Virus genome (UHGV): UHGV-1493261
From: a virus
Length of the DNA stretch: 64,000 nt
Direction: 5' to 3' (one strand)
Under the pieces are notes generated by a model, which was not told where the DNA came from, made no database searches, and saw only the letters and a list, made by a program, of their open reading frames with translations. Positions 1-64,000 of the stretch are shown one piece after another; within the stretch, counting starts at the first letter, position 1, and every line of letters begins with the position of its first letter. The translations under genes were made by a program, and so were the position numbers.

Positions 1-2
1 TC

Positions 3-614
3 TTTAAACCACCCGTCGTAAAGGGGATCTACCCAGCACGAGGGCAAATCTACTACGTCAAAGGCTCCAATGGTAGCGGTAAATCCACTGTGCCGTCTCA
101 GCTGGCGGAGAGGGATCCTCAGGCGTATGTCGTGACCCATAACGGCAAGGTAATGCTGACTGTCTGTCCTTCGTTCAACGTGGTCTGTATCGGTAAATAT
201 GACAAGTCGAAGTCCAAGGGGGTTGATTCCCTGAAGGACACTGAGCAGATGTTGTTCGCGTTGTCTATTGCTGACCAACCAGAATACTTGAAATATGATG
301 TGATTTTCGAAGGTATCATTCCATCCACATTATTGAGTTCTTGGATCCCCCGTCTGACACGCCCACCACGTGAATTGGTTGTGCTCTTTATGGACACTCC
401 TCTTGAAACGTGTATCACCCGCGTTAAATCACGTAACGGCGGTGTGGACTTCAATGAAAGTCTGGTGGTCGAGAAGTGGGAGAGAGTTCATGACCATCGT
501 CAACGACATAAAGACTTGTTCCCTACGGTGGCTGCGGGTATGATGAAGTCTCACGGCCTAACAGTAGACCAGGCTGTGATGGCATTCCTCTGTCGTGATT
601 TTGGGAGTATCTGA
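3..614 (+). CDS. P-loop NTPase/kinase, 5'-partial at window edge; candidate kinase of the thymidine-modification pathway
   Basis: Frame is open from nt 3; Walker A GSNGSGKST lies upstream of the first in-window Met. Stop overlaps the start of the next gene (TGATG). Confidence 0.55.
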   Translation, partial: FKPPVVKGIYPARGQIYYVKGSNGSGKSTVPSQLAERDPQAYVVTHNGKVMLTVCPSFNVVCIGKYDKSKSKGVDSLKDTEQMLFALSIADQPEYLKYDVIFEGIIPSTLLSSWIPRLTRPPRELVVLFMDTPLETCITRVKSRNGGVDFNESLVVEKWERVHDHRQRHKDLFPTVAAGMMKSHGLTVDQAVMAFLCRDFGSI

Positions 615-1660
615 TGGAAATCAAAGCAATAAACAACAATGACATGCTGAAACAGGCTGTCTTGGCTATCCGTGAATTCGGGATCGAATCTGATCCTGGT
701 AATGCTGAAATCAATACTGATAGCACCCGCTTCCTTGATGGCGTGACCATAACCGTCGCCGACATCCGTGACCGCTGGCTATCCGTTGAAGGTCGTAACT
801 CATCGGCTATCGCCGCCATCGGCGAGACCTTCTGGGTTCTGTCCGGGCGCGATGACGTTCGCTTCCTGTCCCGCGTGTTGCCCCGCGCCGCCAACTTTTC
901 CGACAACGGCCACACATGGCGAGCTGCTTATGGTCCGCGTCTGTACGCTCATGGTCAGCTGGATAGCGTTATCAACCGCCTGCGCAAGAATCCAAACACT
1001 CGCCAGGCGTACCTCACCATCTATGATCCGGCTCTGGATTCAGATGCTGGTCTGGCGAAGTTCAGTGAGAGTGGCGAAGCAAAGACCAAGGACATGGTGT
1101 GTAACCTGGCTCTGTTGTTCGCCATCGTTGAAGGTCGCCTGAACCTGACGGTTATCAATCGCTCACAGGATGTTCTGTGGGGTATGAGTTCAATCAACTT
1201 CATTGAGTTCTCTATTCTTCAGGAAGTGATTGCTCGGGTGTTGGATGTTGACGTCGGCCAGTACAAGCTCTTCTCCAACAATCTTCATTACTACAACAAT
1301 GAAGTCAGCCAGAAGCAGCTGGGCAAGATCACGAAGGACACCAAAGTAGAAGCTGGGTTCATCAACTCCATGATCCACTTCACGAACGTGACCAACCAGA
1401 ACCATATCCGCGATCTGTTCACTGGCGTGCTTGTTCATTGTGACTTCGGTAGCCCTTGGGAAACTGTTGTTGCCTTCCTGAAGGAGTATGATGCGGATCG
1501 CGGTCTGATTGTGCAGATGGCATACTGCCTGCACTGCAAATTGAATAACAAGCTCATTAACCTGGACCTGATTCAGGATCATGGATTGAACACCGCGCTC
1601 ACCCATTCTCCGGTTGACCGCAAGATCGTTGATCCTAAGTTCCTGGAAGGTGTAGTATGA
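614..1660 (+). CDS. Thymidylate synthase-fold pyrimidine hydroxymethylase (candidate dUMP hydroxymethylase)
   Basis: 348 aa. The segment DMVCNLALLFAIVEGRLNLTVINRSQDVLWGMSSINFIEFSILQ parallels the ThyA / dCMP-hydroxymethylase catalytic core (Cys nucleophile followed by the Q-R-S-x-D-V/F-x-G motif); TRQAYLTIYDP resembles the ThyA R-R-x-I motif. Confidence 0.65.
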   Translation: MEIKAINNNDMLKQAVLAIREFGIESDPGNAEINTDSTRFLDGVTITVADIRDRWLSVEGRNSSAIAAIGETFWVLSGRDDVRFLSRVLPRAANFSDNGHTWRAAYGPRLYAHGQLDSVINRLRKNPNTRQAYLTIYDPALDSDAGLAKFSESGEAKTKDMVCNLALLFAIVEGRLNLTVINRSQDVLWGMSSINFIEFSILQEVIARVLDVDVGQYKLFSNNLHYYNNEVSQKQLGKITKDTKVEAGFINSMIHFTNVTNQNHIRDLFTGVLVHCDFGSPWETVVAFLKEYDADRGLIVQMAYCLHCKLNNKLINLDLIQDHGLNTALTHSPVDRKIVDPKFLEGVV

Positions 1661-2226
1661 TGTACCCAAATCTTGAATTCTTTACGGGGCGCAAGCGTTC
1701 CGGTAAGGACTTCTGTTTGGAGTCCCTCATCAGATATCACCAACTACAGGGTGATATGGACATCCAGCGCCTTTCGTTCTCAGATGAACTGCGCCGGGTT
1801 GCCAACTTCATCTATCCATGGCTGCCAGCGGAGGTAGAGGATGCCGTGAAGGACGTTCCTTACGACCACCCTGATAACCCCAAGGGCTTAACCCCACGGC
1901 AGATCTGGCTTCATCTAGGCAGCGATACGGGCTTACGTTACGTACAACCCGATCTGTTCCTGGCGTTCTTCAAGCGCTTCCAGCTTCCTCTGGTAGAGCA
2001 GAACCCCCACGTCCATTATATCGTGAGCGATCTGCGTACCCCTCAGGAATATGAATGGGCGCTGAGTACGAAATGTCCTATCACCCGTATTTCAAAGGCC
2101 GATCGTGCTGGTATCATAGAGGACGATATAGAGGCTTTCATTGACCAAATGAAAGTGGACTACGAATTCCTCAATCCATTTGATGGTTGGGAACCGTTCG
2201 TTAAATTCTACGGAGAACGTAAATGA
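1657..2226 (+). CDS. Deoxynucleoside monophosphate kinase (T4 gp1-like)
   Basis: 189 aa. N-terminal FTGRKRSGKD matches the gp1 dNMP kinase P-loop (GxKRSGKD). ATGA overlap with the upstream gene. Confidence 0.6.
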   Translation: MMYPNLEFFTGRKRSGKDFCLESLIRYHQLQGDMDIQRLSFSDELRRVANFIYPWLPAEVEDAVKDVPYDHPDNPKGLTPRQIWLHLGSDTGLRYVQPDLFLAFFKRFQLPLVEQNPHVHYIVSDLRTPQEYEWALSTKCPITRISKADRAGIIEDDIEAFIDQMKVDYEFLNPFDGWEPFVKFYGERK

Positions 2227-2777
2227 TCACAGCAGGGCATATCAAAAGCCTGCTCGAACTCCAAAAGGCCACTAACGTGGCCTACTTTGGGGAAGAGTGG
2301 AAGAATGTATGGAGTCAGAACGCAGTTATCAACTCCATCTATCGTGAGTGGGCAGAGTTCCTTGATGAAACCACCCGTGACTGGAAGGTCTATGGCAACG
2401 ACATCGGGTTTGACCATACGAACGCAGTTTATGAACTGGTGGACGTGGTACACTTCATGTTGTGCTTCATCCTTGTGGACCGCACCAAAGGTGAGATCGA
2501 AGAAGAATTTGAAGTCCTGAGTAATCGCGAATTCACCCCATCTGCTTTGGGTGTTGTAGGGCATCGCAATGTTACGTACCGCCTTGGGCAATTCATGAAC
2601 GATCCTTGCGTTGAGACTCTCATGTTCTTCCTGTCGTCTGCGTGTTCTTATATGGAGATCGACATTGAGACTTACATACTGGCGCACAAACGCAAGAACG
2701 ATCGCAATCGTCTGCGTGCTTCTGGTGGTGCGGATTACGACAAGTCCGCAGAAACCCCTCTGACCCTGGAGTTCTAA
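2223..2777 (+). CDS. All-alpha NTP pyrophosphohydrolase (dCTPase/dUTPase gp56-like or MazG-like)
   Basis: 184 aa. Helical, acidic patches (EWAEFLDE, ELVDVVHF) typical of dimeric dUTPase/MazG-type NTP-PPases. Overlapping start couples it to the kinase. Confidence 0.45.
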   Translation: MITAGHIKSLLELQKATNVAYFGEEWKNVWSQNAVINSIYREWAEFLDETTRDWKVYGNDIGFDHTNAVYELVDVVHFMLCFILVDRTKGEIEEEFEVLSNREFTPSALGVVGHRNVTYRLGQFMNDPCVETLMFFLSSACSYMEIDIETYILAHKRKNDRNRLRASGGADYDKSAETPLTLEF

Positions 2778-3319
2778 TGTTTACAGTCGTCGTTTCATAC
2801 CATGCGGAGAACGCTGCTCAGGCATCCTCCAAATTCGCCGAGCACATCATCGGCGGCGGCCATAATGTATTCCTTACCGAATACAACAGGCCTGTTAAAC
2901 CGGGCGACGGTCTTTCGGCGACTGTTACGCATAAGATCGCCAGCGAGCAACCAGAGTCTCTGTTCAGAATGATCGAAGAGTATGCCAGTGGTGGCATCAA
3001 GATACCAGATGAACTGGTAGACGTTTATTTTGAAGGCTCGATCTATTATATCCACGCTATGCCAAAGGATGTAACCATTGAACAGATGATGTATATCCTG
3101 AATATAGCACTGAACACTGCGTGCATCAACCGCACGAACTACAACAATCTGCGCAATATGTACCTAACCGACCGACATAATGAAGCACCGTCACCTATTG
3201 AGACGATGTCCCTGAAGAGCATCCAAGAGGCGGTTAACATTTTGTCCCAGAAGGTTATGGGTGTAGACTTACTAACGACGATTAACAACAAAGAGGAAGT
3301 GAAATGGCCAGTTCATTAA
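2777..3319 (+). CDS. Hypothetical protein
   Basis: 180-aa ORF, co-directional; start overlaps the upstream stop. Confidence 0.5.
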   Translation: MFTVVVSYHAENAAQASSKFAEHIIGGGHNVFLTEYNRPVKPGDGLSATVTHKIASEQPESLFRMIEEYASGGIKIPDELVDVYFEGSIYYIHAMPKDVTIEQMMYILNIALNTACINRTNYNNLRNMYLTDRHNEAPSPIETMSLKSIQEAVNILSQKVMGVDLLTTINNKEEVKWPVH

Positions 3320-4389
3320 TGGACCGCATGCTGAAGGTTGCTAAGAAACACGATGACCAGGCTTCAGTGCTGTCCCAATCAGACGCTCTGGAACCGTCTA
3401 TCATCTGTTCTACTGGTATTCCCCTGATCGACATCGCATGGTCTGGGCGTATTGACGGCGGCCTGATCTCCGGTATCAAGATGATGGTGGGTGATTCCCG
3501 TACCTTCAAAACGATGTTCGGTCTGGTGGACGTCAAGGCGTACATGGACAAGTTCCCTGACGCTATCTGTGTATTTGCTGACTCGGAAAAGGGTGCCAAC
3601 GCCGATTACTGGACCTCTATGGGCATTGACATGGACCGCGTCCTGTACGTACCGATCGACAACGTTGAACAGACCAAGATCCGCTTGCTGCAGATCCTAC
3701 AGGAAGTCAAGAAAGGCGACCATGTTATAATCTTCATCGACTCTATCAGCCAACTTCCCTCCACCAAGGAAGTTGAAGATGCGATCAAAGGGAACGACAC
3801 TCAAGACATGACCCGCGCCCGTGCCCTCAACAGCTTCTGGCGTGTCATGACTCCCGAAATCAACAGCAAAAATCTCGTGTGTGTTTGGATCAACTCCTAT
3901 TACGATGAGATCGGCAACCAATATGCCGAGCCTAACATCAAAGGTGGCAAACAGGGCTTCTTATCCTCCAACTTGATCTGGTTTATCACCCGTTCTCAGG
4001 TGAAGGAAGACAAAGATCTGCTGGGCTGGAACTTCAACATAAGCATCATGAAAGGTCGCCATGTCAAAGAGAAAGCCAAGCTCCCTGTGACGGTACTGTA
4101 CAACGGTGGTATTGATCGCTGGAGCGGCCTGCTTGAGATCGCTCGTGCTCTGGGTTATGTTGATATGCCGTCTTCCGGCTGGTATGTGCGTACAGCCAAG
4201 GGTGGTTTCGATCCTGAGAAGGAAAAGAAATATCAGAAGCGTCAGATGGGTGATGATTTCTGGTATCCGCTGCTGGAGAATGTCAACTTCGCCGATGACG
4301 TGAAGAAAATGTTCGGTGTTTCTAACGGTACTGTTATGCCTGCTAACATGCTGGAGCAAATGGACCATGTTATTAACACAAGCGAATAA
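3304..4389 (+). CDS. uvsX: UvsX RecA-like recombinase
   Basis: 361 aa. Collinear with T4 UvsX: VCVFADSEKG vs VCLFYDSEFG; FIDSISQLPSTKEVEDAIKGNDTQDMTRARALNSFWRVMTPEINSKN vs FIDSLGNLASKKETEDALNEKVVSDMTRAKTMKSLFRIVTPYFSTKN. Confidence 0.92.
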   Translation: MASSLMDRMLKVAKKHDDQASVLSQSDALEPSIICSTGIPLIDIAWSGRIDGGLISGIKMMVGDSRTFKTMFGLVDVKAYMDKFPDAICVFADSEKGANADYWTSMGIDMDRVLYVPIDNVEQTKIRLLQILQEVKKGDHVIIFIDSISQLPSTKEVEDAIKGNDTQDMTRARALNSFWRVMTPEINSKNLVCVWINSYYDEIGNQYAEPNIKGGKQGFLSSNLIWFITRSQVKEDKDLLGWNFNISIMKGRHVKEKAKLPVTVLYNGGIDRWSGLLEIARALGYVDMPSSGWYVRTAKGGFDPEKEKKYQKRQMGDDFWYPLLENVNFADDVKKMFGVSNGTVMPANMLEQMDHVINTSE

Positions 4390-4696
4390 CAGTGGAGGGG
4401 GAGGAGACTCCCCCAATAACTACACAATCATCGACCCTGGTGCTGATCAGCTGGCGATTATCAAGATCACTTCTGGCAAATTCCGTGGAGTTCAATTCCG
4501 GTTCGGCAAGGTGGCCATCAACGAAGTGGACGGCGAACCCCGCCTGTCTTTCGTGACTGATATATTGAAGAAACCATTGCGTCTGATGTTTGTGAATTTG
4601 AAAGAAAATGACTTGTTCACTGAGGTGTCAGGGGATATCCTTGTAGATCTCATGCAGCGTAATGCTCAGGAATATAATAAATTTTTGGTGGGGTAG
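4367..4696 (+). CDS. Hypothetical protein (start uncertain)
   Basis: ORF-track frame begins with GTG at 4316 inside uvsX; first ATG at 4367. Contains a GGGGGAG-GAGA-CTCCCCC hairpin near its 5' end. Confidence 0.35.
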   Translation: MLLTQANNSGGGGDSPNNYTIIDPGADQLAIIKITSGKFRGVQFRFGKVAINEVDGEPRLSFVTDILKKPLRLMFVNLKENDLFTEVSGDILVDLMQRNAQEYNKFLVG

Positions 4697-4702
4697 TGGC
4701 CA

Positions 4703-6127
4703 ATGTTACTCGAATCTGTCGTGCTTTCACAGTTGATTTACAATGAAGATTACCAAAGAAAGATCCTGCCGTACCTGAAAGCCGATTATTTTGACAACGA
4801 AGGCGAAAAGGTCATCTTTGGTCTGATTGACAGTTATACCTCAGAGTACAATGCCCGCCCGTCTGTCGAAGCACTATCTATAATTCTTGAACGGACAAAG
4901 CTGAACGAATATGTGTTTGACCAGGCGGTATCTGCCCTGGAGAACATCAACGACAACACCTTCAATGAAGAGTGGCTGGCGAAGGAAACCGAGGCTTGGG
5001 CGCGGCAAAAGGCCGTACACAACGCAATCAAGACCGCCGTCAACATCTACGGTGACGAGAAGCGCAAGGACGAGATGAACAACATCCCGACCATGTTGCA
5101 GGAAGCCCTGGCGATCCGGTTTGATTCATACCTCGGTCACATCTATTGGGAGATGGCGGCAGAGCAGTATGACCACATGAACTCCAACGAGGCCAAGATC
5201 CCGTTCGCAGTTGAGATATTCAATAAGGCGACACGTGGTGGCGTTGGTAAGAAGACACTGAACATCGTAACAGGCGCGATCAACGCAGGTAAGACCACAA
5301 CGCTGATTGACCTGACCGCAGGGTACTCGGAGCAGGGGCTGAACGTCTTTGTCTTCACCCTTGAAGTGGCTGAGAACGTCTGGCGACACCGCCTTGATGC
5401 CCGTATCATGCGTCGCGACTTTGAGTCTTTAGAGAAACTCACAAGGCACGAGTATATTGCAACGATAGAGAAGCTCCGCAGTCGCCAAGATGGTGCGCCC
5501 AAGGGTGATATCGTCATCAAGGAATATCCTTCCGGTACTGGACACACAGGTTTATTCCGCCGCGATATCCTTGAGTACATCCAGGCAACTGGTCGTGCTC
5601 CCGATGTTATCGTTATTGACTATCTTGGCGAAGCTGCTTCCTCGCGCCTGCCTGCCCACCTGATGCAGAACACGAACGTCTATTACACGTCTGTGGCTCG
5701 TGAGTTTCGTGCGCTGGGATTTGAGTTTGATGTCCCTGTATGGACTGGTATGCAGTTCAATCGTGAGAATCAGAATAGCACTGATGGCGGAATCAGTGAT
5801 TTGGCAGATGCTATCGGTATTCCGAAGGTGGCCGACTTCATCATGGCATTCTATGCTCCTGACGAACTGGCGGCGGTCAAGAAAGCCCGAGCCTCAATAC
5901 TCAAGAACCGTTATGCCAACAAGCAGAAGCTGAAATCATTCCTGTTTGGTATGGACCAAGACAAACAGATCCTGTTTGACCTGGACTGGAATGAAGTTAA
6001 GAAGGACCTGACTGAGGCTGAGGCCAAATATGTCGAAAACGTACACATCAAACATGACCTCAACAAGTCCGGGGCTGCTGCCAGCGATGAGCAGAAAGCC
6101 CAAACAGTCAATAATTGGAAATTCTAG
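4703..6127 (+). CDS. Replicative DnaB-like DNA helicase (T4 gp41-like)
   Basis: 474 aa. Walker A GAINAGKTT; N- and C-termini collinear with T4 gp41 (MLLESVVLSQLIYNEDYQRKILPYLKADYF vs MVEIILSHLIFDQAYFSKVWPYMDSEYF; ends NNWKF vs ANELKF). Confidence 0.9.
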   Translation: MLLESVVLSQLIYNEDYQRKILPYLKADYFDNEGEKVIFGLIDSYTSEYNARPSVEALSIILERTKLNEYVFDQAVSALENINDNTFNEEWLAKETEAWARQKAVHNAIKTAVNIYGDEKRKDEMNNIPTMLQEALAIRFDSYLGHIYWEMAAEQYDHMNSNEAKIPFAVEIFNKATRGGVGKKTLNIVTGAINAGKTTTLIDLTAGYSEQGLNVFVFTLEVAENVWRHRLDARIMRRDFESLEKLTRHEYIATIEKLRSRQDGAPKGDIVIKEYPSGTGHTGLFRRDILEYIQATGRAPDVIVIDYLGEAASSRLPAHLMQNTNVYYTSVAREFRALGFEFDVPVWTGMQFNRENQNSTDGGISDLADAIGIPKVADFIMAFYAPDELAAVKKARASILKNRYANKQKLKSFLFGMDQDKQILFDLDWNEVKKDLTEAEAKYVENVHIKHDLNKSGAAASDEQKAQTVNNWKF

Positions 6128-6130
6128 GCA

Positions 6131-6160
6131 ATTCAATAAAGCGGGTCATAGGGTATAATT
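6131..6160 (+). promoter_or_regulatory. Sigma70-like early promoter candidate
   Basis: TTCAAT (6132-6137), 16-nt spacer, TATAAT (6154-6159); AGGAG RBS and ATG at 6192. Confidence 0.35.
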
Positions 6161-6191
6161 CTATGATCTGAATGTAAACCAGGAGCACATC

Positions 6192-6527
6192 ATGTCACAC
6201 AATGATTTTATGGCTGGCCTGGTGCAGGCCGCCAAACAGGTGTGCCACACCAAACAAGCGATTGAGCTGAGTCCGGAGCAGACTCTGGAGTTCTTCAACA
6301 ATCGTAAAATCTGGGAGGAATATGGAATTGGTATGATATGCCAAGAGGGTGAACTCGTACAGCTGGATCTGCCGTCATTTCCCCTTCCAGTGCGCACCAA
6401 CACAGTGGAATGGTATACGACGGAAGATGGTGTAGAGATCATCCCGAAGTTCCAGTATCACTCAATCGTAAACTTCTTTTTACGCCGTTGCGGGACTAAT
6501 CTGATCCCACAAGGTATGAGATCTTAA
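6192..6527 (+). CDS. Hypothetical protein
   Basis: 111 aa; AGGAG RBS 6 nt upstream; TATAAT box at 6154-6159. Confidence 0.55.
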   Translation: MSHNDFMAGLVQAAKQVCHTKQAIELSPEQTLEFFNNRKIWEEYGIGMICQEGELVQLDLPSFPLPVRTNTVEWYTTEDGVEIIPKFQYHSIVNFFLRRCGTNLIPQGMRS

Positions 6528-6542
6528 CAAGAGGAACACCAA

Positions 6543-6857
6543 ATGTCTGTAGAACAAATCGGCTTTTATGTACTACCATCTGATCCTGAATCCCGTCGCA
6601 AGCTGATAGGTGCGATTGAAAACTGTCGTGCCGCCCAAGTCCGCATCAAGTCGGAACAGACTTTCATTACTGAGACTCTGGCCGAGCTGGCGAAAGACAC
6701 GGGTATCAAGGCCAGCGACTTGCGCAAGGTTGTATCCGACCGCGCCAATGGAACTTACCATAAGACGATCGAAACGAGCGAGAAATATCAAGACTTATAC
6801 GAGTCTCTATTCCCGAACGCCAAGCCCGATCGAGATCCGAATGCCAGTGGCGAATAA
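6543..6857 (+). CDS. Hypothetical protein
   Basis: 104 aa; followed by an intrinsic terminator. Confidence 0.55.
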   Translation: MSVEQIGFYVLPSDPESRRKLIGAIENCRAAQVRIKSEQTFITETLAELAKDTGIKASDLRKVVSDRANGTYHKTIETSEKYQDLYESLFPNAKPDRDPNASGE

Positions 6858-6875
6858 ATCAATAGAACACCAAGA

Positions 6876-6900
6876 AGCCCAGTCAAGTACTGGGCTTTTT
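6876..6900 (+). terminator. Intrinsic terminator
   Basis: AGCCCAGT-CAAGT-ACTGGGCT followed by TTTTT, after the stop at 6857. Confidence 0.65.
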
Positions 6901-6972
6901 AACTTCAATAACTTTACTTTCAAGAAATAATCGCCTAATATTTAATCTGTATTGAAGAGTTACAACTACATC

Positions 6973-8178
6973 ATGAGGCTGGAAATGAACGTCAAAACAT
7001 TCAATATTCCGATCGACAATGAAGGGTTGGTAGTTGAGCGACTGAAGAAGCTCGAGCGCACTGCCGAAAGGTTGGGTGTTCCGTTTCCGACTGTGACTTA
7101 TGGTGAACCCTTCAAAACCCACACCCGCGACTTCACTGGTGAGATCCTTACTCACTGGTGGAAACCTGTCACTCTCGAAGGCGAAGGCATTGACCACCCC
7201 ATCTCTTATGGTGGCTGGAAGATCATCGGTCAGTTCAATCACGAATATCCAAAGGTTATTCTTAACCGCCTGTCCGACAACATCAATCCTGACTTCATCC
7301 GTCGCTTCGAGACAGAGAACGTCTCTTGGTGTCAGCATTGCAATCTAGCCATCCGTCGCAAGAACACGTATGTGATTGAAAATGAGGAAACGCATACCCA
7401 GATGCTGATTGGTAGCACCTGTATGCATCATTATGTGCCTCATCAGAAATCGCTTGACGCGATTATGTCTTACTATCTGGAAATCCAAGAGTTCTTCATG
7501 CCAGACGAGGACGACCCAGAGGGTATATATCGCGTCCAAAATGAGCGCTTCACCGACACCCACAGTTACCTGCGCGCATGCTTCCAGGTGATGCTGGCAG
7601 GCGTGGATATCAAGTCTGAACTGTTTGACAAAGTACTGGGCTATGTCCGGTCTCATCAGAAACCAAAAGCAGGTTCCGATGAAGAGTATTTCGTAAACAA
7701 GGCACACGAATACCGTGAAGATGCCGAGTCGGAAATGTACCATATGAAGCTTTTCATCAGTGCGCTGTCCGAATCTAATGAGTTCAATGTTCGCCTGAAA
7801 CGCATGTGTGAACCCGGCTATCACCTCATCAAGGATAACAACACAGTCTGCTGGGGTGCCAAGAAGTATTACGATTACATCCATCGTCCTCGTACTGACC
7901 GCAAGGCGGAGAACAAATGGGTGGGTGAAGTCAGTGAAATGCTGGAAGTGCAAGTCAGATTCGACAAGCGCACCTTCCTCTTCTCCAATGAATATGGTGA
8001 TAGTTACCTGTTTACTTTCAAAACAGCAGAAGGCAATACAATTACCTGGAAGACCTCTTATATGGATACAGAGTTCTTGCAGGGCGATATGATCATCCGT
8101 GGTCGTGTCAAAGAACTGACTGAGTACAACGGCGTTAAACAAACTCAGGTCACCAGAGCCAAATTGAGGAAATTATGA
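6973..8178 (+). CDS. Hypothetical protein with Cys/His clusters
   Basis: ORF-track start 6952 is TTG; first ATGs are at 6973 and 6985. Contains CQHCN and STCMHH motifs. Confidence 0.5.
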   Translation: MRLEMNVKTFNIPIDNEGLVVERLKKLERTAERLGVPFPTVTYGEPFKTHTRDFTGEILTHWWKPVTLEGEGIDHPISYGGWKIIGQFNHEYPKVILNRLSDNINPDFIRRFETENVSWCQHCNLAIRRKNTYVIENEETHTQMLIGSTCMHHYVPHQKSLDAIMSYYLEIQEFFMPDEDDPEGIYRVQNERFTDTHSYLRACFQVMLAGVDIKSELFDKVLGYVRSHQKPKAGSDEEYFVNKAHEYREDAESEMYHMKLFISALSESNEFNVRLKRMCEPGYHLIKDNNTVCWGAKKYYDYIHRPRTDRKAENKWVGEVSEMLEVQVRFDKRTFLFSNEYGDSYLFTFKTAEGNTITWKTSYMDTEFLQGDMIIRGRVKELTEYNGVKQTQVTRAKLRKL

Positions 8179-8288
8179 ATTTGATTGAGTTTGTTCTGAA
8201 GTCGTTCGCCTTTGGTCTGATAGCATGTGGGATGATTACAGCTATGCTTCTCGTCATAGCCCTGGTCATCCCCTTTAAGAGGAAATAG
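8175..8288 (+). CDS. Small hydrophobic peptide (37 aa, single predicted TM helix)
   Basis: Not in ORF track (below 60 aa). ATG overlaps the upstream stop (ATGA), GAGGAAA RBS; sequence MNLIEFVLKSFAFGLIACGMITAMLLVIALVIPFKRK. Confidence 0.4.
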   Translation: MNLIEFVLKSFAFGLIACGMITAMLLVIALVIPFKRK

Positions 8289-8290
8289 AG

Positions 8291-8491
8291 ATGAAACGTG
8301 AAATCATGGATGTGTACGAGCCAGGATCTTGTTGTCCTGGCCATGACAAGTATCCATCCGATACTTACAAGAATCGACGTTCCAAAGCGCAACGCTCCAA
8401 GAGCATTAAGAAGGAGCATCGCCACGCTCGTCGTGTCAAGCGTCTGGGGCTGAAATCTGACCTGAATACCATTACGCGGGAGGACTTTTGA
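8291..8491 (+). CDS. Hypothetical small basic protein
   Basis: 66 aa, Lys/Arg-rich; AGAGGAAA RBS. Confidence 0.5.
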   Translation: MKREIMDVYEPGSCCPGHDKYPSDTYKNRRSKAQRSKSIKKEHRHARRVKRLGLKSDLNTITREDF

Positions 8492-8703
8492 TGGAATGTT
8501 CATGCGGAGGGCAGGGCACAAGTGCCTACATGCCATTCACCACTGTGAAGGAAGCCGAAGCCGCTGGATTTGCCGTGGACAAGGCTCCCTGTGTAATCGC
8601 CACGAAGGATTGCCCGTGCTGTAAGAGGCACTCTCAGGACGTCTTCTACGCCCCTGATGCGCGTCCGGCTACGGTCAACCTGCTCTCACTGATGAGGAAG
8701 TGA
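8488..8703 (+). CDS. Hypothetical Cys-rich small protein
   Basis: 71 aa with CSCGG and CPCC motifs; ATGA overlap with the upstream gene. Confidence 0.45.
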   Translation: MMECSCGGQGTSAYMPFTTVKEAEAAGFAVDKAPCVIATKDCPCCKRHSQDVFYAPDARPATVNLLSLMRK

Positions 8704-8826
8704 CATGATAAAGTTTATCGACTGGTTGTTCTGTATACCGCCGCTGAGTGCTGAGATCCGTTCCCTGATAATATATTGAAGTCTCTGGGGTTATAATAGC
8801 ATCACATATAACCCTGGAGACACCAC

Positions 8827-10257
8827 ATGATCCCTATCCTTGAAACAGTCCACCGACTTCGCGAAACCAAAGGCAGCAATGCGAAGAAAGCCGTGCTGAC
8901 CGAAGCATTCAAGAACAACCCAGACTTGGCAGACTTCCTGCAGTATGTCTATGACCCAATGACGTCGTTCTATCGGACTGAGTTGAAGCTCAGCGCGTAC
9001 CCTCGCATGCTCGTCCGTGAGAAGACCGATGACATTAGCGAAGTCTATGGCGTCCTCGACCAGATGGCGCAGCGCCTTGTCGGTGGCCAAAAGGCTGATG
9101 CCCTGTTGGCCTCTGTCGCCCTGAAGATGGATCCCCAATACCACGAACTCATTCAGATGATCCTAGACCGTGATATCAAGGCGGGTATCGCTGAGAAGGG
9201 CATCAATGCAGCGTTCAAAGCAGCGGGTGGCACAGGCCGACTGATCAACATTCTTCCGTATCATCGTTATGACAACATGACGATTGACCTGCTGAAGAAG
9301 ATGGACTTCAAGCGTGGTGTCTACAGCCAGCTGAAGTCAGACGGTATGTTCGCCAACATCATATGTCGGTACAATAAAGAGCCTGAGATTCGCTCTCGAT
9401 CCGGTTCCCTTATCGCAGGCGGTTCGGTTGACAACCTGTCACTGGTGTTCAAGGACATCATCTACGATGCGGGGATTGGTGAGAGTGTGTTCCATGGTGA
9501 ACTTCTCGTTGTTGACCTCAAGTCGAATACCATCCTGCCTCGTGCTGTCGGTAACGGTAAACTCAACAGCGTGATTCAGACAGGAGAACCCCTAGAAGAT
9601 CGTTATCGGGTGATCTACCGGGTGTGGGATGTTGTGCCGTATGAACAATGGTTCAACGCCCAGCGCGTGGATACCCCGTATGAGCGCCGCTTCGATATCA
9701 TCCAGCAACTGTTTGATGAAGACGACGGTCTGGTTCAGGTTCAGGAAACTCGTGTTGTTCACTCATTTGCCGAAGCCGTCGACCACTTCAAAGACGCGCT
9801 GGCTCGCAAAGAAGAAGGCACGATATGTAAGGCCGCAGACATGCCGTGGGAAGATGGTACTTCTTCTGAAGGTCTGAAGCTGAAGATGGAGGTTGAGTGT
9901 GACCTTGAAATCGTGGGCTTCAACGAGGCCGACAAGAAGGGTAAACACGCCAAGACTTTTGGCTCACTGATTTGTAAAACTTCCGACAGCCTGCTTGTTG
10001 TTGGCGTATCAGGGATCTCAGATGAGCTGAGACGCCATATGTGGGAGAACCAGGGCGATTACATTGGCAAGATCGCCGCAGTGCTCTCCAATGGCGTACA
10101 GGACAAGACAGACGATGCGATGAAGTCTTTGTTCCTACCTCGCCTTGTAGAAGTCCGCATTGACAAGAAAGTGGCCAACACACTGGATGAAGTCTATGCG
10201 ATACAGAAAGCGTACATCGAAAACATCGCATTCCTGTTGGAGAAGGGAAATGGGTGA
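8827..10257 (+). CDS. ATP-dependent DNA ligase (T4 gp30-like)
   Basis: 476 aa. Adenylation motif I KSDG (K-x-D-G); motif IV-like EEGTICK; motif V-like LKLK. Confidence 0.8.
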   Translation: MIPILETVHRLRETKGSNAKKAVLTEAFKNNPDLADFLQYVYDPMTSFYRTELKLSAYPRMLVREKTDDISEVYGVLDQMAQRLVGGQKADALLASVALKMDPQYHELIQMILDRDIKAGIAEKGINAAFKAAGGTGRLINILPYHRYDNMTIDLLKKMDFKRGVYSQLKSDGMFANIICRYNKEPEIRSRSGSLIAGGSVDNLSLVFKDIIYDAGIGESVFHGELLVVDLKSNTILPRAVGNGKLNSVIQTGEPLEDRYRVIYRVWDVVPYEQWFNAQRVDTPYERRFDIIQQLFDEDDGLVQVQETRVVHSFAEAVDHFKDALARKEEGTICKAADMPWEDGTSSEGLKLKMEVECDLEIVGFNEADKKGKHAKTFGSLICKTSDSLLVVGVSGISDELRRHMWENQGDYIGKIAAVLSNGVQDKTDDAMKSLFLPRLVEVRIDKKVANTLDEVYAIQKAYIENIAFLLEKGNG

Positions 10258-10483
10258 GTACATGAGTTTCTGGTGGGCGAAGTTCTTGGTTGAACTTCAG
10301 ATATCCGGCATCGTCTTCTTGATCGCCGTGATCCTAGTTGCCCGTTCGGCGTTCAAGCAATGGCGCTGCAAACACAGCACCTATCGTGAGAACCATGCTT
10401 GCCATGCTATCTGCACCCATTGCGGGAAGGATCTTGGGTTTGTGGGCACTGTTCGCAAGATGAAGAATCACAAAGAGGTGTGA
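10250..10483 (+). CDS. Small membrane protein with C-terminal Cys/His cluster
   Basis: Internal ATG of ORF 10160-10483 with GGAGAAGGGAA RBS; hydrophobic helix then HACHAICTHC. Confidence 0.4.
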   Translation: MGEYMSFWWAKFLVELQISGIVFLIAVILVARSAFKQWRCKHSTYRENHACHAICTHCGKDLGFVGTVRKMKNHKEV

Positions 10484-10487
10484 TCTG

Positions 10488-10745
10488 ATGGACGAGCTAT
10501 TCGCATTGGTGATTGCATTAACGTTCTTACTGTCCTTGATTATCAGCTCGCTTGTGTTGTTGCTGGTGTGGATAGCTGTTCCCGAGATCAATAACCACAA
10601 GGCGCTCGTTGTCGTGATTATCCTAGGTCTGAGTGCTTCCCTTACTCTTCACTATTCCAAACAGGAGTATAATCCTAACAAATATTACAAGACATTAGCG
10701 GACAAGTATCATGAGTTTAAGAATGAAAGAGCTTCCGGTAAATGA
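10488..10745 (+). CDS. Hypothetical membrane protein
   Basis: 85 aa with two hydrophobic helices; AGAGGTG RBS. Confidence 0.5.
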   Translation: MDELFALVIALTFLLSLIISSLVLLLVWIAVPEINNHKALVVVIILGLSASLTLHYSKQEYNPNKYYKTLADKYHEFKNERASGK

Positions 10746-10965
10746 CAAGAAGTACATGTACAAGGTTCTGCTGAGCCTCGGGGTGTCACAATCTGGGCTG
10801 GCTCGTTTATTGGATTGTTCTAATGTTGTGAACTACTGGGCGAAGGGATATCGTGTTGTCCCCCGCTCATTCCGTCGCTTCATCCTGGTGTTACAGTTCA
10901 TCAAGAAGAAAGGGCTGATGGAAGAGTTATTGCAATTTATTAAAGAAGAGGAACGCAAATGCTAA
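10711..10965 (+). CDS. Small helix-turn-helix protein (start uncertain)
   Basis: HTH-like GVSQSGLARLLDCSNVVNYW; candidate ATGs at 10711, 10723, 10759. Confidence 0.4.
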   Translation: MSLRMKELPVNDKKYMYKVLLSLGVSQSGLARLLDCSNVVNYWAKGYRVVPRSFRRFILVLQFIKKKGLMEELLQFIKEEERKC

Positions 10966-11618
10966 CAGAGTGGCAGAAGATGGAGTTCGAGCGGGCGTTC
11001 AACGTTTACTGTGTCTTCATGGCGATCAAGCTGCACTTCACCACTAAGGACTTCGATTACAGCTTGTATGGACCTATGAATTACAAGTTCGAGACGTTCT
11101 TGGCGAAGGAGGCCGTGTGCAAACAGTTTGCTCGCCTTGCCCGTCGGTTCGAGTCGTCACAGGGTGAAGTGGTAGAGAACTACATCATTGCCAACTTCAT
11201 CAAATCACCCAAGACATGGGTGACGACATTGCTTACACGCCAGGCTCAGGCCAATTATGATGAATACCGTAAGCTGTACGAGAACTTCACATATAACTTC
11301 CTTGAGGAGTTCGAGCGGGAGATGATCCCTGCCATAAGGGAGCGCAACTGCACCTTCATTGAGTACATCAAGGGGACGGGTACAGGTCATCCACCGTTGC
11401 TAACAGACATCATCATCAAGAAGTTCCCGATTTGGTTCCTTGTCGGTCTGAACAAGATCGTTGGTTTCATTCATCTATACGATACGATTCTGCGTGATGA
11501 CATCTACTGGAACTCAGAGGCGTTCTTGCTCAGGAAGACGAATGCTGTGGTTCCGGATGAGGATACCACATATTCAAAACAGAGACTCCGTGAGCTAATA
11601 CAAGCCCACGGAATCTGA
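10959..11618 (+). CDS. Putative helicase loader (T4 gp59-like)
   Basis: 219 aa (T4 gp59 is 217 aa); lies between ligase and the hub block; weak remembered similarity only. Confidence 0.35.
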   Translation: MLTEWQKMEFERAFNVYCVFMAIKLHFTTKDFDYSLYGPMNYKFETFLAKEAVCKQFARLARRFESSQGEVVENYIIANFIKSPKTWVTTLLTRQAQANYDEYRKLYENFTYNFLEEFEREMIPAIRERNCTFIEYIKGTGTGHPPLLTDIIIKKFPIWFLVGLNKIVGFIHLYDTILRDDIYWNSEAFLLRKTNAVVPDEDTTYSKQRLRELIQAHGI

Positions 11619-13613
11619 TTACCATTCCCACAGGATGCGGGAATTATCTGTTTTGTTCTCAGGCTCAAGATATGAGCTGTTGAAGTTATTGGTCGTGTTG
11701 ATCCTCTTAGAAGCATCCACATTCTGCTGTACTGGCATCACGACGCTGGCTGGAGGCGGTGAATAGCCGCCTTGTACTTGCTCGATATTAGACAGCGCCC
11801 TCCCTTGTGATGGCATGGCCCCACCCAGAGTACCACCCCCGATAGAACCATACGCAGCTTTCAGCTGAGAGGTGCGGTCATTAGCCATATTCTTGTGATC
11901 TGAAGACACACCAGAAGGTATCGGAGTCAGCGTCTGTGGATCGTTGTTCGGTTTTGGATCGTTGTTCGGTTTTGGTGACGTCTGTGGATCGATGTTCGGT
12001 TGTGGTGACGTCTGTGGCTGCGAGGTCTCTGCCACATTAGGAGACGGATTCTCATCAGTGTCAATCAGCATAGACTGGCGAGCCTCATCCATCTTCTGCT
12101 TCGCAGCCTGTCCACCCAGAGCGTCAGGGATGATGCTGACGAACTTGTCAACGATATCGAACATCGCATTGGTGATTGTGTTCAGCATGTTGAAGAAAGG
12201 TTTCTTCACATTTTCGGCAAATCCCTTCTTGATTTCGTCAATAACCTTGTTGGCCACACCCATGCCCTCGTCGATCACACTACTGATACCCCCTGTGATC
12301 CAGTCTACCAGCTTCATCAATTCCGACTGAAGGTTGTCTGCCAGCTTGCCAGGGATATCCGTAAGAGACGTGTCTCTCCCGATCCCTGCAAACAAGTCGT
12401 TGCTAATCCAGTCGATAATACCATTCAGCCAACGAGCGGGAGCCTCGGTGATCATGAGGGTGTATTTGCGCAGGGTTTCTCCCGCCTCGGTATCAAAGCC
12501 AAAGATCTTGGACACCCAGTCAAATATATCACCAAATCCACCAACCAGTTCTGATATCCCCGCCCGTACTCGGTCAACTATCGTGACAGCACCTTTACCC
12601 AGGATCTCCTTCGCATCAATGAAGCCTTTACCGAAGTCCCAGATCATAGACAGGAGAGCCAGTGGACCGACTTTCAGGAACTTGAACACCTTCCCAAATG
12701 GGCCCAGAAGTTTGGTGATACCTTCTCCCAGCTTGGAGAACATGCCGAGGAAAGTCCCGACAACACCACCGATGATCTTGAACGGCTTGAGCAAGAAGCC
12801 CTTCAGTGCATTCAGGCCAAGCATGGCCGCCACAGCAGCCCCGATACCGGAGGAATCGTCTTTCTGGTCATCGTCTTTGGGTATAACAGAACCCGCCTGA
12901 GGATGACCACCCGTTTCTTTGTCGGTTTCCCCACGGCGCATCTCGTCCTTCTCACGCCACTTCTGGTCTTCATCAAAGATGCGTGTCAACACTCCAACGA
13001 TATGACCGCCCGTGCGTCCAATCTTGTTTTCAATGCTAGACAAGCGAGTAAGGGTGTCATCGGAGTTCTTTTTCAGTTCAGCAACATCGTCACGAACCTC
13101 GATCATCACTCCGTCGATCATGTTCAAGAATGATCCCACGCGGACCAGAGACACACTCTGCTCGTCCATGCGCTTGAGGGTGTCATCATTGGCAGACTTC
13201 AGCTGGTCTGAGATCAGGTTAAGATACTCCAGGGACGTGTCATCTGTTGGCATGCGGGTGATCTCACCGAGGCGGTCAATCTTGCCTGCGATATTCTCCA
13301 GTTCCCGATTGCCTTCGTTACCCACATCGACAGTATCCTTCATCCATACGCTGAAGTCGCGGGTGAAGATCGGAGACATGCGAGCGAATCCCATGACGAT
13401 CTCATTGACTGTCGGGATACGGATTTCAAATGGCTTGGACTCGGCCTTGGTGCCCTGTTTAGTGGCAGATTCCAGCTTGGCCAGATTCTTGTTCATCCGG
13501 TCAAGCTGTCTGTTGGTTTCATTCTGAGCGCGGAGTTGTTTGCGCTGCATCATCTCCGCCTTGATCTTGTCTAGAACTTTGACAACATCATTGTTCGTTG
13601 CTTCCTGTGCCAT
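11619..13613 (-). CDS. Putative tail tape-measure / baseplate hub protein (gp29-like)
   Basis: 664 aa. Coiled-coil N-terminus, Gly-rich hydrophobic centre, Pro-rich repeat linker (PQTSPQPNIDPQTSPKPNNDPKPNNDPQT). Position matches the T4 hub block. Confidence 0.4.
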   Translation of the reverse strand: MAQEATNNDVVKVLDKIKAEMMQRKQLRAQNETNRQLDRMNKNLAKLESATKQGTKAESKPFEIRIPTVNEIVMGFARMSPIFTRDFSVWMKDTVDVGNEGNRELENIAGKIDRLGEITRMPTDDTSLEYLNLISDQLKSANDDTLKRMDEQSVSLVRVGSFLNMIDGVMIEVRDDVAELKKNSDDTLTRLSSIENKIGRTGGHIVGVLTRIFDEDQKWREKDEMRRGETDKETGGHPQAGSVIPKDDDQKDDSSGIGAAVAAMLGLNALKGFLLKPFKIIGGVVGTFLGMFSKLGEGITKLLGPFGKVFKFLKVGPLALLSMIWDFGKGFIDAKEILGKGAVTIVDRVRAGISELVGGFGDIFDWVSKIFGFDTEAGETLRKYTLMITEAPARWLNGIIDWISNDLFAGIGRDTSLTDIPGKLADNLQSELMKLVDWITGGISSVIDEGMGVANKVIDEIKKGFAENVKKPFFNMLNTITNAMFDIVDKFVSIIPDALGGQAAKQKMDEARQSMLIDTDENPSPNVAETSQPQTSPQPNIDPQTSPKPNNDPKPNNDPQTLTPIPSGVSSDHKNMANDRTSQLKAAYGSIGGGTLGGAMPSQGRALSNIEQVQGGYSPPPASVVMPVQQNVDASKRINTTNNFNSSYLEPENKTDNSRILWEW
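11937..12024 (-). repeat. Intragenic tandem repeats encoding a Pro-rich linker
   Basis: Plus strand shows ggatcgttgttcggttttg twice, then gtgacgtctgtggatcg(a/t)tgttcggtt(t/g)tg twice. Confidence 0.6.
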
Positions 13614-13624
13614 GGGTCACCTCG

Positions 13625-15013
13625 TTAAACCTTCTGTGCTTGGCCTTTCTCAATCGCCTGAGGAGTAGTGGTGGAAGCAGTTGTCTGATTGGTCTGAGGT
13701 GGAAGCACCTGCTCCAGCAAACTGTCCTTGGCAATCTCAGCGATGCACTGATAATCTTTGGTCAGGCGGGAAATCTTGTGACGCACTTTGGTCACGATAT
13801 AGTGGCCTGTCGATAGCTTACTTAACTCTGCCAGGTTTTCGTTCTTCTTAGGACGGTTGGACTGGTCTTCGACGTAGAACACCTGACCGACGTTCAGGCG
13901 GTTATCACCAACGAGCAACACGCGCATCACAGTGCTGGCAAGACTGAAGTTGATAACACGACTAGCATAATCAATCTGCTCCGCTCCATCCGGCTGGGCT
14001 TCAATGTAACGGACGTTCTGACGATTGAATTCATCTGAGAACATCGGGAACGGATCAAGGTGAGCCGTCTCTGCAAACCACTCAGTATAGATGCGCTGTG
14101 TTGGGGTGACTGTCTTGGTCTCAAAGTCGTAGACGCGCTCGTTCACCGCCAGGACATCGCGGTAGTTTGCCATGAACTGGTCACGCGCCAGCTTCTTCTC
14201 TGCCTTGATGATCGTGCGCATAAAGCGCTCAGAGTTGAAGTTGTTATCCTGCATGAGCGGCGCGTCCTGAGGATCACGGAACAACTTGTTCTGTTGAGCT
14301 AGTTCCTGCTTCTCTTCTGCTGTCAATGACTGGCTACCCTGGTTGAACAACGTCGTCAGGCTCTTGAAGTGATAGCCATTGAAGTCTTCATAGAACACGA
14401 ATGGCATGAACAATTCGTCATAAGAACGGCTCGCCATATAATCAATAGATCGCAGCACAGGCCAGAGAGGGGTGGCGAACCGCTCTTGAATTCCATATGA
14501 CGGGTCGATGTCTTCGAACTTGGTGCGCGACTCCAGCTGATTGAAGATTGTCTTCGCCATGTCAGAATACGAACCGTCAAGACCGAGGGAGCATCGGATC
14601 ATGCTGTCCTTATAGGCATCGGTGGTCACCATGTGCAACCAGAATGCTTTCTTGGACGAGCTGTTGGACTCATCAGCTACGCGCCCAACACGCGCTACGC
14701 GCAGGGAGAGAGTGGTGTAATCCGAGGCCGCCGGACTCTTGAATGACACCACAACTTCTTCGCCACCCAAGATAGGCATTGTGTCAAGAATGTCCCACCC
14801 CTCTTTTATCAAGACATTGGCTGTAAGCGATGGAGATGACTTCCCTTCAAGACCCAGATCCTGGAAGACGTTGAACTCCTCAAACAACGCCGTCAGGTCA
14901 TATGGCGTTGGTGATCCGCCCTGGGGTGTATGAGGGAGTATCGCCATATACTTCAGGTCAAATGTTGTTGACGGTGTTACAATACCGTCTTGGGTCTCTC
15001 TGTTTTCGATCAT
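13625..15013 (-). CDS. Putative baseplate/tail assembly protein
   Basis: 462-aa ORF in the minus-strand structural operon; no diagnostic motif recognised. Confidence 0.45.
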   Translation of the reverse strand: MIENRETQDGIVTPSTTFDLKYMAILPHTPQGGSPTPYDLTALFEEFNVFQDLGLEGKSSPSLTANVLIKEGWDILDTMPILGGEEVVVSFKSPAASDYTTLSLRVARVGRVADESNSSSKKAFWLHMVTTDAYKDSMIRCSLGLDGSYSDMAKTIFNQLESRTKFEDIDPSYGIQERFATPLWPVLRSIDYMASRSYDELFMPFVFYEDFNGYHFKSLTTLFNQGSQSLTAEEKQELAQQNKLFRDPQDAPLMQDNNFNSERFMRTIIKAEKKLARDQFMANYRDVLAVNERVYDFETKTVTPTQRIYTEWFAETAHLDPFPMFSDEFNRQNVRYIEAQPDGAEQIDYASRVINFSLASTVMRVLLVGDNRLNVGQVFYVEDQSNRPKKNENLAELSKLSTGHYIVTKVRHKISRLTKDYQCIAEIAKDSLLEQVLPPQTNQTTASTTTPQAIEKGQAQKV

Positions 15014-15564
15014 TTCGCCAACTCCTGCTCCAGCTGATTGACAAACGAAGACACATAATCTGGGTCGAGTACTTGGATGTTCCGTTTGGCTTCATTCTTA
15101 CTGATTGCATCATCATGATATGAAACTGCCGTCAGACCATAGTTAGCAATTATGGACGGCTCATCCAGGTCTAGGTTATATGCAAATTTGATAGCACGGG
15201 CGTCGGTCACGTTGTTGAACTGGTCGACATAATAGGCTGTATCCCACATACCATCGATGCCGTAATCTGCAGTCAGTTCTTCAATAATACGGCGTTCCGG
15301 TTTCGGCCAGTCCTTATTGATGTCCATGATGCCGTTTATCAGACAAGGTATCCAAAACAACTCGAAGGATCCGTAAACGCGTTCTGCGAAAGACCTTGGG
15401 GTTTCCCCCTCTTGAATCGTATACGGCAGGAGAAGCCCTTCGATGTCCTTAATTTTCTGTAAGATCATCACCCGGCGCGTTAAGTTCTGTAACAGCACCT
15501 GATCATTCTCTTGGACATCTTGCAATTGATGCCAAACAAGTGGAAACTTCTCAAAATATTTCAT
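15010..15564 (-). CDS. Putative baseplate hub-associated protein
   Basis: 184 aa (T4 gp28 is 177 aa); overlapping start/stop with neighbours. Confidence 0.4.
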   Translation of the reverse strand: MKYFEKFPLVWHQLQDVQENDQVLLQNLTRRVMILQKIKDIEGLLLPYTIQEGETPRSFAERVYGSFELFWIPCLINGIMDINKDWPKPERRIIEELTADYGIDGMWDTAYYVDQFNNVTDARAIKFAYNLDLDEPSIIANYGLTAVSYHDDAISKNEAKRNIQVLDPDYVSSFVNQLEQELAK

Positions 15565-15575
15565 GGCATCCTCTC

Positions 15576-16544
15576 TTAGAAGCTATCGCCTTCGGTTTCA
15601 AAGCGCCCTTTATGCAGAGGCTCCAGTTCGATGAAGGTCATGTCAACCTGCGTGGACACGATACCATCATCTTTGTGAACCGCGTATGAACTGTCCGGCG
15701 TCTCGTTGACGAACATGTTGGAAAGTACACAAGTGGAGATGCGGTGCAGCCACTGGTTACGCTCCCCATTGACCATGAACGTAATGTCGAATGTTGAAGG
15801 ATGCAAGTAAAACGCGCTGGAATTCTTGTTGTACTTGTACTCTGGGTACATGTGCATCTTGAACATGCGGATGATCTCACGGACCATTTTGGCTTCCTTC
15901 TGAGATCGCGGCGTGAATTTGAATGTAAACGGAATCTCACGGTTGCGTACCCCCTGGAAGATCATCTCCACATACGGGTTGGTCATCGTACCAGTGAACA
16001 ACTCAAGGGTGTCATGAGCGTTGATGGTAGGCATGAACGGGATAGCCTCCGATGCAGACTGAATGGCCTTGGTCGCTGCAAATCGACCCATTTCCTTCCC
16101 GACGTTGAGCGCATCACCCAGTTTAAACTGAGTCATGTCTTGGGCGGCGCGGGAAAGGAACTGTGCCCCCATACCAGCCAGCCCCAGCTCGCTACCGTTC
16201 CAGCCAACGCCATAGTTGGTTGTAATGGACTCGGGCATACAAAGTACGATAGACTCGTTTGAACGAACGTGACGCGCCCATGCATATTTGGTGATGGAAC
16301 CAGACTTGGACCCATAGACCACAGGAGTATTCCCCAGAGGGTTCTGTATTGGGTTCTCGATAGTCTGAGTAGCCGTGTTGCCATAAGATGAACCGGAGAT
16401 GCGGTTGATGTTGAATAGGACATAGTGTCCCAAGGTCTTACCCCCAGTGACGTCTAGGGGATAAGACAATTGCTTCTGAGCCTGGGACAATCCCTTCGTG
16501 TTCAGAACCTTGATCTTATCGATTGTCTTTTTGAAGTCGGACAT
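15576..16544 (-). CDS. Putative baseplate/tail-tube initiator family protein
   Basis: 322-aa first gene of the minus-strand operon; assignment by position only. Confidence 0.4.
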   Translation of the reverse strand: MSDFKKTIDKIKVLNTKGLSQAQKQLSYPLDVTGGKTLGHYVLFNINRISGSSYGNTATQTIENPIQNPLGNTPVVYGSKSGSITKYAWARHVRSNESIVLCMPESITTNYGVGWNGSELGLAGMGAQFLSRAAQDMTQFKLGDALNVGKEMGRFAATKAIQSASEAIPFMPTINAHDTLELFTGTMTNPYVEMIFQGVRNREIPFTFKFTPRSQKEAKMVREIIRMFKMHMYPEYKYNKNSSAFYLHPSTFDITFMVNGERNQWLHRISTCVLSNMFVNETPDSSYAVHKDDGIVSTQVDMTFIELEPLHKGRFETEGDSF

Positions 16545-16594
16545 AGTCTCAGCCCTTAAATAGATAGAGTGTTATGGCTATTTAGGACTAGATT

Positions 16595-17209
16595 ATGAGC
16601 AACTATCTTCAGGGGAAGTACACCCCAGTTAATCCCAAGAAGTATCAGGGGAATGTGAATAACATCATCTTCCGCTCTTCGCTGGAGTTGGTGGCTTTCA
16701 AGTTCTGTGATATGAACTCCGCGATAGTGAAGTGGTCTAGTGAGGAGACCGTAATCCCTTACATTTCCCCAGTCGACGGGCGCACCCATCGTTACTTCAT
16801 GGACCTCAAGGTCTGGACGCGCCGTGAAGGGCAAGAGGAACTACAGGTCACCCTCATTGAGATCAAGCCCAAAGACCAGATCAAGCAGCCGAAGAAGACT
16901 CCGAACATGAAGGAGTCGACATTCAACAATGCGATGCGAACCTGGTTGGTCAATTCTGCCAAGTGGGAGGCCACCCGCGAACTGTGTGCCAAGAAGAACT
17001 GGAAGTTCATTATCTGGACCGAAGAGCATCTTGTTCCAGGTGAGGATCCGGATGTTCGTAAACAGTTTGAGCTGAAGTCGAAAAAGAAACGGGATATGGA
17101 GATGCAAGATCGCCGACATGCTGAGCGTGTCAGGGTGCTGAAGGAACAGATGCGGAAGGAGATTAAACCCGCCCCAACGGAGCGGGATGATGGACTTCTA
17201 TTACCTTAA
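16595..17209 (+). CDS. PD-(D/E)xK-like protein, possibly head-completion nuclease-like (gp4-like)
   Basis: 204 aa. D...E-x-K arrangement (PVDGRTHRYFMDL ... LIEIKPK); basic C-terminal tail; divergent from the hub operon. Confidence 0.3.
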   Translation: MSNYLQGKYTPVNPKKYQGNVNNIIFRSSLELVAFKFCDMNSAIVKWSSEETVIPYISPVDGRTHRYFMDLKVWTRREGQEELQVTLIEIKPKDQIKQPKKTPNMKESTFNNAMRTWLVNSAKWEATRELCAKKNWKFIIWTEEHLVPGEDPDVRKQFELKSKKKRDMEMQDRRHAERVRVLKEQMRKEIKPAPTERDDGLLLP

Positions 17210-17418
17210 CTTCTTTTGTGGCCAGGGGCGTAGCAGGTATGCCTGTCGCGCCCGATTTGCCAGCCGTCTGCTCGCGCCTGTTTGACACAATCACCCCAAG
17301 TCTCACCAGTGTATTGTTTGAACCCGCACTTGGGGTGATGCTCTTCCCAAGCCCAACTGCACGCCTTGCAATCTGAGCATTCACAATAAAGATCGATGGT
17401 GTAACCTGAAGTGATCAT
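17206..17418 (-). CDS. Hypothetical Cys-rich small protein
   Basis: 70 aa with 6 Cys (CECSDCKAC ... C). Confidence 0.45.
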   Translation of the reverse strand: MITSGYTIDLYCECSDCKACSWAWEEHHPKCGFKQYTGETWGDCVKQARADGWQIGRDRHTCYAPGHKRS

Positions 17419-17420
17419 AA

Positions 17421-17828
17421 TCAGTCTTCTAGGTGATCGTAGATCTTCTGACGGAACGCATTACCACCAGCACAACCCTTGGCCAGCAGGTGGGTGCCGC
17501 CCGTACCGATCACGCTGATTGTTGAGAAGCCCAAGATACGGCCTGTGATGGACTGATCAACCTTCACTGTCTCCACCTTACCGATGCGCAACTCATCAGC
17601 ATCACGACGGATGAAACCACGTTTGACGATGACGCGCTTGTTAGTCACAGCGAATTCAGTTGTCAATACATTTAAAATTGTTGGTATCAGAAATAACAAG
17701 CTGAATCCAAATGTTGGGATAAACGTTAAAATAACCAGAACGTAAATCCAAAAACCGCTCCACCAAGTCGGGCGGGTGAAGGCAATAACGTGCTCGTCTT
17801 TGCCGAGCATACGATCTACATAACGCAT
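17421..17828 (-). CDS. Membrane protein with bacterial PH (bPH_2/YdbT-like) domain
   Basis: 135 aa. Two N-terminal TM helices, then VTNKRVIVKRGFIRRDADELRIGKVETVKVDQSITGRILGFSTISV, typical of bPH domains. Confidence 0.55.
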   Translation of the reverse strand: MRYVDRMLGKDEHVIAFTRPTWWSGFWIYVLVILTFIPTFGFSLLFLIPTILNVLTTEFAVTNKRVIVKRGFIRRDADELRIGKVETVKVDQSITGRILGFSTISVIGTGGTHLLAKGCAGGNAFRQKIYDHLED

Positions 17829-17838
17829 GATAAATTCC

Positions 17839-18348
17839 TTATTTGTCAGGGTTCACTAAAACAGGGGTGGATACCAGTTCGCCGTTCTTCACAGAATGCT
17901 GGACTACAACAAACTGATCGACCATGCGATATACTTCAATTCCAGCAGCCAGCATGTCAATAATACCGTCTATGATACGATATGGTCGGTCATAGAACAC
18001 TTTAGCGATCTTGCCACTGTCGATAATACGACGGGTGCACTCTGGGCATGGACTATGAGTGACAAACATCACCAGGCCACAACAGTCTTCGGTGTGCTGG
18101 GGGAGTTTGCTCAGAGCATTCTCCTCGGCGTGGATAACACCAACCGATACCAGTTGACCGTCTACTTCCTTCTCACAGACATTAGGAGCGCCAGGAGCAG
18201 TCCCGTTCCAACCGATAGACAGGGGCTGGTCAACACGCGGGTCAACGATAACACAGCCGACCTTCAGGCGCTGGGCATAGCTGGACAGAGCGTATGCATG
18301 AGCCGAGCGCATATGCGCAAACAACATACGGGGTTTGATAGCCATCAC
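17839..18348 (-). CDS. dCMP deaminase (cytidine/deoxycytidylate deaminase family)
   Basis: 169 aa. Zinc-binding HAEENAL and PCPEC motifs. Confidence 0.85.
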   Translation of the reverse strand: MMAIKPRMLFAHMRSAHAYALSSYAQRLKVGCVIVDPRVDQPLSIGWNGTAPGAPNVCEKEVDGQLVSVGVIHAEENALSKLPQHTEDCCGLVMFVTHSPCPECTRRIIDSGKIAKVFYDRPYRIIDGIIDMLAAGIEVYRMVDQFVVVQHSVKNGELVSTPVLVNPDK

Positions 18349-18659
18349 ATCACCAGTTTCTTTTCAAGGAGGAAGATCATGTCGTCTTGGTCTGCACGAC
18401 CAAAGATCTGACCCATGGCGACCATCTGGTGGACTTCCCTGACAATGATTTCTTTGCCAGGAGTAACTTCATCCAGGTCCATGATAGTGCTGACGCGGTC
18501 TACCATGCGCGGCGGGTGATTAATGTAGCGCTGCAGGTACTTCTCACGAGTGGCGATCAGGTTGTTCAGCTCGGACAGCTCTGTCTCTTCTTCTGAGAAG
18601 CGCTTTTCCTTCGCCTGTAGTTCAGACAGACGCTCATACATTTCTTTTAATGGGGTCAT
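18345..18659 (-). CDS. Hypothetical coiled-coil protein
   Basis: 104 aa; overlapping stop/start with dCMP deaminase. Confidence 0.5.
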   Translation of the reverse strand: MTPLKEMYERLSELQAKEKRFSEEETELSELNNLIATREKYLQRYINHPPRMVDRVSTIMDLDEVTPGKEIIVREVHQMVAMGQIFGRADQDDMIFLLEKKLVM

Positions 18660-18728
18660 TTCCGGTTCCTCTTAATAAACGAAGGGAAGTATATACTCCC
18701 CCTTCTTCAATAACCGCTGAATCTTTAT

Positions 18729-19058
18729 TCAGAGATAAGATTTACCGAGTTCGGTCAGGCGATAGAACGTCACCTCAGTGTTCGGCCAGTTCACGTAAGA
18801 ACCGTCATGAACCATTGAGCCAGCTGGTTCAATCAACCCTTTGGACAACAGGGAAGCCCCAGTGCGGGGGTTGCCTTTGACGGAGGTGAAACCACCAGCG
18901 TTCGGGCATACCTGGAACGTCCAGACGGTGTTGCCCTTGTCATTGGTCCAGGATTTGGGATGAAAGTACCATTCACCATAACGGCAATGACCTTTCTCAA
19001 AGTTCAACATTCCTAAAAGGACGCAGAGTTGATGTCCTGTGATGCGTGGCTTTTTCAT
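18729..19058 (-). CDS. Hypothetical protein
   Basis: 109-aa ORF. Confidence 0.5.
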   Translation of the reverse strand: MKKPRITGHQLCVLLGMLNFEKGHCRYGEWYFHPKSWTNDKGNTVWTFQVCPNAGGFTSVKGNPRTGASLLSKGLIEPAGSMVHDGSYVNWPNTEVTFYRLTELGKSYL

Positions 19059-19255
19059 GACAATACTCCTTTCAGAGCTAAAACGGAAAGCACACCAATA
19101 ATCAACACAATCGGCCTGATATAATAACCCGTTTTAGTTTGCTTCAAGATACATGGAGAGGAGAAGCGCAGATATGGATCCCCTTTCCGGTAGCCTGTGA
19201 TTGTAACCTTCTGCACTTTATAAGGCACTTTTTGACCAGAAAAATAAATTTTCAT
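19055..19255 (-). CDS. Hypothetical small protein with C-terminal TM helix
   Basis: 66 aa; ends [18 protein letters not shown]. Confidence 0.45.
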
Positions 19256-19812
19256 ATTTCAATCCCCAGATTGGTGTATAACAACTCAGACAGGGTTACA
19301 GGGCGCTTGAATTGTTCCCAACTACAGTTCAGGTATTCACGTTCTTCACGCATTTCACTGTGAAGATGACCATGGATATTATACGCCCAGCGGTCTAATT
19401 GATAAGGAACGTGAGTGGTCAACACACGACCAACCGGAGTATCACGCTCATACATCGCACCAAAGGAGCTAATCCATCCCTCTTGATACAGCTGCATCAA
19501 CATCTTGAAGCTGTCATGGTTGCCTTGCGCCACCCTGATGATAAAGTTCGGACGCCAGTCATCGGGAACCGGGCGGCGCTTGAACTCATCAATATTCCTC
19601 TTGGCACCCTCGCGCATCAGGCGAATGAACCCCTCAGCCCCGATGAAGCAGATGTCCCCAGCCAGTTCAAGGACGTCTCGGGACTTCAGCCCCTGAAAGA
19701 TACTGTCGATAACTGCAGCATCATGTGCCTCTTGGGTATCGAACCCACGGGGATTGAAGATCTTCTTGTGCCCAAGGTGGGTGTCGCCCAGATACTTTAC
19801 AATTCCTGCCAT
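19252..19812 (-). CDS. Calcineurin-like metallophosphoesterase
   Basis: Motifs GDTHLG, GNHD, GHLH. Start set at the internal ATG (MAGIVKY) that overlaps the upstream stop by 1 nt. Confidence 0.7.
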
Positions 19813-20153
19813 TATGGTTTCCTCAACCATTCTAAAATCGGTACGTTCACAAACCCTTTATGCCAGCGATGGGGTTTATGGCCTCTGTTGTGTTCGAGCA
19901 AACACGTGTCCGGTGGGACACTGAAGTGGATGCCGTCGATGTCGTAGTAATGCCCATCAATCAGAGTATACACATGACCTTCGGTCTGACTGTAATGGAT
20001 CTCTGCTTGAGGGTACACGTGCTTCAACAACAGAGCGACCTGGTAACACTTCCCGTTCTTCCCCACATACTCGACATCCACCTGTTGTGGAAACACATCT
20101 TTGACAAGGTTTATCAATCTCGTGATGTCATTTACGACAACCGAACGTTTCAT
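19812..20153 (-). CDS. Hypothetical protein
   Basis: Start moved to the internal ATG (MKRSVVV) preceded by GGGAGAGGTGAT; 113 aa. Confidence 0.5.
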
Positions 20154-20205
20154 ATCACCTCTCCCGAGGATTCGTTGGTGAACCAATGATACTCTATCCC
20201 GGATA

Positions 20206-20228
20206 TAGAAAAGCCCCTCACGGGGCTT
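20206..20228 (-). terminator. Intrinsic terminator
   Basis: Minus strand reads AAGCCCC-GTGA-GGGGCTTTTCT; overlaps the stop of gene 20218-20520. Confidence 0.5.
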
Positions 20229-20520
20229 GATCGTCTTCATCAGGGAATATACGCCATCGACCTATTCCATACCACTCACCGATAGAGTTCCACGTCCTTT
20301 CCCCAGGCCAGCCACCGACCGAGTAGTAATGCGCCACCAGCCGCCAGTAAGGAAGAGAGGCCGTGTTCACGCCGCCGTCGGCCTTTAGGCAGGCCAAGTA
20401 CCAATTCGTGAGACTGAACGCCTGAAATAACGGATGAAGGAACATGAAGTACAGGTAGCCCAATATGGCTGTGAATACCCCAGCTGTTACGATCACACCG
20501 ATGACAGTGAATACAATCAT
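20218..20520 (-). CDS. Hypothetical membrane protein
   Basis: 100 aa with two hydrophobic helices. Confidence 0.5.
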   Translation of the reverse strand: MIVFTVIGVIVTAGVFTAILGYLYFMFLHPLFQAFSLTNWYLACLKADGGVNTASLPYWRLVAHYYSVGGWPGERTWNSIGEWYGIGRWRIFPDEDDQAP

Positions 20521-21149
20521 CCCACAACCTCCAGTCCCATCAGATCTTCCATGGTCTTCTGAATACGCAGCCAGTCAAGCGCAGCGTCATAACGAGGGTC
20601 GTGATAGACCATACCTTCCAGTTCCCACGCCTTGATGCCAGCATACCGATCCTGCTGTCCAACACCCTTCAGCCAACTCACGATGTCGAACGTGTGGTGG
20701 TAATCCCATGGCTCGTTGGAGTCCTGCTTACACGTCACTTCAATGATGTGCTGAGCCTTGCGTAGATCGAACAAGTTACGGTCACACCAGTCAACCGAGC
20801 GCGGGTCTACCCCAAGACGATGACAACCCTTGCGGATTTCATCGGCCAATTGGAAGATAGAGATGTCATCTTCCTTGGGATACAGACTGACGGCGCGAGC
20901 CGCATCACACGGGTTGCGCTTGCCCGTGCCCAGCCACCATTCAACTGTCCCAGCGTCCTTCACGCGACCAAGTTCGAGCTGCTCTTTGACATTCAGCTTA
21001 ATGAACGTCGTGCGCTCCTCAACCAGCTGCTGAAGAGTATAACGCTTGGTCAGGTCGGCGATGGTGTGTGCCCAAGACAGCATGACTGCATCATCCCAGC
21101 GCCCCAGGGTTTCGCTGTCGGCCACAGCCAAAAAATTTGATTTATACAT
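20517..21149 (-). CDS. DEDDh-type 3'-5' exonuclease (DexA-like)
   Basis: 210 aa. Exo I AVADSETLG (D-x-E); Exo III YHDPRYDAAL (H-x4-D). Confidence 0.6.
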   Translation of the reverse strand: MYKSNFLAVADSETLGRWDDAVMLSWAHTIADLTKRYTLQQLVEERTTFIKLNVKEQLELGRVKDAGTVEWWLGTGKRNPCDAARAVSLYPKEDDISIFQLADEIRKGCHRLGVDPRSVDWCDRNLFDLRKAQHIIEVTCKQDSNEPWDYHHTFDIVSWLKGVGQQDRYAGIKAWELEGMVYHDPRYDAALDWLRIQKTMEDLMGLEVVG

Positions 21150-21393
21150 GTTTATTCTCCCAACACTTTATTTTGGCTTTTACTGTATAATAATTTTCAT
21201 CAATGAACTTTTTGTTGACGCGCTTAATTTCTATCTCTGGGCAAAGTAACCCTATAGTTTCCCTCAAAATCTGGCTCACCCTGGCCTGTGAAATACAATA
21301 AATTTCTGATACTTCTTTCGAACTAGATCCAGACATGACAAGTTTTAGAATATTGACCTTTTTATAAAATTCTTGATCAAACGCGCATATCAT
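21142..21393 (-). CDS. Small HTH protein (sigma-70 region 4 / LuxR-type helix-turn-helix)
   Basis: 83 aa; SSKEVSEIYCISQARVSQILRE resembles sigma region 4.2 / LuxR HTH. Gene is markedly AT-rich versus its neighbours. Confidence 0.45.
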   Translation of the reverse strand: MICAFDQEFYKKVNILKLVMSGSSSKEVSEIYCISQARVSQILRETIGLLCPEIEIKRVNKKFIDENYYTVKAKIKCWENKHV

Positions 21394-21396
21394 TAT

Positions 21397-21996
21397 TCAC
21401 CCCTCCTCGTCGATGATTTCTTGCTCATCTTCGACAATCATGATACCTTCTGTGTCTAGATGAGAAAGTTCCATCAGATCATCATCGAATCCGTCTCCTT
21501 CCCTGATATAGAAGACTGGGACGACACGGCGGCGGGTCTCTTCATACACGCTTTCAGAGATTCGATTGATATGGCGCACTACACTGTAGAGGTTCAGGCC
21601 ACCAATACCACAGCCGATAGCAGGCAGGCCGACATAGACAGTTTCGTCTTTAGTTGCTTCCACAATTTCATGCACCTGCTCAAACAGGGTCTGAACAGAA
21701 CTGATGACTGACGGCATTCGAGCGTTCGGGCCTGGATAAAACTGAGTGTAGAGGTTCGCACCCCAGACACCAGTGCTATGGTCAAATGCATAGGACATGC
21801 CACCCAGGCGTTGCTCTGGACCACGAGGGTCGTTCGCATCGACTTCGCGCAGCGCTGGGAAGTTGTTGCCGATGTGCAGGGCAATACCCGCGCCCATGGT
21901 AGACCAACAGTTGGCACCGTGGGCAAAGATGTCGATCAGATTGAAGCTACAGGCGGCTTTCAGTAAATCGCCGCCATTGATTACATAGGCTGTCAT
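21397..21996 (-). CDS. Macro-domain (ADP-ribose-binding/processing) protein
   Basis: N-terminal INGGDLLKAACSFNLIDIFAHGANCWSTMGAGIA parallels the macro-domain GD-x7-DAIVNAAN-x5-GGG signature. Start set at the ATG forming an ATGA overlap with the upstream stop. Confidence 0.5.
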   Translation of the reverse strand: MTAYVINGGDLLKAACSFNLIDIFAHGANCWSTMGAGIALHIGNNFPALREVDANDPRGPEQRLGGMSYAFDHSTGVWGANLYTQFYPGPNARMPSVISSVQTLFEQVHEIVEATKDETVYVGLPAIGCGIGGLNLYSVVRHINRISESVYEETRRRVVPVFYIREGDGFDDDLMELSHLDTEGIMIVEDEQEIIDEEG

Positions 21997-22235
21997 GCGT
22001 ACTGTCTCCATTCAATAATGCTGTTGTCAACACATGACACCTGGATGATGCCTGTGCGGTGGTGATAATCAGTCATCTGCATGATAAAGTTGTTCCCATT
22101 GCGGATAATGGTGTTGACAACGATACCCTTGGCAGCAAGGCGTATTACAATGGCAGTGCAAAGGCGGTCCATGTAACCGGACACAGAACCTGGTTCGAAG
22201 CATCGCTCGAACAGATTTTCAAATTCTGGGCTCAT
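21993..22235 (-). CDS. Hypothetical protein
   Basis: 80-aa ORF translationally coupled to the macro-domain gene. Confidence 0.5.
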   Translation of the reverse strand: MSPEFENLFERCFEPGSVSGYMDRLCTAIVIRLAAKGIVVNTIIRNGNNFIMQMTDYHHRTGIIQVSCVDNSIIEWRQYA

Positions 22236-22253
22236 TTGATGTTACCAAACAAG

Positions 22254-22275
22254 GGGTCGAGGCGGTAATAATACC
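22254..22275 (+). terminator. Hairpin + T-run (plus-strand orientation)
   Basis: GGCGGTA-ATAA-TACCGCC followed by TTTTTCTTC on the plus strand, inside a minus-strand gene block. Confidence 0.35.
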
Positions 22276-22285
22276 GCCTTTTTCT

Positions 22286-22696
22286 TCAATAGAGGTCTTC
22301 TGAAAAGAGTTCGCGGAAAGGGGTTGTCTTCAGGCGCACCTGATTGATCTGCCCAGCTTCACGGGCTACGATGCATGCCTCTTCACGAGTGAGGAAGTTG
22401 CCCTGGTTGTCGATGAATCCCTGTTCGCGGGTATGGGTGGATTTAATGACGCCTGCTTCTTTCAGGATCTTGAGCTGGCTGTTCATGAATCGGCTGTGGT
22501 GACGGTCGGCAACGACGATTACATCACCATATTTGTTGGCAGCAGCGACCACACGGCGCTCCCAGGCACCTTCGACAGGAAGTTCACGAGTGTACAATGG
22601 AATCATCGTATCACCGATGTCATCCCCCTTCACCTGTGAGAACAACTTGCCTTCAGTGCCCGTTGGGAGTTCACGAAAATATCCCAGTAATTTCAT
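22286..22696 (-). CDS. Hypothetical protein
   Basis: 136-aa ORF. Confidence 0.5.
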   Translation of the reverse strand: MKLLGYFRELPTGTEGKLFSQVKGDDIGDTMIPLYTRELPVEGAWERRVVAAANKYGDVIVVADRHHSRFMNSQLKILKEAGVIKSTHTREQGFIDNQGNFLTREEACIVAREAGQINQVRLKTTPFRELFSEDLY

Positions 22697-22698
22697 AA

Positions 22699-22977
22699 TC
22701 TATTCAATCCAAATTTCAGGTTCAGAGATGTCAACCATATCCACTGTCTGGTTCTTCAGATCATGGAAACAGTCGCCGAGGAATTGTATTTTGCCGTCGG
22801 TCAGGAACAGATGGCAAATGATGCTGGATCAGTTGCATTCACCAGCAGGCTCGGTGTGAACGTAGGCTCAATAACATTGTTGTTCCACGACCACATCGGA
22901 CCTTGGGTTTCGCCCTTAATGCGATATAGATGAAGTATACCACACCCAGGACAATGAAAATACAAGGAATCATCCAT
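22699..22977 (-). pseudogene. Candidate frameshifted small Cys-containing gene (Zn-ribbon-like)
   Basis: 58-codon ORF (MDDSLYFHCPGCGILHLY...AICS, stop at 22801) is followed in the -1 frame by a 35-codon open stretch without a start (…LTDGKIQFLGDCFHDLKNQTVDMVDISEPEIWIE) ending 2 nt before the next gene. Confidence 0.3.
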
Positions 22978-23012
22978 AGACAGAAGTTTAGGGCTCAGAA
23001 GCTATGTTATGA

Positions 23013-23300
23013 TCAACCATCTACAGTGGCTTCAGGATCGTAGGGGCGCAGTTCACCAACCAGTTTCGGAAAGAGTGCAAGCCCGAACAGGTTGAAAGAA
23101 CGCATAGTGCCTACCATTGCAACATCTTCCCCTTCCTCGATATCTTTCAGGGCGCACATTGGATAATATTCATCGACCTCTGGGTCTTCCGTCTCACCAT
23201 AGAGACCAAACGCCACCTCCTCTTTGATAAAGCGAGGAACCAGGAAATCAAATAGGATAATGATGAATACTATAGGTGCTGCAGAACGGAAATAGAACAT
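23013..23300 (-). CDS. Hypothetical membrane protein
   Basis: 95 aa with N-terminal hydrophobic segment; GGAGGG RBS preceded by a GGAGGGG-CGAA-CCCCTCC hairpin. Confidence 0.5.
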   Translation of the reverse strand: MFYFRSAAPIVFIIILFDFLVPRFIKEEVAFGLYGETEDPEVDEYYPMCALKDIEEGEDVAMVGTMRSFNLFGLALFPKLVGELRPYDPEATVDG

Positions 23301-23341
23301 AGCACAACCCTCCAGGTGAGGAGGGGCGAACCCCTCCGATG

Positions 23342-24673
23342 CTATAGGCCAAGAGCCTTTTCAAGGTCATTAAGGTCTTCAGTGTAAAGATCGATGTCCT
23401 CTTTCTTACTTAATTCCTTGTGCTGTGCTTCAAGGTTCTCAATCTGCTTCAGTAGGCGCTCACGGGCGTCCAGAGTAATAGACGACAGAGGCATCTTGAA
23501 CAACTCGTCAAGATCACCACCAAAGTCCGGGTAGTCCTGCATGAACAGAGACTTCAGCACGTCAATCTTTTGGCGGAGATCAACACGCGTCGCCCATTCA
23601 ATGAACACCGCCCGGTCACCCAGCTTGCGGATCCTGTCTGCCATGTCCTTCAACAGATACTGGCGACGGTCTTCGTACCGTGACAGGCGATAATTGAAGA
23701 ACGGCAGCAACATGTCCCGCCAACCAGAATAACGATGAATAACACCGTCTTCATCCCAGGCCGTCCAAACAGGCTTGGTGGCTGAATACAGCTTGAACAT
23801 CTGCTCAACCTGCTCGTCACTCAGCTTAGAGAGTTCGCCGCGCTTAAACACAACCGTGATATCCCAGCCATCTTCGGTCGTGTCGTTGGCGTACTCGGTC
23901 AGGATACCTGCCTTATACAGAGGCAACAACACCTTGGTCTCATAAGTCTTGGCGAACCAACCCACTGGGACTTCGGTGATATGCAGGGTCGTGGCATTGA
24001 CCCGACGGAAGATACCGCGACTGTATGCTCTTCCTTCCTCAGTATAGCCTGTCTCCCCTTTGTAGCCGTTCCAGTACGGTTTTAAGTCTTTCGGGTCTTC
24101 GCCACGGAGAAGCGCTCTCAGGGCACTGAGCACGGACTTAACGCAATGACACGGGGTGTCGGTAGAATATCCGGTGCCGATACCATTGATCCCATTCACC
24201 AGGAACATGGGTAGGATGGGCAGAAAGAACTTCGGCTCCAGTCTTTCTTCACCAAGGTAGTTGTATTCCAAGATACCCTCATCCTCCTTACGGAAGATCT
24301 TGCGGATAACATCAGATACAGCGACGGATATGTATCGGGCAGATGAAGCATCACGCCCCATGATAGAACCAAACTGGCCATCGCGGTCAAAGTACGGGAT
24401 GTTGTTCGTGCCTGGGAACCCCTGAGCCATGTTCACGATAGTGCCGCTCATGTTCTCACCACCAGACTTGTAGTTGGTGCGAGCGGCGGCGAACATACCA
24501 AGGCGGTCAACGATCTCCTCCTTGTTGTACTCAAGAGCAGCAAAGAGGATCTTGCGCTGGCTTGGCTTGAGGCTGTCAATCAGCTGAGGGATTTGACGGA
24601 TGCTGTTGACCACAGAAAACTGCTTATGGTCAGTGTTGACAAAGTCCGTTACAGTAATGCTCTTGGCAACCAT
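23342..24673 (-). CDS. DNA topoisomerase II medium subunit (T4 gp52-like)
   Basis: Collinear with T4 gp52: LKPSQRKILFAAL vs FKPVQRFVIARAL; active-site Tyr context ARYISVAVS vs SRYIFARVS; KFFLPILPMFLVNGINGIGTGYST vs AFYLPIIPTVLLNGVSGIATGYAT. Start set at ATG 24673 (ORF-track TTG at 24736 not used). Confidence 0.85.
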   Translation of the reverse strand: MVAKSITVTDFVNTDHKQFSVVNSIRQIPQLIDSLKPSQRKILFAALEYNKEEIVDRLGMFAAARTNYKSGGENMSGTIVNMAQGFPGTNNIPYFDRDGQFGSIMGRDASSARYISVAVSDVIRKIFRKEDEGILEYNYLGEERLEPKFFLPILPMFLVNGINGIGTGYSTDTPCHCVKSVLSALRALLRGEDPKDLKPYWNGYKGETGYTEEGRAYSRGIFRRVNATTLHITEVPVGWFAKTYETKVLLPLYKAGILTEYANDTTEDGWDITVVFKRGELSKLSDEQVEQMFKLYSATKPVWTAWDEDGVIHRYSGWRDMLLPFFNYRLSRYEDRRQYLLKDMADRIRKLGDRAVFIEWATRVDLRQKIDVLKSLFMQDYPDFGGDLDELFKMPLSSITLDARERLLKQIENLEAQHKELSKKEDIDLYTEDLNDLEKALGL

Positions 24674-24674
24674 C

Positions 24675-25124
24675 TTACCCACGATAACCTCCCACTTCAT
24701 ATGGATCGACAATGTAGTCCACAATCCAAGTTTCAAGTTTTACCGCCAGAGGAGATTTGTCTTCTTCATCCAGGGTGTAATATCTTTTGCCAGTACCCTT
24801 CAGTGGGTCGTACACAACAAGTTTTTCATGACGAGTGTCTAAGATGATCTGGTGCAATAACCCTGGCGTTGCTGGACTTGGCACGCAAAGCAGATAAACA
24901 TAATCATGATAGATGGTGGCAGTTTGGTTGATCCCTTTCCCTTGCAAGAACGGAACCCCTTCCATACAAAGAACGTCACCAATCGTGGTTTCCCAATTCG
25001 CGAAACTTTCATGCCATATTTCAGCAACCTCGGCGACCGGACGCTCAAGTAACATCGCCAGGCACGTTGACATACACGTGTCTTTTGTTGGCTGCATCTG
25101 ATGAGTTAGTGGATATTCCATCAT
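24675..25124 (-). CDS. Hypothetical protein
   Basis: 149-aa ORF between the two topoisomerase subunit genes. Confidence 0.5.
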   Translation of the reverse strand: MMEYPLTHQMQPTKDTCMSTCLAMLLERPVAEVAEIWHESFANWETTIGDVLCMEGVPFLQGKGINQTATIYHDYVYLLCVPSPATPGLLHQIILDTRHEKLVVYDPLKGTGKRYYTLDEEDKSPLAVKLETWIVDYIVDPYEVGGYRG

Positions 25125-27031
25125 TCATCCTCGGTTTCAAATAGACAAACATCGCTAAACCAGGTTTTGCGGTAATCGGCGGCCTCATCACCGAAGCCAT
25201 TCTTCAGTGACTGTTGATAGCCATCGTCCAGCGTGACCGTCGTAGTATACGCATCCAGGTTGTTTAGAATACGCTTGAAGTCTTCAGTGCTGTTGCCACC
25301 CAGACCTTTCAGATATTTCTTCTTCGTGATCTTCTTGGCATCGGGGGTCTTCAGGAACTCCTCATACTCGGTGTTGTTCATGAACTCATGCATCACCTTA
25401 CCACACCACACGCGCATATAAGGAGTACGCAGCAGCTTCAGCCTGCCCTGACGGACGTACTCTGGCCAGAACGTACAATACAGGGTGATCAACAACCCAC
25501 GGATGTGAATGCCGTCGTCGTCCGCATCGGTAGCCACAACAGTCTGTGGGTAACGGCTGATGTCAAGGGGCTGGCCTGGTACTGCACCACCGTGGATGGT
25601 ACACAGATTCTTGAACTCTTCGTTTGCCATCACCTTTGAGCGCGGGGCGTTCAAACAGTTGATGAACTTACCACGAAGCGGGAACAACCCGATCTTCTTG
25701 GTGTCGCGGGCGTTCAGGATAGGATTGGAGGCACTATCACCCTCTGTCAGCAACAGGGAGCATCCGCTGCGGTCACCACGGGCGGTCGCCGGGTAATACT
25801 TCTCAATCTCACGATAATCCCGCTTGCTGATGTCCTTCTTGGCCTTTTCAAACTCAGCATCATCCTGCTCATTGCGCAGGGAAGCCAGTTCTTTACTCAG
25901 ACCAGCCGTAACGAACTCAAGCGCCTTGCGGATCAGTTTATCGCTGGGCTTGTACGACGTACCGAACTGGCTGACAGGAGTGGTCATGCGCTCCTTGGTC
26001 TGGCTGTCAAAGCGTGGGTTGTTGATGTCGGCAGCGATGAACAAGGACATGTGGTTCTTGATCATTGCTGGCTTCAGCTCGGTCTTGAACTTCTTCACCA
26101 GCTGGGGACGAATCGCTGCCACGATCTGGTCGGCAACATAATCAACGTGAGGACCACCGATGTGGGTGGCAATAGAGTTCACGTATGATGCGTGCATGAA
26201 CGTACCGGATGAAGGGGCTACAGCAACAGACCAATCCCCGGTTTCGTCAACAGCCGAGCCAGCATGGAAGTAATCAACGAAATGGCCAAAGCGGTCAATC
26301 CGGATTTGCTTCCCGTTGAGAACAATCTTCAGGCGCGGGTTACACGCAGCCACTTCAAACGCGCGGCGATAGATCATCAGCAGGTTGTTCTGGTCAAGTC
26401 CTTTGACGCCCAGGCGAGCATAGTCAGGGATCCAGGCGATGGATGTGCCAGGACTGTTCACGTTGCTGATGACTGGGTTAGATTTCTTGCTCATGTTATC
26501 TTCAAACGTCTGAGTATAAGACTTCTTGCCGTCATTAGTCGTGACGCGGAACCATTTGGAGAACACGTTGACGAGGGACGCCCCTTCGCCATTCTGACCA
26601 CCGGACTTCTGGTTGTTGTACTCTTCGTCTTCGTCGTTGAAGTTCGATCCCGCATATAGAGAGCCGAACAACATTTCAGGAAGCCACTCGTTGGTGACGC
26701 CATGCTTGACCACAGGGATACCCCCGTTGTCAGCAACGATGATTTGACCGTTCATCGGGGAAACTGTGACGGTGATTTCCGTCAGGGATTTGCCCTCAGG
26801 GGTCTTGCTGTGGTCAACACAGTTGGTGATGATTTCATCAAACTGTTTGATCAGCGCGGGGGAGTACTCAAAGTTGTCACGGAAGATGACTTTGTCCTTA
26901 GTTGGGTCATACACCCACACCGTCCCCACAGACGAACGAATACTGCCCAGATGACGCTCTGGGCGGAGTAGGATATGCTCAACGTGAGTGAGCTTCTTGT
27001 ACTTGCGTTCAATATCAATTTTGTTGGACAT
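25121..27031 (-). CDS. DNA topoisomerase II large subunit (gp39-like, GyrB-type ATPase + Toprim)
   Basis: 636 aa. GyrB-like N-terminus (LTHVEHILLRPERHLGS); Toprim LLTEGDSA. Confidence 0.88.
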   Translation of the reverse strand: MSNKIDIERKYKKLTHVEHILLRPERHLGSIRSSVGTVWVYDPTKDKVIFRDNFEYSPALIKQFDEIITNCVDHSKTPEGKSLTEITVTVSPMNGQIIVADNGGIPVVKHGVTNEWLPEMLFGSLYAGSNFNDEDEEYNNQKSGGQNGEGASLVNVFSKWFRVTTNDGKKSYTQTFEDNMSKKSNPVISNVNSPGTSIAWIPDYARLGVKGLDQNNLLMIYRRAFEVAACNPRLKIVLNGKQIRIDRFGHFVDYFHAGSAVDETGDWSVAVAPSSGTFMHASYVNSIATHIGGPHVDYVADQIVAAIRPQLVKKFKTELKPAMIKNHMSLFIAADINNPRFDSQTKERMTTPVSQFGTSYKPSDKLIRKALEFVTAGLSKELASLRNEQDDAEFEKAKKDISKRDYREIEKYYPATARGDRSGCSLLLTEGDSASNPILNARDTKKIGLFPLRGKFINCLNAPRSKVMANEEFKNLCTIHGGAVPGQPLDISRYPQTVVATDADDDGIHIRGLLITLYCTFWPEYVRQGRLKLLRTPYMRVWCGKVMHEFMNNTEYEEFLKTPDAKKITKKKYLKGLGGNSTEDFKRILNNLDAYTTTVTLDDGYQQSLKNGFGDEAADYRKTWFSDVCLFETEDE

Positions 27032-27080
27032 CGGCCTATCCCGTCAATGGTAAACACACAAGATTATGTATGGGGTCGGC

Positions 27081-27662
27081 TTATAGACCAAATTTGCTGC
27101 GCCACTTTTCAACCTTGTGTTCAATAGCGTGCTCCACTTTAATGCGAGTGGCCATCAAAGAGGAGCCACGGATCGCCCCTTCCCCACACCCCATGCGCGC
27201 AGCATGCTTGATTAGGTCATTGACAAGATGATCCAATCTGTCTTGACTGCGATAAGGCTGGTTGCACAATCGGATAATCCGGCCATGATAATGATGGATA
27301 AGATTCAGATGCTTTTGAGGATCACGATCAATCAGACGGAACCAGTCTTCTTCCAACAGATTAGAAGAAATATCGTTCACCGTCGCCATGTGGTTGATGA
27401 CAGAGTCGATCATTTCGACCTTGTTCAGAGAGCCGCGCATTTGGACGTCGTCATAATCCATGACGTACATAAGGTCAATGGCAGAGATAATGACATCAGC
27501 AACTTCGCCATTCAACGGCTCGGAAGATGCTATGCCATGAAACACATCAGACAGTTCACAGATCTCTTCACCTAGTTTGTTCAGAACAAACACAGGCGAA
27601 CGGTCTGGGGTATGAGCAGTGCAGTCATAAGAAGTGTCGACGATAGTGTGTAGAAATTTCAT
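27081..27662 (-). CDS. MazG-like nucleotide pyrophosphohydrolase
   Basis: 193 aa; LNKLGEEICELSDVF matches the MazG E-E-x-x-E-L core. Confidence 0.5.
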   Translation of the reverse strand: MKFLHTIVDTSYDCTAHTPDRSPVFVLNKLGEEICELSDVFHGIASSEPLNGEVADVIISAIDLMYVMDYDDVQMRGSLNKVEMIDSVINHMATVNDISSNLLEEDWFRLIDRDPQKHLNLIHHYHGRIIRLCNQPYRSQDRLDHLVNDLIKHAARMGCGEGAIRGSSLMATRIKVEHAIEHKVEKWRSKFGL

Positions 27663-28162
27663 TTCAAAGTTCCTTGTATGCGGAGACGATTAATGTGGGC
27701 AATGATATAGTCCATAGAGTTTTGAAAACTGTATTTCCCGTTCCGAACATATGCATGGATCAGGGGTAGGCGACTGTAAGCCAATCTGATCTTCAGACGT
27801 TCAGGCATTGTCTGGAGTTTCATGCTAGTTGCAAATAGGATATTGCGCTTGAATTCTTCGGTAGACGGGTCCAGGACAATGACGCGGGAAGCCGCCAATC
27901 CCTGTCCATATTGCTTGGCCTCATAACCGTCGAGCAGGCGCAGGTTGTCATCCCTATACTTCAGCCAATACCAGTACCCCTCCATGGAGTTAAACACACC
28001 ATGTTCATGGGTAGTCATTGGATGATGGGTAAAATGCGAGAGGAAGCGCCCGAGTTCCGTCTGGCTCCGGCTGTAGATGTTGAAGTGATTCTTACCCTCT
28101 GTTGCAGGGGTCATCTTGTTCTGTGGAACGTTCATTAACAGCATCATGATGTAGTTTCTCAA
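27659..28162 (-). CDS. Hypothetical protein
   Basis: 167-aa ORF. Confidence 0.5.
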   Translation of the reverse strand: MRNYIMMLLMNVPQNKMTPATEGKNHFNIYSRSQTELGRFLSHFTHHPMTTHEHGVFNSMEGYWYWLKYRDDNLRLLDGYEAKQYGQGLAASRVIVLDPSTEEFKRNILFATSMKLQTMPERLKIRLAYSRLPLIHAYVRNGKYSFQNSMDYIIAHINRLRIQGTLK

Positions 28163-28189
28163 ATCAAAGTATTGCTGTGTGCAGCCAGT

Positions 28190-28387
28190 TTATTTCTTCA
28201 CACACCCCAAATAGGAGCAGAGTAAACCGACAACAGAAAATATAATGGCAAGAAGGTAACGAGTTACCTGCATTTGTGGTGTTGTAAGCAGGCCGATAAC
28301 GCTTTCGAGCGCCAGGAACAAACACACCCCAGCGACTACACCGAATTTGAACGAATTACGTTCTCTGTTAATTCTGAACTTGTACAT
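28190..28387 (-). CDS. Small two-TM membrane protein
   Basis: 65 aa with two hydrophobic helices and a basic C-terminus. Confidence 0.45.
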   Translation of the reverse strand: MYKFRINRERNSFKFGVVAGVCLFLALESVIGLLTTPQMQVTRYLLAIIFSVVGLLCSYLGCVKK

Positions 28388-28409
28388 TGCGCACCTCCTG
28401 TTAGGGAAA

Positions 28410-28432
28410 TAGGGGAGGAAACTCCCCTGTAA
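28410..28432 (-). terminator. GNRA-tetraloop hairpin terminator
   Basis: GGGGAG-GAAA-CTCCCC; identical 17-mer to the one at 48901. Confidence 0.45.
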
Positions 28433-28436
28433 CTAT

Positions 28437-28937
28437 CTAGCCCAGAAACACTACTAAAGTCAAATTAGTGAGGGCGCTGCGACCTTCCCGCAGCATTTCA
28501 TGCGCAGATGCAAGGCGCTTGGGGTCATGCAACGTATCAGAGAACACGATGATGTTTGCTTTATCGATGTCCGTGCCCATGTAATGGGATATGGTTGTCG
28601 TGTGCTGTTTCTTGTCTACATCGGGCAATGATACATCCGCACCTGCTCGGGAGCGGAAGAAAGAATCGCGTTCACTAACGCTATGGAAGACACCCATGAT
28701 GTTGAGGTTGTTCTCTGTCTGGAAATCATAGGACAGAATCTTCTTCAGCGCGGCGGTGTGCCCAGTCTGGCGCAGCATGCGATAGTACAGTATGTTTCCA
28801 GGACAGGTGGGGTCCGTCACACCTCCCCTCGATTGGCGATCTTTCTGGATTTCATACGCATCCAGGATAAGTTGTTGGACCATTTCAATATGGGCAGTCA
28901 GGGAGATTTCGACTTTACGTTTGACCATGGATTTCAT
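28437..28937 (-). CDS. Hypothetical protein
   Basis: 166-aa ORF. Confidence 0.5.
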   Translation of the reverse strand: MKSMVKRKVEISLTAHIEMVQQLILDAYEIQKDRQSRGGVTDPTCPGNILYYRMLRQTGHTAALKKILSYDFQTENNLNIMGVFHSVSERDSFFRSRAGADVSLPDVDKKQHTTTISHYMGTDIDKANIIVFSDTLHDPKRLASAHEMLREGRSALTNLTLVVFLG

Positions 28938-29004
28938 TTGGTGTATCCTCAGTTAGGTTCCGCTCATGGGGAACGAGTCCATTATACACCGAATACCGGA
29001 AATG

Positions 29005-29029
29005 AAAAAGAGGCCGGAGCCTCTTTTGT
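29005..29029 (-). terminator. Intrinsic terminator (bidirectional shape)
   Basis: AAAAAGAGGC-CGGA-GCCTCTTTTG; A-run and T-run flank the hairpin. Confidence 0.55.
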
Positions 29030-29055
29030 TAACCCATGATCATCGCGTTCATGGC

Positions 29056-29313
29056 TCATTCCTCTTCGTATTTTCCTGTCCTGAAGTTCCACTTTCGCGC
29101 ATTCTTCAGGTCCAGGTCTTTGAAGATGTTTCCAAAGATCTTTTGGAAGGAGGTCTGCTCTTGTTCTTCCTCAAGATCCTTGGGCTTCTTGACAGGCTCT
29201 TTCACCATACCGCCTTCGGGTTTCCCCACATCGGCGGTCGTGGTTCCAGGGGCTGCCGAGTCTTCAAGGAAGTCCTGGAAGCATTTCATGATTAGACCGC
29301 AGCCATTTCGCAA
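29056..29313 (-). CDS. Hypothetical acidic/basic small protein
   Basis: 85-aa ORF; start may be the internal MKCFQDF. Confidence 0.4.
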   Translation of the reverse strand: MRNGCGLIMKCFQDFLEDSAAPGTTTADVGKPEGGMVKEPVKKPKDLEEEQEQTSFQKIFGNIFKDLDLKNARKWNFRTGKYEEE

Positions 29314-30113
29314 CGAGTAGAGGTCACAGAGTGGCCGTCAGCGTCTTCAACAACACACCAGTACTCACCCTCGTTTTCGGCAGCAACTGCAGTGATAACC
29401 AGGCTCGCAGTTGCAGCAGTGGGGTTAGTGCCAGCATCGATCACCTCACCTTCACCACCAGGGACATCAGAGAAGTACCAAGTATGTGTGTATGGGGTAG
29501 TGCCGCCTGTAGCAGCGATGGTGAAGGTTGCGGATTCACCTGTTGTTACATCCTGAGAAGCAGCCAGATCGGTAGACAGAGACAGAGCGCCAGCCACTGT
29601 GATGACGGTAGAGTCAGTGTGGTCACCTTCAATGGTTACACCGTATACAGTCACTGAACCCGGCGCCAGCAGCTTGAATTTACCACCACCGATGTGCACA
29701 GCTTTGGTCAGATCGCCAGAGTACCAGTTGACACCCTGGTAGGTCGCGTTCTCCGGAGCGACGGCCGCCTTCAGTTCAACAACCTGACCGACTTCACCAT
29801 TAGCAGTTTCAGGGGTGATGGTCAGGCCAGTGGTCAGCACAGCGCTTGGGTCGTGGATTTCATAAGACAGCTGGAAGCCAACGGGCTTGGTTGGATCCAC
29901 TTTGGTGACGCCATCGGCCTGCAAATTGCTCTTAGTCAGCAGTGCATCCAGACCTTTACACTCAGTCAGGATCTCGTCTGGGTCTTGGTTAAGACTGGTC
30001 TTTTCCCAACCACGAGCAGTACCTGTTACAGTGTGAAGACGCTCAGTTTCCGGTTTGTTGCGAACAACTTCCGGTGCTACTAATACAGTGATCGTTGGCA
30101 TGGTTTCCTCCAC
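29292..30113 (-). CDS. Ig-like domain protein (Hoc-like / Big_2-type)
   Basis: 273 aa, Thr/Val/Gly-rich beta-strand pattern; C-terminal Ig signature TFTIAATGG...YTHTWYF...GEYWCVVEDADGHSVTS (Y-x-C). Confidence 0.5.
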   Translation of the reverse strand: MEETMPTITVLVAPEVVRNKPETERLHTVTGTARGWEKTSLNQDPDEILTECKGLDALLTKSNLQADGVTKVDPTKPVGFQLSYEIHDPSAVLTTGLTITPETANGEVGQVVELKAAVAPENATYQGVNWYSGDLTKAVHIGGGKFKLLAPGSVTVYGVTIEGDHTDSTVITVAGALSLSTDLAASQDVTTGESATFTIAATGGTTPYTHTWYFSDVPGGEGEVIDAGTNPTAATASLVITAVAAENEGEYWCVVEDADGHSVTSTRCEMAAV

Positions 30114-30472
30114 TCATCCAAATCGTTGTTCAGAGCCATCATCAGCTCATTATCTGGTTCGTATGAACCGGAACATAAATCATCGCGCCATACGCCTAAT
30201 GTCAACAAAGCAGCCTTGAGGCGTGGCAACTGGGGCTTATCCACCTTCAAAACGAGCATACGGCAAGCGGCCTCTGTTTCGAACGTATTGAAGACAGTAA
30301 TCAATTGATTGAGAATCAACCGAGGACTCTTACCAGGGACAAATCTCTTCAATGATTGATTAATTAGCGAAATCCGCTGAATGTCTACCAACAGTTCATC
30401 CCACGAGACAGAATCTACAATATAATGCCTCAGTGCATAATCCATCAAGTTGCTTTCGTCAACGATAGGCAT
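30080..30472 (-). CDS. Hypothetical protein
   Basis: 130-aa ORF. Confidence 0.5.
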   Translation of the reverse strand: MPIVDESNLMDYALRHYIVDSVSWDELLVDIQRISLINQSLKRFVPGKSPRLILNQLITVFNTFETEAACRMLVLKVDKPQLPRLKAALLTLGVWRDDLCSGSYEPDNELMMALNNDLDEWRKPCQRSLY

Positions 30473-30502
30473 ATTGAATAAGTTCAGCTGTTGTACATCG
30501 GC

Positions 30503-30928
30503 TTATTTAATCTGCAATTTTTCGATCAGCTTCGCAATCAGCTGAATGCGATCTTCTTCTGTGATACCCAGCGGCGCAGCCAACAACTTGAGATCGTCAA
30601 CCCCCAACAGGTTCAGAGTCTCGGCTGTGATGTTGGTTTCAATCACAGCCCCGGTTTCAAACGGCTTACCGAACTTGTCGCGACCATAACGCTTGAGGGT
30701 CGCAGCCAGCCCTGGAAGCTCCTGGAGGAGTTCCTTCGTGCCGTCTTGGTATTCGCACACCCAACCGTACCCGCCAGCGTAGACGACGCCTCCGTCTCCC
30801 CCTGGAGGGATGTTATCGATGGCGCGTTGTAGGTAAGTGGGCAACACACCTTCCTCCTTCGCCTGGATGTCATCGACTGGGGCTTCGGTTTTGATTTCAA
30901 CTTTCTTGACTTCAGGTTTCTTCGCCAT
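30503..30928 (-). CDS. Hypothetical protein
   Basis: 141 aa; AGGAGA RBS. Confidence 0.5.
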   Translation of the reverse strand: MAKKPEVKKVEIKTEAPVDDIQAKEEGVLPTYLQRAIDNIPPGGDGGVVYAGGYGWVCEYQDGTKELLQELPGLAATLKRYGRDKFGKPFETGAVIETNITAETLNLLGVDDLKLLAAPLGITEEDRIQLIAKLIEKLQIK

Positions 30929-31152
30929 GTTTGGTTCTCCTATAGACTGTTACGTATTTACCACAGCAATTGCAACAGTATACGTGCATCGCGTATCCTT
31001 CGCCTGTGAAGTCGCAACCACCACAGCGACAGAACAATTTCACGAACTGTTGGTCATGAACTTCACGGGGAGGAAAGTTCTTGTGGGAGTATTCCCTGGT
31101 CTCGCCTTCGAACTGAAAGGAGGCCGGAGCCTCCTTGGTGGATGGGGTTTGG

Positions 31153-32718
31153 TTACTTGTACAGACCTGTCACGTCAATAGACTTGTGCTGGCGATTGTA
31201 CTCAGCAGTGTAGTCATCCAACACCAGGTATTCACAGCAGCGGATTTTGCTTGAACCAAAATCATCGGTGACCGACACGATGTCACGCGGGTTCAGCTTA
31301 CAGCGAACGACACGCTGTCCCACAGAACCGAAACACTCCTTCAGGTAGGCCAGGGAGCAAACGTGCAAACCGTATGAACACAGGTCAGAGTTGTTGTCGT
31401 TCACGAATGAGCGAGCCATCCGCACGATAGTGCCTGGGGCGTTGCTGATCGTGTTGCTGTGCTTGTCCATGTAGTTGCCGCGCACCGATTTGTAGAGGAT
31501 GATGTCACCATCGTCGTCAATTTCGATGTCAGAGTACGCCATGAACTCATAGATGCGCCCGGACTGAACCAGAGAAGCTGACGGGTTCTGGAACATTTTG
31601 TCCATAAACTTCGCCATGCGGTCCAGATTGTGGAAGTCACCCTTCAGCATCAGCGCCAGTACACGCTTGGCGATGGATGTGCCTGTGATGTCATGACCGG
31701 ACCAGCGGACACGGTTGTCAGACACGTCTACCAGACCAGCAGCGTACTTCGCGATGGCTTCACGAGGTCGCATCAGCGAGTAGGCCAGCTTCACGTCTTT
31801 GTCTTTGATCGCCTGTACGATGCGGTCGTAGGCCGGGTGTGAAGTGGTGATCGTTTCCGGCTTACCGTCAATCGCGATAACAACGCTGTCAGGCAGAATC
31901 AGGATCTGGTGTTCGTTCAGGAACACGTCCAGGTCTTTCGCACCGAAGTCCTGCTTGGTCTTCTTGTCATCAGCCACTTCTTCAACGTCTTTGACAGCGA
32001 CGGTGAATTCTACAGAAGACAGAGCCAGACGCAGGGTGCGACCGAGGATGCCATCAAAGTAACCAACACGGCGACGGGCATCCAAGGATCCACGGATAGG
32101 ATAGGTTTCCCCGTCAACCACAACGCTGATTTCAACGTTACTCGGAACTTTGTCCGCACCTTCTGACAGTGCCACAGAAATTTCTGCCATCTCGCCGATA
32201 GCTTCAACATCGAAAGCGCGACTATCACCTTCCACAGGAGTCAATTCAGACTTTTCAAAGAAAGCCCCTTTGAAATTGCCGTCGTTAGTGAGACACAGAT
32301 ACTTGTTGTGGTTCGGCAGATATGCCCCAACATACCATTCTGTGCCATCTTTGTCTTTGGCCGTGCCGCCCGGTTGGACCTCGAATACTTCCTGCTCTTC
32401 CGGCTTGATAGGAGAGATCACAGTTACCTTGTTTTTCTCCTCGGTAATCCGGACCAACAGGGCACGGGCGATCGTCTTGGCTGACACACCGTACACCTTG
32501 GCCAAGAATGCATTGCTGACATTACCTGCCGCCGAATCCCTTTGGATATTGGCGATCTGATCTGTTGTCAGGGATTTCAGCGAAGTAGGGTCAACACCGA
32601 GTTCCGTGTCGGAAACACGTTGTACAGTCGAGCGGGGTATGCCCAACAGAGTAGCAATTGCGCTCTGGCTTTTGCCTTCCTTCAAATACTTCAGGATCTT
32701 TTCGTCAATCTTGTTCAT
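31153..32718 (-). CDS. rIIB: RIIB protein
   Basis: C-terminal half collinear with T4 rIIB (DDDGDIILYKSVRGNYMDKHSNTISNAPGTIVRMARSFVNDNNSDLCSYGLHVCSLAY vs TEDGYFYAWKVVRSNYFDCHSNTFDNSPGKVVKMPRTRVNDDDTQTCSRGLHVCSKSY). Start set at internal MNKIDEK, which carries an N-terminal HTH as in T4. Confidence 0.85.
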   Translation of the reverse strand: MNKIDEKILKYLKEGKSQSAIATLLGIPRSTVQRVSDTELGVDPTSLKSLTTDQIANIQRDSAAGNVSNAFLAKVYGVSAKTIARALLVRITEEKNKVTVISPIKPEEQEVFEVQPGGTAKDKDGTEWYVGAYLPNHNKYLCLTNDGNFKGAFFEKSELTPVEGDSRAFDVEAIGEMAEISVALSEGADKVPSNVEISVVVDGETYPIRGSLDARRRVGYFDGILGRTLRLALSSVEFTVAVKDVEEVADDKKTKQDFGAKDLDVFLNEHQILILPDSVVIAIDGKPETITTSHPAYDRIVQAIKDKDVKLAYSLMRPREAIAKYAAGLVDVSDNRVRWSGHDITGTSIAKRVLALMLKGDFHNLDRMAKFMDKMFQNPSASLVQSGRIYEFMAYSDIEIDDDGDIILYKSVRGNYMDKHSNTISNAPGTIVRMARSFVNDNNSDLCSYGLHVCSLAYLKECFGSVGQRVVRCKLNPRDIVSVTDDFGSSKIRCCEYLVLDDYTAEYNRQHKSIDVTGLYK

Positions 32719-32749
32719 CTTGTAGTTCCCACGTTGGTTAACAGGACTA

Positions 32750-35506
32750 TTATGCCCTGATAATGGAATTTGAAATAACGTCCAAGTAATCCGAAGAATT
32801 TTCAATCGGGTTCAGGGCGCTTGGTTTGTAATTCTCTTTCAAGAACCGGACAACACGATGACGTTCTACGGTCATGCGGTTCGCCTTTTTCGCGTTCCGT
32901 GTTGGCGTCTTCAGTAAATCAAACGGTACGAATCCGTGAATCCTCAGAACTTCCGATGCGCGACTGAAGATTTGCAACATACGTTGTTCCGCGCGGAACA
33001 CCCTTTCATCCCGCTCATTGGTATACAGATTCAGATTCAGAGTGCTGATCGTATCCTGGAAATGTTTGAAGCGGCGAACCTCATGAAGAGAAACATTACG
33101 CTTCGACATCGCCTGATAATGGCGGATAGTTTGTTCGTCCAAGATATCGTCAACATAATCCAGCATTTGGTTATACCGATTAACCAGCTGATTATAACGC
33201 CCGTCTTCCCCTTCACCGAACGCCTGTTTTACCAGATGACACCCGTATTTCAGGCGATTAGAACCAAGATGAAGTCTCTGATGAGATTTCAGCAACTGTA
33301 TCGCGTTGTGGCGTTCCAGCATCGGCCTGGCATTCTCCAACATGATCTTCAGGATTTCATCGATCGGGATGAAGACCTCTGGGAACTTCTTCATCATTGG
33401 CACGGATTTACGGCGAGCCAAGAATATTCTGTCGTGAATGTTGAGCATGTCGCTGATATACACTGGCTTGCCTTCATCGTCGACACTGACTGCGTGCTCA
33501 TACAGAGATTTGCGAATACCCCGCGCCGCAGCTGTGGTCAACGTTCTGTCCATCACCTGATGGATACACTCATAGCCAGACACCTCAATATAGACGATGC
33601 GCTCGCCCTTGTTGATGATATCTGAGATCTGGTCGCCCGTCAGTTCTTCATACTGTTTTATGTCGAAGTTTCTGGACGTGAACGGAAACAGACCAGGGTC
33701 TTTGGTGACCGGAGGCGTGACATACGTCAGTTCGTTCATGAACTTAACTTCAGCAGGCTCCAGCACCGCACTCAGCCAATCGACGAACTTGTCGGCGAAG
33801 CACAGATAATCAACCGTCGTTTCTTCTTTACCAATCCAAGTTTCAAAGAAATCATAGAGAGCCTGAGAATTCTTGAACGCAGGGTTGTCCTTAGATTGGT
33901 TGCGCTTGGTGACATAGGATGTGTTCGGCTTGGCCACGATGACTATCGTCCCTGTATCTTTCAGCTGCTTGATCTTCAGGTTACGAGCACGAACACTATC
34001 TTCGATCACCACAGTAACATGCTGGCCGCGATCAATCCACTTCTGGATTTCTGAAATGGTCAGGGTACTGGACTCACCCCAGTCATAGAAGATCTCCATA
34101 GAGAACGGCGATGACAGCTCATTGAACGGCGCGGTATGGTCATAATCGCGATCAATCTCAACAGGCAGCGGGTAACGGTAATATGAATCGTGGAAGCGCT
34201 TGTCAGCCGGGTATTCCTTTTCAACCATCTTGCGGAACCCACTGCCGAACATTTCACTCAGTTTTACCTTCTCCATATACAGGGCAAGAGGACCGCGCTT
34301 ACACGCCAGCTCCAGGTCACGCATCTTTTCTGTCAAGATTGCATTGGCGGTGCCCTTAAACTCCTCAGAGAGCGTCTCACGCGTGAATTCGTCATACGAC
34401 AGGTCTTCACGCGACGGTGGTACGTTCAGCGAGCCAAGTTCAAAGAATGTATAAGACGACGGGAACTTACTCATGATAGAGGAAGTGTCTGGGTCGAGCT
34501 GATTCAGGTCAATCGGGTACGACACGCCACCCATTACAGCATAATGGATGTTCCCCTGGCCTTTCGGCTGGATGTACGTGTTGTTGACCTTGAAATCATA
34601 ACTGATATCTTCCCAGCTGAAGCGGTATGAAGCGTTCTCAACAATTGGACGTTGTTCAGGGCGCATAACACGACCAAGGCGAACCAGTTCATCGGAGAAT
34701 GCAGAGAAACGAGCGTTCTTCACCGGGATCTTCACCGTCATGCCGTTGAACTCATCGGTGTCTTCCGGCTTAGGATCACGGGTTTCAAGATCTTTGGTGA
34801 TCAGATCAACAGTCGGGATGCGCTTGGCATTCAGGTACATCAGGAAGCGATGGAGTTTACCGTCCATGCGGCTTTCCACAGTGAACGAATCCGATACCGC
34901 AAATGGTGATTTGGAGCCAAGACCGAATGCCCCAATCTGATCATCATCTTCTTCCTTCGTACTGTGGAAGAGGGTGGTATACAATCCAGGCGTACGAATG
35001 ATCTCGCCGTCTTCACGACGGAACACCAAAGACCCATTGTAGAACCCTGGAATGCCGATGACTCCGGCCGAATCGGGGATCTCATCTTCCTTGACCACCA
35101 TGTTTCCTTCCAGCAGCACCTCATCTTCCTGTGCTGGGATAGGCTCGCCAATGATCTTCTCAAGTGGCAGACCGATGCCGTAATCACGTATTTCCAGCCA
35201 TGGTTCAAAGTCATCAGGTAGATGCACAACAACCTGCTTACCCTTCGGTGCAAGGTATTTGCTATGGCGGGCAGGAGGCGGAGTGAGAGGCGCGTAGTGG
35301 GACGCCATCACACGGTGCATACGATCACGCATGCCATGGGAGTCGATGGCGTTACAGACGGTTTCGCGCAGGGCTGCAGCCTCTTTGTAACGATACAATG
35401 ATGAGAACAGAGTCTCAAACATCTTATCGTTCATCTTCACGTTGAACGCCTGCCCCTGAATGGAAGACGACGAGCGGATAAAGTGCTCGGACTTGCGCAT
35501 TTTCAT
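32750..35506 (-). CDS. rIIA: RIIA protein
   Basis: 918 aa. Matches T4 rIIA: [28 protein letters not shown] vs [49 protein letters not shown] vs [21 protein letters not shown]. Confidence 0.88.
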   Translation of the reverse strand: [918 protein letters not shown]

Positions 35507-35582
35507 AGTATAGAAATCCTATCAATGTCAAAGGGGAACATATTGGTTGAGTGGGTATAATACGGTGGGCGTCTTCAATTGA

Positions 35583-35606
35583 AAAAGCCCTCGGCTGAGG
35601 GCTTTG
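35583..35606 (-). terminator. Intrinsic terminator
   Basis: Minus strand AGCCCTC-AGCCG-AGGGCTTTTTC, downstream of gene 35613-35960. Confidence 0.55.
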
Positions 35607-35612
35607 TTCAGA

Positions 35613-35960
35613 TCAATCTTCAGTGGCAAATTGCGCCTGGAAGTTGAATGTCGGTCGGGTGGCACCAGGCTCAAGGGTTTCCTCAAGATAGCCCACGACC
35701 GTGCGGGTGACTGACACAGTCTCTTTGCGCGGTTTGACTGGAGTGGCCAGTGCGATGATAGATGCCTTCTCTTCTTCAGTGCGGGTATAATCCACGTTGA
35801 AATGATAACGGCTACCGAACGCTGCCACTTCCACTTTGGTGATCTGTAGATCTTTCAGTTCAGTGCTGTTCAGGGTTCCCACGTTCAACTGTGAGCGCAG
35901 GTGCTCAACAATATTGGAGTACACATACTGTGGGGTGATCAGCTGTTCAATAGAACTCAT
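35613..35960 (-). CDS. Hypothetical protein
   Basis: 115-aa ORF. Confidence 0.5.
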   Translation of the reverse strand: MSSIEQLITPQYVYSNIVEHLRSQLNVGTLNSTELKDLQITKVEVAAFGSRYHFNVDYTRTEEEKASIIALATPVKPRKETVSVTRTVVGYLEETLEPGATRPTFNFQAQFATED

Positions 35961-36101
35961 AACATATCCTCTACTTTTTGGGTTCGGTTTTACTTAATCG
36001 AGCGACCTCTGCTCGAAGGAAGATTATCTCGTCGGTCATCAAACATCACCCATGATCTGGCCAACTTTGAAGTGCCTGCAGAAAGATCCTTCAGGCACTC
36101 C

Positions 36102-36302
36102 TCACTTACGTTTGCGCTTGTTCTTTCCATAGGTCTTCGCCTTCTTCTTGCGGGTTACAGACGGGCGACCATGTCCCGGTTCGCCGGGTGTGCCACCCTG
36201 AGTGTAACGACGCCCCCACATGTCATCACCACGATGCGCGGCGACGATTTCCATTTCTGACAGCGCTAGCATAGCAGCAACAGCCGCAGATGATTTCTTC
36301 AT
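36102..36302 (-). CDS. Small protein with highly basic C-terminal tail
   Basis: 66 aa; hydrophobic N-terminus, ends RKKKAKTYGKNKRKRK. Confidence 0.4.
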   Translation of the reverse strand: MKKSSAAVAAMLALSEMEIVAAHRGDDMWGRRYTQGGTPGEPGHGRPSVTRKKKAKTYGKNKRKRK

Positions 36303-36754
36303 TTCGTTTCCCCCTTGGCAGCATAGGACAGTGCCTGAACAATCATTACAGCCAGATCGATCGGCGAGTAGGTGCTGTTCAGATCTTCTCGAACACTCTG
36401 CTCGATTTCTTCATCAGACTGGACCACAGGACAGTTCTTCCCCTGGCGACGGCGTTCTGCGTTGATCATATCACGCAGGAGCAGATCGGTGAAGGAGTAC
36501 TCATCAAAGTTTTCCAGATAATTCTGAATCCCAGTGGATACAGGGGTTGGCTCCGGCTCCTGTGCCCCAGGATCTTTCAGGGCAGCAACAGTGGCATCAA
36601 TATCCCACAGAGGGTTCATCAGTAACAGAAGATTAACTGTTTCTCCTGACTCTGAAGTCGGGTTATTTCCCAGCACCTTGTAAAGATTCTTCAGGGTGCT
36701 GTCAAAGGTCAGAACGGTCTGCGCCAGTTCTTCATAAGTTGGTTTGGTAGTCAT
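36299..36754 (-). CDS. Hypothetical protein
   Basis: 151-aa ORF; overlapping stop/start. Confidence 0.5.
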   Translation of the reverse strand: MTTKPTYEELAQTVLTFDSTLKNLYKVLGNNPTSESGETVNLLLLMNPLWDIDATVAALKDPGAQEPEPTPVSTGIQNYLENFDEYSFTDLLLRDMINAERRRQGKNCPVVQSDEEIEQSVREDLNSTYSPIDLAVMIVQALSYAAKGETK

Positions 36755-37116
36755 CAGCGTTTGCTCCGGCGTTTGTTCTTCATCTTAGTGGCCTGACGTT
36801 TGTGAGCAGCGGCTCCACGCAGGCGTGTGGGTTCTTGATAGCGGCGGTCGGCATAGAACTCCCGCATATCACATTCAGTGTCTCGTTGTTTAAGTTTGGC
36901 AATCAGAGCCTTGGTGTCCGGCATCTGTTCTAACTCGTCACAGATGATCATGCGCTCACCAGGCTCATTCCGACGCTTCGGGATATCATCGGGAGTGATG
37001 TGCACAACCTCAACTCCTGGTAGCTTCTCTTCCAGTAGAACTTTGATCAACCGAGAACCCAGTCCGGCTCCAACAATCACAATCTTTCTTGGCTTGTCTG
37101 TCATGTTCTTGTCCAC
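36754..37116 (-). CDS. Hypothetical protein with N-terminal GxGxxG motif
   Basis: 120 aa; KIVIVGAGLGSRL; basic C-terminus. Confidence 0.45.
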   Translation of the reverse strand: MDKNMTDKPRKIVIVGAGLGSRLIKVLLEEKLPGVEVVHITPDDIPKRRNEPGERMIICDELEQMPDTKALIAKLKQRDTECDMREFYADRRYQEPTRLRGAAAHKRQATKMKNKRRSKR

Positions 37117-37117
37117 G

Positions 37118-37155
37118 AAAAAGGGGATAGAGCAATAATACCCTATCCCCTTTTA
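37118..37155 (-). terminator. Intrinsic terminator (bidirectional shape)
   Basis: AAAAGGGGATAG-(13 nt loop)-CTATCCCCTTTT. Confidence 0.55.
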
Positions 37156-37166
37156 TTGAAGAACGA

Positions 37167-37580
37167 TTAGACTTCAGATTCTACTTTGCCGCCTCGTAGA
37201 TCCCGAACTGGTTTACCGTCCGGTGCCATCACATAAATGGTGTTGATTGTCTCAAACCAAGACAGCTGGTCAACACCCTCGGTGTATGGGGTCACCGGAA
37301 CAGAAGTCTTGACCTCTTTGCCTTTCGTGTTCGGATGTTCAACCACATCCAAGAACGCACATTTCCCGCTCGGAAGGATCACACCATCAGTAAACAGCAC
37401 GATCTTCTTGCGAGGGTTGCTGGCCTCACCCAGGCACACCACCAGATGATGGATCATCTCGGGGCGGGTAATCAACATGTCGTCTTTGATAATCCCTTGC
37501 TTGATAGCAGAGATCACCACTTCATCCAACAGAGCCTGCTGTTGGTCCAGTGTCAGGGATTCAGTGAGTTTCACGCTCAT
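37167..37580 (-). CDS. Hypothetical protein
   Basis: 137-aa ORF. Confidence 0.5.
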   Translation of the reverse strand: MSVKLTESLTLDQQQALLDEVVISAIKQGIIKDDMLITRPEMIHHLVVCLGEASNPRKKIVLFTDGVILPSGKCAFLDVVEHPNTKGKEVKTSVPVTPYTEGVDQLSWFETINTIYVMAPDGKPVRDLRGGKVESEV

Positions 37581-37584
37581 GACA

Positions 37585-38154
37585 TCAGCCTTTGAAGTTA
37601 ATCGGTTTCTGAATACCAGCGTCGAACGCGGCCTGGGTACGGGTATCGCTCACCACCTGGCAGGTCTTGTCAAGGTCGATGCGCGGGTAGCCGAACATGC
37701 CAGCAATCAACGAACCAGGGAACTGAGCCAGCTTGGTTTCGTATATTGTGCAGATATCCAGCTTCTTGGTCTGGCTGATGCGGAATTCATCACGCCCAGA
37801 ACTGATCACCACCTGGATCTCTTTGTACAGGCTGGAATCGAACTGAATATTCTGCTCCTGGATCCACTGCATGACGGCCTTGGAACCATCAGCGCCATAA
37901 CGCCCTTCGAACGTGCCTTTGATCACTTCCTTCAGGCCGTCTTTATACATGTCAGGAATCTGCGCCGTCTCTTGAACTTTGAGCGTGTAGTTGCTCAGGT
38001 AGTTCTCGGAGTCTTTGTTGAACTTCTTGACCTGCTGCTCAGTGCGGTTGAAGTCGTTGAAGTAGCTGATGACTGTACTGATGCCGAGAATCACTATACC
38101 CAGCAAAGCCAAACCAACTATCCAACCTGTTGCGATACCCTTAGATTGAGACAT
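37585..38154 (-). CDS. LemA-family membrane protein
   Basis: 189 aa. N-terminal TM helix; C-terminal YETKLAQFPGSLIAGMFGY resembles the LemA signature Y-N-x-x-I-x-x-FP-x-x-I-x-AGMFGF. Confidence 0.55.
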   Translation of the reverse strand: MSQSKGIATGWIVGLALLGIVILGISTVISYFNDFNRTEQQVKKFNKDSENYLSNYTLKVQETAQIPDMYKDGLKEVIKGTFEGRYGADGSKAVMQWIQEQNIQFDSSLYKEIQVVISSGRDEFRISQTKKLDICTIYETKLAQFPGSLIAGMFGYPRIDLDKTCQVVSDTRTQAAFDAGIQKPINFKG

Positions 38155-38172
38155 TCTTACTTCCTCTTTTGA

Positions 38173-39288
38173 TTAAAAATTAAACGGATAACGACGACGG
38201 CCACCATTGTACTCCATTCGCTGTAATATGAAAATTGCGGTGAACGGTAGACAGCCCAGCAGAACAACAATCACAACTTCCCAGGTCTTGAGTTCCCGCC
38301 ACTTCAGGTACTCCATTTCCTTCATCTCAACGCGGTTGTAGCCTTTGGTGATGTTAGCGACAACATCAGCCATGACACCGACACCCATGTCGTGGCCTGT
38401 GAGAGCCATACCATTGCGAGAATGGAGTTCACGGTTATGCATACCATCAGCGAACGAAGTGCTCTTACCCCAGTTGATCTTCATGTCTTTGTTGATGTCG
38501 GTCACGACGATAACGTCGTTCTTTTTACCACCATCCCAAGCATAGACCAAGCCCTGGAAGTATTCAACTGGCTGGCCGGAAGTCACAACCCAGACGATGT
38601 TCACCTGCTTGGCTGCGCCCAGCTTCTTCAGGACATCATTCAGATAGTCGTTCCAGTATGTGGTCGGTAACGCCAGACCAGACACATTCAGTACACGAGT
38701 GACGCGATAGTAGTCATAGACTTCGGGATACTTCGGAATCTTGTCTTTGAAGCGCTCAGCAAACTGCTGGTCTGAACGAGAGAACAGAGAGTCTTTGTTG
38801 CCCAGCACATAATTCATATATGAATGTTCACGTGCCGCAGGTTCCCCGATTTTAACTTGTGCCCAGCGCGGCGGTTGACCAAGACCACGACGATCAATAC
38901 GATCAATCGTCAGATTACCAACAGTCGTCAACACATCCCAGTCCACGTCATACGAATGCTCATAGCATGTGCTGCAATGGCGGGTGCGGGTACATGACTT
39001 GCTGCTACCGGAACCGGAACATGATGTGGTGTAGTAGCAGTTGCATTCATATGAATGCTCACAACTCACCTTATTCCGCTCCTTTGCAGTGACGTACCCG
39101 TTCAGGATCTCAACATCCCCAGAACTGCCAAGGGAGAACGCAGCATAAGTCCCCGCCTGAATCAGACAGGATAGCACCACTACAATCGCGGTCGCTATCA
39201 GAGTCTCTTTCGGCTCATGGGTCTTGCGGTGGTAGGTCACAAACAGGATAGCCAGTACCAATGGCACACCAAACAGGAGGTAGATCAT
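38173..39288 (-). CDS. Membrane protein with Cys-rich extracytoplasmic segment (possible LemA partner)
   Basis: 371 aa. N-terminal TM, C-terminal TM pair, Cys cluster CEHSYECNCYYTTSCSGSGSSKSCTRTRHCSTC. Confidence 0.45.
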   Translation of the reverse strand: MIYLLFGVPLVLAILFVTYHRKTHEPKETLIATAIVVVLSCLIQAGTYAAFSLGSSGDVEILNGYVTAKERNKVSCEHSYECNCYYTTSCSGSGSSKSCTRTRHCSTCYEHSYDVDWDVLTTVGNLTIDRIDRRGLGQPPRWAQVKIGEPAAREHSYMNYVLGNKDSLFSRSDQQFAERFKDKIPKYPEVYDYYRVTRVLNVSGLALPTTYWNDYLNDVLKKLGAAKQVNIVWVVTSGQPVEYFQGLVYAWDGGKKNDVIVVTDINKDMKINWGKSTSFADGMHNRELHSRNGMALTGHDMGVGVMADVVANITKGYNRVEMKEMEYLKWRELKTWEVVIVVLLGCLPFTAIFILQRMEYNGGRRRYPFNF

Positions 39289-39503
39289 TTGGATTCACCG
39301 ACGAGCTGCGCCTTGGTCATCCCAAGGAGTTGATCTTTATGCTCAGGATTGGCGCCGTTCTTTAACAACAAATCCCAACGCTCTTCATGGTACTGTGGGT
39401 CCAGTGCTTCATCAAATGTGATGTGGTGGCGGAACATAATAGTTGCCACTGAATGGACGCAGTGAGCGATTGCGCGCTTCATTGTTCGGGTATTCTTGAT
39501 CAT
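39285..39503 (-). CDS. Hypothetical protein
   Basis: 72-aa ORF overlapping the stop of the upstream gene. Confidence 0.45.
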   Translation of the reverse strand: MIKNTRTMKRAIAHCVHSVATIMFRHHITFDEALDPQYHEERWDLLLKNGANPEHKDQLLGMTKAQLVGESK

Positions 39504-39606
39504 TTGGATTCTCCCATGACGATAACGGAAGCACCAAAAGCCGCTTCCATGTTGAGTAGAGACATATCTTCAATTCGTTGCATTGCCATGATGTATATTC
39601 TTGCAA

Positions 39607-39648
39607 AAAGAAAGGGGAACGGGCTAATAATAACCCATTCCCCTTTAT
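39607..39648 (-). terminator. Intrinsic terminator
   Basis: Minus strand GGGGAATGGG-(loop)-CCCGTTCCCC followed by TTTCTTTTT. Confidence 0.5.
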
Positions 39649-39671
39649 TGAAGGAAGCAACCCCAGTCAGA

Positions 39672-39839
39672 TTACTTTTTCTTCAGCTCTTCCAGTTTGG
39701 CTTCGATTTGTTCTAGGATATCTTTACCCTTCTGAACAATCACTTCACCATCTTGCGCGTGTTTACGGAAGACCAAAGCACCAGCGATGAAGCCGACAAC
39801 CGCGCCAGGAAGCGCATAAACCAGCAGATCTTGTAACAT
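39672..39839 (-). CDS. Small TM protein (55 aa)
   Basis: Not in ORF track. GAGAGGA RBS before ATG; MLQDLLVYALPGAVVGFIAGALVFRKHAQDGEVIVQKGKDILEQIEAKLEELKKK; terminator directly downstream. Confidence 0.45.
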   Translation of the reverse strand: MLQDLLVYALPGAVVGFIAGALVFRKHAQDGEVIVQKGKDILEQIEAKLEELKKK

Positions 39840-39875
39840 GATAATATCCTCTCTTTATAGGCGAGGATATTTATA

Positions 39876-41111
39876 TCAGCGTTTCAAGAGTGCCATGAGG
39901 TTGACGCTGCTGGACTTCGGCTTGTCCTCAACCTTGCGCACAGGCATCTTCAGGTTCGTACATACCTCGGATGGTTCCCAGCGCGTACCCTTTTGCAGGT
40001 GCCAGATATGCAGAGGAACACCAGTCTCAAAGAACACAGGCATCTTCCACTTCTGGACGCCTGGAACGTGCCCTGCAGGAGCCTTTTCACATAACAGGGT
40101 ATCTGGCAGCCAGAGCGAACGGGCTTCCCAGAGCGCTGCGCAGGAGTATTCAGGCCAGACGCGTTCCATGTAGTCTATCTCATCCCAGGTACGCTCTGCG
40201 TCCCACCCGATGTAACGGGTATTCTTCAGTCGGAAGAATTTCTTCAGCCAACAAGCACCGGAGGTTTCAAAGTTCAGGCGGTTGATGAACGTCAGGTGCC
40301 CGAACTCAGCCACACAATCCTGGAACGCCTGCTCAAGGTCGGCCTCAAGGATGTCACACTCTTCATCCGTGATAGGACAACCGTTGATCTTTTTCTTCCC
40401 GTGCTTGGTCACCCAATCGTCACGGTTGGACAAGAACGCCGCACCGTTGCGGTTGGACTCGCTTCCATCACGATCACGCAGCATGAAGCCAGGGACGTCA
40501 ATGGTGTATTCGTTCCCGAAGACCATGTTCAGGGCTTCCAGGAAGTTCCAGGCGCTCAGGCGACCGAAGTATTTCCAGGACATCGCCGTGTCCCACAGCT
40601 GGGTGAATTGTTCTGTCTTATCGATGCACACCAACATCCCACGGAAAGCGTCATATTGAGTACGACCAGCCAGCCAGTCAATATAGGACTGAACACACGG
40701 AATCATCTTGGACTTGCGGTAGCGACAGTCAGTATCGAATCGCATGCGTTCAAAGTTCAGGTTGTACCAGTCTGAGAAGCGCTGCATCTCTTCCTTAGAC
40801 TGAGGCGGCACAGGGAACTCACTGTAGATAGTCCACGGCCCGACGGCGTTATAGCAACAACCCCACAGGAATGCCATCCAGATCTTGCGCTCGACTTTCT
40901 GTTCGAGGCTGATGCCTTCAGTGACTTCGATCGCATAGTCCATCAGACGCATCTGCTGGTTGTGCTCTTCTGTGTAGGACAGCGCCTCCACCCAAGCCTT
41001 GAGCAGGTACATGCGATTCTCAGGTTTACGGTAGTCAACAGCTAGGTCAATCGGGTACTTCCATTCAGTAGGAGGCGTATAGCCCGTCGGCATTTTAGAT
41101 AGATGCGTCAT
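39876..41111 (-). CDS. Hypothetical protein (candidate DNA-modification enzyme by neighbourhood)
   Basis: 411-aa ORF adjacent to a P-loop kinase; no motif recognised. Confidence 0.5.
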   Translation of the reverse strand: MTHLSKMPTGYTPPTEWKYPIDLAVDYRKPENRMYLLKAWVEALSYTEEHNQQMRLMDYAIEVTEGISLEQKVERKIWMAFLWGCCYNAVGPWTIYSEFPVPPQSKEEMQRFSDWYNLNFERMRFDTDCRYRKSKMIPCVQSYIDWLAGRTQYDAFRGMLVCIDKTEQFTQLWDTAMSWKYFGRLSAWNFLEALNMVFGNEYTIDVPGFMLRDRDGSESNRNGAAFLSNRDDWVTKHGKKKINGCPITDEECDILEADLEQAFQDCVAEFGHLTFINRLNFETSGACWLKKFFRLKNTRYIGWDAERTWDEIDYMERVWPEYSCAALWEARSLWLPDTLLCEKAPAGHVPGVQKWKMPVFFETGVPLHIWHLQKGTRWEPSEVCTNLKMPVRKVEDKPKSSSVNLMALLKR

Positions 41112-41586
41112 CTTTCGCTTCCTCTTCAGGAGCCAGCTGAATGTCTTCTGGTTTCACGAACCCCATCGGACGTTCCCACATATCGATAAAGCGACGGTCA
41201 GCGGTCACGAACCACAGACGGGCTGCAGTGTGGGTCTTACTCGAGATGAACATCTGAGCATTCGTCTGGGTACGGAACGGAGCAGCCTGCAACCACTTGC
41301 CGAAGTCTTTGGACGACGGGTTGGCGTTCAGCTGGAACTGAGGGATGACGCAGTTCTTTTCAGGAATCAGGCGCACGGCAGTAATGTGCTTGGCGTTTCC
41401 GGTGTAGTCAATCGCAACAGCCACAGCATCGCGAGGGATTTGAATTTTCATTTTGGTTCCTTGAATATTTTGTAACCAGCAGCGCCGATAGACATCACCG
41501 CGCCAATACAGTACATCACAGTCACGTTCAACTTCTCTGAGGTTGTTAAGTCCAGAGGGGTGAAATGATAAGCTAGGGCAGTACAC
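41095..41586 (-). CDS. Hypothetical protein
   Basis: 163-aa ORF. Confidence 0.5.
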   Translation of the reverse strand: MYCPSLSFHPSGLNNLREVERDCDVLYWRGDVYRRCWLQNIQGTKMKIQIPRDAVAVAIDYTGNAKHITAVRLIPEKNCVIPQFQLNANPSSKDFGKWLQAAPFRTQTNAQMFISSKTHTAARLWFVTADRRFIDMWERPMGFVKPEDIQLAPEEEAKDDASI

Positions 41587-41647
41587 ATTGAAACGGCTGC
41601 CATAACCAGACCAATGAACAACAGATAATTAGACAACCGTTTCATGA

Positions 41648-42565
41648 TCACCCCTTCTTCATCAGGTCAAGGAGAGAGCGCGACGCTGCCTTCGTTGCTT
41701 CTGGCTGGGCGCTCGCCTTGGTTTTAGTTTTGGATGCCTTCTGTGGCTTCTCAGGCACTCTGTGCGCCAAAGGATCCTGGCCGCCGATTTCACGAGTCAT
41801 CGGATTGGTTTCACAGTAGGCGTAAAAGTCTTTGGTGTCCATGTTAACTTCACGCAGTTCGGACCGTATCTGATGACAAATCGCATTACCCACAACCCAC
41901 AGCGGGGCGTCGTATGGGAGCACCGCCAACTCGGACTGCTGTTTGGTCGTGAACTCCTGGGTGTTGGTCTCTGGCGCTTTATACAGGATATCCTGTCCGC
42001 TGTAATCATCAACAGCCACAGTGAAGCCCAGCGCCAGCATTTCGGCCTTCGACTTCTCAAACTCCTTGGAGTAAGATTCGTTGCGCGACCAGCCGGAGTT
42101 CCCTGCTTCTTTACCAGAGCGACCACGGATACGAGCATCGTACTGATAGCGGTCGGGGTACGCAAAGTACAGCAGCGCCAATGATTCAATCGGATAGTTC
42201 TTGAACATCCATTCAGGACGCCATTTGTCCGATAGCATGAGGGGTTCTCCATCACACACCAGAGTGTAACCCTGAACCAACCAGCACTTGATTAGATCAC
42301 GAGCAATATCGCCTGAGCCTGTAGCAGCATGGATTGCATCCATTGAAGTCCAGGAAGCCAGGCCGGATTTGTTAGACACGGTGTACTGTCCAACGAAGAT
42401 TAACTTCAGCTCTCCGAACTTCAAGCCAAACGGGCGAGTCTTGTCACCAACGGTGTAGGTCAGTTCGGTAGGCTCCAGCTTAGTGCGCAGCCATTCGATG
42501 AACTGGACAACACGGGTGCCCTTACCCGTACCGCTGGTTCCTTTCACTACGATAATTTTTGCCAT
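41648..42565 (-). CDS. P-loop kinase (candidate 5-hydroxymethyl-dU DNA kinase)
   Basis: 305 aa. Walker A GTSGTGKGT at the N-terminus; Lys-rich C-terminal tail. Confidence 0.5.
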   Translation of the reverse strand: MAKIIVVKGTSGTGKGTRVVQFIEWLRTKLEPTELTYTVGDKTRPFGLKFGELKLIFVGQYTVSNKSGLASWTSMDAIHAATGSGDIARDLIKCWLVQGYTLVCDGEPLMLSDKWRPEWMFKNYPIESLALLYFAYPDRYQYDARIRGRSGKEAGNSGWSRNESYSKEFEKSKAEMLALGFTVAVDDYSGQDILYKAPETNTQEFTTKQQSELAVLPYDAPLWVVGNAICHQIRSELREVNMDTKDFYAYCETNPMTREIGGQDPLAHRVPEKPQKASKTKTKASAQPEATKAASRSLLDLMKKG

Positions 42566-42870
42566 TACACAGCATCCTCAATACGCCAGCTCACGCCGCC
42601 CAGCCAAGGTGCCCAGAACACAGCAACCTGTGGGCGGCCATTCTCTTCAAACTTAACTTTATACTGGTCGTCGAAGTTATAGAAGATTTCATCTGCTTCA
42701 GAGCGCTGGCCGATCTTCACCAGTACATCATGAAGAGCCTTGGCTGCACCGATAGGAGTTGGAGTCTCCTGCTGACGAATGAAGTTGTTCACATAGATAA
42801 TCACACCATCCATGTCGCTATCACCGGAATGCTTGTCTGGGGTTTCCCCAAACTTGGATTGTTCTTGCAC
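42565..42870 (-). CDS. Hypothetical protein
   Basis: 101-aa ORF; overlapping stop/start. Confidence 0.5.
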   Translation of the reverse strand: MQEQSKFGETPDKHSGDSDMDGVIIYVNNFIRQQETPTPIGAAKALHDVLVKIGQRSEADEIFYNFDDQYKVKFEENGRPQVAVFWAPWLGGVSWRIEDAV

Positions 42871-42879
42871 GATGTCCTC

Positions 42880-43659
42880 CTATCGGACGTATTGATAATG
42901 ACTAATCAGGCGGTTTACCACTTCGACAATATTGCGGTTCAGGAAGTCGAAGTGGTTCTGGCCTTCTACTGGTTTAATATAAAGCATATCTTCCGAATTC
43001 GAAAGATCCAGTTTTTCATAATTGCCCTGAGGAACAAAGATGACAAAGATGTTGTTCAGGCCACACGGCTCGACATACTTCGGATTGTCATCAATCAGGA
43101 CATCGCCAGCCAGCAGATGCTTTTCGTCGGTGCTGACAAACCCGTTGAAGATACCAGGGAACTTATCATAGACAAACTGACGCTTGCTGCGCTCGTGTTC
43201 CGGCTCGCACTTCGACACCGCGATGAATTCAACATTGTCGAAATCTTCAAGCAAGATCTCCTTCAGATTCACCAGGAACTCGTAAGCGCCGGGGAGCGGG
43301 TTCATCTTGGCGTACAGGTCAGGGCGACGCCACCAATCCATAGGATCGTTACCGCTTGGCACACGTTGTTTGTGCATCCCCAATTGGACTTCATGGTATA
43401 GCCACGCCGGATGCGCACGTTCACGCATCAGAATAGCCAGGTCGCCAGCATGGGACATATAACACTCTTTGGTGATCGGCTGGAACTGGTATGACTTATG
43501 TTCCCCCGTAGCGATAGCAGCGGCGGCGATGTTCTCTTCGTTGAACCACTGCACCCAAGGGGAGAGGCTGTCGACCAACGTCAGGTCAACATCCACGAGG
43601 ACGCGATACAGGCCACCGACCTTTGATTTCATATCATAGATACAAACCAGGTTGTTCAT
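42880..43659 (-). CDS. HAD-superfamily 5'(3')-deoxyribonucleotidase-like protein
   Basis: 259 aa; N-terminal LVDVDLTLVDS resembles HAD motif I (D-x-D-x-T). Confidence 0.45.
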   Translation of the reverse strand: MNNLVCIYDMKSKVGGLYRVLVDVDLTLVDSLSPWVQWFNEENIAAAAIATGEHKSYQFQPITKECYMSHAGDLAILMRERAHPAWLYHEVQLGMHKQRVPSGNDPMDWWRRPDLYAKMNPLPGAYEFLVNLKEILLEDFDNVEFIAVSKCEPEHERSKRQFVYDKFPGIFNGFVSTDEKHLLAGDVLIDDNPKYVEPCGLNNIFVIFVPQGNYEKLDLSNSEDMLYIKPVEGQNHFDFLNRNIVEVVNRLISHYQYVR

Positions 43660-43997
43660 TTGTCTTCCTCAACTTTATCGTAGCCTGTAGCAACACACTG
43701 TTCTTCGGTACAATCTGCATACAGAACGACGGAGGCCTGCTTCACGTAGGTGGTGCAGTGGTAAGTTTCGTCTTCCTGGATGGAATCGTCATAGTTGCAG
43801 ACAGTTTGGAGCGGACCCGGAGTAGTGTTGTCCAGTGCTGCATGCGCCTTGATGGTGTCTTCCATCTTGGACACGGCCTGCTCATTGGTGAACGTCGGCG
43901 CGTCAAGGTCTACAGTAGACGCAACGTCCAGAAGGGTGGAACACGCAGTGGTAGAGAAAGCCAGAGCACACACCAGAAGAATCTTATTGAGTTTCAT
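43656..43997 (-). CDS. Putative lipoprotein
   Basis: Start at MKLNKILL with AGGTGA RBS. Signal peptide ILLVCALAFSTTAC with a lipobox-like Cys, followed by 4 further Cys. Confidence 0.5.
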   Translation of the reverse strand: MKLNKILLVCALAFSTTACSTLLDVASTVDLDAPTFTNEQAVSKMEDTIKAHAALDNTTPGPLQTVCNYDDSIQEDETYHCTTYVKQASVVLYADCTEEQCVATGYDKVEEDK

Positions 43998-44026
43998 TTC
44001 AATCACCTGTTTGTCAAAGGGTTAAC

Positions 44027-44052
44027 AGGGGGAATTATATCCCCCTTTGGTT
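44027..44052 (-). terminator. Hairpin / putative terminator
   Basis: AGGGGGA-ATTATA-TCCCCCT with a T-rich flank; sits between the polymerase stop and the lipoprotein start. Confidence 0.4.
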
Positions 44053-44059
44053 TATTGAA

Positions 44060-45641
44060 TCAACCTTTCTTCTTTTGCATCATGGCAAGAAGGTTCACAC
44101 GGCGCTTGTGTGACCAGCCGACCACGTCGAGGATAGACTGAATCGGATCAATGAAGGACTTCTCAAAGGCCGCCTGATAATCCACCCATTTGCCCAGACC
44201 AAGCTCCTCAGGGAAGAACTCAGGATATGCGAAGTAATTCTGGCCGAATGGGTTGCCCGGCTTCAACAACACCATCTGTACCTTATCACCAGACTCGATC
44301 ATCGGTAGACCCAGATCTTCGTTCTTCTCAACCAGACGGTTGTAACCCACACAAGCCTTGGCAGCAAAATGAGCACCAGAGATGAACGATCCGTCAGCAG
44401 CCACACACTTCTCTATGTCGGACACGCCTGACGCCTTGGCGATATCGTCTACAGAGAGTTTCATGTACTCCTCTTTGTACTGGGAGATGAGCGTCTGCAC
44501 TTCCTCTTCGGTGCCGAGTAGGATCTTCTCATAGCACTTAACAAGACGCTCACGACACCATTCCGGCGTGGTGGACTTGCGGGCTTCCAGACCTTTGAAC
44601 TTGATCTTCGGCTTCTCGTACTTGATACCCTCACTGTCGTACACGGCCATGGCATACATCTTCTTGGCTCGCCAGACAGCGGCTGACGCAATGACCTCAC
44701 GCTCCCATACCATGCGCTGTTCAAATCCGTTCATGGTGTTACACAGAAGCTGTGCCCACTCATTGGTCTTCGGCTGGTAGTTGTCTTTGATCCATTGGTC
44801 GATATTATCAACCATAGCATGATGGTCAGTAACATCAGGCCACAACTGCTTGACAAGACGCTCAATGCAGATGTAGTTGGAGTCGGTATCCCCTGCGATG
44901 ACGAAGTCCTGGCCTGTTGTACCACACAGCTTGTTCAGATAGTCATCAGTGTAACGCTTGTTCCACTTGTTGATCAGCTGACCGGATGTGGTGATGGCTT
45001 CGGCAATGTTGAGGTTGAAGTACTCTTTGAACCAGACGTTCGAGATAGCGCCATAACCTGCGTTCATCAAGATCTTCAGACCTTGCTGTAGGGTGTCTTG
45101 AGCAACACCCAGATCTTCCCACTTCTTCATCACTTCGGTCAGGGCATCAAGATCAATGTTCTTGTGCTCTTCATACCACTCTGGGTCATAGTAGCGAGAC
45201 TTCATGGCAGACTCAAGATGGAAGTCGCCCTTCGACATCTCTTTACACCAGCCAGCCCACTGCTCATACTTCAGACCCTTGGCCTTCTCTACTTTACGGT
45301 CGCTGTAGATACCACGCATGATTTCAGACAGGAACGACATCTTCTCGTTGCTGAAGAATTGAACGTTCGGCGTGAACGACACGTTGTAGCGGCGCAGGGT
45401 TTCAAAGTGGAACTCACCCAGGGCAACCAACTCATCAACAACCTGCAGGCGTTCGTCAACCGCACGCAACAGCTTGTCGTGAAGGGCTTTCATCAACCGA
45501 CGTTTGTGCATCGGCGTTGCCATGTTATTCATCTGAGCAGCCAGCTCTTCACACATAGCCTCAATAATCTCACGGCGCTGGTGTTTGTCGCCAACGATAG
45601 TCTCTGGACCGAGGTTGTACTGCTGAATGATGTGTGGATAT
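44060..45641 (-). CDS. DNA polymerase (family B, T4 gp43-like), exon 2
   Basis: Begins YPHIIQQYNLGPETI (completes motif A; T4 SLYPSIIRQVNISPETI). Motif B KILMNAGYG; motif C VIAGDTDS. The first 16 codons of the ORF-track ORF are assigned to the intron. Confidence 0.8.
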
Positions 45642-46824
45642 CGCTTGTGTTCAGGGATGCTCGCTATTTCATCCCCCGTGTTCGTCATTCAGTTTACCGA
45701 ACACTGCTGTATGTCACCATACAGGCCAGACTATATCACAATCTCCAGAACTGTCTAGAGATTCTCTCCATTTCGAGGCGCTTGCCCCTACTCTACTCGC
45801 TTCAGATCAGACGCTTAGTCGTCGGTCTTGCTTTCGATAGTCGTTGAACCTTGTCACCCACTACTTCAAGGAAATCATCTGGGTTTAACCCAGCGTAACC
45901 AAAGAGTCGTTTGAAGTTTCTTGCCAACTTGCCCCACTCTACAGTCTTCTTACCTAAATCCTGTTGTGTCAAGCAATGAGCGGTTATTTCTTCCCCACTC
46001 ATTCTGGCAAACATTTCCTTCCTTTTCTCTAAAGAATCTTTAAATTTCTTCTTCGCTTTCGGATCGGCGTTTGGTCCCACCTGGCCTTTCTTTGCGCCTA
46101 TTATACATTTCAACTCACCACTCAAATATCTCGGGTCTTGCGTTGAAACTTTGATAACACTACCATCCAGGAGTCTTACGGGGACAGTGCCTTTGTGAAC
46201 AAGACTGGAATTGGCTTTAATTCTTTCAGCTGTTTCTTTATCAGCGCCGAAATAAGCCTTACCCTTCATATCTGCCCTTTTAACACCCTTCTTAGATTTG
46301 GATATCTTTCTTCTGACATCTTCCCTCTTCGAAGGATTCCCTTCTCCCGTCAACATTTCAACATTCTTTCTTCTCAATTCCTCACTTAGTTCCCCGTTAT
46401 GGGATTTCATCATGAAGTAGGCGAAGAACGCTGATTTATCTTCTGGTAATGCTTCATGCAATAGGCGATGAGCCTCCACATGATCTTTGTACAACAGGTT
46501 TACGATATTCCATTCTTCTTTAGAGAACTCAGGATAATGCGCCTGGGGCAGTATATGATGGTGCTCACTGTATTCATCACCATCATAACTGTGTTCCTCA
46601 CAGAACTTCAAATATTCTTCTATCTTAGATTCTTCAATTACCAAATCATTTCGATAGAACAGACTCTTGATTTCCTTCATGACCTTACTCCTTCACCGTG
46701 GTTACAGAGTATTTAGGTCTTCGTGGCCGACCTTGGCTGCTGATTATCTCTAAAGAGACTTCCCAGCAATTAAGAGAGTTATTCGATGGTTGTCGCCAAC
46801 CAAAGCCCCTATGCTGCTAACTTA
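45642..46824 (-). mobile_element. Group I intron (inferred) in the DNA polymerase gene, carrying an HNH homing endonuclease
   Basis: Exon 1 stops 5 codons after DLNSL; exon 2 resumes at YPHII. Boundaries placed so the 5' exon ends in U and the intron ends in G, giving DLNSLYPHII. GATATAGTC (S-element-like) lies near the 3' end. Confidence 0.6.
45802..46680 (-). CDS. HNH homing endonuclease (intron-encoded)
   Basis: 292 aa. HNH motif HHILPQAHYPEF...NIVNLLYKDHVEAH; Lys-rich C-terminal DNA-binding region. Confidence 0.75.
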   Translation of the reverse strand: MKEIKSLFYRNDLVIEESKIEEYLKFCEEHSYDGDEYSEHHHILPQAHYPEFSKEEWNIVNLLYKDHVEAHRLLHEALPEDKSAFFAYFMMKSHNGELSEELRRKNVEMLTGEGNPSKREDVRRKISKSKKGVKRADMKGKAYFGADKETAERIKANSSLVHKGTVPVRLLDGSVIKVSTQDPRYLSGELKCIIGAKKGQVGPNADPKAKKKFKDSLEKRKEMFARMSGEEITAHCLTQQDLGKKTVEWGKLARNFKRLFGYAGLNPDDFLEVVGDKVQRLSKARPTTKRLI

Positions 46825-48242
46825 AGGGAGTTCAAATCTTCCGAGAAGACCCAGAAGTAGATTCCTGGTGTCACATCCATGACGTATGCACCCTCAAAGT
46901 CGGTCGGACCATCGTATACACGCTGGATCTTAGGCACTATCCCCTTCTCATACAGGCGATAGTAGCACATGGCCAGCCACGGAGCCACAGTGCCCAGACC
47001 GTCTTCATAGTTGGACTTGGTGCGGTACGCAAGGACGAACATCAGCTGGAGCAGACGCAGCTTCTGTTCAAGTCGCCATACCAGCTTAACGTCTTTGATA
47101 CCATATCGGGTGTGTTTGCAGTAGTCGTTGAAGTACAGATCAAAGAGCGACTTGCTCTCACTGTAGTCCATCTTCTTCTCACCCAGCTCACAATACGCAA
47201 TCCAGTCAAGAGAGTAGCGTTCACGGGTGGTGTACGTGTGTTTCTTGTAGATCTGCATATAATCGAGCATAGGGCAACCCACGAACTGATACGTCGTGAT
47301 GTCACCCTTCTTATCACGGATGATGCGCTTCTTAATGATGCCCCAAGGACTGAGGCGCGACGTTTCAGCCTCACCCAGAACCTGATTCATGCGCTCAACA
47401 AGATAAGGGCTATCAAACGTCTCAATGTTCCAGCCAGTCCATCCGTCGAACTGACGCTGTGACCAGAAGTCTAGGAACGAGCGCAGCAGATCTTGTTCGG
47501 TGGTGAACTCCTGATAAACAACCTCAAGGCCGCCGATCTCTTTGTCTTCGGTGTCATATGCGAACTTATTGCGGTCTTTGGCACAGGGCATACCCCAGAC
47601 CATGAACTTATTGGTCGCCATATCCTGAAGCTGGATCAGGGTAATGGGGAACGCCGCATTCATGTCTTGGGTGATCTTGCCGTTGCTGTCAATGATAGGG
47701 AACTGATCAGTGACGTTGTTGCTGATGAAAGAACCAGGGAAGTGCTCACGGACAAAATCATGGTTGGCCAGCACTTGTTTATGGAAGCGGCGAATGCGCG
47801 CCTCATTCCCTTTGAACGTCTGCTGCTCAATGGTTGGGTGAGGGAATGGACCTTTGGTCATCTTTCCGTCTTTCCACCCGGCGGAGAACACTTCGATATC
47901 GAGGTTAGCAATATGGATGTTGGTGTAATCCGGCTCAATCTTTCCAGGAAAGCTATGGGCGATGAACTGGTATGCATAATCGGTCTGCCCGTAAATGGCA
48001 GCACCCTGGACTTCCTTGTACTCTTCAAGATAGTTGTCAGCGTCACGCATGGAAGGGAACTGCTTGGCTACCAGGGGTTCATTGAGCAGGCCGACCTTTT
48101 CAACATTTGAATAGTCAGCCGTGGGTAAATAGAGAGTAGGTTCGAATTTCTTTTTCAACAGACGGCGATTACCCATGTCATCTGCAATTCGAATCAACAG
48201 GTCATTGCCCCTGCGGGCAACGTTCGTATAGAAAACGGTCAT
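46825..48242 (-). CDS. DNA polymerase (family B, T4 gp43-like), exon 1
   Basis: N-terminal 3'-5' exonuclease domain (Exo I ANLDIEV); ends in the first half of motif A (DLNSL). Confidence 0.8.
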
Positions 48243-48321
48243 GTAATTCTCCAGGTTATCCGTGCCGTTAGCACGTGGGCATATTTAACCATAGAGCCAT
48301 TCATTGACCAAGGAGTTTATT

Positions 48322-48894
48322 ATGGCAATCCCCCTCGTTGGTATGATCCCAGGGGTGCTCAAGCAACTCTGGAACCTCGGGACTGATTTGATCCAATATA
48401 AGCGGGAAGTTGTACAGGCCAAACACGACGTCAAGCTGGAGGCCATCAAGTCCTCCTCAGATTGGGAGCTGTCTAAGATTACCGAAGTCGGCGGATCTTG
48501 GAAAGACGAATTCTGGACTATCGTGTTGGCCATACCCGCCATCCTCGTCATGACTGCTCCGGTTGTGGAACTGATTCTGTTCCCTGGTGAGTATCATAAA
48601 GGGGATTTCATCAAAGCAGTAATCGGTGGCCTTCAGGCACTAGATACCGCGCCTGAATGGTATACCTATTCGTTATTGACAGCAATTAGTGCATCATTCG
48701 GTATCAAAGGCTACAACCACTACAAAAGCAACAGGCGAAAAGCCCAAGCTATGGATGCTCTCAAGCAATTTGGGGTTCGGGTCGTACAGAAAGATCCCAC
48801 TGTTGTTACTCAGTCGGGTTCTCCCGATCTTGAGTCTGCTCCCCCAGCTGGGTCTACTGCGACCTCTGGTGCGTGGCCTGATCTGAAGAAATAA
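48322..48894 (+). CDS. Hypothetical membrane protein
   Basis: Start at ATG after AAGGAG (ORF-track TTG at 48304 not used); hydrophobic segments. Confidence 0.5.
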   Translation: MAIPLVGMIPGVLKQLWNLGTDLIQYKREVVQAKHDVKLEAIKSSSDWELSKITEVGGSWKDEFWTIVLAIPAILVMTAPVVELILFPGEYHKGDFIKAVIGGLQALDTAPEWYTYSLLTAISASFGIKGYNHYKSNRRKAQAMDALKQFGVRVVQKDPTVVTQSGSPDLESAPPAGSTATSGAWPDLKK

Positions 48895-48900
48895 GTTCAA

Positions 48901-48925
48901 GGGGAGGAAACTCCCCTTTCTTTTG
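48901..48925 (+). terminator. Intrinsic terminator (GNRA tetraloop)
   Basis: GGGGAG-GAAA-CTCCCC followed by TTTCTTTT, right after the stop at 48894. Confidence 0.65.
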
Positions 48926-48936
48926 GTGTTTAGGGA

Positions 48937-49149
48937 ATGAAAGTGGTAAACAAGAGATTGCTCGTCACCCAAGGCGGGGCGACGATAGTGCGCGGAAGGA
49001 TCTATGAACAGACACAGCTGGGTGATCACAAGACGCGCCTGACTGTCAAGGCTCCCGATGGTGGTTGGCCGACAAAGGTGATTGTCCCTGACGGTCTCAT
49101 AGAACGAGGGACGGCAACGTACAAGGGAGCAGAGTTCAAAATTTATTAA
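48937..49149 (+). CDS. Hypothetical protein
   Basis: 70-aa ORF. Confidence 0.45.
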   Translation: MKVVNKRLLVTQGGATIVRGRIYEQTQLGDHKTRLTVKAPDGGWPTKVIVPDGLIERGTATYKGAEFKIY

Positions 49150-49244
49150 AATATTTATTGAATAAAGTTTACTTCTTCAATAACTGGCGTATACTTCTAA
49201 TTGTAGTACGAACAAACAACAATCTGAAGAGAAGGAAATACATC

Positions 49245-49802
49245 ATGGCAATCGAAATTATCGCTCAATCCAAATCTGGCAAAACTGTAATGTACGGTAC
49301 TGAAGAAGGCCGCACAATCACCACTCTGGTCACAATTGACGGTTCCAACCCAGTGAAAGGTGGTCGCTACCTGGTTGAATACGGTTCACGCCTGCTGATG
49401 GTAAGCAAAGTCGATGGTCGTGAAATCATGATTCCCCGCAAAGAGTACTTCGACTCACGCATTGAAGCCATGAACTTCTTCCTTTTCCAGGAACGTCACG
49501 AACTGTTCGTTGAAGCGAAAGACGCAGGCCTGGACGATGCGACTGCCGAGCTGATTGCCGAAGGTAAAATGTCCCTCGAGGAAGCTCTGGGTGACATGGA
49601 TTGCGAAGCCGAAGCCCATTACATCGAATATTCCGCTTATCAGAATGAATGTGAAGACGATCTTGAAGATGACGGCTTCGACCCTGACCTTCACGGTGGC
49701 GAGGATGACAATACTCCTTCACTGGAAGTGATCATGGCAGGCGGTCAGGCCGCCTGGGAGTGGCAGAACGAAAAGAACGCCTGGCTGGATTCCCGCCTTT
49801 AA
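49245..49802 (+). CDS. Hypothetical protein with acidic C-terminus
   Basis: Start at internal ATG (MAIEIIAQSK) with AGAAGGAAA RBS; promoter-like TTTACT-16 nt-TATACT upstream. Confidence 0.5.
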   Translation: MAIEIIAQSKSGKTVMYGTEEGRTITTLVTIDGSNPVKGGRYLVEYGSRLLMVSKVDGREIMIPRKEYFDSRIEAMNFFLFQERHELFVEAKDAGLDDATAELIAEGKMSLEEALGDMDCEAEAHYIEYSAYQNECEDDLEDDGFDPDLHGGEDDNTPSLEVIMAGGQAAWEWQNEKNAWLDSRL

Positions 49803-49816
49803 TGTGAAGAAATAAA

Positions 49817-49842
49817 GAAAGGGGCTTAACGCCCCCTTTCTT
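49817..49842. terminator. Bidirectional intrinsic terminator between convergent genes
   Basis: AAAGGGGC-TTAAC-GCCCCCTTTCTT between the plus-strand stop (49802) and minus-strand stop (49841). Confidence 0.6.
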
Positions 49843-50299
49843 ATTCATCCCAGAAGTCGTCATCATCCCCGACAGCAGCCAGTTCCGTGTCAAGTTCTTC
49901 ATCAGTAAACGGTGGCAGCACCCCGTTCTGAATCAGATAATCCATCTCATCGTCTTCCAGCTGCAGATCAGTGGCAATATACAGCGCTCCACTGCCCTCT
50001 TCGTCCGTCTCGATGCTATACGAAGTGTATGGCACCCCATTCACCGTGATGATAATAGAGGTCGGATCCTCTTGATCTACGTGCGCCTCAAACGGTACGC
50101 CATCAATCGGCGCATCTTCCAAGAAGGTGGCAAGGGCTACTGCAGCACGAACAACATCAGTGCCTTCAACGCCTGCATAGATCTCTTCCGCACCCGTCTC
50201 TTCACGTTCAAACAACTCAATCGTGATACCGTCTTGAACACCAGTCCATACGGGGATGTCATTGGTGTATTCTGATTCAAACAATTTGGAGGTTGGCAT
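49841..50299 (-). CDS. Highly acidic protein
   Basis: 152 aa, extremely Asp/Glu-rich (ends DDDDFWDE); preceded by two copies of the CCTAAATACCCC motif. Confidence 0.5.
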   Translation of the reverse strand: MPTSKLFESEYTNDIPVWTGVQDGITIELFEREETGAEEIYAGVEGTDVVRAAVALATFLEDAPIDGVPFEAHVDQEDPTSIIITVNGVPYTSYSIETDEEGSGALYIATDLQLEDDEMDYLIQNGVLPPFTDEELDTELAAVGDDDDFWDE

Positions 50300-50444
50300 G
50301 TTAGGTTCCTCAGTGGGTTAGCCATATGGGGTATTTAGGCTTCCCGCTTGGCAAAGCCTGGTTTGTACAGGACGCATATCGGAAATGTTGGAGGAAGGTT
50401 TTCATAGATACCCCACACTGGTTGTATGGGGTATTTAGGAGGGA

Positions 50445-51659
50445 TCAGGAAGGGGTGAATTCGTTTACAGGCACTGCTTCGGGGATAGCCAGTTCAGGAC
50501 ATGCTGCCTTCATCGGCTCGATGTACGGCTTGCTACCCACAATCCAGAACAGAGTGTTCTCATTGAGCAACTCTGGCTTGTTCTGCTGGATCCAGGTCAT
50601 GACCTTGCCTTCATAGCGAGGATGCAACTCAATATCACCCCACTGATATTCCATCAGGTCATTGTAACGAACCCAATTAGTGGTGTGAAGATCCCAATGG
50701 TGTACCTCAAAGCGAGGAAGCACGACCTCTGGCTCTTCCTTCTGCCTGATACCACTTAGGAGGCCAGCCAGAGAAACGCTCTTAGAGGCATGCTGAAGCT
50801 CCTTCTTACCGTGTACATAGTCTGGGTTGTCGTGATAACGACGAGTGAAGTCGACAATGTGTGGCAGATTCGCCTGTTTACCGATGATGCGCAGGCGGCT
50901 CTCGATAAAGTCAAGGCGGTTAGGACCGATGCCGATCAGATACACACGCTTCAGATTAGGTTTAGGGTGCATCGCCAGTCCAGTCAGAATGCTTGTGCAT
51001 GAGTTGCAGGATCCAGCAGGGATAATCAGATCGGTAATATGGTCAGGGATGTTGGCAACCTGCTCGCCACCCAGCATATGGAACCCAGCAATCCTCTCAG
51101 GGGAGTGGGTTGTATGGTCGAGAGTGATACCATACTCCAGATAATACGCCTTTGGATTCTGTTGTTCGATCAACTTCTTACAGCGCGGCTGGATGGTGCT
51201 GTTGTATCCCGATCCGACGAAGTTGAACTCACTACCAAACCAGGCCGACATTGCCACCATGTCGTGGTTCATACATGTCGTGGGTTTGGTCGCGCCGAGT
51301 ACAGTAGTTGTGTGGCCACCGAAGTGCCGAGAGACTGCTGTCGCCATAGGGGACTGTGGACTACCAACGACAGTGCCGTGGATGATGTCGGGGGAGCCTC
51401 CGGCCTTGAGGTGCTCAACCATCAGCCAGATGGCCTGACGGAGTTTGCTGCCGTTGATACCCTGTTGGCCATTCGCGTAATTGGACAACGGTGCGAAGTA
51501 ATCTTCACGCTTGAACCAGACCTGCTGGTTGGTTTCGGGATTGACGACAAGTTCACACGGGGTGTGCTTGTAGAGATAGTCTTCCCAGTGAACCAGATTG
51601 CGGTCGAGGGAAAGGGTATCGAAAATGGTCTTGTTCATTCTATTTTCTCCTGTAGACAT
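50445..51659 (-). CDS. PLP-dependent fold-type II enzyme (ACC deaminase / D-cysteine desulfhydrase-like)
   Basis: 404 aa. FKREDYF ... GINGSKLRQAIWLM ... GTVVGSPQSPMATAVSRHFGGHTTTVLG parallels the ACC-deaminase pattern KRDD ... GGNKTRKLE ... TAGGIQSNHARQTAA with the PLP Lys in N-G-S-K. Confidence 0.55.
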   Translation of the reverse strand: MSTGENRMNKTIFDTLSLDRNLVHWEDYLYKHTPCELVVNPETNQQVWFKREDYFAPLSNYANGQQGINGSKLRQAIWLMVEHLKAGGSPDIIHGTVVGSPQSPMATAVSRHFGGHTTTVLGATKPTTCMNHDMVAMSAWFGSEFNFVGSGYNSTIQPRCKKLIEQQNPKAYYLEYGITLDHTTHSPERIAGFHMLGGEQVANIPDHITDLIIPAGSCNSCTSILTGLAMHPKPNLKRVYLIGIGPNRLDFIESRLRIIGKQANLPHIVDFTRRYHDNPDYVHGKKELQHASKSVSLAGLLSGIRQKEEPEVVLPRFEVHHWDLHTTNWVRYNDLMEYQWGDIELHPRYEGKVMTWIQQNKPELLNENTLFWIVGSKPYIEPMKAACPELAIPEAVPVNEFTPS

Positions 51660-51708
51660 TGGCTTATCATAGTGTATCTACAGGAGTATAGAAAAGGAGA
51701 ATCTCGGC

Positions 51709-52371
51709 TTATTTCTTGAATAAACGAAGGAACTTCATCATGTTGTCCATGAAAGTCGGCTTCTTGACCTTTTGTTTTACCGGAGCGCCCTGATCATTCA
51801 GAACACGACTGACCGGAGGAGTAGGCGGTGTCGGCGCTTTCGTTTCACAGGCCGGAACGATGTTCACGTCATGATGAGAAGACTCAGCTGTAGTGTTAAC
51901 AACATTGTTCTCCTGGACGACGACAGGCTTGACGAGATTCTTTTCATACTCGCGAGCCATGGCCTGGTACTTCCGATTCTCTGCGTCAAAGTCCATAGAA
52001 ACGACTTTACGACGGCGGCGCGTCGCGCTCTCATCACCATAGAAATCGTATCCGTTCTTGACCAGCCAGTGTACAGCTTGGACAAATGAATGGAAGATCA
52101 TGAACGGCTGGCCATTACCCTCTTCAGCAGCGGTGATGCCGGTGTAGCCCATGAGCACAACCTGACCCTTTACGTCGAGGTCAAAGGATGTACATTCACC
52201 GTGCTGGTTCAGATCACGCGGAGCCAGCTGGGAATCACGATGGATATAATTCGGCGACAAAAACTCATTCAGAGTTCGTTTGTTGCCTTTGTATTCAAAC
52301 AGACGAATACAGATGGGAGTTGTCAGTTCATGCCATTCGGCATCGTTGACCCAGATAGAAACATTACGCAT
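51709..52371 (-). CDS. Hypothetical protein
   Basis: 220-aa ORF; Pro/Thr-rich linker and basic C-terminus. Confidence 0.5.
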   Translation of the reverse strand: MRNVSIWVNDAEWHELTTPICIRLFEYKGNKRTLNEFLSPNYIHRDSQLAPRDLNQHGECTSFDLDVKGQVVLMGYTGITAAEEGNGQPFMIFHSFVQAVHWLVKNGYDFYGDESATRRRRKVVSMDFDAENRKYQAMAREYEKNLVKPVVVQENNVVNTTAESSHHDVNIVPACETKAPTPPTPPVSRVLNDQGAPVKQKVKKPTFMDNMMKFLRLFKK

Positions 52372-52471
52372 CGGTGTATCCTCAAATCAATGGATAGGGG
52401 TTTAACGGTTAAATTTTAAACCATTCTATCTCATTGAACAAATACAGAATGGGAAGGATGGACAAAAGAAA

Positions 52472-52500
52472 GCCGGATAAGGACATCCGGCTATACCACA
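52472..52500 (-). terminator. Intrinsic terminator
   Basis: Minus strand AGCCGGAT-GTCCTT-ATCCGGCTTTCTTTTG, downstream of the tRNA island. Confidence 0.55.
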
Positions 52501-52709
52501 TCGATGGGATGGGTTGAAAGACTACACGCTTGCACTGGTACTGCCTTATGGGAGAGCGCGTCAGGAGTCGAACCTGAAGTCGTAAGCGTAGAGAAAGCTA
52601 TTTGCATTTCACTATCCCCGCTCCGATTTTCTTAACTTCCTAAACACCCCGATTACGAGAGAGTCGACATGCACATCTTCTAACTCTTCAGGAAGTCACG
52701 CCCGTAATT

Positions 52710-52798
52710 TGGCGGAAGGTGAAGGATTCGAACCTTCGGGGGCTAAAAGCCCCACTCGATTAGCAGTCGAGTCCCTTAAACCTCTCGGGCAACCTTCC
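52710..52798 (-). tRNA. tRNA-Ser (anticodon GCT)
   Basis: Manual cloverleaf: acceptor GGAAGGT/ACCTTCC, anticodon loop CTGCTAA, long variable arm GGGGCTTTTAGCCCC, T-loop GGTTCGAATCC, encoded CCA. Confidence 0.7.
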
Positions 52799-53016
52799 AA
52801 TTTGGACGGGCTTCGCACCCGATTGAGCATTTGATCTGCCGTAGCCCAACTCCCCGCGCTTCACAGCGCCGATTGGTTAACTGGTGACCAGTGCCTTCTG
52901 GTTAGATCCCCTGGAACTTTACAGGCTTCGCGCCCAACCATTTCTGGAAGTTGAGGCATCGTTTCCGATGTGGAGTCCCCTCATTTTACACAGCTGGCTG
53001 CAACGCTTACCGTGTT

Positions 53017-53100
53017 TGGTGTGAGTGGATGGATTCGAACCACCGCGCTGTTACGGGGAGATTTACAGTCTCCTGCATTCGACCGCTCTGCCACACTCAC
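53017..53100 (-). tRNA. tRNA-Tyr (anticodon GTA)
   Basis: Acceptor GTGAGTG/CACTCAC, anticodon stem GGAGA/TCTCC with loop CTGTAAA, 12-nt variable arm, T-arm GGTGG-TTCGAAT-CCATC, encoded CCA. Confidence 0.65.
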
Positions 53101-53216
53101 ATTTGGTGGGTGTTACTATCGTCGTCTTCGGATTCCGTTCGGCTATTGGACGTCGCTTCAAGAGCTTGTCGGTCGCGTACTTCTTGCCTATTCACTTTCG
53201 TTCACACCCATAATTC

Positions 53217-53291
53217 TGGCGGTGCCTCAAGGACTCGAACCTTGCTATCACGGATTAACAGTCCGCCGCTTCACCATTTAGCTAAAGCACC
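53217..53291 (-). tRNA. tRNA-Asn (anticodon GTT)
   Basis: Acceptor GGTGCTT/AGGCACC (one G-U), anticodon loop CTGTTAA, T-arm CAAGG-TTCGAGT-CCTTG, discriminator G, CCA. Confidence 0.7.
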
Positions 53292-53299
53292 TGAATATT

Positions 53300-53375
53300 T
53301 GGCATGCCCTCCAGGACTCGAACCTGGGTTGTACGGTTTTGGAGACCGACCTCATAGCCGCCAGATCAAGGGCAC
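53300..53375 (-). tRNA. tRNA-Trp (anticodon CCA)
   Basis: 76 nt with canonical numbering: T-arm CCAGG-TTCGAGT-CCTGG, anticodon loop CTCCAAA, acceptor GTGCCCT/AGGGCAT, CCA. Confidence 0.7.
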
Positions 53376-53443
53376 ACACCTTACAACGAACTATACTGTA
53401 TAAAGGTTATTGAAACAAACGTTTATTTTATTCAACCATAATA

Positions 53444-53520
53444 TGGTGATCCTGATTGGGTTTGAACCAATGACCAATGAATTATGAGTTCACTGCTCTA
53501 ACCGACTGAGCTACAGGACC
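53444..53520 (-). tRNA. tRNA with CAT anticodon (elongator Met or Ile-lysidine type)
   Basis: Acceptor GGTCCTG/CAGGATC, canonical D-arm TAGCTCAGTCGGTTAGAGC, anticodon loop CTCATAA, T-arm ATTGG-TTCAAAC-CCAAT, CCA. Anticodon stem lacks initiator features. Confidence 0.7.
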
Positions 53521-53736
53521 AAATTATTGTGTGACCAACCAAGGACTGTCAACCCTTTATCCCGTTTGTGCATGATCGGTTCATGCAGGCCTCTTTGTGC
53601 TGCCTCACGGCATGCGCTTCTGTTGGTCATTGGCTTACACTGTGGCCTCACAACAGGCGTTTATTTTTCCAGGGCTTTCCACTTGCAAGTCTTGACCATA
53701 CAGGGATACGGGCTTGCAAGATCGGGTTGGACACAA

Positions 53737-53811
53737 CTTTGATGGCTCTGGTATTAAAGATCCCGCGTCACCCATAGACATGGTTTATAAATCCAGAGCC
53801 ATCAAAGTTGC
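53737..53811. repeat. 18-bp perfect inverted repeat around a ~39-nt AT-rich spacer
   Basis: CAACTTTGATGGCTCTGG (53737-53754) and its exact reverse complement CCAGAGCCATCAAAGTTG (53794-53811). Confidence 0.7.
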
Positions 53812-55490
53812 AACCAATGTCGTAACTCGCAGCTTCCATACAGAAGCAACTTGTCCTCTAACACTCGGACCAAACGAGGCTGGCTGGTTGATTCAGAGCC
53901 GCTGGTTGATTCAGCAAGCATGGGTTGATAGCCCGGCAACATAGAATCACCCAATGCTCTCTCAAGTTCATAAATCGAAGTGCCCTGACTCAACAGTATG
54001 GCCCAATATGCTGTTATCGTCCACCGGATTGGCCGCCCAATTTGTAGATCAACCTTTGGGTTTAAGATAAATTGCCAAGGCACTTCGATTTGTGTGCCCT
54101 TCACCTGCCAGGGATCAGGGCTGATGGCAAGACTTCGCTCACATCTTTCAAGATACTCGTGAGAATATCCTCAAAGATGTGGTGCCGTTTTAGGGAGTCG
54201 AACCCAAATGTTCGGCCAGCGCTGACCTTACATCCCATCTGACTTAGGCAACCCACCTCTGCTTACTCAGGAGCTTATCCCCTTTGGACAGTCAGATGTA
54301 ACGGCATTTTATTTAACAATTCATTCAACTGATAACTTCAGGGGACCACTCTCATCTCCCCACATTTCGACCGCCCGGGACGGTTTAGTGGTACGTCACT
54401 TGGTCTGTTACATGGTAGGAGCCGATTCTCCCTCGAATTACCTCTTGTTCGTATGCCTACAAACAATTTCACAGATTGCTGACAAGTTATCATGTGAATG
54501 AATTGTCATTGTATGCCCTGACTTATTAATCACATCTCAGGGCCGCGATGCGCCAGATTCTGTTACAGGGAACTGGAATACCCCGCTGACTTATAGGCTA
54601 TTACGCCGCCATCAGAACTTCGGAATCATTAGCAGTTATTTGCTTGGTCAGTTTCTAAAAACCCGCAAAGTCACGCACAACGAAAACGAAAACCTGTTTG
54701 AGTCCTAAACGTACCTGTCTTAGTCTCACAACGCTATGAGTGGCCAGGACTCAAACAGCTTGCCGTTCAGTAGGTTAACTATACTTTGTAACCCGTTATT
54801 GATAAAACTTTTTATTTTGTTGGCGAGGGTGTCACCATCGATTTACCGGAACTTACGCATCCGGCCTCGCCTGTTGGTGCTCCTTCGAATCCGGGAAGAT
54901 CAGTAGGAACTATGAATCAAGTTAATTCAACCAACAGGAACCTTGTTGCCCTTTGACGCAACATTATGAACCCTCTGTGAAGACTCATAATGTTGTCGGC
55001 GTGATGGAGATTAGCGCCCCCGACCTCCCCTTGTGTTGGTGTCGACTTGCCAACGGGGTGCTCTCTGATTCTGAGCTAATCACGCTACAACAGGGAGTTT
55101 CGTTCTCCGACGGTCAAGTGCGTCCACTGACACCATGCAAGGTGGATATTGACTTATGGAGCCGGAGTCCTCGTCCTAGGACTGTGCTTGGCCTCAGCCT
55201 TTACACCGCTGGTAGCCCGACTCTTTACACCATAAAATTTACTATACTACAGCCCAACTAATTTGAAAAGTCCTCTCCTCTTTGAGCTACACTGCCCACA
55301 GCAGTGCGGACGAACCTGAACTCAAAACCGGATGCGCCGAAGTGGGCGCCTGTTTACCGGACTGATCGGGTCGACCCAGGAGAGAGCAGGTAATCCCGAT
55401 CAGAAGGATGAGGAGTAACATCATGTAAAACATAGTGTTCCCTCCCTTCCATGCAAATAACTTTACTGCAATTATTTATTGAATAAAGCG

Positions 55491-56060
55491 TTATTTTAAC
55501 ACTTCTAACTTCACAATACGACGCAGAAGGTAAACATATTCGCCAGCAGCTTCATGCGTCATATAATGGGTAGAAGGTGTGGAATGAGTGTTCTGGGTTT
55601 CTTTTAATCCAACGCGTTCAGCCCAACCATTAATAGAGTTCCCATAGAAACCGATAATCGCGCCAAAATAAATGCGCCCGCTTTCTGGCTCTAAAACATA
55701 GTTGACAGTGAAGCAAATGTCAGAACGAATAGACTCCAGTTTCATACCAACACGACCTTCAGAGAATTCGTTACGAACATATAAATGACGGAAGCGATCG
55801 CGCCGTGCTTGTGATGATTCTTCCAATTCTTGTCGAAGTGAAGAAGTTATGTCAATATTAAATGAAAATGTTGGATTTCGTAAATCAGAACGGGCCAACT
55901 CTAACGCAGATTCAATAACGCGACGGAAATTGATACTTTTACCTGTCAGGCGTTTCACTTCATCGGTGATTGTTCCAAAAGGGATTTTCGTGGCGTGTTC
56001 CCCTTCGTATTTTGCTAACAAAGGAATAATGTGTTTCATGATTGCTGTGTTAATGTGCAT
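55491..56060 (-). CDS. Hypothetical protein (AT-rich gene)
   Basis: 189-aa ORF in an AT-rich segment between the RNA island and the late structural genes. Confidence 0.45.
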   Translation of the reverse strand: MHINTAIMKHIIPLLAKYEGEHATKIPFGTITDEVKRLTGKSINFRRVIESALELARSDLRNPTFSFNIDITSSLRQELEESSQARRDRFRHLYVRNEFSEGRVGMKLESIRSDICFTVNYVLEPESGRIYFGAIIGFYGNSINGWAERVGLKETQNTHSTPSTHYMTHEAAGEYVYLLRRIVKLEVLK

Positions 56061-56425
56061 TCCGGAGCCTCACTCGATTGATTAAATGTCTCCGTTATTA
56101 TATTGGAGGTATGTTTATTGAATATAAACACAGGAATGACCAATAAAATAATGACAGTGATTATTAATAGGTAAAAACTACTTTTCTACAACATCAAGAA
56201 ACTGTATCCTAACGCAGTGCCCTTCGAGTTGTGAGTGTTAACGAACAACGAGAAGCAGCCTCCATGGCTGTGGAATGGTGCTGCCCGCACAGGGCGGTGT
56301 TACGAGCGAGGGCGTCAGCCCCCTCGCGAGTTATATTCGAATAAATTAAACGCGCGCGAGCGTTTTGATTCCCGTTGGCTAAATATCTTCAACACCATAT
56401 TCAAACTCAGGTGATGGAGATTATC

Positions 56426-58204
56426 ATGGCCACGCAAACAGTCCCTTCACTCGATGTCAGGGCTTTCGAGTATCTTATCAAGAAGCGCATGAAAGCTGAT
56501 CCAACTTTCAAGGATTATGACTTTGAAGGTTCTGGTCTCAGTGCAATCGTGCGTATCTTGGCCTCGGATGCCAACTCTATCGGGTTCATGCAGAACATGC
56601 TGAATGGCGAAAGCCATCTTCACTCTGCTCAACAGCGTTCTAATGTCGGTCTGGCGGCGGGGTTCTTATCTTACACCCCTCACAACTACCAGGCGGCGTA
56701 CCTGTACGCAAACGTCACAGTCACTCCATATGACGCCAGCACGGCTCCGGACACGATTATAATGGATCGCCGCGCGATGTTCATTGGGGCGAAGGATGGC
56801 AAATCCTACAACTTCACGGTTGAACAACCTGTGAGTGCCTCTCTTGTAGACGGCTCTTACAAGTTCGAGAACATCAAACTCGTACAGGGCAACTGGCTAT
56901 ACAAGTCCTATGACGTGGAAGGCAGCGCGATCTCTACCTATGTGATCCCATCTTCTTCCGTGGACATCGACCATATGGTGGTGCAGGTGCAGGAATCTGA
57001 GACATCTGACGTGCGGTCTACCTTCTCACGATATGTCAGCCCGTTCGATTTGAGCCAGTATGCGCAACTCTACTTCGTTGAGCTGGGGTTGGACGGGATG
57101 TACACGTTCGAATTCGGTGATGGGTATATCTGTAAGCGAGTAGAAGACGGGAACGTCGTGTACCTCCAGTATCTGGAGACAGCTGGTGCAGACGGCAATG
57201 ATATCACTGCCTTGTCCTCCGCGTCTTCCATCGGGGGATTCAACCTTGTGGATGTTGAGCTGGTGTCAGAACGTTCTTCCGGCGGTGCGGACCCGGAGAG
57301 CATTGAGGACATCAAGCGCCTTGCTCCGCTGGCTTATCAGGCTGAGGGTGCGGCAGTGGCCGAAGTCGATTATGCTGTGTTGACCGAGCGTCTGTTCTCC
57401 AACGTCTCCCGCGCCAAAGCATATGGCGGCGACACGCTCTCTCCGCCTGACTCCGGATACGTTTACATTGCTGTGATACCTTCTGTTGGTGAGGCGCTCT
57501 CGGACGCTGAGAAGGCAGATATCGTGGCGACGTTAGACAAGTACAATGTGGGCACGATCACACCCAAGATTGTCGACGCTGAACTGACTTATGTTGATGT
57601 CACCACCCGCGTGTTCTGGGATCCGACTTCCACGTCCTATACCGAAGAGCAGTTGAAGACAGTCGTGAAGAACGGTGTTGTCAACTGGGGCTTGGGGAAC
57701 CTAGAAGGATTCGACGAACTGTTCGATAAAGAGCAATTACAGTCGGCCATCACCGACATGGACAGATCTATAGTGTCAAACATCACTTCTGTGAAGTACA
57801 AGCGCCATTTCAAGCCAGACTATGGGGTACTGGACAGCTTCACATTCGATTTTGGGCGCTCGATTGCGTCTGGTTCTGTGCGTATCAGTGGGTTTAAGCC
57901 GCTTCCGGCCGAGGTCGAATTCACTTACTATATACGCGACGTCAGTGGTGTCCTGAATATGTACAAGGTGAGTACAACAGACACAACCAAGGAATATCTG
58001 GTACAAGCTGTTGGAACGGTTGATTATGCGACTGGCGTTGTTGAACTCCAGCGTATCATAGTATCCAACTACAACACTGAGGGTGTGACAATAATTGTGT
58101 CTCCAGACGGTCTTGACCAGAACATTCAGGCCACACAGAATCAGGTGCTCCGCATCGGTGCTGTAACTGTGGAGCCGGAGGTGCGTTATGTCCAAAGATC
58201 TTAA
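56426..58204 (+). CDS. Baseplate wedge protein (gp6 / Baseplate_J-like)
   Basis: Start at ATG with GGAG 8 nt upstream (ORF-track start 56375). Large beta-rich protein heading the plus-strand late block; assignment by size and position. Confidence 0.5.
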   Translation: MATQTVPSLDVRAFEYLIKKRMKADPTFKDYDFEGSGLSAIVRILASDANSIGFMQNMLNGESHLHSAQQRSNVGLAAGFLSYTPHNYQAAYLYANVTVTPYDASTAPDTIIMDRRAMFIGAKDGKSYNFTVEQPVSASLVDGSYKFENIKLVQGNWLYKSYDVEGSAISTYVIPSSSVDIDHMVVQVQESETSDVRSTFSRYVSPFDLSQYAQLYFVELGLDGMYTFEFGDGYICKRVEDGNVVYLQYLETAGADGNDITALSSASSIGGFNLVDVELVSERSSGGADPESIEDIKRLAPLAYQAEGAAVAEVDYAVLTERLFSNVSRAKAYGGDTLSPPDSGYVYIAVIPSVGEALSDAEKADIVATLDKYNVGTITPKIVDAELTYVDVTTRVFWDPTSTSYTEEQLKTVVKNGVVNWGLGNLEGFDELFDKEQLQSAITDMDRSIVSNITSVKYKRHFKPDYGVLDSFTFDFGRSIASGSVRISGFKPLPAEVEFTYYIRDVSGVLNMYKVSTTDTTKEYLVQAVGTVDYATGVVELQRIIVSNYNTEGVTIIVSPDGLDQNIQATQNQVLRIGAVTVEPEVRYVQRS

Positions 58205-59042
58205 TAACGGACACAATGGGGTGAAATATGAAACCCCATTGTTCTACCAGAATGAATTCCCAGTATTCATCGAGTTCATGGATACGTTCTTCAACTGGTT
58301 GTATCGCCAGCAGGGATTCACCGAAGAGGAGATCTTGGCGTATCTGGCAGACACTGGTGGTTGGGTGAACCCAAATACGGATCAGTCTCCTATTGAGCAG
58401 TTGATTGACATCAAGAAGCGCAAGACGCCAGGTACTGAGGCCAAAGACTTCTTGGAAGACAAGTTCCTGACGCGCACGTTTGAGAACATGATGGCGCTAG
58501 ACTTCGAAAAATTGCTGGATGTAGATGGTCGGCCATTAATCTCAGTAGAAGACAAGAACGAACGCATCGACGATTGGTATGCTGATTTTGGATTCCAGAG
58601 AACGGTTGATAAGTCCTTCCTGGAGTTCGGGAAGTTTGTGCCAGTTGGTTCAGACAGTTTGGTGACTTCAGACGGAGACACACTCTCTGTGTATGTCGAG
58701 GGAACTGAACGCCGGACGCTGGACCATGTACGCTGGTTGAAGTTACTTAAACACATTTATCGCATTCGCGGGACGAAGAAAGCGATTGAATTGTTCTTCT
58801 GGATTTACTTTGGTTGCCCAGTGAGTGTGTATTATCCCAAGGAAGAAATTGGTGGCCTGGATGACAACTTTGAATGTGACGGCGCGACAGGAATGCGTGA
58901 CGATTACTACTATGATGAATTCACGTATGTGATAAGAGTTCCTGGCAACGTATCTGATTTTGAAGGTGTGTTTGATCGCGTCTTCCGTCAGCATTTCCAT
59001 CCTGCTGGGTTTACTGTATTCCTAGAAAGTACAAGGAGTTAA
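58188..59042 (+). CDS. Baseplate structural protein
   Basis: 284 aa; start overlaps the upstream gene end. Confidence 0.45.
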   Translation: MSKDLNNGHNGVKYETPLFYQNEFPVFIEFMDTFFNWLYRQQGFTEEEILAYLADTGGWVNPNTDQSPIEQLIDIKKRKTPGTEAKDFLEDKFLTRTFENMMALDFEKLLDVDGRPLISVEDKNERIDDWYADFGFQRTVDKSFLEFGKFVPVGSDSLVTSDGDTLSVYVEGTERRTLDHVRWLKLLKHIYRIRGTKKAIELFFWIYFGCPVSVYYPKEEIGGLDDNFECDGATGMRDDYYYDEFTYVIRVPGNVSDFEGVFDRVFRQHFHPAGFTVFLESTRS

Positions 59043-59044
59043 AA

Positions 59045-60235
59045 ATGGCCGATTTTCTGAGTCAATACACAGGTCAGCAGATTGATGCAATCCTTTCTTC
59101 TGTTGACGATAAAGTAAGTAAGTCTGATGTTGTCAACGATTTCTCTGTTGATGACCCGTTGTTCCCTCCGTCAGCTCATTTGACATACGAGCTGAAGCGT
59201 TCTGTGGATAATATCTACGACACACTGGAAAACAAAGTGATCCGCACCGACGGCGGTGAACAAACGATCAACGGGAGAAAGACTTTTGTTGCGTTGTTGA
59301 CCGCCAACGGCGGCCTGACTGTTCCGGCTGGAAAGAAACTGTCTATCGCGGATGAGCCTACGATAGCGACAGATGGTGTTAACCTGAGCATGTTGAGAAA
59401 GCATGGTGTCAGTGAAGACACTACCCCACCTGGTTCTGGTTTGGCTGGGGAGTTGTTGACATCCGGATATTACAAATTCAATTTGGATTTCACCAAATTG
59501 TCTGCGTATACCGGATCAACGTTGCCGACTTCAGTTCCAGTACAAACAGATTCTGGAGCGCGTTATTGGACAATGACTGCATTTTTTGATGCGTTGTTTG
59601 CAGACAACCGATTTAATGGATATGTGGCAACGACAGCGTATGATGCAGATATGCTGAGTTTAGAGTCCCAGATTAATAACATCAACACATCGTTGAACGG
59701 GAAAGTCAACACCTCGACTTACAACACGAAGATGGCGTCATTGGATTTGAGTATCTCCAATATCAATACGTCTCTGGGTAATAAAGTCGAGGTTAGCACG
59801 TACAACACGAAGATGACATCTCTGGATAACAGCATCAGTTCTCTTTCCAGTGATAAAGTTAGTGTATCAACGTATAATGCCAAGATGACCTCTGTCGACA
59901 ATAGTTTAGGGAACGCCGTTTATCGTACCAAAACGAATTTGTCTTCTTACACGGTTTCGGCTTCTGGGACGACGGCTCTTCCAGATTTTGATTTGGTGAA
60001 CCTTTGTCAAATACTGGTAACTGCGCAATGGGGGACAGGTAACGTTGTTGATACATATCGAGTAACCATAACTCGTGACGGAACGATCAAATCAGAGTTG
60101 TTGGTTCAGAAAAGTACGAGCGGTACAGTGACGTTCACAGGGGCTGTGGTGGGTGGTAAATTGAGAATTTCCGTTGTTAATGCGAATACAACAACTGCCT
60201 GTTCGGTCGATTATTCTATTGTAGCTTCTTTCTAA
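59045..60235 (+). CDS. Tail fiber protein with internal 21-aa tandem repeats
   Basis: 396 aa. Repeats NINTSLNGKVNTSTYNTKMASLDLSIS / NINTSLGNKVEVSTYNTKMTSLDNSIS / ...VSVSTYNAKMTSVDNSLGN. Confidence 0.6.
   Translation: MADFLSQYTGQQIDAILSSVDDKVSKSDVVNDFSVDDPLFPPSAHLTYELKRSVDNIYDTLENKVIRTDGGEQTINGRKTFVALLTANGGLTVPAGKKLSIADEPTIATDGVNLSMLRKHGVSEDTTPPGSGLAGELLTSGYYKFNLDFTKLSAYTGSTLPTSVPVQTDSGARYWTMTAFFDALFADNRFNGYVATTAYDADMLSLESQINNINTSLNGKVNTSTYNTKMASLDLSISNINTSLGNKVEVSTYNTKMTSLDNSISSLSSDKVSVSTYNAKMTSVDNSLGNAVYRTKTNLSSYTVSASGTTALPDFDLVNLCQILVTAQWGTGNVVDTYRVTITRDGTIKSELLVQKSTSGTVTFTGAVVGGKLRISVVNANTTTACSVDYSIVASF
59682..59915 (+). repeat. ~63-nt tandem repeats within the tail fiber gene
   Basis: About three diverged copies encoding the STYNTKM-containing heptad-like unit. 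Confidence 0.6.
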
Positions 60236-60236
60236 A

Positions 60237-60280
60237 ACTAAATACCCCCTAGATGACATGAATACATTTAGGGGTATTAC
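60237..60280 (+). promoter_or_regulatory. Promoter-like CTAAATACCCC motif with hairpin leader upstream of the tail spike gene
   Basis: CTAAATACCCCCTA...TAGGGGTATT inverted repeat ending 5 nt before the ATG at 60283; same architecture at 63485-63523 and, on the minus strand, at 50326-50439. Confidence 0.4.
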
Positions 60281-60282
60281 AA

Positions 60283-63200
60283 ATGGCCAACAAACCAACA
60301 CAGCCTCTTTTCCCTTTGGGTTTAGAAACTTCTGAGTCTTCGAATATAAAAGGCTTCAACAACTCCGGCACTATTGAGCATTCCCATGGTGCCGTAATGA
60401 CATTTCCTGAAGATACTGAAGTTACAGGTCTTCCATCTTCTGTACGTTACAATCCTGATAGTGATGAATTCGAAGGTTATTACGAAAATGGTGGTTGGTT
60501 GCCGCTGGGTGGCGGTGGCATCCGCTGGGAAGTCCTTCCGCATGCCTCTACGGCAACGCTCACTGAAGGGCGAGGCTATCTCATTAATAATACCACAGGG
60601 GCATCTACAGTGGTTCTCCCTTCCCCTACGCGTATTGGGGATTCCGTTACTATTTGTGACGCTTATGGGAAATTTGCCACTTACCCATTGACCGTGTCTC
60701 CTTCTGGAAATAATTTGTATGGCTCCACTGAAGACATGGCTATAACAACTGATAACGTATCAGCAACGTTCACTTGGTCTGGACCTGAACAAGGTTGGAT
60801 TATTACATCCGGCGTCGGTCTTGGCCAAGGTCGTGTCTACAGTCGTGAAATCTTTACAAAAATTTTGGCGTCTGAAACAAGTTCTGTCGCTCTCAATACC
60901 CCACCAACAATCGTGGACGTGTATGCTGATGGAAAACGTCTTGCGGAATCCAAATATTCACTAGATGGGAATGTAATCATTTTCAGTCCTTCTTTGCCAG
61001 CCAGCACAGAACTTCAGGTGATTGAATATACTCCTATTCAATTGGGTATTGGGGATGGTTCTGGCTCTTCCACGATTACCTGGGTCTATAATGGGGGTTC
61101 AGCGATTGGTGGTGAAACCGAAATCACGTTGGACGTCGTTGTTGATGATGTTCCGGCCATTGATATAAACGGAAGTCGCCAGTATAAAAATCTGGGATTC
61201 ACATTCGATCCATTAACCAGTAAAATCTCTCTTGCACAAGAACTGGAACCAGAGGATGAAGTTGTTGTAATTATCAATGGAACACCAAACATCTATAATC
61301 AAATTGATTATACTTTGCGGGAAGTTGCTCGTGTAACCAATGTTAAAGATACAGAGGTCGTTTATTTTAGTGTTGGTGCTGCGTTAAGTGGGTATAAAGT
61401 TATTTATGACAAGGAGACGCAAAGGGCTTATCCCTTGCCTGCTGATATTGTCCCTGGTACTACTGCTGTCAGTCTTAGTTCTTCCGCTGTACTTGTACAT
61501 TCAGCGGGTTCTGTAGATCTCGGGGAATTGGCTGTATCTCGTGAAGAGTACGTCACATTGTCCGGGTCATTTGATACCGGTGTAACAGTTAATACCAAGA
61601 ATGAACTGGTTGTCTTTACTGACGGCAAGTACCGTTGGGATGGGGTGTTGCCTAAAGAAGTTTCTGCTGGTTCAACCCCTTCGACAACTGGTGGAATTGG
61701 TTTAGGGAAGTGGGTTAGTGTTGGCGATGCATCACTTAGATCAGAGTTGTCAAAAAGTGATGGTTTTTTATTGATTGGTGGACTGAAAGAAACATTTTAT
61801 CGAACATTTGATAACATCCAAATCATGAAGTCAGATGATAATCTAAAAGATGGGGATGTAGTTTCAACCAAGGGGTTTTATACAAAAGGTGATTTAGGTG
61901 GTTCGACATACCGAATAACAGCATCTGCTACGGCGGATGGTTGTAATGTGATTGCATTAGATAACGGTTTGTTCGCAGTTAACACTAAAACCCGCGTGCG
62001 TATCCAAGAGTTGGGGGTAGTAGATAACCCATCCGTGGATCAGTCTGCAATATTTAACACAGCTATGTCATACGCTGGTGGGGAAGTTATCATTGATGGT
62101 ATCTCAATTTTACTTACAGCAACCGTAACAGTTGCACGGTCTATGCATTGCGTGAACGGGGGGAAACTAATAACTACCTCAAGTACATACGCAAATATTG
62201 TGAGGATTTCAAAGGATAACGGATTTTTCACTTTAAACATAGACGCTAATAAAGCGGCGTGTATGCCAGTCAGGGTGACAGGGAACGGTAATAAATTTAC
62301 AGCAATTTCCATTACTGGACTTTATGCACCTTCTGGTTCCGGGACGGGAGTTATTGGAGTCCAGTTTCAGGGGTCTAATAATGTCGTGGATTCTATTGTT
62401 GGTTCTGACTGTGTAAACACCGGAAACACAAACGCGTCAATGCCGCAGTTGTTTATGTTCTATGATGGTTCTAAGAATAACTACATAGGGTCTGTGTATG
62501 CCTCTGGGTGCTGCTCTATTTTAAACTCAGCACAAGATATAGAAGTTACGGTGGGCAGGATGTATCTTGTTGACTGCCAGGACAATGGGATATATGGCGG
62601 TGGGCGTATTCATGTCGATTACTTCCATTACGATGGTAGTGAGGAAGCAATCGCTGGCTCATCCCTAGCGGACCTTACCATAACTTACGCAGAAGTTGGT
62701 GGTGAAGGGCTTGGTGCAGTTTCGTATGCCGATATGACCCGTATGAGCATAGACCATTTGCACATATTTAGGGGTACGGATGGGGATACCCCAAAATCAG
62801 TGGTAAATGCCCGAACAGTCGTCACAACGGCTGGCGTATTATCTATTGGGCGTTTAACAGGTGAGATTGAAGGTGTACGTCTTTTTTCATGCGACAAAGG
62901 TATGTTAAATCAGTTTATTCTTGGGGCGTGCGATATTTTGTTTGTATATAACGCTTCCCGTATGAACGAGCGGATAGCCGACATACGCAACGTCAGGTCG
63001 TTTCGTATCGGCGACATGAGCGTGAGATTTTGGGATAAAGGTAATGCTTTGGCTAGTACATCCCTTAATGTACCCTTTGATTTCCCTGTTTCCCCGTCAG
63101 CACCGAGCACATTAAACAGTCTTAACTTCATCGGTTTGATGGTTGACCAGGCAACACCTCAGCCGAATGTAACATTTCAAGGGCGCGGTCTGAGAAACTC

Positions 63201-63423
63201 TAATGTATATGTCAGACACGGTTTATGGCAGACAAATATTGGGCCATACCTGCGAGAAATGACTTATTCGCTAGGCTACAACGGGGATAATGGGATACAA
63301 CAAACACCGACAACGGGATACTGGCGTAAAGGTGAAGATTTTGCACTCATAAACGCTACTGCGGCTCCATTCCGGTTAAGGTGCACCGTATCTGGCACAC
63401 CAGGTACTTTTGTTGCCTATTAA
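60283..63423 (+). CDS. Tail spike protein (long form with N-terminal anchor domains and C-terminal beta-helix)
   Basis: 1046 aa. Residues ~360-490 are near-identical to the N-terminus of the next gene; C-terminal half is beta-helix-like and Gly/Asn/Val-rich. Confidence 0.65.
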   Translation: MANKPTQPLFPLGLETSESSNIKGFNNSGTIEHSHGAVMTFPEDTEVTGLPSSVRYNPDSDEFEGYYENGGWLPLGGGGIRWEVLPHASTATLTEGRGYLINNTTGASTVVLPSPTRIGDSVTICDAYGKFATYPLTVSPSGNNLYGSTEDMAITTDNVSATFTWSGPEQGWIITSGVGLGQGRVYSREIFTKILASETSSVALNTPPTIVDVYADGKRLAESKYSLDGNVIIFSPSLPASTELQVIEYTPIQLGIGDGSGSSTITWVYNGGSAIGGETEITLDVVVDDVPAIDINGSRQYKNLGFTFDPLTSKISLAQELEPEDEVVVIINGTPNIYNQIDYTLREVARVTNVKDTEVVYFSVGAALSGYKVIYDKETQRAYPLPADIVPGTTAVSLSSSAVLVHSAGSVDLGELAVSREEYVTLSGSFDTGVTVNTKNELVVFTDGKYRWDGVLPKEVSAGSTPSTTGGIGLGKWVSVGDASLRSELSKSDGFLLIGGLKETFYRTFDNIQIMKSDDNLKDGDVVSTKGFYTKGDLGGSTYRITASATADGCNVIALDNGLFAVNTKTRVRIQELGVVDNPSVDQSAIFNTAMSYAGGEVIIDGISILLTATVTVARSMHCVNGGKLITTSSTYANIVRISKDNGFFTLNIDANKAACMPVRVTGNGNKFTAISITGLYAPSGSGTGVIGVQFQGSNNVVDSIVGSDCVNTGNTNASMPQLFMFYDGSKNNYIGSVYASGCCSILNSAQDIEVTVGRMYLVDCQDNGIYGGGRIHVDYFHYDGSEEAIAGSSLADLTITYAEVGGEGLGAVSYADMTRMSIDHLHIFRGTDGDTPKSVVNARTVVTTAGVLSIGRLTGEIEGVRLFSCDKGMLNQFILGACDILFVYNASRMNERIADIRNVRSFRIGDMSVRFWDKGNALASTSLNVPFDFPVSPSAPSTLNSLNFIGLMVDQATPQPNVTFQGRGLRNSNVYVRHGLWQTNIGPYLREMTYSLGYNGDNGIQQTPTTGYWRKGEDFALINATAAPFRLRCTVSGTPGTFVAY

Positions 63424-63429
63424 AACTAA

Positions 63430-63455
63430 CCCCGCTTTGGCGGGGTTCTTATTAT
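63430..63455 (+). terminator. Intrinsic terminator
   Basis: AACCCCGC-TTTG-GCGGGGTT followed by CTTATT. Confidence 0.55.
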
Positions 63456-63484
63456 ACCTTTGTTCATAAATTTTATTAGTTCAG

Positions 63485-63523
63485 CCTAAATACCCCATAT
63501 TGGTCATCCTTTATGGGGTATTA
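63485..63523 (+). promoter_or_regulatory. Promoter-like CCTAAATACCCC motif with hairpin leader upstream of the second tail spike gene
   Basis: CCTAAATACCCCAT-(14 nt)-ATGGGGTATT, then ATG at 63526. Confidence 0.4.
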
Positions 63524-63525
63524 TC

Positions 63526-64000
63526 ATGATTTCTCAATTCAATCAACCACGCGGCTCCACTTCCATAGAAGTTAACAAACAATCTATCGCTCGAAATTTC
63601 GGTGTCAAAGAAGACGAAGTCATTTATTTCACTGCTGGTATTGATCTCAGCGGATTTAAAGTAATTTATGATGAGTCTACCCAACGGGCTTATTCTCTTC
63701 CTTCAGGTATTGTTTCAGGAACCACTGCTGTTAGTCTTAGTGCTGACGCTGTTCTTGTGCACTCAGCTGGTTCTATAGACCTCGGAGAATTAGCCGTATC
63801 CCGTGAGGAATATGTTACATTGCCCGGGTCCTTTAATTCTGGTGCTACGCTTAATGCTAAAAATGAAATACTTACCCATACAACAGGAAAATATCGTTGG
63901 GATGGTGAATTACCTAAAATAGTGCCTGCTGGTTCAACTCCAGATAGTACTGGCGGTGTTAAATTAGGAGCATGGGTTAGTGTTGGTGATGCATCACTGC
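63526..64000 (+). CDS. Tail spike protein (second paralog), 3'-partial at window edge
   Basis: N-terminus MISQFNQ...VIYDESTQRAYSLPSGIVSGTTAVSLSADAVLVHSAGSIDLGELAVSREEYVTLPGSF...GKYRWDGELPK...WVSVGDASL duplicates the internal module of the upstream spike. Confidence 0.65.
   Translation, partial: MISQFNQPRGSTSIEVNKQSIARNFGVKEDEVIYFTAGIDLSGFKVIYDESTQRAYSLPSGIVSGTTAVSLSADAVLVHSAGSIDLGELAVSREEYVTLPGSFNSGATLNAKNEILTHTTGKYRWDGELPKIVPAGSTPDSTGGVKLGAWVSVGDASL

Follow-up and report, generated by a model that had tools for sequence, protein, structure and literature searches.

A probable PLP-dependent O-serinylthymidine (DNA) decarboxylase of the 5-NeOmdU pathway in a ViI-like phage genome

A reading frame on the minus strand of a 64,000-nucleotide stretch of phage DNA, which was analyzed as a whole and is called the window here, raises the question of what a PLP-dependent enzyme resembling ACC deaminase and D-cysteine desulfhydrase might be doing in a bacteriophage. 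A sequence-only reading of the locus had taken the product for a fold-type II PLP enzyme, considered such an enzyme unusual in a phage and proposed that it builds or attaches an amino-acid-derived side chain on a modified base.

Reading frame, spread and predicted fold of the PLP protein

In the ORF list of the window, the minus strand from 50445 to 51659 is one uninterrupted frame of 404 codons. The frame includes YANGQQGINGSKLRQAIW, whose lysine is residue 72 and is encoded by the AAA codon at 51444-51446; residue numbers below are those of this frame unless noted. The longest ORF form, 404 aa, runs to 51659, and the true start is probably the ATG at 51638 (Met8), since an AGGAG sits 8 nt 5' of it, PHROG 3650 matches the protein full-length over residues 8-404 (E=1.4e-239), and the closest annotated relative of the gene, in Enterobacter phage fGh-Ecl02 (Kuttervirus), encodes 397 aa. 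The gene is therefore described as follows.

50445..51638, minus strand: CDS of the predicted PLP-dependent O-serinyl-thymidine (DNA) decarboxylase, ViI gp226 orthologue, 397 aa from Met8

The frame originally proposed, 50445-51659, is thus real and conserved, but its start probably is not the right one. Overlapping plus-strand ORFs (50326-50616, 51039-51719 and others) were set aside as by-products, since conservation follows the minus-strand frame. Annotated N-termini of gp226-type proteins differ widely among records, from 397 to 431 aa and more, and the annotated ViI CDS at the locus examined (25539-26813) was compared with the window starts at 51638 and 51659. The short N-terminus is favoured by the conserved region and the ribosome-binding site, and published residue numbers (K92 of ViI, for instance) are accordingly shifted by 20-27 relative to those of the likely mature protein. 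The notion that such an enzyme is unusual in a phage did not survive the database searches, as megablast finds the gene in 258 phage records (80-95% nucleotide identity) and tblastn in 348, and it is conserved across Ackermannviridae.

With the single protein sequence as query, phmmer returned nothing from the PDB at E<=1, and Pfam PALP (PF00291) aligned with residues 33-256 at E=8.3e-7 and 29.1 bits, under its gathering score of 35; some close homologues have precomputed Pfam hits listed. Membership of the ACC deaminase, D-cysteine desulfhydrase or threonine dehydratase families was rejected, as no NCBIfam model matched at E<=1. A family profile was required to reach ACC deaminase and D-cysteine desulfhydrase. 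At E<=0.001 the homologues number 429, with identities down to about 40% among the 120 listed, and 38 diverse homologues make up the family alignment and profile that are also the basis of the AlphaFold2 model. Against the PDB, this profile matched the ACC deaminases 1rqx (E=2e-6), 1f2d (E=2.3e-5) and 1j0a (E=0.012) as well as Salmonella D-cysteine desulfhydrase 4d8t (E=5.6e-4).

The AlphaFold2 model (mean pLDDT 89.7, pTM 0.89) predicts a two-domain fold like that of tryptophan synthase beta with a lysine at the canonical position. Foldseek returned 332 PDB matches at E<=0.001, and all of the best 50 of the 332 are fold-type II PLP enzymes. Salmonella D-cysteine desulfhydrase ranks first (E=8.8e-12, probability 1.00, TM 0.52-0.70, 13-16% identity), followed by ACC deaminases and the Pyrococcus ACC-deaminase homologue 1j0a, with serine/threonine dehydratases, SbnA, cysteine synthases and tryptophan synthase beta at lower ranks. 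The best solved fold matches are the ACC deaminases of Pseudomonas (1rqx/1tzk) and Hansenula (1f2d) and the D-cysteine desulfhydrase of Salmonella (4d8t/4d8w), which compare with the model at Foldseek E values of about 1e-11 to 1e-8 and TM 0.5-0.7; PDB searches by sequence and by fold found no solved structure of a gp226-type family member. At the level of family profile, AlphaFold2 model and Foldseek, the initial assignment as a fold-type II PLP enzyme is confirmed. The likeness to ACC deaminase and D-cysteine desulfhydrase had been placed in the N-terminal third of the protein; the likeness itself holds, but it is not confined to that third, as the whole fold matches, including a C-terminal Y-E-G-K motif. 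Within the frame, the candidate active-site elements are as follows.

51444..51446, minus strand: codon of Lys72 (Lys65 in the 397-aa numbering), N-G-S-K within QGINGSKLRQ, the predicted Schiff-base (internal aldimine) lysine
51354..51362, minus strand: S-P-Q motif, Ser100-Pro101-Gln102, invariant, placed by profile alignment to 1rqx
51000..51014, minus strand: G-S-C-N-S loop, residues 216-220, the predicted PLP phosphate-binding loop, aligned with the loop region of 1f2d
50604..50615, minus strand: Y-E-G-K motif, Tyr349-Glu350-Gly351-Lys352, invariant in the 38 sequences

The N-G-S-K lysine, singled out from the beginning as the PLP lysine and still the predicted one, is invariant in 38/38 family members. 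In the profile alignment, counted from chain residue 31, it falls on Lys51 of Pseudomonas ACC deaminase, and it also aligns with K92 of ViI gp226 and K36 of M6 gp52. The S-P-Q motif corresponds to S78-N79-Q80 of ACC deaminase, the substrate/carboxylate loop, with N79 replaced by an invariant Pro. The G, N and S of the G-S-C-N-S loop are invariant or nearly so in the family alignment, and the fold suggests that this loop binds the PLP phosphate. Towards the C-terminus, H-P-x-Y-E-G-K aligns with D-P-V-Y294-E295-G-K of ACC deaminase, a stretch that is not significant alone, and Glu350 is predicted to pair with the pyridine nitrogen of PLP. Lys51, Ser78, Tyr294 and Glu295, the known catalytic residues of ACC deaminase, have as their equivalents K72, S100, Y349 and E350, all invariant, with the C-terminal alignment weak when considered alone; the equivalent of Q80 is kept as well.

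In contrast to these shared features, the PLP protein is about 60 residues longer than ACC deaminase and D-cysteine desulfhydrase and carries a hypervariable disordered insert at residues 279-305 (397-aa numbering), the sole poorly modelled segment. A conserved DNA-binding insert was considered for this segment and rejected; its sequence and length (8-48 aa) are hypervariable across the family, which makes a conserved functional element unlikely.

The structural likeness invites the alternative that the phage encodes an enzyme of free-amino-acid metabolism, such as a threonine ammonia-lyase/dehydratase, an ACC deaminase or a D-cysteine desulfhydrase, that reshapes host metabolism. The records of relatives do name "threonine dehydratase", "threonine ammonia lyase" and "ACC deaminase/D-cysteine desulfhydrase-like", the nearest solved folds are those of the latter two enzymes, and the equivalents of K51, S78, Y294 and E295 are kept. 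However, identity to the solved members is only 13-16%, neither NCBIfam nor the single-sequence PDB search gave a match at E<=1, names of the "threonine dehydratase" type are automatic transfers from the superfamily, and the 92%-identical gp226 of Salmonella phage ViI decarboxylates a serine tethered to DNA. We regard a free-amino-acid enzyme as extremely improbable.

Orthology to ViI gp226 and the partner genes

The window derives from a ViI-like phage of the Ackermannviridae: in reversed orientation, it is collinear with the part of ViI that extends from about 38.8 kb, across the genome origin, to about 126 kb, and a 25-kb test piece is nearest to Escherichia phage vB_EcoM-ZQ1 (95.9% identity over 90%). 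The PLP protein is 92% identical to ViI gp226 (orf00226, Vi01_182, YP_004327553) over 394 aa without a gap, and none of the 31 substitutions lies within the invariant motifs; gp226 is annotated with 20 more residues at its N-terminus, a difference that probably stems from annotation. The gene also occupies the same genomic position as in ViI, between the tRNA cluster and gp181 homologue on one side and the DNA polymerase on the other, and has the same partner genes. In contrast, ViI gene 183, which is next to gp226, is missing beside the PLP gene in the window. The protein thus combines full-length high identity, an equivalent of K92 and the partner genes of a gp226-type enzyme.

ViI gp226 is one of five genes whose pooled lysates rebuild 5-NeOmdU on 5-hmdU DNA (Lee et al., PNAS 2018, PMC5889632). 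The purified protein is yellow with an absorbance peak at 410-425 nm, and it turns 5-O-serinylthymidine (O-SerT) in DNA into a 301 u nucleoside, 5-NeOmdU (5-aminoethoxymethyl-dU), the product of O-SerT decarboxylation; labelling with 13C3,15N-serine revealed the loss of exactly one carbon, and lysate mixes without gp226 build up a 345 u (+44 u) nucleoside (Lee et al., NAR 2021/22, PMC8989533). K92 is the Schiff-base lysine of gp226 by prediction, from a Phyre2 alignment to 1j0a (PMC8989533). Two checks that the sequence-only reading had suggested, PLP absorbance and the product formed without the enzyme, have accordingly already been carried out for ViI gp226 (PMC8989533). The whole pathway gene set is conserved across Ackermannviridae according to a review and a 2026 preprint, which also put the share of T replaced by 5-NeOmdU at about 40% in ViI and CBA120 and at about 16% in phiHS2. 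The PLP gene is an already known enzyme type, identified in 2018, characterised in 2021 and routinely recognised in Ackermannviridae genomes, and its 92% identity to the characterised gp226 makes it an ordinary, expected gene of its phage family.

The other pathway genes that lie in the window are the following.

1..613, plus strand: 5-hmdU DNA kinase 1, gp67 orthologue, 88% identical to gp67 residues 18-219; HMUDK_HMUD1 PF18748, E=8.1e-107
614..1633, plus strand: thymidylate-synthase homologue adjoining kinase 1, 75% identical to ViI orf66; Pfam Thymidylat_synt, E=1.4e-15
39876..41111, minus strand: amino acid:DNA transferase (aGPT-Pplase clade 2), gp247 orthologue, 90% identical over 411 aa; Pfam ADDT PF18724, E=4.5e-60
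41648..42565, minus strand: 5-hmdU DNA kinase 2, gp243 orthologue, 85% identical over 304 aa; HMUD2 PF18747, E=1.3e-158

The kinase 1 gene is cut at its 5' end by the window edge. The adjoining thymidylate-synthase homologue is predicted to be a dUMP hydroxymethyltransferase that would supply 5-hmdUMP, and a dU hydroxymethyltransferase has been reported next to the 5-HMUDK kinase (PMC5889632). The gp247 orthologue is, by its orthology, the likely serine:DNA transferase that makes the substrate of the decarboxylase. A sixth pathway gene, the orthologue of ViI gp160, a clade 1 aGPT-Pplase (PMC5889632), belongs to a part of the genome beyond the window. The pathway genes are scattered rather than clustered, as is typical of the Ackermannviridae family.

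Orthology to gp226, the biochemistry of gp226, the synteny with ViI, the partner genes, the fold and motifs, and the family-wide gene set together make it very probable that the product of the PLP gene catalyses the final step of the pathway by which ViI-like (Ackermannviridae) phages hypermodify thymidine to 5-NeOmdU. We infer that the orthologue in the window has the same function as ViI gp226.

A second alternative concerns the step rather than the pathway. Fold-type II enzymes typically carry out beta-replacement through an aminoacrylate intermediate, and O-acetylserine sulfhydrylases, SbnA and tryptophan synthase beta do occur lower in the fold-search list, which would suit a PLP-dependent beta-replacement enzyme that attaches serine to 5-hmdU or phospho-5-hmdU in DNA. 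However, purified ViI gp247 alone transfers L-serine onto phosphorylated 5-hmdU DNA, the serine adduct forms without gp226, and gp226 acts afterwards (PMC8989533), leaving the attaching enzyme with next to no probability. The earlier proposal of an amino-acid-derived side chain on a 5-hmdU-derived base therefore fits the biochemistry of the 92%-identical gp226, and of its wording "building or attaching", building is the part that stands, as decarboxylation after attachment, while attaching would be the work of the gp247 orthologue. For the same reason, the assay that had been suggested, with Ser/Gly/Cys donors on 5-hmdU or phospho-5-hmdU DNA, would be negative for the PLP protein alone.

Proposed pathway and mechanism

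In the route that we propose for a gp226-type decarboxylase in this phage, the thymidylate-synthase homologue would make 5-hmdUMP, the phage polymerase would put 5-hmdU into DNA, and the 5-hmdU DNA kinases would phosphorylate the hydroxymethyl group within the DNA polymer. The side-chain oxygen of free L-serine would then displace the phosphate through the amino acid:DNA transferase, giving 5-O-serinylthymidine, and the PLP enzyme would strip CO2 off the DNA-tethered serine to leave the 2-aminoethoxy group of 5-NeOmdU. For the ViI enzymes three of these steps have been demonstrated: phosphorylation of 5-hmdU in DNA by the kinase, displacement of the phosphate by the hydroxyl of serine through gp247 to give O-SerT, and release of CO2 by gp226 to give 5-NeOmdU. 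The finished modified DNA would be resistant to many restriction endonucleases.

Within the PLP enzyme, alignment suggests that PLP is bound to Lys72 as the internal aldimine. Transaldimination onto PLP by the free alpha-amine of the DNA-bound serine would follow, the alpha-carboxylate would leave as CO2, and reprotonation and release would complete the reaction. Most fold-type II PLP enzymes have Ser or Thr, not Glu, at the position facing the pyridine nitrogen; here Glu350, the counterpart of ACC deaminase Glu295, may protonate or contact that nitrogen and so provide a stronger electron sink for the carbanionic (quinonoid) decarboxylation intermediate. The S-P-Q loop has an invariant Pro in place of N79, a change that may orient the carboxylate at right angles to the plane of the cofactor (Dunathan geometry). 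Since fold-type II PLP enzymes do not typically catalyse decarboxylation, these residue-level roles are drawn from alignment and general PLP enzymology. The proposed reaction also sets the gp226 type apart from its nearest structural relatives, as it is a decarboxylation of a polymer-bound substrate, whereas ACC deaminase and D-cysteine desulfhydrase catalyse deamination and desulfhydration of free amino acids.

The closest parallel in reaction type is gp52 of Pseudomonas phage M6, which in the 5-NedU pathway likewise carries out PLP-dependent decarboxylation of a DNA-tethered amino acid. Its N-terminal TPVE...KRED..APL...SK motif aligns with the PLP protein, placing its predicted lysine, K36, on K65/K72. 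Clear homology had been expected for M6 gp52, yet it proved marginal: by hhalign the two proteins are only distantly related (probability 25%, E=8e-4, 22% identity across 210 columns), and M6 gp52 was not among the tblastn matches of the PLP protein at E<=0.001. It also differs in being shorter (278 aa), in acting on C-alpha-glycinylthymidine and in needing a radical-SAM isomerase upstream.

This comparison bears on the possibility that the PLP enzyme decarboxylates another amino acid tethered to DNA, so that the final base would not be 5-NeOmdU. The wider family is diverse (429 homologues, about 40% identity at the lowest among those listed) and is paired with different partner enzymes in metagenomic clusters, and M6 gp52 has C-alpha-glycinyl-T as its substrate instead. 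In contrast, the transferase and the decarboxylase of this phage are 90% and 92% identical to the ViI enzymes, and ViI, CBA120 and phiHS2, all Ackermannviridae, carry 5-NeOmdU; moreover, neither a radical-SAM isomerase nor another tailoring gene was found beside the transferase and decarboxylase genes in the window annotation. With both enzymes at 90-92% identity and no extra tailoring genes nearby, a different tethered amino acid is very unlikely. All of the ACC-deaminase catalytic residues (Lys, Ser, Tyr-Glu) are retained in this family, on a fold-type II scaffold, although its substrate is an amino acid joined to a base of duplex DNA; base flipping might present that base to the active site, and the invariant S-P-Q and Y-E-G-K motifs might turn the chemistry to CO2 loss. 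There is a slim chance that, within such a mechanism, this orthologue has a substrate range or product unlike that of gp226.

With the gp226-type assignment preferred, the relevance of the locus is mainly one of annotation, as most GenBank records of this gene read "hypothetical protein" or, misleadingly, "threonine dehydratase / ammonia lyase", while the correct name would be PLP-dependent O-serinylthymidine (DNA) decarboxylase of the 5-NeOmdU pathway. The PLP gene, the kinases and the transferase together predict that the DNA of this phage contains 5-NeOmdU and resists many restriction enzymes, which bears on the cloning, sequencing and phage-therapy use of Ackermannviridae. What is new in the question is limited to a family-wide problem of structure and reaction specificity, namely how an ACC-deaminase-like site comes to decarboxylate a DNA-bound substrate.

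Neighbouring loci

Several features around the PLP gene and its partners set this genome apart from its relatives or bear on the modification genes; they are listed here in the order in which they are discussed.

51709-52371, minus strand: ORF directly upstream of the PLP gene, 220 aa, 47% identical to Vi01_181
52710-53520, minus strand: five tRNA genes, Ser-GCT, Tyr-GTA, Asn-GTT, Trp-CCA and Met-CAT, just upstream of the PLP-enzyme region
46809-48242, minus strand: DNA polymerase part 1, 477 aa, corresponding to ViI Pol residues 1-473
45802-46680, minus strand: ORF in the 1.18-kb polymerase insert, 292 aa, with an HNH-like motif (HHILPQ...H)
44060-45688, minus strand: DNA polymerase part 2, 542 aa, corresponding to ViI Pol residues 474-997, with its own ATG
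41095-41586, minus strand: ORF between 5-hmdU DNA kinase 2 and the transferase, 163 aa, GTG start, overlapping the transferase start
42880-43659, minus strand: 5'(3')-deoxyribonucleotidase (NT5C) domain protein, 259 aa, Pfam E=1.5e-8

On one side of the PLP gene, the 220-aa ORF, which gave no Pfam match, is a local divergence hot spot, at 47% identity to ViI compared with 85-92% for the flanking genes. The tRNA genes of fGh-Ecl02 at the same place are Ile, Asn, Tyr and Ser, so that the tRNA set differs between close relatives. On the other side, only about 145 bp (50300-50444) separate the PLP gene from the homologue of Vi01_184 (49841-50299), and a tblastn search found no match in the window to Vi01_183, which follows gp226 in ViI and is DUF3990-like in fGh-Ecl02.

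The DNA polymerase gene is split on the minus strand (44060-48242) into two ORFs. The 292-aa ORF of the insert has no Pfam match; 33 phage records contain the same insert and annotate it as an HNH endonuclease between two "DNA polymerase" CDSs. A search for a group I intron in the split gene gave no Rfam hit at gathering thresholds, and from the sequence the insert could be either an intron or the mark of a truly split polymerase.

The remaining observations concern the surroundings of kinase 2. The 163-aa ORF, which has no Pfam match and might belong to the modification module as an accessory, stands at the place of two small ViI ORFs (gp244 and gp245). The NT5C-domain gene lies two genes upstream of kinase 2, with a 101-aa ORF between them, and its product may shape the dTMP and 5-hmdUMP pools. 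At the position of kinase 2 itself, the CDS of fGh-Ecl02 is 1599 nt long and annotated "putative homing endonuclease", compared with 915 nt in ViI.

Follow-up and report, generated by a model that had tools for sequence, protein, structure and literature searches.

Conservation and covariation define a tRNA-shaped RNA gene downstream of the tRNA genes in Ackermannviridae phages

The tRNA operon and its last gene

The window analysed here, a 64,000-nucleotide stretch of viral DNA (UHGV-1493261), originates from an Ackermannviridae phage, and its tRNA region is 98.6% identical to that of Salmonella phage vB_CECAV_050 (Agtrevirus) and about 93% identical to that of SenALZ1. ARAGORN and Rfam place five tRNA genes on the minus strand in the order Met-Trp-Asn-Tyr-Ser: tRNA-Met (53520-53444), tRNA-Trp (53375-53300), tRNA-Asn (53291-53217), tRNA-Tyr (53100-53017) and tRNA-Ser(GCU) (52710-52798). 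CCA is encoded in these genes, as read directly from the sequence of tRNA-Ser and tRNA-Tyr and, for all five, from a 3-nt offset between the ARAGORN and Rfam ends. Just upstream of tRNA-Met, a promoter scan detected a sigma-70-like site on the minus strand (TTGACA-18-AATAAT, 53523-53552, 11/12 matches). It is a consensus match only and presumably marks the start of an operon that ends with the gene described here, termed element A.

Element A is a 154-nt tRNA-shaped RNA gene on the minus strand (52550-52703), delimited by an alignment of 17 distinct homologues from its first nucleotide, G1, to a conserved UCCC tail. The cistron directly upstream is tRNA-Ser, whose encoded CCA is separated from G1 by a 6-nt spacer, AAUUAC (52704-52709, minus strand), presumed from its sequence to be an RNase P leader. 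Position -1 is U in most relatives, the junction reading AAUUAU/GGG in Taipeivirus and AAU/GAG in Kuttervirus. Downstream, 58 nt past element A, lies an intrinsic terminator composed of a hairpin and a U tract (52471-52492, minus strand), the sole terminator-like site that the scan found on this strand. Klebsiella phage May has a terminator annotated at the equivalent hairpin, and the trailer that follows element A is conserved in relatives. Element A is the final gene before the terminator in all three genera that carry it, and the gene preceding it differs: tRNA-Ser in Agtrevirus, a pseudo-tRNA or tRNA-Tyr in Kuttervirus, and tRNA-Gln in Taipeivirus. The 'tRNA-OTHER' annotated in phage Det7 was considered as a homologue and rejected, being a separate gene situated between tRNA-Ser and the element. 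Neighbouring proteins (a PLP-dependent enzyme, a baseplate gp6-like protein and the products of two ORFs without a family) provided no RNA-related clue.

With element A as query, 212 phage records were recovered, from Salmonella, Escherichia, Klebsiella, Shigella and Enterobacter phages, and none of the 212 carries an RNA annotation at this position. Within Agtrevirus the matches are 90-96% identical; for Kuttervirus and Taipeivirus the figure is about 71-78%. The Ackermannviridae include ViI, Det7, CBA120 and their relatives, which are among the phages most used for biocontrol of Salmonella and E. coli; Ackermannviridae genomes annotate the element A region as empty or as tiny ORFs. A wider scan with the pattern GTGAAATGCA..GCTTT..GGTTCGA, which combines the hairpin of the second long arm (P5, below) with the T loop, was run against IMG/VR, JGI metagenomes and a set with one genome for each prokaryotic species. 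All matches belonged to this phage group, among them a 607-bp 'Flavobacterium' scaffold of evident phage origin, apart from a few chance matches in coding DNA (L009, L016, L036 and L037) and one doubtful match (L013). The pattern had no match in 5,426 complete E. coli genomes. In the Limestonevirus locus of Dickeya phage Coodle, the covariance model of element A (R1), run with filters off, revealed no orthologue (9.2 bits); the corresponding score for element A in the window is 177.3 bits. The Coodle locus keeps the trailer and the terminator, and a different long tRNA-like RNA follows its tRNA-Met. A literature search on tRNA-like RNAs in Ackermannviridae found no paper.

Anatomy and comparative support

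The locus had been singled out in an earlier note for a perfect T arm followed by CGCGCTC on the minus strand and for a complementary GGGCGTG further upstream, and the sequences are as described there. The T arm consists of TCAGG (52577-52573), the loop TTCGACT (52572-52566) and CCTGA (52565-52561), all on the minus strand; it is 100% paired, and its loop reads UUCGAYU in 17/17 homologues. The 3' strand of the acceptor-like stem, CGCGCUC (52554-52560, minus strand), abuts the T stem as in tRNA, so that the two stems form a 12-bp stack. Its partner is the 5' strand GGGCGUG (52697-52703, minus strand). The strands, 136 nt apart, form seven pairs (5 Watson-Crick and 2 G.U) that are 100% paired in the 17 sequences, and covariation in relatives supports the pairing. 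The stem is followed by a 3' tail, UCCC(A) (52549-52553, minus strand), that is non-canonical relative to NCCA and does contain a 3' CC; its UCCC is invariant, as part of the block CUCUCCC, and the A is found in 16/17.

Two long arms fill the space between the acceptor strands. Arm 1 (60 nt, 52636-52695, minus strand) occupies the D-arm position and is separated from the acceptor 5' strand by one nucleotide, A. In the consensus structure it comprises P2, P3a, P3b and J3/2. The invariant stem P2 (CUUCCU/AGGAAG) encloses P3a, a covarying 7-bp stem with a 2x2 mismatch or a slipped register in Agtrevirus sequences, and P3b, a 4-bp stem with a UGCA loop, located within the invariant block GUGCAUG at the tip; J3/2 is a conserved single strand, AAUC-GG-GUU. 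Arm 1 is joined to arm 2 by a 9-nt A-rich linker, UUAAGAAAA (52627-52635, minus strand), unpaired in the consensus. Arm 2 (47 nt, 52580-52626, minus strand) lies at the anticodon-arm position. Its 8-bp stem P4 carries a bulged A and leads through an internal loop to the P5 hairpin, GAAA(U)GC-AAAUA-GCUUUC, which sits inside the invariant block GUGAAAUGCA. Two nucleotides separate arm 2 from the T arm. As modelled from this consensus, the topology of element A is a tRNA cloverleaf-like four-way junction in which the D and anticodon arms are replaced by long arms. Since it lacks an anticodon loop and its arm 2 is about three times the length of an anticodon arm, element A cannot decode.

That a canonical cloverleaf fails at this locus had been stated in the earlier note, and this is upheld because ARAGORN and Rfam report nothing on element A. 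A check with ARAGORN, and with Rfam at the gathering threshold and at E<=10, yielded no conventional tRNA at 52546-52706 and no tRNA, tmRNA or other family on the element. A canonical tRNA was rejected on structural grounds as well, there being no D arm or anticodon arm (7-nt loop) at canonical spacing and arms of 60 nt and 47 nt instead. An intron-containing tRNA was also considered. The extra sequence falls in two separate arms, each with conserved covarying helices, and no 3' partner for an anticodon stem was found in the sequence before the T arm; these two separate expansions, together with the missing partner, make an intron-containing tRNA unlikely.

Taken singly, the window sequence says little about the long-range pairing. 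A perfect 7-mer complement, with G.U allowed, was found within 60-260 nt at 9/37 T-loop-like sites, most of them clearly random, so a distant acceptor complement in one sequence could be chance and is not significant alone. The exact motif GGTTCRANTCC occurs seven times in the window: in four tRNAs, in element A, in a second tRNA-like element (54194-54204) and once within coding sequence; the T loop of tRNA-Met differs from it by one mismatch. The minimum-free-energy fold of element A includes the acceptor stem and the T arm. Its folding energy as a single sequence was no better than that of shuffles, and with z = 0.02 provides no evidence for the element. Only comparison with relatives shows that the acceptor pairing is real.

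For this comparison we aligned the 17 distinct sequences (7 Agtrevirus, 7 Kuttervirus and 3 Taipeivirus) over 168 columns, of which 87 are invariant. The RNAalifold consensus contains the acceptor stem, P2, P3, P4 and the T arm, with 11 compensatory pairs. The curated structure contains 43 pairs in seven helices and leaves 95.9% of cells paired, versus 41-48% in slid controls in which the 3' partners were displaced by 1-3 columns; both-side changes were counted at 14 pairs, versus 0-3 in the same controls. None of 500 shuffles matched the observed paired fraction or covariation score. The changes are distributed over most of the molecule. At acceptor pair 4, 7 sequences have C-G and 10 have U-A, with one-sided variation only at pairs 2 and 6; two T-stem pairs are altered on both sides (A-U to G-C and U-A to C-G); P3a shows both-side changes at three pairs and P3b at one. 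In P4, both-side changes affect 7/8 pairs, and some of these changes separate Agtrevirus phages whose overall identity is about 95%. P2 shows no variation and P5 is essentially invariant across the 17 sequences, so these two helices are supported by conservation alone. Independent compensatory events are fewer than the cell counts suggest, given the modest depth of an alignment from three genera. As judged from these sequences, all helices of element A that vary covary, the non-tRNA arms included. Element A is thus a tRNA-shaped RNA gene, conserved and covarying, that forms the last gene of a tRNA operon, and it defines an RNA family, strongly supported by comparison, with members in more than 200 genomes. 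The R1 model could be used for annotation of the family and for submission to Rfam.

These data bear on three other accounts of the locus. A chance resemblance or a short protein-coding gene might be suspected, given that a perfect acceptor 7-mer complement at such a distance is common by chance, that two small ORFs overlap element A (52504-52635 on the plus strand and 52696-52830 on the minus strand), and that some database records annotate a 'hypothetical protein' across the region. We regard this account as effectively excluded: the covariation is far above controls; indels, 1-4 columns long and mostly of 1 or 2 nt, are scattered through the alignment; and the annotated CDSs vary in strand and position between genomes and overlap tRNA genes. 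The short indels and the inconsistent CDS calls led us to set the protein-coding reading aside. A tRNA 3' fragment of the attP type does not fit the covariation between the two acceptor strands and was rejected; these phages are, moreover, virulent.

The earlier note had further allowed for a degenerate tRNA, that is, a decayed tRNA gene drifting with insertions in its D and anticodon arms. The canonical acceptor stem and T arm would fit such an origin, as would the pseudo-tRNAs of neighbouring phages (for example the Det7 'tRNA-OTHER', with a possible 15-bp insertion) and a sub-threshold tRNA match elsewhere in the window (54998-55085). It is nevertheless very unlikely, because the inserted arms are the most constrained parts of the molecule, with the invariant blocks GACUUCCUG, GUGCAUG, AGGAAG and the P5-containing block of arm 2. 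The variable stems P3a, P3b and P4 stay paired through both-side changes at 11 pairs, and the element is kept in 212 genomes of three genera. The non-tRNA arms thus hold the longest invariant blocks as well as compensatory changes, and the suggestion of degeneracy is not supported.

Relation to known tRNA-like RNAs

Element A shares with canonical tRNA (RF00005) the acceptor stem, the T arm with its loop sequence, the four-way junction and a position in a tRNA operon, and likely also the use of the tRNA maturation machinery. It differs in its length of 154 nt, in the lack of an anticodon, in its UCCC(A) tail and in the absence of canonical D and anticodon stem-loops. The proposal in the earlier note of a longer stable RNA with a tRNA-like 3' domain is borne out insofar as a conserved, covarying RNA closes the tRNA operon; the likeness to tRNA, however, spans the whole molecule and not just a 3' domain.

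In being a long RNA whose ends form an acceptor stem beside a T arm, element A also resembles tmRNA, which is an RNase P substrate (review PMC11143913). We therefore considered a tmRNA-like or otherwise translation-linked RNA, in which the tRNA-like domain would be combined with a short coding or tag segment or would act as an aminoacylated donor. The acceptor/T-arm domain does resemble the tRNA-like domain of tmRNA, and an SD-like AAGG followed by AUG is present within P3b. The AUG-led frames, however, measure 5, 4 and 18 codons in the three genera, so there is no conserved ORF; a tag or mini-ORF was rejected on these lengths, a tmRNA-like 'GCA AAU...' frame being confined to the window lineage. 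ARAGORN finds no tmRNA, and the Rfam tmRNA families give no score on element A. Acceptor pair 3 is G-C in 17/17 sequences, against the G.U needed for alanine charging. The G3.U70 pair, the tag frame and the pseudoknots of tmRNA are all absent from element A, whose topology also differs, with a four-way junction rather than the tmRNA P2 helix, and whose tail is UCCC(A). Overall, we consider a tmRNA-like role highly improbable.

Several other small RNAs invite comparison. Stable RNAs of small size, of unknown role and co-encoded with tRNAs have been reported from the tRNA region of phage T5. GOLLD and ROOL are structured non-coding RNAs often found beside phage tRNA genes, and are several-fold larger than element A. 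The bacterial Y-RNA-like YrlA contains a tRNA-like module, but its RNA ends form a Ro-binding stem, not an acceptor stem.

The closest parallel is found in phage T4, to whose tRNA-cluster RNAs the earlier note had likened the locus. The T4 genome has two small stable RNAs, rnaD and rnaC, annotated at the end of the tRNA cluster, with rnaC following tRNA-Arg and rnaD. A four-sequence alignment of T4 rnaC and diverged relatives (one each from Kanagawavirus, Karamvirus and an unclassified Enterobacter phage) gave a consensus of 44 pairs, 15 of them compensatory. Its ends form a 7-bp acceptor stem, CGRUUCG/CGUUYCG, in which one pair switches from A-U to G-C and two U.U mismatches are conserved. 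The order of elements is acceptor 5' strand, an arm of ~70 nt, an 8-nt A/U-rich linker, a 26-nt arm 2, one nucleotide, the T arm (CCNGG/UUCGAAU/CCNGG), acceptor 3' strand and U; arm 2 folds as a simple hairpin of 10 bp whose loop, CGUCAA, is invariant.

Like element A, T4 rnaC (species 1 RNA, 139 nt) is a tRNA-cluster gene on the tRNA strand and the last of its cluster in T4. Both have a 7-bp acceptor-like stem abutting a 5-bp T stem with a 7-nt UUCGANU loop, a long arm of ~60-70 nt and a second hairpin arm connected by an 8-9-nt A-rich linker, and a U directly after the acceptor 3' strand. The CCA-AAUUAU junction upstream of element A in its relatives also has a T4 equivalent (ACCAAAUUAU/C). 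They differ in the acceptor, where rnaC has the two conserved U.U mismatches, in the C-rich tail, which rnaC lacks, and in arm 2, a simple hairpin in rnaC against 47 nt with an internal loop in element A. T4-type rnaC homologues occupy mid-cluster positions in some phages.

Sequence comparison detected no relationship between the two RNAs. R1 scored T4 rnaC at 22.7 bits in an internal acceptor register that is not conserved in rnaC relatives, and an unrelated tRNA-Gly reached 23.7 bits. The BLAST match sets are disjoint, with Straboviridae for rnaC and Ackermannviridae for element A, and Rfam has no family for T4 rnaC or rnaD. The likening to T4 therefore survives as regards helix order, which matches the rnaC consensus, and setting, and it comes without detectable sequence homology. 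On the consensus models, element A is the counterpart of T4 species 1 RNA in layout and setting; the family is new, the concept is not. T4 rnaD (species 2 RNA) lacks a T arm, and its likeness to element A lies in being a small RNA co-encoded with phage tRNAs. RNA C has been seen by Northern blot late in T4 infection (PMC9697503), and the roles of RNA C and RNA D are stated as unknown (PMC3014915, PMC9697503, PMC12685909).

The family thus shares the design of an RNA that has been without an assigned function since the 1970s, and a second, independent lineage with the same architecture provides comparative leverage. Both lineages have the acceptor/T minihelix, the A-rich linker, the two arms and a U following the acceptor; their loop sequences are lineage-specific. 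The function of such RNAs becomes directly testable in a second phage system.

Proposed maturation and function

Taken whole, the explanation that we regard as probable is that element A is a non-coding, tRNA-shaped RNA gene of ~150-155 nt, matured by RNase P and equipped with trans-acting invariant arms. Its product would most likely be a stable mimic of tRNA that RNase P frees from the tRNA precursor and whose invariant arms have a function in trans; its accumulation as a stable RNA we infer from sequence features. Transcription would start at the promoter upstream of tRNA-Met, making element A the last cistron of a Met-Trp-Asn-Tyr-Ser precursor. RNase P would recognise the acceptor/T-arm minihelix and the 3' UCC and cut 5' of G52703; the locus displays RNase P-type features, namely an A/U-rich leader, U at -1 in most relatives, the acceptor-plus-T stack and a 3' CC. 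The trailer of ~60-80 nt and the terminator would be removed by endo- and exonucleases, which may stall at the invariant C run to leave a UCC(C/A) end. The CCA-adding enzyme may repair this end; trimming and repair could convert the UCCC(A) tail to UCCA. Modification of the T loop as in tRNA is probable. Through the proposed RNase P cleavage, 3' trimming and T-loop modification, the tRNA-like module would supply processing and stability.

Function would then reside in the invariant non-tRNA surfaces: P2, the GUGCAUG loop, the GG strand of J3/2 and the P5 hairpin. The GG strand may be a D-loop analogue that docks on the T loop. These surfaces would most likely have a binding partner in trans, a protein or RNA of the host or the phage, with the molecule serving to mimic tRNA or as a decoy. 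Action in trans, or as a decoy, we purely infer, because the T4 counterpart itself is without known function.

Alternatively, element A could act in cis, as a last substrate for RNase P and exonucleases that shields tRNA-Ser and the rest of the precursor from 3'-to-5' decay, the excised RNA being functionless. Such a role would account for the element always being last before the terminator, whichever tRNA precedes it, and for a trailer and terminator that are conserved even in Limestonevirus, which has no element. Protection of this kind, however, needs neither a 154-nt four-way junction nor 87 invariant positions concentrated in the loops and the two non-tRNA arms. T4-type rnaC homologues can lie mid-cluster, and a second RNA of the same design, described next, sits outside the annotated tRNA cluster. 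A purely cis-acting module is thus unlikely.

The second RNA, element B (54305-54180, minus strand), was identified from a weak full-length R1 match in the window (54309-54175, 16.3 bits) and by comparison with relatives. Its acceptor stem is GCCGUUA/AAACGGC and its T loop UUCGACU; a long arm closed by a 9-bp stem is followed by a second arm, and at the 3' end a discriminator base precedes an encoded CCA. Copies of element B with 82-99% identity occur in 199 phage records, and none of the 40 records listed annotates it. The most diverged copy, from phage MK-13, shows compensatory changes in the acceptor stem, arm 1 and arm 2.

Returning to the trans-acting reading, a broader and more tentative extension, possible though doubtful at present, is that element A, element B and T4 RNA C represent a widespread, unrecognised class of phage tRNA mimics. 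These would be matured by the host and act in trans, either as decoys or inhibitors of tRNA-directed defences or by sequestering factors. Candidate targets of the first kind are anticodon nucleases and tRNA-cleaving toxins; a second option is the sequestration of RNase P, the CCA-adding enzyme, modification enzymes or, through the A-rich linker, Hfq. That the RNA might act as a sponge or decoy for tRNA-directed host factors is an attractive possibility; a literature search on phage tRNA-like decoys found no paper. If true, such a class of tRNA mimics would give the T4 species 1 and species 2 RNAs a role.

The region contains further candidate RNAs. The 2 kb upstream of tRNA-Met have no ORF of more than 100 codons and show several more structured or tRNA-like signals. 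Within the operon, the 218-nt spacer between tRNA-Tyr and tRNA-Ser (53016-52799) is about 90% conserved across genera and ends with a hairpin followed by UCCA-AAUU. It recalls T4 rnaD, which resembles this spacer more than element A.

A second tRNA-shaped RNA and its surroundings upstream of tRNA-Met

Another long tRNA-shaped RNA, element B, of 126 nt, lies on the minus strand of the window (54180–54305). Its acceptor pairs GCCGUUA with AAACGGC and encloses an arm 1 (D-arm position) of ~63 nt with a 9-bp closing stem, an arm 2 (anticodon-arm position) of ~30 nt, and a T arm with the loop UUCGACU, and its 3' end consists of A followed by an encoded CCA. Element B is carried by 199 Ackermannviridae records at 82–99% identity, and none of the 40 listed records annotates it. 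In the copy from MK-13, four pairs are compensatory, lying in the acceptor and in both arms. The interior of arm 1 is unsupported.

Element B also has a 10-mer, CCUGAGUAAG (54253–54262), in common with rnaD, one of the small stable RNAs of the T4 tRNA cluster. Such sharing between two RNAs of ~125 nt is expected by chance in only ~1–2% of cases; the predicted local structures around CCUGAGUAAG are unlike in the two RNAs, and the match may be coincidental.

Element B lies within ~2 kb upstream of tRNA-Met (53520–55490, minus strand), a region that contains no ORF of more than 100 codons. The same region holds a near-perfect hairpin of ~22 bp (53721–53818), weak tmRNA-like matches (54549–54740), and a promoter-like site (54805–54778) followed by a 13-bp hairpin and a U-rich tract (~54750–54680). 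A further match at 54998–55085 scored below the tRNA threshold (23.2 bits); it resembles a tRNA whose anticodon region contains an insertion and whose T loop is non-canonical.

A long tRNA-like RNA distinct from element A, the tRNA-shaped gene that closes the tRNA operon, was found in Dickeya phage Coodle (Limestonevirus; L032 2122–2250), directly preceded by tRNA-Met. This ~130-nt RNA combines a GUCGGGU/GCCCGAC acceptor with a UAGGG/UUUGAAU/CCCUC T arm. Two of its short strings, AGUGAA and AUAGCUUU, recur in P5, the near-invariant hairpin in arm 2 of element A. The Coodle RNA scored only 9.2 bits with R1, the covariance model built on element A homologues.

Tyr–Ser spacer, processing junction and end motifs

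tRNA-Tyr and tRNA-Ser are separated by a 218-nt spacer (52799–53016, minus strand) that is ~90% conserved in Kuttervirus and Taipeivirus, exceeding the conservation of element A, and pieces of it occur in Limestonevirus at 97% identity. Its fold comprises several hairpins, and its 3' end reads CGGGU-GNGAA-GCCCG, then UCCA-AAUU, directly before the next tRNA. The spacer probably represents a further processed RNA and recalls T4 rnaD.

Immediately 5' of element A, Agtrevirus and Taipeivirus carry a CCA-AAUUAY junction (window 52704–52712; L003 ~1204–1212). The T4 junction between rnaD and the second small stable RNA, rnaC, ACCAAAUUAU|CGAUUCG (L008 ~1545–1556), is identical to it, and this identity suggests a processing signal common to unrelated phage families. 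In Stephanstirmvirinae phages, which are unrelated to the window phage, a T-arm-like hairpin, AGGGG/UGCGACU/CCUUA, follows the last tRNA of the cluster (L033 2971–2994; L034 3780–3803). The loop of this hairpin, with UGCGA, is similar to the UGCGAAG loop at the end of the Tyr–Ser spacer. A T-loop-like end motif may recur in phage tRNA operons.

Probable misannotation in database records

In the record of Enterobacter phage SonariX, the 3'-terminal 95 nt of the rnaC homologue are labeled 'tRNA-Met' (L045 304–398). This call rests on an internal register for the acceptor, which R1 and Rfam tRNA-Sec also chose in T4 and which EnC15 does not conserve. Det7 and its relatives carry a separate pseudo-tRNA, 'tRNA-OTHER', between tRNA-Ser and element A (L002 2608–2696). 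Short 'hypothetical protein' CDSs are annotated across element A in several GenBank records, on one strand or the other (L004 1126–1377; L030 339–452; L031 393–482), and in one case the CDS overlaps tRNA-Gln; such CDSs are probably gene-calling artifacts to which the unannotated RNA gave rise.

Follow-up and report, generated by a model that had tools for sequence, protein, structure and literature searches.

The minus strand of the phage DNA analysed here carries a compact island of five tRNA genes, which raises two questions: what these genes supply to the phage, and what else is made from the same locus. The analysed stretch (the window, 64 kb out of a genome of roughly 152 kb) comes from an Agtrevirus of the Ackermannviridae, a Vi1-like myophage. 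The locus is quite probably a tRNA operon of this genus with co-transcribed tRNA-like RNAs; host enzymes would cut out the individual RNAs, and the tRNAs would in part top up the host tRNA pool.

The five genes, all of them with an encoded CCA and called by ARAGORN, were the following.

52710–52798, minus strand: tRNA-Ser (GCU), long variable arm, Rfam 56.0 bits.
53017–53100, minus strand: tRNA-Tyr (GUA), class II with a long variable arm, Rfam 57.3 bits.
53217–53291, minus strand: tRNA-Asn (GUU), Rfam 61.4 bits.
53300–53375, minus strand: tRNA-Trp (CCA), structurally deviant, Rfam 43.8 bits.
53444–53520, minus strand: tRNA with a CAU anticodon, most likely tRNA-Ile2, Rfam 70.6 bits.

ARAGORN, run on the 64-kb window, returned exactly the five minus-strand genes, with the same anticodons and coordinates, that a preliminary description had proposed from the sequence alone. 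The Rfam tRNA covariance model (RF00005), a method independent of ARAGORN, also accepted all five, at 43.8–70.6 bits where the gathering score is 29; with E values of 2e-13 to 5e-6 for the whole window, the calls are far beyond chance. The canonical T-loops noticed earlier were likewise present in the form UUCRANY (UUCGAAU, UUCGAAU, UUCGAGU, UUCGAGU and UUCAAAC in the order Ser, Tyr, Asn, Trp, CAU), and the 3' ends in the same order read GCCA, ACCA, GCCA, GCCA and ACCA. The anticodon loops (CUGCUAA, CUGUAAA, CUGUUAA, CUCCAAA and CUCAUAA) were all of 7 nt, with U33 and a purine at position 37, while the invariant U8 and A14 and a D stem of 3–4 bp were found in the Ser, Tyr, Asn and CAU tRNAs. 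The weakest gene was tRNA-Trp, with two Watson-Crick pairs in the D stem and a U27.U43 mismatch, both regions being flagged as non-canonical, and with G14 at the normally invariant A position, which is A14 in L001, Sajous1 and IME250. It keeps G73 and the CCA anticodon, and its acceptor stem covaries between genera, as seen in comparison with Serratia phage IME250. Given the weak structure and G14, tRNA-Trp may be impaired in the window.

The island itself was already known: the record of Salmonella phage vB_CECAV_050 (PQ306799), an Agtrevirus with 98.7% identity to the window, lists the same Ser/Tyr/Asn/Trp/CAU genes. The Ser/Tyr/Asn/CAU core is common to Kuttervirus, Agtrevirus and Taipeivirus, and the clusters of PQ306799, Det7 (NC_027119), Sajous1, MK-13 and Klebsiella phage May have the same locus, order and strand as in the window, flanked by a block of PLP-enzyme and hypothetical genes and by the baseplate module. 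The window carries a compact version, without the small ORFs or the HNH endonuclease found between the tRNAs elsewhere; apart from G14 in tRNA-Trp, there was no essential difference in the tRNAs. Annotated tRNA clusters are routine in Vi1-like phages, and the tRNA island alone changes nothing. The less ordinary part of the locus is not the tRNAs but the tRNA-like RNAs of a conserved, unannotated array that surrounds the island.

The codon read by the CAU tRNA had been left between AUG and AUA in the preliminary description. An initiator tRNA-fMet was rejected in comparison with the E. coli fMet sequence, because G1 and C72 are paired, where initiators have an unpaired C1 x A72, and the run of three G-C pairs at 29–31/39–41 is missing (anticodon stem GUGAA/UUCAU). 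In E. coli, the AUA-reading counterpart is tRNA-Ile2 (ileX/ileY), whose CAU anticodon is modified to lysidine by TilS. The phage tRNA, with the acceptor stem GGUCCUG/CAGGAUC, carries the determinants of E. coli tRNA-Ile2 (C4-G69, C5-G68, G27.U43, U44 and A73), among which the pairs 4-69 and 5-68 are positive determinants for TilS in E. coli, and G27.U43 with U44 are antideterminants for TmcA (PMC2500205; PMC11947777). The two tRNAs are identical at 59 of 77 positions with one gap and share the complete anticodon loop, A31-U39, the variable loop UGGUC, the T-loop start UUCAA and A73, while the phage tRNA differs in the pairs 3-70 (U-A, not C-G) and 29-41 (G-C, not C-G) and in a D-loop longer by one nucleotide. 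G2.U71, C4-G69 and C5-G68 are also shared with the tRNA-Ile of T4. In a BLAST search of 5,426 E. coli genomes, the matches listed were all annotated as tRNA-Ile(CAU) of 76 nt. The sequence is identical in the window, Det7 and fGh-Ecl02, among Agtrevirus and Kuttervirus relatives, and several GenBank annotators named the orthologue tRNA-Ile.

ARAGORN and other GenBank records (PQ306799, Det7 and others) label the same gene as tRNA-Met, but an elongator tRNA-Met reading AUG is quite improbable here. The 58 positions identical to E. coli metT/metU nearly equal the count for tRNA-Ile2, though they need three gaps; against this, tRNA-Met has the TilS antideterminants U4-A69 and A5-U68 in place of the two C-G pairs, and the determinants for TmcA (C27-G43, C30-G40 and G44) are replaced by G27.U43, A30-U40 and U44. 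The listed E. coli matches also argue against tRNA-Met, as does the codon usage, in which AUA is enriched and AUG is neutral (1.0x), so the AUA side of the ambiguity gained support and the AUG side did not. On the basis of the determinant positions and BLAST, the gene is most likely of the tRNA-Ile2 type and would read AUA, not AUG, after lysidine modification. The gene called Met in many Ackermannviridae records is then most likely an AUA-reading tRNA-Ile2, which changes the codon-usage reasoning for therapeutic and biocontrol phages.

The proposed compensation of host codon bias was examined by comparing 64 window ORFs with 47 genes of E. coli K-12, which may not be the host of the phage. 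The codons UAY (Tyr), AAY (Asn) and AUA were enriched in the phage 1.46-, 1.33- and 1.8-fold, respectively, with AUA reaching 3.0-fold in four baseplate/tail-spike genes. In contrast, AGY was depleted (0.74x; AGC 0.64x) and UGG was about neutral (1.15x; 0.64x in tail genes), so that tRNA-Ser (GCU) and tRNA-Trp do not fit compensation, while the boxes most enriched in the phage (AGR, UCY and AAR) have no phage tRNA at all. Compensation was thus supported in part, for Tyr, Asn and AUA and so for just three of the five tRNAs, but not for AGC/AGU, UGG and AUG. For the specific tie to late genes, which had also been suggested, nothing was found, the sole nearby promoter-like site being of the sigma-70 type.

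The two tRNAs left unexplained by codon use can be taken as a hint that the set is kept chiefly as a counter-defence, replacing host tRNAs cleaved or depleted by tRNA-targeting immunity (PrrC, RloC, colicin-E5-like, VapC, PARIS, retron PtuAB or Schlafen-type systems) rather than matching codon usage. We regard this as unlikely. Colicin E5 targets queuosine tRNAs, Tyr and Asn among them, and the tRNA bodies are just 57–77% identical to their E. coli cognates, so nucleases reading the body could be evaded; on the other hand, we know of no specific defence directed against the set Ser/Tyr/Asn/Trp/CAU. The hypothesis has been published for phage tRNAs generally, with colicin E5 named in this literature and with mutations in the anticodon loop as the proposed signature (PMC10264068). 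This signature is absent from the island, as each of the five tRNAs has the same 7-nt anticodon loop as its E. coli K-12 cognate, and tRNA-Asn shares the entire anticodon arm with asnT. A supplement of the host pool for Tyr UAY, Asn AAY and Ile AUA therefore stays the most plausible role, with tRNA-Ser (GCU) and tRNA-Trp unexplained.

Around and between the tRNA genes, the minus strand contained further elements.

52462–52492, minus strand: intrinsic-terminator-like hairpin AGCCGGAU-GUCC-UUAUCCGGCU followed by UUCUUUUGUC, at the end of the RNA operon.
52549–52703, minus strand: TLE, a tRNA-like RNA of 155 nt directly downstream of tRNA-Ser, from alignment and covariation.
52799–53016, minus strand: S1, a spacer RNA of 218 nt between tRNA-Tyr and tRNA-Ser, from conservation and hairpins.
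53101–53216, minus strand: S2, a spacer RNA between tRNA-Asn and tRNA-Tyr, from conservation.
53523–53552, minus strand: sigma-70 promoter-like site TTGACA-18-AATAAT (11/12), from a sequence scan.
53727–53817, minus strand: HP1, a long conserved hairpin with a perfect core of about 19 bp (inverted repeat I1).
53969–54094, minus strand: LS, a predicted structured domain with a long-range closing helix of 19 bp (inverted repeat I3).
54180–54305, minus strand: TLE2, a second tRNA-like RNA of 126 nt and the fifth copy of the tRNA 3'-end repeat family.

The best supported of these was TLE. Its ends form an acceptor-like stem of 7 bp (52703–52697 with 52560–52554), and it has the T-arm UCAGG-UUCGACU-CCUGA (52577–52561) and the tail UCCCA; inside, a D-stem-like helix of 6 bp encloses a hairpin with an invariant GUGCAU loop, and a long hairpin in the place of the anticodon arm has an invariant AAAUGCA loop. 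An invariant GG is also present. The GUGCAU/AUGCA loop sequences, both invariant, make a candidate kissing pair, extended by one pair in the May lineage alone. Between genera the identity falls to 70–77%, and every helix and the invariant loops are retained, with a unique pairing of the 5' and 3' ends (7/7) in each lineage. Compensatory changes were found in 19 of 28 pairs by RNAalifold; in the manual structure, 86% of the cells were paired compared to 40–54% in slid controls, and double compensatory changes affected 22 of 38 pairs compared to 5–13. None of 500 shuffles reached the observed pairing and covariation values. The covariance model built for this element (R1) scored 81–176 bits in relatives. 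The G.U pairs, the T-loops and the CCA tails exist in the minus-strand RNA alone, which speaks for a structure of RNA rather than of DNA. Neither ARAGORN nor Rfam called TLE, and it was unannotated in the GenBank records examined.

Gapped motif patterns searched on viral contigs agreed on the same 24 TLE loci. An exact 15-mer scan of the viral contigs was discarded as unspecific (at least 120 contigs, mostly unrelated). TLE also occurred in 29 Klebsiella SSU5-like phage-plasmids of about 110 kb, an unrelated replicon type, and there again within about 500 nt of tRNA genes. The only match in a scan of bacterial genomes was a 607-bp contig of a Flavobacterium assembly, probably a phage contamination, and hence no chromosomal host homologue of TLE was found at that stringency.

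The paired ends of TLE, forming an acceptor stem coaxial with a T-arm (UUCGACU loop), the remainder inserted at the place of the D and anticodon arms and a 3' end of ...CUCUCC-CA resemble the tRNA-like domain of tmRNA, and the invariant GG could make up an elbow together with the T-loop. Nevertheless, it is highly improbable that TLE acts on the ribosome as a small tmRNA or as a tRNA mimic that can be aminoacylated. ARAGORN found no tmRNA in the 64-kb window; position 3-70 is a G-C pair invariant in 21 sequences, not G.U (G.U occurs at 2-71, in 13 of the 21), and the RNA ends in UCCCA instead of NCCA. Read from the sole GCA that might serve as a resume codon, the frame passes across the T-arm in the window and meets no stop in Vi01, and no short closed tag frame was found in either sequence. 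With 155 nt, about half the size of tmRNA, TLE is too short for pseudoknots plus a tag. TLE as a tmRNA was rejected for the missing G3.U70, tag ORF and ARAGORN call.

The second tRNA-like RNA, TLE2, has an acceptor-like stem GCCGUU/AACGGC, an ACCA tail, the T-arm UUGGG-UUCGACU-CCCUA and an inner helix of 9 bp (CAUCUGACU/AGUCAGAUG), and RNAalifold predicted 41 pairs with four compensatory. The phage records with TLE2 numbered 199, almost all of them without annotation, and the identity was 90–99% in 194. A gathering-threshold scan of the whole window gave no Rfam match for it. The spacer S1 is predicted to fold into several hairpins, with loops of the GAAA or UUCG type; the final hairpin, CGGG-UGCGAAG-CCCG, is followed by UCCA-AAUU, abutting tRNA-Ser. 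It was found at full length in 206 phage records with 90–98.6% identity, all unannotated, with compensatory changes at two pairs, the stems being kept and the loops variable. A small-protein gene in S1 was rejected, because its sole ATG frame (21 codons) is broken in relatives. In S2, GGGUGUG at the 5' end would pair with ACACCC at the 3' end; ACCA-AAU comes next, abutting tRNA-Tyr, and a canonical T-arm is missing. Its identity was 85–100% across Agtrevirus, Kuttervirus, Taipeivirus and Serratia phage IME250, and the terminal helix appeared in both the MFE and alifold predicted structures, without double compensatory changes. HP1 had six pairs with compensatory changes between Agtrevirus/Kuttervirus and Taipeivirus, while LS was 90–98% identical in relatives and had no compensatory pairs. 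A cmscan of positions 51800–54200 with Rfam 15 (E ≤ 10) returned only the five tRNAs, antisense plastid-UTR matches over two of them and chance-level miRNA/sRNA matches, and hence no family for TLE, S1, S2 or the hairpins. The conserved, structured nature of the spacers had escaped the preliminary description.

Of the known systems, the tRNA cluster of T4 comes closest. It is also polycistronic and on one strand, one of its genes is a CAU tRNA-Ile, and two small stable RNAs that are not tRNAs lie at its 3' end, RNA C (species 1, 139 nt) and RNA D (species 2, 119 nt). RNA C has paired 5' and 3' ends and a perfect T-arm, CCGGG-UUCGAAU-CCCGG, at its end, and RNA D ends in ACCA; the function of both is still unknown (PMC3014915; PMC9697503). 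The T4 set differs (Gln, Leu, Gly, Pro, Ser, Thr, Ile, Arg), and its tRNA-Ile has no encoded CCA, in contrast to all five tRNAs of the window. There was no detectable homology between RNA C and TLE, the resemblance being in position and architecture alone: T4 rnaC scored 17.8 bits with R1 (E 0.026) compared to 17.0 bits for T4 tRNA-Leu and 81–176 for members of the family, and was rejected as a homologue. A second parallel is the E. coli tyrT operon, where tRNA-Tyr is followed by the RtT/RttR small RNA of about 170 nt, freed by tRNA processing; S1 likewise trails the phage tRNA-Tyr, but is phage-specific, with no Rfam RtT match at E ≤ 10 in positions 51800–54200. A literature search on tRNA-like RNAs in the Ackermannviridae found nothing. 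The tRNA-like RNAs matter more than the tRNAs, each element occurring in about 200 or more records and being unannotated in the GenBank records examined, and they offer an enterobacterial system for a 50-year-old question, the role of the stable RNAs in phage tRNA clusters, T4 RNAs C and D among them.

It is rather unlikely that the tRNA-like elements and spacers have no function of their own, being tRNA pseudogenes in decay and scaffolds for processing that are conserved only through the young age or horizontal spread of the locus. Relatives do have a 'pseudo tRNA' (Det7), 'tRNA-Undet' (MK-13 and EspM4VN), 84-nt 'Ile-gat' calls and homing endonuclease insertions at the same locus, and S1, S2 and LS are too similar between genera (85–98%) for covariation to prove structure, so that recent exchange fits as well. 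Decay fits poorly, however, with TLE, in which all helices have been maintained between genera by double compensatory changes at 22 pairs and the invariant loops are kept as well, and which is found near tRNA genes in the unrelated phage-plasmids. Furthermore, the non-coding blocks were 90–96% conserved in the same genome pairs in which the neighbouring coding DNA was 79–84% conserved, indicating purifying selection on them.

An array with a function of its own was proposed with less than full assurance, its chance falling a little short of even: an Ackermannviridae-wide array of non-coding RNAs, some 1.85 kb long (about 52465–54310, minus strand), would comprise the five tRNAs, at least two undescribed tRNA-mimic families (TLE and TLE2) and the CCA-ended S1 and S2, all freed by tRNA processing and acting in trans on a tRNA-binding host factor. 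Such RNAs could, for example, serve as bait for defence nucleases or toxins that attack tRNAs, or they could titrate RNase P, EF-Tu or the CCA-adding enzyme.

For the operon as a whole, we infer that host RNA polymerase would make one polycistronic non-coding transcript, in which five genuine bacterial-type tRNAs follow each other in the order Ile2-CAU, Trp, Asn, Tyr and Ser-GCU, and which would end at the hairpin terminator at 52492–52462. Host RNase P, RNase E and exonucleases would then cut out the individual RNAs, as suggested by the CCA and the A/U-rich stretch that follow each unit; TLE, TLE2, S1 and S2 would be co-transcribed and freed by the same processing, as T4 RNAs C and D. As the CAU tRNA has the positions that E. 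coli TilS requires, it would be expected to receive lysidine and to decode AUA, a rare Ile codon, rather than AUG.

The terminator-like hairpin was kept in the alignment with L001 and L002, and in phages May and KWBSE43-6 an annotated terminator likewise follows the RNA cluster. The scan placed this site at 52492–52471, and on the minus strand from 56256 to 52492 there was no other terminator-like site before it. Many promoter-like sites were present upstream of the tRNA cluster. The -35 element of the site at 53523–53552 was conserved in most, but not all, Agtrevirus and Kuttervirus relatives; as only 2 nt separate this site from the 5' end of the CAU tRNA, a start from it would fall inside the tRNA. 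Another promoter-like site, at 54335–54306 upstream of TLE2, was rejected because it abuts the 5' end of the RNA and its sequence is not conserved.

Neither the 150-aa plus-strand ORF at 52951–53403 nor the 100-aa minus-strand ORF at 53802–54104 matched a PHROG family. The longest plus-strand open frames over the island varied in place and length among six relatives, in agreement with their earlier dismissal as read-through artefacts.

Exactly five tRNA genes, all on the minus strand, were called by ARAGORN in the 64-kb window, and the Rfam tRNA covariance model (gathering score 29 bits), a second method independent of ARAGORN, returned the same genes, matching the preliminary description in coordinates, anticodons and strand:

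tRNA genes of the island, with Rfam scores
52710-52798, minus strand: tRNA-Ser (gct), 56.0 bits
53017-53100, minus strand: tRNA-Tyr (gta), 57.3 bits
53217-53291, minus strand: tRNA-Asn (gtt), 61.4 bits
53300-53375, minus strand: tRNA-Trp (cca), 43.8 bits
53444-53520, minus strand: tRNA with anticodon cat, 70.6 bits

The encoded 3' CCA and canonical T-loop described earlier were present in all five. The dismissal of the overlying plus-strand ORFs as artefacts also held: no PHROG family was found for a 150-aa frame at 52951-53403 antisense to three tRNAs, and among six relatives the longest plus-strand open frames varied in position and size.

The region matched 277 phage records, essentially all of Ackermannviridae, with phages of Salmonella, Escherichia, Klebsiella, Dickeya, Shigella and Enterobacter. 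The best match, Salmonella phage vB_CECAV_050 (Agtrevirus, 98.7% identity), has tRNA-Ser, Tyr, Asn, Trp and Met annotated at the same places in GenBank, and the genes recur in relatives, so that the cluster was already known. The Ser, Tyr, Asn and CAU tRNAs also occur in Kuttervirus (Det7, fGh-Ecl02) and Taipeivirus (May, KWBSE43-6), the tRNA-Trp only in a subset of relatives (Sajous1, IME250). The reported island is correct, ordinary and annotated elsewhere. Other members carry extras at the locus (Gln, Ser-UGA, pseudo-tRNAs, small ORFs, an HNH homing endonuclease), which is a hotspot of tRNA-like turnover among relatives. On one side the island borders conserved phage families without known function, on the other the baseplate and tail-spike module. 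The tRNA-Trp has G at position 14 (window 53362), where A14 is normally invariant and is kept in the 98.7%-identical relative, Sajous1 and IME250; in a tRNA that is weak to begin with, the change may be deleterious or may reflect a sequencing error. An 84-nt element called Ile-gat by ARAGORN (L003:3285-3368, L004:2832-2915) and a Det7 'pseudo tRNA' (L007:1914-2002) were seen at the relatives' locus.

The fifth gene had been listed by its CAT anticodon only. Of the two elongator tRNAs with anticodon CAU in E. coli, it matches tRNA-Ile2 in every discriminator. C4-G69 and C5-G68, the positive determinants of the lysidine synthetase TilS, are present, the antideterminants in tRNA-Met being U4-A69 and A5-U68; also present are G27.U43 and U44, while the tRNA-Met acetyltransferase TmcA requires C27-G43 and G44 (PMC2500205; PMC11947777). 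A BLAST search of 5,426 E. coli genomes gave the 76-nt tRNA-Ile(CAU) in each of 12 rows taken from across the ranking, and the median of two places per genome agrees with the presence of ileX plus ileY. The T4 tRNA-Ile shares G2.U71, C4-G69 and C5-G68, and several GenBank annotators have already labelled the orthologue tRNA-Ile. The gene is identical between Agtrevirus and Kuttervirus, while in Taipeivirus two compensatory anticodon-stem pairs give C29-G41/G30-C40, the E. coli Ile2 state. An initiator role was ruled out by the paired G1-C72 and the stem GUGAA/UUCAU without three G-C pairs. The preliminary interpretation is refined accordingly in reading CAU as a putative Ile2: the tRNA very probably reads AUA after a presumed lysidinylation. 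In MK-13 and EspM4VN an 80-nt 'tRNA-Undet' stands in place of the CAU tRNA (L003:4438-4517, L009:4489-4568), and in Sajous1 the HNH endonuclease adjoins it.

Codon usage, phage/host ratio for 64 non-overlapping long ORFs of the window (~18,000 codons, a part of the phage genome) against 47 ORFs selected in the same way from a 50-kb E. coli K-12 segment, a small reference that may not be the true host; ratio for four baseplate/tail-spike genes in brackets
UAY (Tyr): 1.46x (1.78x), 4th of 31 two-codon boxes
AAY (Asn): 1.33x (1.46x), 5th of 31
AUA (Ile), counted alone: 1.8x (3.0x)
AUG (Met): 1.0x (0.66x)
AGY (Ser): 0.74x, AGC 0.64x (0.89x), 28th of 31
UGG (Trp): 1.15x (0.64x), about neutral

The AUG ratios fit Ile2, not Met. 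The proposed compensation of host codon bias stood for three of the five tRNAs (UAY, AAY and AUA being enriched) and did not for the depleted AGY and the neutral UGG; the most enriched boxes, AGR, UCY and AAR, have no phage tRNA. Ser-GCU and Trp would be explained if the tRNAs served counter-defence, either by simple replenishment or by evading enzymes that read the tRNA body, and the bodies are only 57-77% identical to the E. coli K-12 cognates. However, the signature proposed for phage tRNAs resisting host anticodon nucleases, mutations in the anticodon loop (PMC10264068), is absent: all five 7-nt loops are identical to the K-12 cognates, as is the whole anticodon arm of tRNA-Asn. Counter-defence of either kind may still be at work.

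The real lead lies outside the coordinates first described: the same operon holds tRNA-like phage RNAs of a family, TLE, that lacks annotation and is supported by covariation. The further elements of the operon are as follows:

Further elements of the array
52492-52462, minus strand: terminator-like hairpin with T-run
52549-52703, minus strand: TLE, 155 nt, directly downstream of tRNA-Ser, from a seven-phage alignment of the DNA past that gene
52799-53016, minus strand: S1, Ser-Tyr spacer RNA, 218 nt
53101-53216, minus strand: S2, Tyr-Asn spacer RNA, 116 nt
53552-53523, minus strand: near-consensus sigma-70 promoter-like site, TTGACA-18-AATAAT
53727-53817, minus strand: conserved long hairpin with six compensatory pairs, between TLE2 and the tRNAs
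53969-54094, minus strand: conserved domain with a 19-bp closing helix, between TLE2 and the tRNAs
54140-54181, minus strand: conserved 19-bp hairpin, between TLE2 and the tRNAs
54180-54305, minus strand: TLE2, a tRNA-like RNA of 126 nt, ~650 nt upstream of the tRNA genes, picked up by the repeat finder as a fifth 'tRNA 3' end'

The 5' GGGCGUG of TLE pairs with a 3' CGCGCUC lying directly after a perfect T-arm (UCAGG-UUCGACU-CCUGA) and followed by a UCCCA tail. Each lineage has exactly one 7/7 partner for this stem, 149-158 nt apart: GAGUGUG/CGCACUC in Kuttervirus, GGGGUAU/GUACCUC and GGGUGCG/CGCACUC in Taipeivirus, GGGUGAU/GUCACUC in a fourth group. RNAalifold predicted 28 pairs, 19 with compensatory double changes. 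The cloverleaf-like model consists of the acceptor stem, a 6-bp D-stem-like helix around a hairpin with an invariant GUGCAU loop, an invariant GG, a long hairpin whose AAAUGCA loop is invariant, a ~6-nt variable region and the T-arm. In it 86% of cells were paired vs 40-54% with the partners slid, and double changes affected 22 of 38 pairs vs 5-13 in slid controls; none of 500 shuffles reached the observed values, and single-sequence MFE folding gave the same helices. The frequent G.U pairs, T-loop and tail are strand-specific, which argues for an RNA structure on the tRNA strand.

Members scored 81-176 bits with the TLE covariance model, which picked up a single copy in the window and had no hit in the stretches retrieved for Dickeya and Serratia IME250. 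By BLAST the region matched 231 phage records (19 Dickeya records in the 3' trailer only), where it is almost never annotated; Rfam gave no match and ARAGORN called neither a tRNA nor a tmRNA. As a tmRNA it fails on G3-C70, tail, size and the lack of a tag frame. The fourth group comprises IMG/VR contigs of ~110 kb related to SSU5-like phage-plasmids (L134-L148; e.g., L146:8005-8162), and 29 non-mobilizable plasmids of Klebsiella (108-116 kb) also carry TLE; in phage-plasmids, genes for tRNA-Phe and tRNA-Gln are ~400-500 nt away from it. The family thus spans virulent myophages and temperate phage-plasmids, and was not found in bacterial chromosomes at motif stringency. A 607-bp contig of a Flavobacterium poyangense assembly (NZ_JAALLN010000140.1, L149) with TLE and S1 at ~94% identity to Ackermannviridae is probably phage contamination.

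S1 and S2 keep 85-98% identity between Agtrevirus, Kuttervirus, Taipeivirus and Serratia IME250, above the neighbouring coding DNA (79-84%) and TLE (70-77%). The S1 hairpins keep their stems and vary in the loops (GUGAAG replaced by UUCG or UACG), with two compensatory pairs. S1 ends in a hairpin and UCCA-AAUU adjoining tRNA-Ser, and S2 has paired ends (GGGUGUG/ACACCC), then ACCA-AAU adjoining tRNA-Tyr; with a terminal helix and NCCA-AAU(U) right before the next tRNA, both look like CCA-ended stable RNAs. TLE2 combines an acceptor stem (GCCGUU/AACGGC), ACCA, a T-arm (UUGGG-UUCGACU-CCCUA) and a 9-bp inner helix, with compensatory changes in 4 of 41 predicted pairs. Of 199 Ackermannviridae records, 194 have it at 90-99% identity, and hardly any of the records annotate it; it is a second kind of tRNA-like RNA, unrelated to TLE. 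The 200-nt leader region has five further compensatory pairs. The ORFs between TLE2 and the tRNAs matched no family and differ in strand among GenBank records; 53553-54310 appears non-coding throughout. The whole conserved non-coding array measures ~1.85 kb, of which the five tRNAs fill ~400 nt.

The terminator-like hairpin is kept in close relatives and annotated in phages May and KWBSE43-6. Only 2 nt separate the -10 of the promoter-like site from the first base of the CAU tRNA, and transcription starting at the normal distance would thus begin within that tRNA and truncate it; the site may serve downstream genes or be only partly functional. Since minus-strand terminator-like sites are absent from 56256 to 52492 and upstream promoter-like sites are over-represented (11 found vs 3.3 expected), the island is likely transcribed by read-through from upstream. 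All units end in NCCA (UCCC in TLE) followed by an A/U-rich linker, except for TLE2, which abuts the 54140-54181 hairpin directly. The layout is that expected if each piece were freed by RNase P cutting at the 5' end of its successor and by trimming of its own 3' end.

Among known systems the T4 tRNA cluster comes closest as an analogue: it likewise includes a CAU tRNA-Ile, and its 3' end holds two stable RNAs, C (139 nt, perfect T-arm at the end, paired termini) and D (119 nt, ending ACCA), whose roles are still open in the literature (PMC3014915; PMC9697503). RNA C scored 17.8 bits with the TLE model, no better than ordinary tRNAs, making the likeness an analogy, not membership. A host precedent is E. 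coli tyrT-RttR, where the transcript of a tRNA-Tyr also yields a small RNA by processing. As a tentative working guess, the tRNA-like RNAs could be mimics freed by the tRNA-processing machinery and engaging a tRNA-binding host factor.

Two minor observations concern the upstream part. On the tRNA strand, 29 nt at 54091-54119 are 76% complementary to the tRNA-Trp 5' half (53350-53378), which could be chance or antisense pairing within the same transcript. The conserved upstream non-coding block also holds, at 53883-53914 (plus-strand coordinates), a perfect 14-nt direct repeat, GCTGGTTGATTCAG, with 18-nt spacing.
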